Below are positions 1-10,741 of a stretch of 10,741 nucleotides of DNA, in pieces (the first letter of the stretch is position 1; the number at the start of each line of letters is the position of its first letter). Below the pieces are notes generated by a model, which was given only the letters and a program-made list of their open reading frames with translations, was not told the origin of the DNA and ran no database searches. Made by a program: the position numbers and the translations under genes. Source of the stretch: an uncultured Pseudomonadota bacterium (GTDB lineage: Bacteria; SAR324; NAC60-12). Location: NCBI GenBank assembly GCA_913020725.1, contig CAJWCD010000121.1, positions 1 through 10,741 on the forward strand, in the 5' to 3' direction.

Positions 1-152
1 GCAGCTTGCCTCTCTTCACCAGACGGTGAGTTGCACTTACGAGTTGAATCCGCGCAAGCATCCCCGGACTTGCCGATTGCCCTATTGGCTGCCCTCTGCT
101 AAACAATTGGCACCCTGCAAGGGTTACCTCAATTCAACGGGAAAGGATTGCA

Positions 153-1208
153 ATGGAGAATGAGAAGATCAAGGAGTTCGCCGACAAGGTGTTCACCGAC
201 ATGGCTGGAGCAATGGGAGCCGGACTGGGCTATCTTGGCACCAAGACCGGATTGTTCCGGACGATGGCTGAGCAGGGGCCGATGTGCCTGGAGCAGGTGG
301 TGCGGAAATCGGGGCTGCAACCGCGCTATGTTGAGGAATGGCTGAAGGGGATGGCCTGCACGGGCTACCTGAACTATGACCCGGATGCGGAAACGTATGA
401 GTTGCCCGGGGAACACGCCTACCTGCTGGCCTCGGACGGGACGGATCATTTTGTGGGCGGGATGTTTGCCTGGGTTCCGTTTCTGATGAGAGTGGCGCCA
501 AGAGTCGCCGAGGCCTTTGAGCAAGGAGGCGGGGTGCCGTTTCAGGACTATGGAGCCGACAGTGTTGAGGCACTTGACCTGATGAATCGCGGCATGTACG
601 AGCACCGTTTTGTCAGCTACTGGCTTCAGGCGGTTCCGGAGGTGGTCGAGCGTCTGGAAGCCGGAGGTGCTGCACTTGATGTCGGATGCGGGGCAGGGCA
701 TGTCTCCCTGACCCTGGCCAAGGCGTTCCCCAAATCAAGCTTCACCGGTCTGGATTCCGATGAGGAATCCATCCGGCAGGCCAAAGCCAATGCGGAAGCG
801 GCAGGGATGCGTGAACGTGTCCGGTTTTTGGCGCAGACCACCAAAGAACTCGATGCCGGGCAAGGCTTCGACCTCATCACCGCCTGCGACTGCGTTCACG
901 ATTTTTCAAAACCTGTTGCCACGCTGCAGGAAATTCATGCACTCCTGAAACCGGAGGGCACCCTGTTCGTCATCGAACCGAAGGCGGCAGACCGGCTGGA
1001 GGACAACCTGAACCCGATTGCGGCCATGTACTACGGCTTCAGCGTGTTTCACTGCATGACACAGTCCCTCGCGCAGGGCGGTCCCGGCTTGGGAACCTGC
1101 ATGGGACCCGCCCGCTTGGAAGAACTCATCCGGGAGGCGGGGTTCACCCGCTTTGAGACTCTGGAACTCAAAAGCCTGATGAGCCTGTTTTATGCGGTTC
1201 GAAAATGA
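153..1208 (+). CDS. Class I SAM-dependent methyltransferase with N-terminal winged-helix region (Rv2258c-like)
   Basis: 351 aa; SAM motif I ALDVGCGAG, then FDLITACDCVHD and LLKPEGTLFVIE; N-terminal GLF...RYVEEWL and C-terminal SVFHCMTQSLAQGGPGLGT typical of this family; RBS AAAGGA at 142-147. Confidence 0.93.
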   Translation: MENEKIKEFADKVFTDMAGAMGAGLGYLGTKTGLFRTMAEQGPMCLEQVVRKSGLQPRYVEEWLKGMACTGYLNYDPDAETYELPGEHAYLLASDGTDHFVGGMFAWVPFLMRVAPRVAEAFEQGGGVPFQDYGADSVEALDLMNRGMYEHRFVSYWLQAVPEVVERLEAGGAALDVGCGAGHVSLTLAKAFPKSSFTGLDSDEESIRQAKANAEAAGMRERVRFLAQTTKELDAGQGFDLITACDCVHDFSKPVATLQEIHALLKPEGTLFVIEPKAADRLEDNLNPIAAMYYGFSVFHCMTQSLAQGGPGLGTCMGPARLEELIREAGFTRFETLELKSLMSLFYAVRK

Positions 1209-1245
1209 ACCCGAAAAACGAGCAGGCAACATCAGTTTCTATGCT

Positions 1246-1294
1246 TACAGGACTTACGCAAAAAACAACCCCAGTTTTTTGCGTAAGTCCTGTA
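1246..1294. repeat. Perfect 21-bp inverted repeat with 7-nt loop (terminator-like hairpin or minimal MITE/IS-end remnant)
   Basis: TACAGGACTTACGCAAAAAAC (1246-1266) is the exact reverse complement of GTTTTTTGCGTAAGTCCTGTA (1274-1294); loop AACCCCA. Confidence 0.9.
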
Positions 1295-1306
1295 GTCTTT
1301 AAATCA

Positions 1307-1327
1307 TTATTTAACAATGTTAGCATT
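1307..1327 (+). other. Putative integron recombination core site (attI-like) at the 5' boundary of a gene cassette
   Basis: TTATTTA-ACAAT-GTTAGCATT, with GTT at 1319; resembles the attI1 simple site (CCCTAAA-ACAAA-GTT); GTTAGCATT is the exact reverse complement of AATGCTAAC at 4852-4860, just after the gene's stop. GTTAGCA deviates from strict GTTRRRY. Confidence 0.5.
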
Positions 1328-1349
1328 CAAAACAAACAGAGGAGTTATA

Positions 1350-1523
1350 ATGTTCAGAAAGTTAGTAGCAGTTACCTTATTTGTTTCCTTCATTGCAATG
1401 GCAACATCTGGTTTGATGATGTTTTTTATTGAGAAACCTTCCTTCACAATACAAATGCATCCAGTTCACAAGTTATTTGGGCTCCTCTTGGTATTTGCAG
1501 TTATTGGTCACCTTCACAGCTAG
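1350..1523 (+). pseudogene. DUF4405-like small membrane protein, N-terminal half (interrupted near 1515)
   Basis: RBS GAGGAG just upstream of ATG 1350; MFRKLVAVTLFVSFIAMATSGLMMFF...HPVHKLFGLLLVFAVIGHL has two TM helices with His residues as in DUF4405; about 33% GC by hand count; ends at TAG 1521-1523 as the sequence turns GC-rich. Confidence 0.8.
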
Positions 1524-1599
1524 CGCCGCATCCGGCGCTTGTCCACCGCCGCTCTGCAACGTTTCCTTGCAGCTGCAGGGACGTGAGGTAGGTTCAATG

Positions 1600-1627
1600 A
1601 GGCGGCGTTTTATCGCCGCTTTTGTTT
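1600..1627 (+). terminator. Rho-independent terminator-like hairpin just upstream of the hydrolase RBS
   Basis: Stem GCGGCG (1602-1607) / CGCCGC (1614-1619), loop TTTTAT, followed by TTTTGTTT. Confidence 0.5.
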
Positions 1628-1646
1628 GCAGGAAAGGATGAAACTG

Positions 1647-3623
1647 ATGCCGATTACCCGCTTAGAGGTTTTGGAACGCACGCCTTATGAAAACGGGCGC
1701 CTGTTCGGTGCCGCTGGTGCCTATGAGCGGATTGACGCCATCGCGCATTATGTGGTCGATCCCGCGAACGGGGCGAACGCCGGTGTGGTGGATTTGGCGC
1801 TGGCGGAGCGTGGCGCTGATGGTTTGGTGCACTTCAGCGGTGACGTCACGGTCATCAAACCGGTCGATATGTCGGCAGGTAACTTGGCGTTGCTTCTGCA
1901 GGTACCAAACCGGGGCAACCGATCAGTGGCGCGGCTAAATTTGACACCCGTGGCGGCAGTGACCACGGCGGAAGTGGAACCGGGCGACGGGCATCTGTTC
2001 GAGAACGGCTGGACGGTGGCTTGGGCCGGATGGCAATGGGATGTGCCGCGTACGCCCGAGCGCATACGGATTGGCGTGACGCCGCCGCAGGTACAACCGG
2101 AGGCGCGAACGCCCGCGACGCAAATGCAGCTTCGCATCCAGCCCAATTCGCATGCAGAATGTTTTACGCTGACCGATCATCATGTCGGTGACCTTGGTAA
2201 TCACACGCCGATTTGCCCGCAATCCATGGACGACCCCGAAGCGCGCCTCTTGGTTCGCCGCACGCCTTATGAGGCACCGGAGACCATCGCACGTGAAAAA
2301 TGGCGCTTTGCAAAAGTCGTTGACGGCACCGTCATCGACGACGACGGGTATATCTGGCTTGAGAATGGATTTGAGCCGGGATTGATTTACGATGTTGTCT
2401 ATACGCCACTCGATTGTCCGGTTGTAGGGGCCGGGATGCTGGCGACGCGGGATCTTGCTTCTTTCCTGCGTTATGAGGAAGGGTCACCGCTTGCAGGTGA
2501 GCAGGTTCATGTGGTTGGCGAGGGCCAATCTCAATGTGGTCGTTTTCTGAGGACATATTTACACTGCGGCATGAACACAGATGAAGCGGGACGTCTGGTA
2601 ATGGACGGTGTCTTGGCGCATATCTCGGGAGGACGGCGGGGCGAGTTCAACAGTCGGTATGGTCAACCCTCGGTCCAACCGACACCTTCATTCGGACATC
2701 TATTCCCGTTCGCAGATTTGCCACAAAACGACCCCCTAACAGGGCGTGTTGGGGGTTTGTTGGATGTGCATCGGGCGAGCGGTAATCTGCCGAAGATCTT
2801 CTATACCGATACATCGGCGGAGTATTGGCGCGGCGACGCGGGGTTGAGCCATGCCAACCTCGAGAACGGCGGTGATGCTGAGCTACCGGACAATGTGCGG
2901 CGTTATCTCTTCGCATCGACACAACACGGACCGGGTGTCGCCGTCCTGACTGGTCGCACGCAGTTCGGCAGCGAGGGCTGCAATTTTTTGAACATTATCG
3001 ATTATCGGCCGCTCTACCGGGCTGCATTGGAAAACCTGCGCGCCTGGGTATCAGAAGAGTTGGAGCCGCCGAAGAGCGACTATCCGATGGCAGGTAAGGG
3101 AACGCGTAAGACGCGGCGCGAGGGCATTGCGGCCTTGGCCGTGATTGCTGGCCTCACACCGCCTGGCGCGGACGTCATGACGACCATGCACCCACTCGAC
3201 CTTGGCGCGGATGCGGAGAAGGGGATTGCCGTGATGCCGCCGGTGATCGAGACGGCCGCCTATCCCGATTACGTATCTGCCATGGATTGGGATGGCAACG
3301 AGACATCTGGTATACGCATGCCGGATGTTGCGGTGCCGGTCGCTACCCATACCGGGTTTAATCCCCGTAATCCGGAGACAGGTGGTACGGGGCAGTTGCT
3401 TGAATATGTTGGATCGACTTTGCCTTTTGCAAAGAATGCAGCAGCGCGCGAGGCTTCAGGCGATTCTCGTCTGTCTATTGCAGAGCGCTACGTGGACCGC
3501 GACGATTACCTTACCAAGGTGCGATCTGCGGCCGAAGAACTGGTGGCGAAACGTTATTTGTTAGCAGAGGACATTGAACTTTGCATCGAACTAGCGGGCG
3601 AGAGATACGATATTTGCGCGTAA
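1647..3623 (+). CDS. Alpha/beta hydrolase domain-containing protein (Abhydrolase_10-like, ~658 aa)
   Basis: RBS AAAGGA at 1633-1638 favours ATG 1647 (MPITRLEV); family motifs GAYERI, VPNRGN, GWQWD, nucleophile-elbow-like GQSQCGRFLR, TDTSAEYW, DGNETSGIRMPDVAVP, SIAERY...YL; no evident signal peptide. Confidence 0.85.
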   Translation: MPITRLEVLERTPYENGRLFGAAGAYERIDAIAHYVVDPANGANAGVVDLALAERGADGLVHFSGDVTVIKPVDMSAGNLALLLQVPNRGNRSVARLNLTPVAAVTTAEVEPGDGHLFENGWTVAWAGWQWDVPRTPERIRIGVTPPQVQPEARTPATQMQLRIQPNSHAECFTLTDHHVGDLGNHTPICPQSMDDPEARLLVRRTPYEAPETIAREKWRFAKVVDGTVIDDDGYIWLENGFEPGLIYDVVYTPLDCPVVGAGMLATRDLASFLRYEEGSPLAGEQVHVVGEGQSQCGRFLRTYLHCGMNTDEAGRLVMDGVLAHISGGRRGEFNSRYGQPSVQPTPSFGHLFPFADLPQNDPLTGRVGGLLDVHRASGNLPKIFYTDTSAEYWRGDAGLSHANLENGGDAELPDNVRRYLFASTQHGPGVAVLTGRTQFGSEGCNFLNIIDYRPLYRAALENLRAWVSEELEPPKSDYPMAGKGTRKTRREGIAALAVIAGLTPPGADVMTTMHPLDLGADAEKGIAVMPPVIETAAYPDYVSAMDWDGNETSGIRMPDVAVPVATHTGFNPRNPETGGTGQLLEYVGSTLPFAKNAAAREASGDSRLSIAERYVDRDDYLTKVRSAAEELVAKRYLLAEDIELCIELAGERYDICA

Positions 3624-4158
3624 AGTGACGGTCATTTGTGGCGTATTCCTATACAATATTTATAGGTGATGAGTTTATAATCACCAGGTTTTGCGTTTAA
3701 GACAGCGTAATCTCTTGTGGGGGACGGATTTCGCGAGAAGACGGCGTACCTTTTCGCAGGGTTAATTGCTGCTATGCCACCGTTGTGAGATAGCCGCGTC
3801 AAAACGGGTGTATCGGGCGACTCTGGCTCGACAATGCGGGAATGTTATTTTGGTGCGAAGGAAGAAGAGGCATTCGAAGATGTGCGAAATAATTTCTGCG
3901 CCAAATACAACGCCTGTCAATCCTGCGGAGCGGCGTCGAGCAGCACGAAAGTCGTCGGGCGTAACGAGTTCGATGACTCCGTGCAGGCGAATTTTTGTTT
4001 GGAGATAGGCGCTCAGTAGCCGCGTGAATGTGCTTGTTGTGCGACGAACTCGTATAGGTCAAGTAATCGAGGGGGTCCGCTGGTGCGGATTGCTGGAAGC
4101 CAGGGTGCTGGAAACCATGCAACGGCTGATGGAAGTAACGGTGGCATTATAGACGGCA

Positions 4159-4572
4159 TTAAGTGTCTCCCCCATCCCTTGAAATAGCATGCTGAATTTC
4201 TTCTTCCGGCATGTCATCAAAACTAGCGTAGTTCATGCGATAGAGGCGGGCATAGAGGCCGTCGGCTTCCATTAAGTGATCGTGGTCACCTTCCTCGATG
4301 ATGCCGCCTTCCTGCAAAACAATAATGCGGTCGGCGCCCCGGATGGTGGCGAGACGGTGCGCGATCACCGGGGCGGTGCGACCTTCCAGCAGGCGATTGA
4401 GGGCGCGTTGGATTTCGAGTTCCGTATAGCTATCGACGCTCGCTGTCGCCTCGTCGAGGACCAAGATTTTTGCATCGGCTACCAAGGCTCGGGCAAAGCT
4501 GATGAGTTGGCGCTGGCCGAAGGAAAGATTGACGCCACGCTGGTCAAGCATCGTTTGATAACCAGCTTCTAG
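4159..4572 (-). pseudogene. C-terminal fragment of an ABC exporter (MsbA/MdlB-like) ATP-binding domain, 5'-truncated
   Basis: Signature LSFGQRQ, Walker B/D-loop ILVLDEATASVD and H-loop IAHRL are present; Walker A, Q-loop and TM domain are absent; resemblance begins at LEAGYQT (~4572) and the first ~33 aa of the ORF-track call are unrelated. Confidence 0.9.
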
Positions 4573-4627
4573 TCCGAGGGGATTTCGACTTTGCCGCGGG
4601 GGCCAAACAAGATCGCGGGTGTTAGGC
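4573..4627 (+). other. Possible right arm of an attC site ending in a perfect GTTRRRY core
   Basis: ...AAGATCG-CGGGT-GTTAGGC, with GTTAGGC at 4621-4627; followed by a short leader with RBS-like GAGGG (4644-4648) and CCATAT; no matching left arm found. Confidence 0.4.
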
Positions 4628-4652
4628 TGGCTTTCACCAATTCGAGGGCCAT

Positions 4653-4829
4653 ATATTGAACTACCGTGCATTATTGAATCATTTAAAAACGAGATCAGTA
4701 TCCATACTTGGTGCAGGGTTAATTGTTATTTTTGTCCTACTTTATGGCGTATCACTCAACAATAAAGTTCCAAAAGAATTGGCAGAACCAATGGATGCCC
4801 TTGCTGCTAAAGTTGAATCAAGAGAATAA
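4653..4829 (+). pseudogene. DUF4405-like small membrane protein, C-terminal half (not in ORF track)
   Basis: Manual translation ILNYRALLNHLKTRSVSILGAGLIVIFVLLYGVSLNNKVPKELAEPMDALAAKVESRE*, stop TAA 4827-4829; completes the H-L-x-L-N motif, adds a third TM helix, and matches the AT-rich composition of 1350-1514. Confidence 0.8.
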
Positions 4830-4851
4830 ATGCAATGACTGCCTTTAATTC

Positions 4852-4869
4852 AATGCTAACAAAGCCATT
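4852..4869 (+). other. Putative attC left end (inverse core) of the DUF4405 cassette, truncated
   Basis: AATGCTAAC-AAAGCCATT starts 23 nt after the stop; TTCAATGCTAAC matches the reverse complement of 1319-1330 at 11 of 12 positions; no complementary right arm downstream. Confidence 0.5.
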
Positions 4870-4892
4870 GGGTTCTTGCGAGACCATCACCC

Positions 4893-5132
4893 ATGACTGA
4901 AATTTCTGCAAACCTGCCGGACACGCTGGGAGCTTCTCTTGAGTCAGTTGCAGCTCAACTTCGCCACCCTAAGTCGGAAGTCGTTCGTCAGGCAATCGAG
5001 TCCTATCTGGAAGATTCTGAAGACCTCACTCAGGCCCGTGAAGTCTTGCAGGACGACTCCGATCCGGCGCTGGATTGGGAAGGAGTAAAGCGTGACTTAC
5101 TCGATTCGTACCGACGGGAAGTTTATCGCTGA
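4893..5132 (+). CDS. Ribbon-helix-helix (CopG/RelB-type) antitoxin, probably orphaned; 3' end altered
   Basis: ISANLPD...LESVAAQLRHPKSEVVRQAIESYLED fits an RHH fold; acidic tail EDL...LQDDSDPALDWEGVKRDL is typical of RelE-associated antitoxins; the stop overlaps the recO 3' end by 10 bp. Confidence 0.8.
   Translation: MTEISANLPDTLGASLESVAAQLRHPKSEVVRQAIESYLEDSEDLTQAREVLQDDSDPALDWEGVKRDLLDSYRREVYR
5092..5110 (+). pseudogene. 5' stub of a RelE/ParE-type toxin gene
   Basis: AGGAG at 5081-5085, GTG at 5092, translating MTYSIR and overlapping the antitoxin 3' end as in relBE operons; the frame then runs antisense into recO and stops at 5190. Confidence 0.6.
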
Positions 5133-5908
5133 TTCGTCAGCAGCGCGTGGGATTTGGGTTCGCGTCCTAAGTGGCTGCGAAGGTAGGTGAAGAGGGCGCG
5201 GTCGAGTTCGCGTAGGTTGCTGCGTGTGGGTCGCACACCGTTGGAGCCCGGAAGTTGCACACGCGCCTGCACGAACCGTAGCGTTCCGGGCGCAAGCGGA
5301 GCCACGTCGGAATGCCGGGTGACGCACTGCGGGCAACGCACACCACCGAGCCGGGCATCGAGTTGATGCAGCATTTCCGGAACCGTTTGCGCTCCAGACG
5401 CGCCAGACGCTTTGCCCACCGTGCGATCACAAACACCACAACGCTCGAAATCCGGCAGCACTCCCAGCATTTTCAGGAAATTCAGTTCAAACACCAGCTT
5501 AGCTTCTTCCGGAGGGCTACCCGCCTCCAAGCGTTCGATCACCTCCAACAGAATCCGGAAACAAACAGGGGCATCCTGCGGCGGGATTTCCGAGAGCAGC
5601 GCCAGTTCCGCACAGTAACTGGCGTGGAGCAGGGCTTGGTAGTTGCGGCGCAAACCAATGTGGCTGCGGATCACCTCGGCGTGGTGGATGCGCACCATCT
5701 CTGAGTGCAGACGTTCGGAAAATTGGATGCGCGCCAGCACGAAGGGTTCCGAAACGCCAAGGTTTTTGGAGCGGATGCTTTTTGCGCCAAAGAGCACACC
5801 GGAGTGTTTGCCCTGCGTGGCCGCAAGGAAGGTGAGGATGCGATCCTTCTCCCGGAAATCGAGAGGCTTGAGGATCAGGCACTCCTCCTCATGCGGGAGG
5901 GGCATCAT
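5123..5908 (-). CDS. recO: DNA repair protein RecO
   Basis: N-terminal ILKPLDFREKDRILTFL...GKHSGVLFGAKSIRSK...EPF; C-terminal FELNFLKMLGVLPDFERCGVC...GGVRCPQC zinc finger; likely start ATG 5908 or 5905, overlapping the upstream stop. Confidence 0.93.
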   Translation of the reverse strand: MMPLPHEEECLILKPLDFREKDRILTFLAATQGKHSGVLFGAKSIRSKNLGVSEPFVLARIQFSERLHSEMVRIHHAEVIRSHIGLRRNYQALLHASYCAELALLSEIPPQDAPVCFRILLEVIERLEAGSPPEEAKLVFELNFLKMLGVLPDFERCGVCDRTVGKASGASGAQTVPEMLHQLDARLGGVRCPQCVTRHSDVAPLAPGTLRFVQARVQLPGSNGVRPTRSNLRELDRALFTYLRSHLGREPKSHALLTNQR

Positions 5909-7142
5909 CGGATTTAGGGGCCAGCAAGAGTGTTGCCGCCTCGCGCCCGCTGGGAATGAGCGACTGCTCCGGAAGCAGTTGGGCGGCAGCGGCAAGGGCT
6001 TCCTGCGCGTTTTCTTGACGCATGGCAACCAGAAACTTCAACTGCACGACGGGTTCGTTGGCCGCTTCCTCCTCGTCCGTGTCCGCCAAGACTTGAGCCG
6101 CGTCACCATAGCGTCCGTTTTGGTAGAGCAGTTTCGCGTAAATCAACCGCAGCAGCGGGGTGCGGTATTTGGAGCCGTAGAGTTCCCCGATCAATTCCAG
6201 AATCGACTCGCTGGCCCCGGAGGCGTGGTAGAGGTGTTCTAGTTCCTCCAGCAATTCCGGTGCGCCTGTTTTCTCAAAGCCTTTCTTGAGCCGCTTGGCC
6301 GCTTGGTACGCCTCCCCCGCGCCGTGCAGTTTGGCGGCGTCGCCGAAGACCTCAAAGAGGTTCTGCAAGGCTTTGTCGCGCTTGGGCAGGTAGTTGAGCT
6401 TCCAGTTTTCGAGACGCTTGGGCATGGTCCGGAACGCCTGCCGCAGGTGGGCGAGGTGCGCTTCGGTCAGATTCTCGACGACCACGCTCTGCGGAAAGCG
6501 TTCCATGAGGGCGCGTTCCTGCTCCAGGCACACCATCCACTCGCTCTGGGCAATCGCCACCTGCCGCAGTCCTTCCAGCGCCACCGGATGTCCGGGTTGG
6601 AGGCGGTCGAGTTCGCGGCCCAACTGCCCTGCCAAATCCCAGTCCTCCCACTCCAGCGCGGCCCGCAGGTAGGGCAGCAGCAGCTCCAGATTCTGCGGAT
6701 GCTGCTCCCGGAGCTTGGCGTATTCCTCCTTGAGCGCGTCGCCACCGAGGGCATAGCGTTGCAACGCCAGACTTTGCAACACCACCGACAAGGGCGGGGC
6801 ATCGCCCTGAATGCGCTTGAGCGCCTTGCGGGCCGCACCGAGGTCGTGTCGCAAGTAAGCGGTTTGAAAATCATCCAACCGCTGCTGCCACTTCGTATTC
6901 CGACGCGCCTGCCAACCTCCGCGAATCCTAGCGAACCAGCGATCTGGATGCCGGATCATCAAGTAAATTTCGGTGAGCAGCCAGCCCAGCACGAGTGTAC
7001 CCAGCACCAGCACCCACAGCGACACATGAATGCTGACGGGTCCGTAAAGCTGAACCTCGACGGTCTGATTGTTGATGGTGCTGAAGTAACCGAAGGCTCC
7101 CAGCAGTACGGTCAGCAGCGAGAATCCAAGAATGCGGCGCAT
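5889..7142 (-). CDS. LapA-domain membrane protein fused to a TPR-like helical region (paralog B, 417 aa)
   Basis: Two N-terminal TM segments flanking FSTINNQTVEVQL (LapA-like); helical repeats such as LDRLQPGHPVALEGLRQVAIAQSEW and LIYAKLLYQNGRYGDAAQVL; no C-terminal rubredoxin CxxC pairs. Confidence 0.75.
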   Translation of the reverse strand: MRRILGFSLLTVLLGAFGYFSTINNQTVEVQLYGPVSIHVSLWVLVLGTLVLGWLLTEIYLMIRHPDRWFARIRGGWQARRNTKWQQRLDDFQTAYLRHDLGAARKALKRIQGDAPPLSVVLQSLALQRYALGGDALKEEYAKLREQHPQNLELLLPYLRAALEWEDWDLAGQLGRELDRLQPGHPVALEGLRQVAIAQSEWMVCLEQERALMERFPQSVVVENLTEAHLAHLRQAFRTMPKRLENWKLNYLPKRDKALQNLFEVFGDAAKLHGAGEAYQAAKRLKKGFEKTGAPELLEELEHLYHASGASESILELIGELYGSKYRTPLLRLIYAKLLYQNGRYGDAAQVLADTDEEEAANEPVVQLKFLVAMRQENAQEALAAAAQLLPEQSLIPSGREAATLLLAPKSDDAPPA

Positions 7143-7164
7143 GGTGGTTTTCCGGAGTGGAAAG

Positions 7165-8370
7165 TCAGTTCAGAGCTAGGGGTGTGCGAGTCAGGCTCTC
7201 CTCCGACACGAGGAATCCGGCGGCCAGCATGGCCTCATCGGAACGGCCTTGCCGCATGGCAATCAAGTAGCGCAGGGTGTGGTAAAGTTCGGGTCGTTGC
7301 GATTCCGGAACCGTGACCGCCGCCAGAACGCCATCAGCGTCCTCATGTCGTCCGCTCAGGTAGAGCAGTTTCGCGTGGGTCAGGGTGAGGGGCAAGGTGC
7401 GATGTTCCTGCCGCATCACTCCAACGAGTTCCAGCACCTTCTCGCTCACGCCGGATTCGTGGTAGAGGCTTTCGAGCGCGTCGAGCAGTTCCGGTGCAGC
7501 GGTGCGGTCGTAGCCCCGTCGCAGCAATTCGGTCGCCCGGAAAAGCTGCCCCACGGCCCGCAACCGCGCCACCTCTCCCAACAGCGAGGGCACCTCCTGC
7601 AACACGCGATCCCGACGCGGCAGGTAGTTGAGCCGCCAGTCGCGCAGGTCTTCCGGATTCTCCTGAAGCGCGCGGATCAGGTGGCTCTCGTGATCCCCTG
7701 CAACCGTTTCGGCAATCGTGCTGCCGGAGTAATCCTGCAAGAGCGCCCGTTCCTGTTCCACGACCACACGCCACTCCTGCCGATCCAACGCGATGCGCCG
7801 CAATCCCTCCCGCACCTCCGGATGCCCCGGCGCCAAACGGTTGATTTCGTTGCACAAGGATTCCGCCAGCAGCCAGCGCGTTGCCTCCAACGCCCAACTC
7901 AGGTTCGGCAGCAGCACTTCCAGCCGCTCCGGATTAGCCTGTCGCATTTCGTCAAATTCGACAAGCAACTGCGCTCGCGTGATCCGGAAACGCTTCAGTT
8001 CCAGCAAGCGCACTTGCAGGGAAAGCGGGGCTCCGGAAATCCGTCCAAGCGCCCGGCGAGCATCGTCCGGGGCACAGCGCAGACACGCCTCCTCAAACGC
8101 TTCCAGCGCGTTCAAACGCCGATGCAGTCGCCAACCCTGCCAACCCTGCTGAAGCATTTGCAGGAAACGAGTGGGATACTTGCTGAGGTTGCGCGATTCC
8201 GCCAGCAGCAACCCTGCCACAAAAAACACCGCCATCACCATCCAAAGCTGAAGCTGGATCGTGAAGGTGCCGTACACGCTCACGGAGACGGTTTGGCGGT
8301 TCAGCCACGAAAAGTAGCCCAGCACCGCAAGCACGATGAGAACCAGAGCCAAAGTGGTGAGACGACGCAT
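7165..8370 (-). CDS. LapA-domain membrane protein fused to a TPR-like helical region (paralog A, 401 aa)
   Basis: ATG at 8370; colinear with 5889-7142 (GYFSxxNxQTV, LLP, PGHP..EGLR, EQERAL, WxLNYLPxRD, APELL..LE.LYH.SG.SE, AKLLY..GR). Confidence 0.75.
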   Translation of the reverse strand: MRRLTTLALVLIVLAVLGYFSWLNRQTVSVSVYGTFTIQLQLWMVMAVFFVAGLLLAESRNLSKYPTRFLQMLQQGWQGWRLHRRLNALEAFEEACLRCAPDDARRALGRISGAPLSLQVRLLELKRFRITRAQLLVEFDEMRQANPERLEVLLPNLSWALEATRWLLAESLCNEINRLAPGHPEVREGLRRIALDRQEWRVVVEQERALLQDYSGSTIAETVAGDHESHLIRALQENPEDLRDWRLNYLPRRDRVLQEVPSLLGEVARLRAVGQLFRATELLRRGYDRTAAPELLDALESLYHESGVSEKVLELVGVMRQEHRTLPLTLTHAKLLYLSGRHEDADGVLAAVTVPESQRPELYHTLRYLIAMRQGRSDEAMLAAGFLVSEESLTRTPLALN

Positions 8371-8385
8371 CAAACGGAATGTCGC

Positions 8386-8853
8386 TTAGGCATGGTGATA
8401 GGGTTCGCCGCGCTGGATGGTGAAAGCACGGTAGAGTTGTTCAAGCAGCACCAGCCGCACCAGCTGATGGTTCATCGTCAAGTCCGAAAGCCGCAGCGTT
8501 TGCACCGTGTTCGGAAACCGCTCCTGCTCAACACCATACGCCCCTCCGACCACAAACGTCCAGCGCGATGCACCCTGCACCGTTTCCTGCTCCAACCAAC
8601 GGGCGAGGTTTTCGGAACTGCGACACTCACCGCGTTCGTCCAGCAAAACCGTGCGCTCTGCAGGGTCAAGCCGAGCGAGCAGTCCCCCGGTTTCCTGAGC
8701 GCGACACTGCTCCGGATTCCCGGATTTCGCAGGTTTCAGTGTTTCGCATTCGATTCGTGCGTAAGGCCGCAGTTTGCGGAGAAAATGCTCGACTCCGGAT
8801 TCGACATAGCGTTCTTGCGCCTTGCCCACCCAAAGCAGGCGGATGCGGAGCAT
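8386..8853 (-). CDS. rlmH: 23S rRNA (pseudouridine1915-N3)-methyltransferase RlmH
   Basis: 155 aa SPOUT fold; IRLLWVGK, LLDERG, FVVGGAYG, LSDLTMNHQLVRLVLLEQLYRAFTIQRGEPYH. Confidence 0.97.
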   Translation of the reverse strand: MLRIRLLWVGKAQERYVESGVEHFLRKLRPYARIECETLKPAKSGNPEQCRAQETGGLLARLDPAERTVLLDERGECRSSENLARWLEQETVQGASRWTFVVGGAYGVEQERFPNTVQTLRLSDLTMNHQLVRLVLLEQLYRAFTIQRGEPYHHA

Positions 8854-8865
8854 GACCGCTCCAGA

Positions 8866-9645
8866 TCAAGTCGCGTAGTCGGAGCACTCACGGTCCAGCG
8901 TCCGTTTCCACGCTTTGAGGGTCAGGTCGGCCCCCTCCTCCCACTCGTCTGCAATCTGCTCGCTGCTGAGTCGTGCTATCTCGTCGGGGATCAGGCGGGG
9001 GGCTTGCCCGGAGGAGACCACGAGGAAGTATTCCTTGCAGACCACTTCCAGATAATAGAGGTCATAGAAGGCGCCCTCGATGGTGGAACCCAGCACCGTT
9101 ACCCCGTGGTTGGCGTGCAGCATCACGCGCTTGTTGCCCAGCGCGGCCCGCATCCGCTTGCCCTCCTCCCGTGCCACCGCGAGTCCGCCATAGTGATCAT
9201 CGTAGGCGATGTTGTTGTAGAAACGGCAGGAGTTCTGGTTAACCATCTTCAGGCGGTTGTCCTTGATGGAGGTCAGCCACGTCGAGTAGGGTGGATGCAT
9301 ATGCAGGATGCAGACGGCTTCCGGATTGCCCTTGTGGATCGCCGCGTGGATGTGCAGGGCCGAAAGCTCCACGGTGCCCGCGCCCGCCACCGTGTTGCCG
9401 TCTTGATCCACGACGATCAGGTTGCTTGCCGTGATTTCGGACATCAGCAGCCCGTGCGCTTTGACCAGAAAGCGGTCTGCGTTTCCGGGCAGGGCGCAGG
9501 AGAAGTGGTTGTAGATGCTGTCGTCCCAACCGAAGCGGTTCGCCAACCGATGCACGGCGGCGAGGTCCACCCGGAGTTGCCACTCCACCGCATTGATTTC
9601 TGGAGCGGTCGGTTTGCGTTCTAACATGCTGATTGCAGTGCCCAT
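8866..9645 (-). CDS. Class II aldolase/adducin family protein
   Basis: LRVDLAA..R, IYNHFS, EITASNL, HIHAAIH, metal-binding LHMH and NHG motifs; start could be 9645 or 9627. Confidence 0.92.
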   Translation of the reverse strand: MGTAISMLERKPTAPEINAVEWQLRVDLAAVHRLANRFGWDDSIYNHFSCALPGNADRFLVKAHGLLMSEITASNLIVVDQDGNTVAGAGTVELSALHIHAAIHKGNPEAVCILHMHPPYSTWLTSIKDNRLKMVNQNSCRFYNNIAYDDHYGGLAVAREEGKRMRAALGNKRVMLHANHGVTVLGSTIEGAFYDLYYLEVVCKEYFLVVSSGQAPRLIPDEIARLSSEQIADEWEEGADLTLKAWKRTLDRECSDYAT

Positions 9646-9852
9646 TGTTTTTCTTTTGTTCGTGTTTCCAAATTCCAGCAAAGACGACCCGCGCCTGTCC
9701 TAGTCGCGCAGCTTGCCCTCCTGAAGCAGTGGTTTTCGCAGTTTGCTTTTTTAGGCAAACGTCGTCATCATGGGAACCTGTTCGCTCCGGAAGGTCAAGC
9801 CGAGGTGAGCGTTGTTTCTTGAGCCAATGTGAACCCTCTTGAGGAGATTGCC

Positions 9853-10575
9853 ATGAAAAGTTTCTGCAAAATCATCGTTTCCGGATTAGTACTGGGCGGG
9901 ATTGCTGCTTGCGGCCCCAGCGCCGAGTTGCTCAAGCTGCGAGACACCAACGAGTGTGTGGAATGCAAACTTGGAAAAACGGATTTCACCGAGGACAAGC
10001 TGGCGGGGGCCAATCTACGCAAGGCCGATTTGCGCAAGACCGATTTCTCAGGAGTCGATCTCAGCGGGGCGGATTTGAGTCACACCGACATCCGCAAATC
10101 CGACCTCCGGCGGGCCAACCTCTCCGGAGTCACCATGACCAACGCCCTCATGCAGCACTCCCATTATGGCGGAGCGGACATGAGCAACGGCAACTTTGAG
10201 AAATCCGATCTGCGCAAGTCGGTTTTCTCAGAGGCCAAGTTGGTCAAAGCCAATTTGCAGAATGCGGATATCCGTGCGGCCACGCTCGACAGCGCCGACC
10301 TCACCGATGCGAATCTGTCCGGAGCAAATTTGGAGGACGCCAGCTTGGAAAAGGCGAACCTGACCAATGCGAACCTGACGGGGGCGATCTTGGAGGATGC
10401 CGAGTTGGAAGGCGCCAACCTGACCGGAGCGAACCTGACGGGAGCAAATTTGACAGACGCTGATCTGGAAGGCGCAATCCTCGACGGGGCCACGCTGGAG
10501 GGAGCCATCCTCGACGATGCCACTTGGATTGACGGCCGGACGTGTTCCGAAGCGTCCGTGACCACCTGCGAGTAA
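9853..10575 (+). CDS. Pentapeptide repeat-containing lipoprotein
   Basis: RBS GAGGAG at 9841-9846, ATG 9853; signal peptide with lipobox IAAC (Cys20); long run of A(D/N)LxX repeats; N-cap ECVEC and C-cap WIDGRTCSEASVTTC. Confidence 0.92.
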   Translation: MKSFCKIIVSGLVLGGIAACGPSAELLKLRDTNECVECKLGKTDFTEDKLAGANLRKADLRKTDFSGVDLSGADLSHTDIRKSDLRRANLSGVTMTNALMQHSHYGGADMSNGNFEKSDLRKSVFSEAKLVKANLQNADIRAATLDSADLTDANLSGANLEDASLEKANLTNANLTGAILEDAELEGANLTGANLTGANLTDADLEGAILDGATLEGAILDDATWIDGRTCSEASVTTCE

Positions 10576-10684
10576 ACAGCTCTGCGGGTCAATGGGCCCG
10601 TTCTGGTGGCACGGAGCCTGTCCTCGTGAAGGTACATGGCCCGCGCTACCCGTTTTGATTTAGAATGAGTAACCTAAAGTGAAG

Positions 10685-10741
10685 ATGACGACACCAGAAG
10701 TCGAGACCTTAGTATTGCTGGAGGCCTTGGCCTTACTGGTC
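10685..10741 (+). CDS. Possible 5' end of a CDS running off the window
   Basis: ATG 10685, open to the window end: MTTPEVETLVLLEALALLV; no strong RBS. Confidence 0.3.
   Translation, partial: MTTPEVETLVLLEALALLV

Follow-up and report, generated by a model that had tools for sequence, protein, structure and literature searches.

We find that the gene for a DUF4405 membrane protein in an uncultured SAR324 bacterium is split by 3138 bases of foreign, alphaproteobacterial DNA lacking any mobility gene. Comparison with relatives of the donor indicates that this DNA lies in circularly permuted order. The split is real and is present in part of the population, as confirmed by empty and filled alleles that occur together in one independent metagenome (run X7). 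An earlier note, made from the window alone (the whole stretch of 10,741 nucleotides analysed here), had proposed the split; the permuted order, which it missed, is a new observation. The features are as follows, in window positions.

1319-1325, forward strand: 7-base core-site-like motif opening the DUF4405 unit, likely an integron-cassette boundary
1350-1514, forward strand: DUF4405 5' half, codons 1-55 of a membrane-protein gene (Pfam PF14358); GC 0.36
1515-4652 (equally 1514-4651, as one T fits either side), no strand: insert, 3138 bases of alphaproteobacterial chromosomal DNA; GC 0.57
1515-1646, forward strand: intergenic donor DNA from upstream of the hydrolase; its hairpin of 7 pairs (1522-1539) is also present in donor loci
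1647-3623, forward strand: intact alpha/beta hydrolase gene (PF20091), 658 aa, with a second start at 1638
3624-3825, no strand: donor intergenic DNA, matched by donor locus L022 as far as 3758
3826-4152, forward strand: luciferase-like (LLM) monooxygenase gene, 3' remnant spread over three frames
4159-4572, reverse strand: MsbA-like ABC exporter of the donor, last 137 codons (492-628), 92.7% identical
4572-4573, no strand: internal joint, at which position 9722 of donor locus L023 (ABC gene) is fused to its position 5097 (upstream gene) with no shared base
4573-4652, reverse strand: 80 bases of mid-gene sequence (codons 222-248) from a donor gene of 444 aa, which in the donor is upstream of the hydrolase and divergent from it
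4653-4829, forward strand: DUF4405 3' half, codons 56-113; GC 0.35
4854-4860, forward strand: exact reverse complement of 1319-1325, a likely attC start, cut off by a host repeat

The two halves of the host gene align contiguously to one intact 113-aa protein (P0183), with 55/55 residues identical between 1350-1514 and its residues 1-55, and 56/58 between 4653-4829 and its residues 56-113. This comparison with a full-length homologue, suggested by the earlier note, bears out its claim that removing about 3138 bp restores a protein of about 113 aa. The empty site for which it proposed a search is also found: a contig of run X7, with a shorter side of 30 letters, fuses 1513 to 4652, skipping 3138 bases and leaving one letter that fits both sides, within the 1-2 bp of microhomology claimed at most. 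No host bases were lost or duplicated at the insertion point. An X7 contig with zero differences over 1451-1593 crosses the left junction in its filled form, and the internal joint and right junction are spanned by a JGI contig (L055) at 99.0% identity over 3338-5351; a further X7 contig (3694-4681) extends only 29 bases beyond the right junction. In run X1, of which 58% was read, and run X23, of which 4% (17 reads) was, no junction was seen. Among the matches listed, 18 of 23 runs (10 studies) contain 0.84-0.94 of the sequence words, and one run is probably the source. In the filled allele, the 5' half reads two further codons inside the insert before a stop; this truncated protein is found on 55 contigs, and the chimeric right-end open reading frame (ORF) occurs in 10 variants on 16 contigs. 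In a comparison covering ten short relatives of DUF4405 and such cluster members as came to view, near-identical truncated proteins cut at this codon all carry the same two-residue tail, and with one tail only we reject a hot spot taking several cargos. The insert's joint was found with no other flank.

The insert is captured chromosomal-type DNA, as had been supposed: 3065 of its 3138 bases align to loci of Alphaproteobacteria metagenome-assembled genomes (MAGs) at 77-91% identity and thus leave no space for a mobility gene. The 27 ORFs of at least 40 aa in or overlapping it gave hydrolase and ABC families only (27/27; Pfam, PHROGs), and its ends agree at 3 of the first 25 positions, so that the reported lack of a transposase and of terminal inverted repeats holds. 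The hydrolase is 90% identical to Alphaproteobacteria MAG proteins and 32-42% identical to host-order homologues (12/12 examined), and falls within the alphaproteobacterial proteins with a FastTree support of 1.0. The only stretch longer than 6 bases without a donor match is 3759-3825. In donor loci L023 and L022, too, the LLM gene is either broken or missing in part. The hydrolase is intact as the earlier note described it, whereas its "unexplained DNA" resolves into donor intergenic sequence and the frameshifted LLM remnant, and its "ABC fragment" ORF does contain the 3' end of an ABC gene but is a chimera with host flank and 80 bases of another donor gene. A solved relative of the hydrolase was not found by sequence, the Atlas yielding a family name only; a sigma-70 promoter scan of 1200-1700 gave none; and at the insert ends six Rfam matches, all well under gathering scores, and no tRNA were found.

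Relative to locus L023, window positions 1521-4572 correspond to 5875-9722 and positions 4573-4652 to 5097-5176, in the same orientation, and 692 donor bases are absent at the point where host DNA begins. Homology at each of the three joints amounts to 0-1 base; a 5-base match near the internal joint lies 3 bases off and is judged weak. The donor order of 444-aa gene, hydrolase and ABC gene on one contig is found in 3 of 33 loci (L022, L023 and L024), which are the named loci closest to the window in the tree, while in L025, L026 and L051 the 444-aa gene is not upstream. No donor closer than 86% was found among 28 genomes of the donor family, and since the true donor is unsampled (best genomes 86%), the donor-side breakpoints are read from relatives; part of the rearrangement may be older than the transfer. 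No other donor pieces, including the missing 692 bases, were found elsewhere in the host genome.

Foreign origin, joints of 0-1 base and no mobility gene, which together define homology-independent (illegitimate) integration, are all found here. On balance, we consider it probable that a donor fragment of about 4 kb arrived once, and that it had been circularised and cut open at a different point before inserting without homology. Its release, from inside the 444-aa gene to inside the ABC gene, would have yielded 4626 bases as measured in L023, or some 3830 had decay of the LLM gene come first. Its ends, which are joined at 4572/4573, would have closed into a ring or formed an equivalent tandem repeat. 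The ring would then have been opened in the upstream gene with loss of the 692 bases missing relative to L023, for example by end trimming during uptake, and both new ends, which meet a single host point with at most one shared T, may have been joined there by illegitimate recombination or Ku-independent end joining. Of the options in the earlier note, illegitimate recombination agrees with the 0-1 base joints, whereas an unrecognised or trans-acting mechanism finds no support: the ends lie in ordinary donor DNA, one of them within a coding region, no end typical of an element was found, and there is one tail and no other flank. When illegitimate recombination takes place during transformation, a clean insertion that costs the host no DNA is unusual. 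A circular intermediate cannot be proved from one insertion, and limited searches found one form in all records seen and no free ring, second permutation or second opening point.

Entry would most likely have been through the host's competence machinery. The host encodes the DNA uptake genes ComEC and DprA, but such genes are widespread and are no proof that the insert entered by transformation. It also has a 301-aa minimal ATP-dependent ligase of Lig E type, above the PRK09125 cut-off and with a hydrophobic N-terminus. Ku was not found in the host genome (93% complete; control positive in Bacillus subtilis), and LigD models fell below cut-off, the one ATP-dependent ligase being that of PRK09125; on these grounds we reject capture by Ku/LigD non-homologous end joining (NHEJ). 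Delivery of the RcGTA type, prompted by the fragment size, is likewise rejected, as the marker TIGR02218 is present in 0/5 donor-like MAGs (incomplete genomes, one marker; control positive in Caulobacter).

The target would have been a dispensable, cassette-like accessory gene, which in our reading is why the filled allele survived and spread. The allele has persisted and spread within the species, presumably by descent and homologous recombination, and some copies, in one run only, are now undergoing trimming around the hydrolase; a deletion allele covers 1359-1563. The DUF4405 gene resembles an integron cassette left stranded, and it is in any case frequently broken. We take 1319-1325 and 4854-4860 to be its likely boundaries from general cassette anatomy; the motif pair has a chance probability of 0.00065 (20,000 shuffles) in a test picked after the match was seen, and the host repeat, at 4864-4890, has 8 matches in the genome. 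Among 64 genomes of the host's order, a search with the 55-aa half found the gene in the host itself alone (1/64), and it was not found in plasmids.

The permuted order could also arise without a ring, if 3058 and 80 bases of one donor's DNA, as two linear pieces, were end-joined successively into one host break. Such patching would fit three joints of 0-1 base and no host loss, and the relevant passages on Sinorhizobium describe two cassettes caught in one break by NHEJ (PMC6379672). However, in the donor the 80-base piece lies a mere 692 bases upstream of where the large piece starts, and its orientation is kept; a ring requires this nearness and orientation and random patching does not. With Ku not found and LigD not above cut-off in a host genome 93% complete, we regard two-piece patching as unlikely.

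Alternatively, the cargo could have been captured and permuted first in another carrier, either a recipient or a larger mobile element, and have reached the DUF4405 gene second-hand. A contig of run X19 is about 95% identical to the window over 1614-4548, has the same decayed LLM arrangement, and is flanked on its left by 2.1 kb of dissimilar DNA. Of the 15 listed differences, 12 are X19-specific, and the changes tend towards A/T, with all 17 gap letters in 3801-4100 and none in the hydrolase. But the window retains about 90 more left donor bases than X19 and is nearer the donors at 12/15 sites, so it was not derived from the X19 copy. Moreover, the X19 contig ends 24 bases before the internal joint, its flank motif occurs in 0/64 host-order and 0/91 donor-order genomes and in no viral contigs, and the whole insert is unmatched in plasmids or phages. 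We regard capture by another carrier as quite unlikely. A viral or plasmid vehicle is rejected, as viral-contig scans were empty and plasmids and phages gave only generic ABC matches (60-90% over small parts).

A dedicated recombinase or transposase acting in trans through cryptic sites (a tyrosine recombinase, IS200 TnpA, IS110 or integron integrase) would explain the lack of both host loss and duplication; in the host genome there are 8 matches to tyrosine recombinases and 2 fragments of IS200 type, and the left end has a hairpin 7 bases in from it. That hairpin, however, is native donor sequence, while the right end lies mid-gene and folds no better than shuffles, the insert ends match nothing else in the host genome, IS110 is not found and the host integron integrase is broken. 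The loss of 692 bases is unlike a conservative crossover, and there is a single site with a single cargo, which makes an enzyme in trans very doubtful. Among specific elements, a DDE-type insertion sequence or transposon is rejected (no transposase in 27/27 ORFs, 3/25 end positions in agreement, 1 shared base against the empty site), as are an integrative element or genomic island (no integrase, att direct repeats, tRNA or conserved-gene target), a non-autonomous IS200/IS605 (HUH) derivative (unstructured right end, no match to host IS200 copies), and the insert itself as an integron cassette (ends in intergenic and mid-gene donor DNA; host IntI a broken fragment below cut-off). An IS110 bridge-RNA element is expected to leave a dinucleotide core at both junctions; it is rejected with PF02371 not found in the 93% complete genome and one shared base only. 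A Y2 transposase (IS91/ISCR) gave no match in host or element, and the control genomes were equally without match. Finally, although the genome is a 204-contig assembly and no single contig compared covers the whole stretch, an assembly chimera of co-occurring SAR324 and alphaproteobacterial DNA can hardly be right, as the earlier note also held, because the JGI, ENA, Logan and NCBI records repeat identical junctions, the empty and the filled allele occur in a single run, filled alleles have polymorphisms of their own, and the closest known donor, at 86%, leaves none nearer to supply the reads.

Capture-type insertion by Ku-independent end joining is reportedly known in E. coli, and double illegitimate recombination is said to occur in Acinetobacter baylyi, in which larger illegitimate events usually replace host DNA; here, in contrast, 3138 bases came in and none went out. 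The A. baylyi events resemble ours in their two homology-free joints and in a host with ComEC and DprA, and the passages concerned give SPDIR patches of about 3-100 bases with extended microhomology (bioRxiv 10.1101/2023.11.22.568220). Ku/LigD capture in Sinorhizobium, proposed in the report on it as a transfer route between distant taxa, likewise places unrelated DNA at one point without homology; unlike the SAR324 case, in which Ku was not found, these laboratory captures use an induced break and a linear cassette, and the passages concerned contain no description of permutation (PMC6379672). Lig E of competent Gram-negatives, the family of the host's 301-aa ligase, is described in the relevant sections of a preprint as rejoining nicked or cohesive-ended extracellular DNA before uptake; in contrast to ring closure, those sections show repair of the original break, with no ring closure or mis-joining in them, and the preprint nowhere uses the word "blunt" (bioRxiv 10.64898/2026.03.22.713542). 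It is a long shot that, in SAR324 and other competent bacteria of the sea, a Lig E-type ligase in the periplasm rings environmental DNA, uptake reopens the ring at a new point, and the permuted strand integrates scarlessly without homology or mobile element, the hydrolase delivered here now coming under the expression signals of the broken host gene. If so, permuted mobility-free inserts would be the genomic signature of a Lig E ring route for cross-phylum capture.

How genes pass between distant bacterial groups without a mobile element or homology has long been asked, and it is seldom that such an event is caught while its two junctions are still intact. In this case wild populations show the empty and the filled site, the donor neighbourhood and also alleles trimmed later. 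In the openly accessible literature searched, for most hits at the level of listings, we found no chromosomal insert of permuted order and without mobility genes that had been reported from a bacterium with an empty allele. The closest likeness is "region B" of wine yeast, which, in the parts of the report that bear on it, is also a foreign chromosomal segment without a mobility gene, in permuted organisation, with breakpoints sharing little or no sequence and a junction site generally unchanged; there, the circle is proved by the existence of eight forms together with a working origin of replication (Galeote et al. 2011, PMC3053389). Unlike that eukaryotic case, the SAR324 insert is bacterial, has one form only and has lost part of the ring. 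Should it be a lone accident, it would be a clean natural cross-phylum transfer seen at base resolution and not a new system. Permuted order is a signature that can be counted, and if it proves common in mobility-free inserts, rings would matter in bacteria as they do in yeast.

The insertion into the DUF4405 membrane-protein gene is real, young, widespread and cross-phylum. The earlier note had proposed that a genuine gene is split by about 3.1 kb, and this holds: the Pfam match to DUF4405 covers bases 1350-1514, intact 113-aa relatives are common (465 matches), and one of them, P0183, aligns contiguously with both halves, being identical at 55 of 55 residues on the left and 56 of 58 on the right, with zero residues missing between. 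Contigs of metagenome run X7 carry both the empty site, where 1513 is joined to 4652 with 3138 bases skipped and one letter fitting both sides, and the filled left junction (contig 1451-1593). Another X7 contig (3694-4681) spans the internal joint at 4572/4573 and extends only 29 bases beyond the right junction; the JGI contig L055 spans both of these at 99.0% over 3338-5351. The truncated 57-aa protein is found on 55 contigs and the chimeric right-end ORF on 16, in 10 variants. Words of 1200-5000 are present at a fraction of 0.84-0.94 in 18 of the 23 runs listed, from 10 studies, one of these 18 probably being the source of the assembly; runs containing the window are mostly marine or seawater metagenomes. 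The junctions were not seen in two of the four runs compared, X1 (58% read) and X23 (4% read, 17 reads).

Judged by its sequence, the insert is alphaproteobacterial chromosomal DNA. A scan of species genomes for its alpha/beta hydrolase returned 33 loci, of which the top two are Alphaproteobacteria MAGs with 90% protein identity. The window hydrolase nests with Alphaproteobacteria MAG proteins in a FastTree tree of 49 proteins (support 1.0), and all 12 host-order homologues examined, including the host's own paralogue, lie outside that clade at 32-42% identity. Of the 3138 insert bases, 3065 align at 77-91% to three donor-like loci, and only 1515-1520 and 3759-3825 lack a donor match. The DNA that the earlier note called unexplained consists of intergenic donor sequence and, with frameshifts, the 3' part of an LLM monooxygenase gene; this gene is broken in donor-like locus L023 too, and part of it is missing in L022. 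The earlier note's observation that the insert has no mobility gene was borne out, as searches with all 27 ORFs of at least 40 aa returned only hydrolase and ABC families from Pfam and PHROGs, and the insert has no terminal inverted repeat. Since none of the 28 genomes of the donor family exceeds 86%, the actual donor is unsampled.

Window 1521-4572 corresponds to L023 5875-9722, whereas 4573-4652 matches L023 5097-5176, where codons 222-248 of a divergent 444-aa gene upstream of the hydrolase lie. The order 444-aa gene, hydrolase, ABC exporter occurs on one contig in three of the 33 loci (L022, L023 and L024), the named loci closest to the window hydrolase in the tree; L025, L026 and L051 have an ABC gene downstream of the hydrolase without the upstream 444-aa gene. 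The insert can therefore be read as a donor segment with its far end fused to its near end, then opened some 80 bases beyond the fusion. At the opening point 692 donor bases were lost, and they are not elsewhere in the host assembly. Zero bases are common to both sides of the internal joint, and the outer junctions share at most one T each with the host. A hairpin near the left end also occurs in donors; the right end falls within a gene and is unstructured. The 444-aa gene itself (L023:4505-5839) has no Pfam or NCBIfam match; its Atlas neighbours are automatically named "TonB-dependent receptor family" and share no common family, and there is a weak lead to cytidylyltransferase-like proteins.

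Foreign origin, permutation, the 692-base loss and homology-free joints are shown, in a single form and with no loss of host sequence. Because the small piece stems from just upstream in the same orientation, the intermediate was presumably a ring or tandem repeat of the donor segment, which would have entered the host by transformation and integrated via illegitimate recombination or Ku-independent end joining. We regard a one-off homology-free capture via a ring-like intermediate as the best explanation, with slightly better than even confidence. The interpretation in the earlier note is partly supported: it had also read the insert as near-precise captured chromosomal DNA, and its illegitimate recombination survives, while its unrecognised or trans-acting mechanism found no support. 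Among eight tyrosine-recombinase matches in the host is a broken integron integrase (G000:C21:4187-4741); two IS200 fragments are present as well, and nothing links the insert ends to any of these. A search for IS91 gave no match in the host, nor in the control genomes. Neither Ku nor IS110 was found in the host genome (3.45 Mb, 204 contigs, 93% complete; the window is the entire contig C121), and a GTA marker is absent from all five donor-like MAGs.

The host carries the competence genes ComEC and DprA. Its 301-aa minimal ATP-dependent ligase passes the PRK09125 cut-off, has minimal bacterial ligases as nearest PDB relatives and has a hydrophobic N-terminus; this Lig E-type gene (L112:1306-2211, G000:C40) adjoins the end of a valyl-tRNA-synthetase-like gene. 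In Neisseria, Lig E rejoins external DNA that is nicked or has cohesive ends (bioRxiv 10.64898/2026.03.22.713542). By extrapolation, such a ligase could also close DNA into rings.

The DUF4405 target behaves like dispensable accessory DNA. It is AT-rich (GC 0.35-0.36 vs 0.57 for the insert), and a half-gene query found it in just one of the 64 host-order genomes. Several uninterrupted alleles stop early or shift frame (P0032-P0034, P0200); contig ends or sequencing errors may account for some of these. A near-identical intact protein, P0187, is named from Candidatus Lambdaproteobacteria, which we take to be SAR324. By a test chosen post hoc, a 7-base motif (1319-1325) and its exact reverse complement (4854-4860) flank the gene where the boundaries of an integron cassette would lie. 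The gene resembles an integron cassette left stranded, its attC site cut off by a host repeat (4864-4890). Its surroundings in the window are as follows.

1-55, repeat with 48 matches in the genome, frequently at contig ends; its apparent end closes the truncated DUF4405 variant P0200 and precedes variant P0199
153-1208, methyltransferase gene; at that place sister genome G002 (L094:5641-5882) has only the last 244 bases, at 91%, near a contig end
1246-1294, inverted repeat of 21 perfect pairs (z = -10.7), a small REP- or MITE-like element; at least four further copies of a 33-base part occur in G002
4893-5132, ribbon-helix-helix (CopG-type) gene standing alone, its end overlapping the recO end; a toxin partner was not seen
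5889-7142 and 7165-8373, two paralogues in tandem, 1234 bases apart, adjoining recO and an RlmH-like gene; the N-termini are LapA/HemY-like, the C-termini TPR-like

The genes after recO in sister genomes G001 and G002 differ from the window's. Elsewhere in the host, a CRISPR-repeat-like 36-base sequence stands in two copies directly after an IS200 transposase end (G000:C145:215-300).

Run X7 also contains a third allele, in which 1358 is joined to 1564, the letters in between not being read. Given a clean join, the DUF4405 start would open a short ORF in its own frame, ending in a stop that overlaps the hydrolase start at 1638; that frame is expected by chance one time in three, and hydrolase translation could then be coupled to the DUF4405 start. 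Depth on the hydrolase contig is roughly double that on either junction contig, depths in this one run not being cell shares, and further forms in the same run are marked by contig ends hanging loose at 3660 and 3729. With 3 mismatches in 25, the end at 3660 is similar to that of L056, a host element of about 160 bases with inverted ends (G000:C57, about 12065-12225), and sits inside a small palindrome (3651-3669).

Near-identical hydrolase copies differ from the window's by 0-2 residues (six compared), and the dN/dS of 0.10 against donors reflects mostly time spent in the donor. Counting against a simple story is a 5034-base contig of run X19, about 95% identical over 1614-4548 with a different left flank; it may belong to a relative of the donor or to a second recipient. 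Of the 15 listed differences from the window, 12 are specific to X19, and all 17 gap letters fall outside the hydrolase, which is indel-free. The copy is A/T-drifting; its 2.1-kb left flank has no match in 64 host-order genomes, 91 donor-order genomes or viral contigs.

The insert does not qualify as an insertion sequence or transposon, an integrative element, an IS200/IS605 derivative, an IS110 element or an integron cassette, and searches of the open-access literature brought up no bacterial case with both permuted order and an empty allele. Distant transfer into SAR324, chiefly from Pseudomonadota among others, is reported in bulk in PMC13691129. The N50 of seawater vesicle DNA is about 3 kb (PMC11876622), and vesicles are a possible alternative carrier of the cargo. 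The insert is far larger than SPDIR patches. Its homology-free insertion is like the bacterial end-joining capture of foreign DNA outlined in PMC6379672, but unlike NHEJ it sits in a host with no Ku detected in the 93% complete genome. PMC3053389 presents wine yeast region B as a circle-mediated, non-homologous integration. The SAR324 insert, seen in one form where several forms establish the circle in yeast, resembles region B in its non-homologous and presumably circle-mediated integration.
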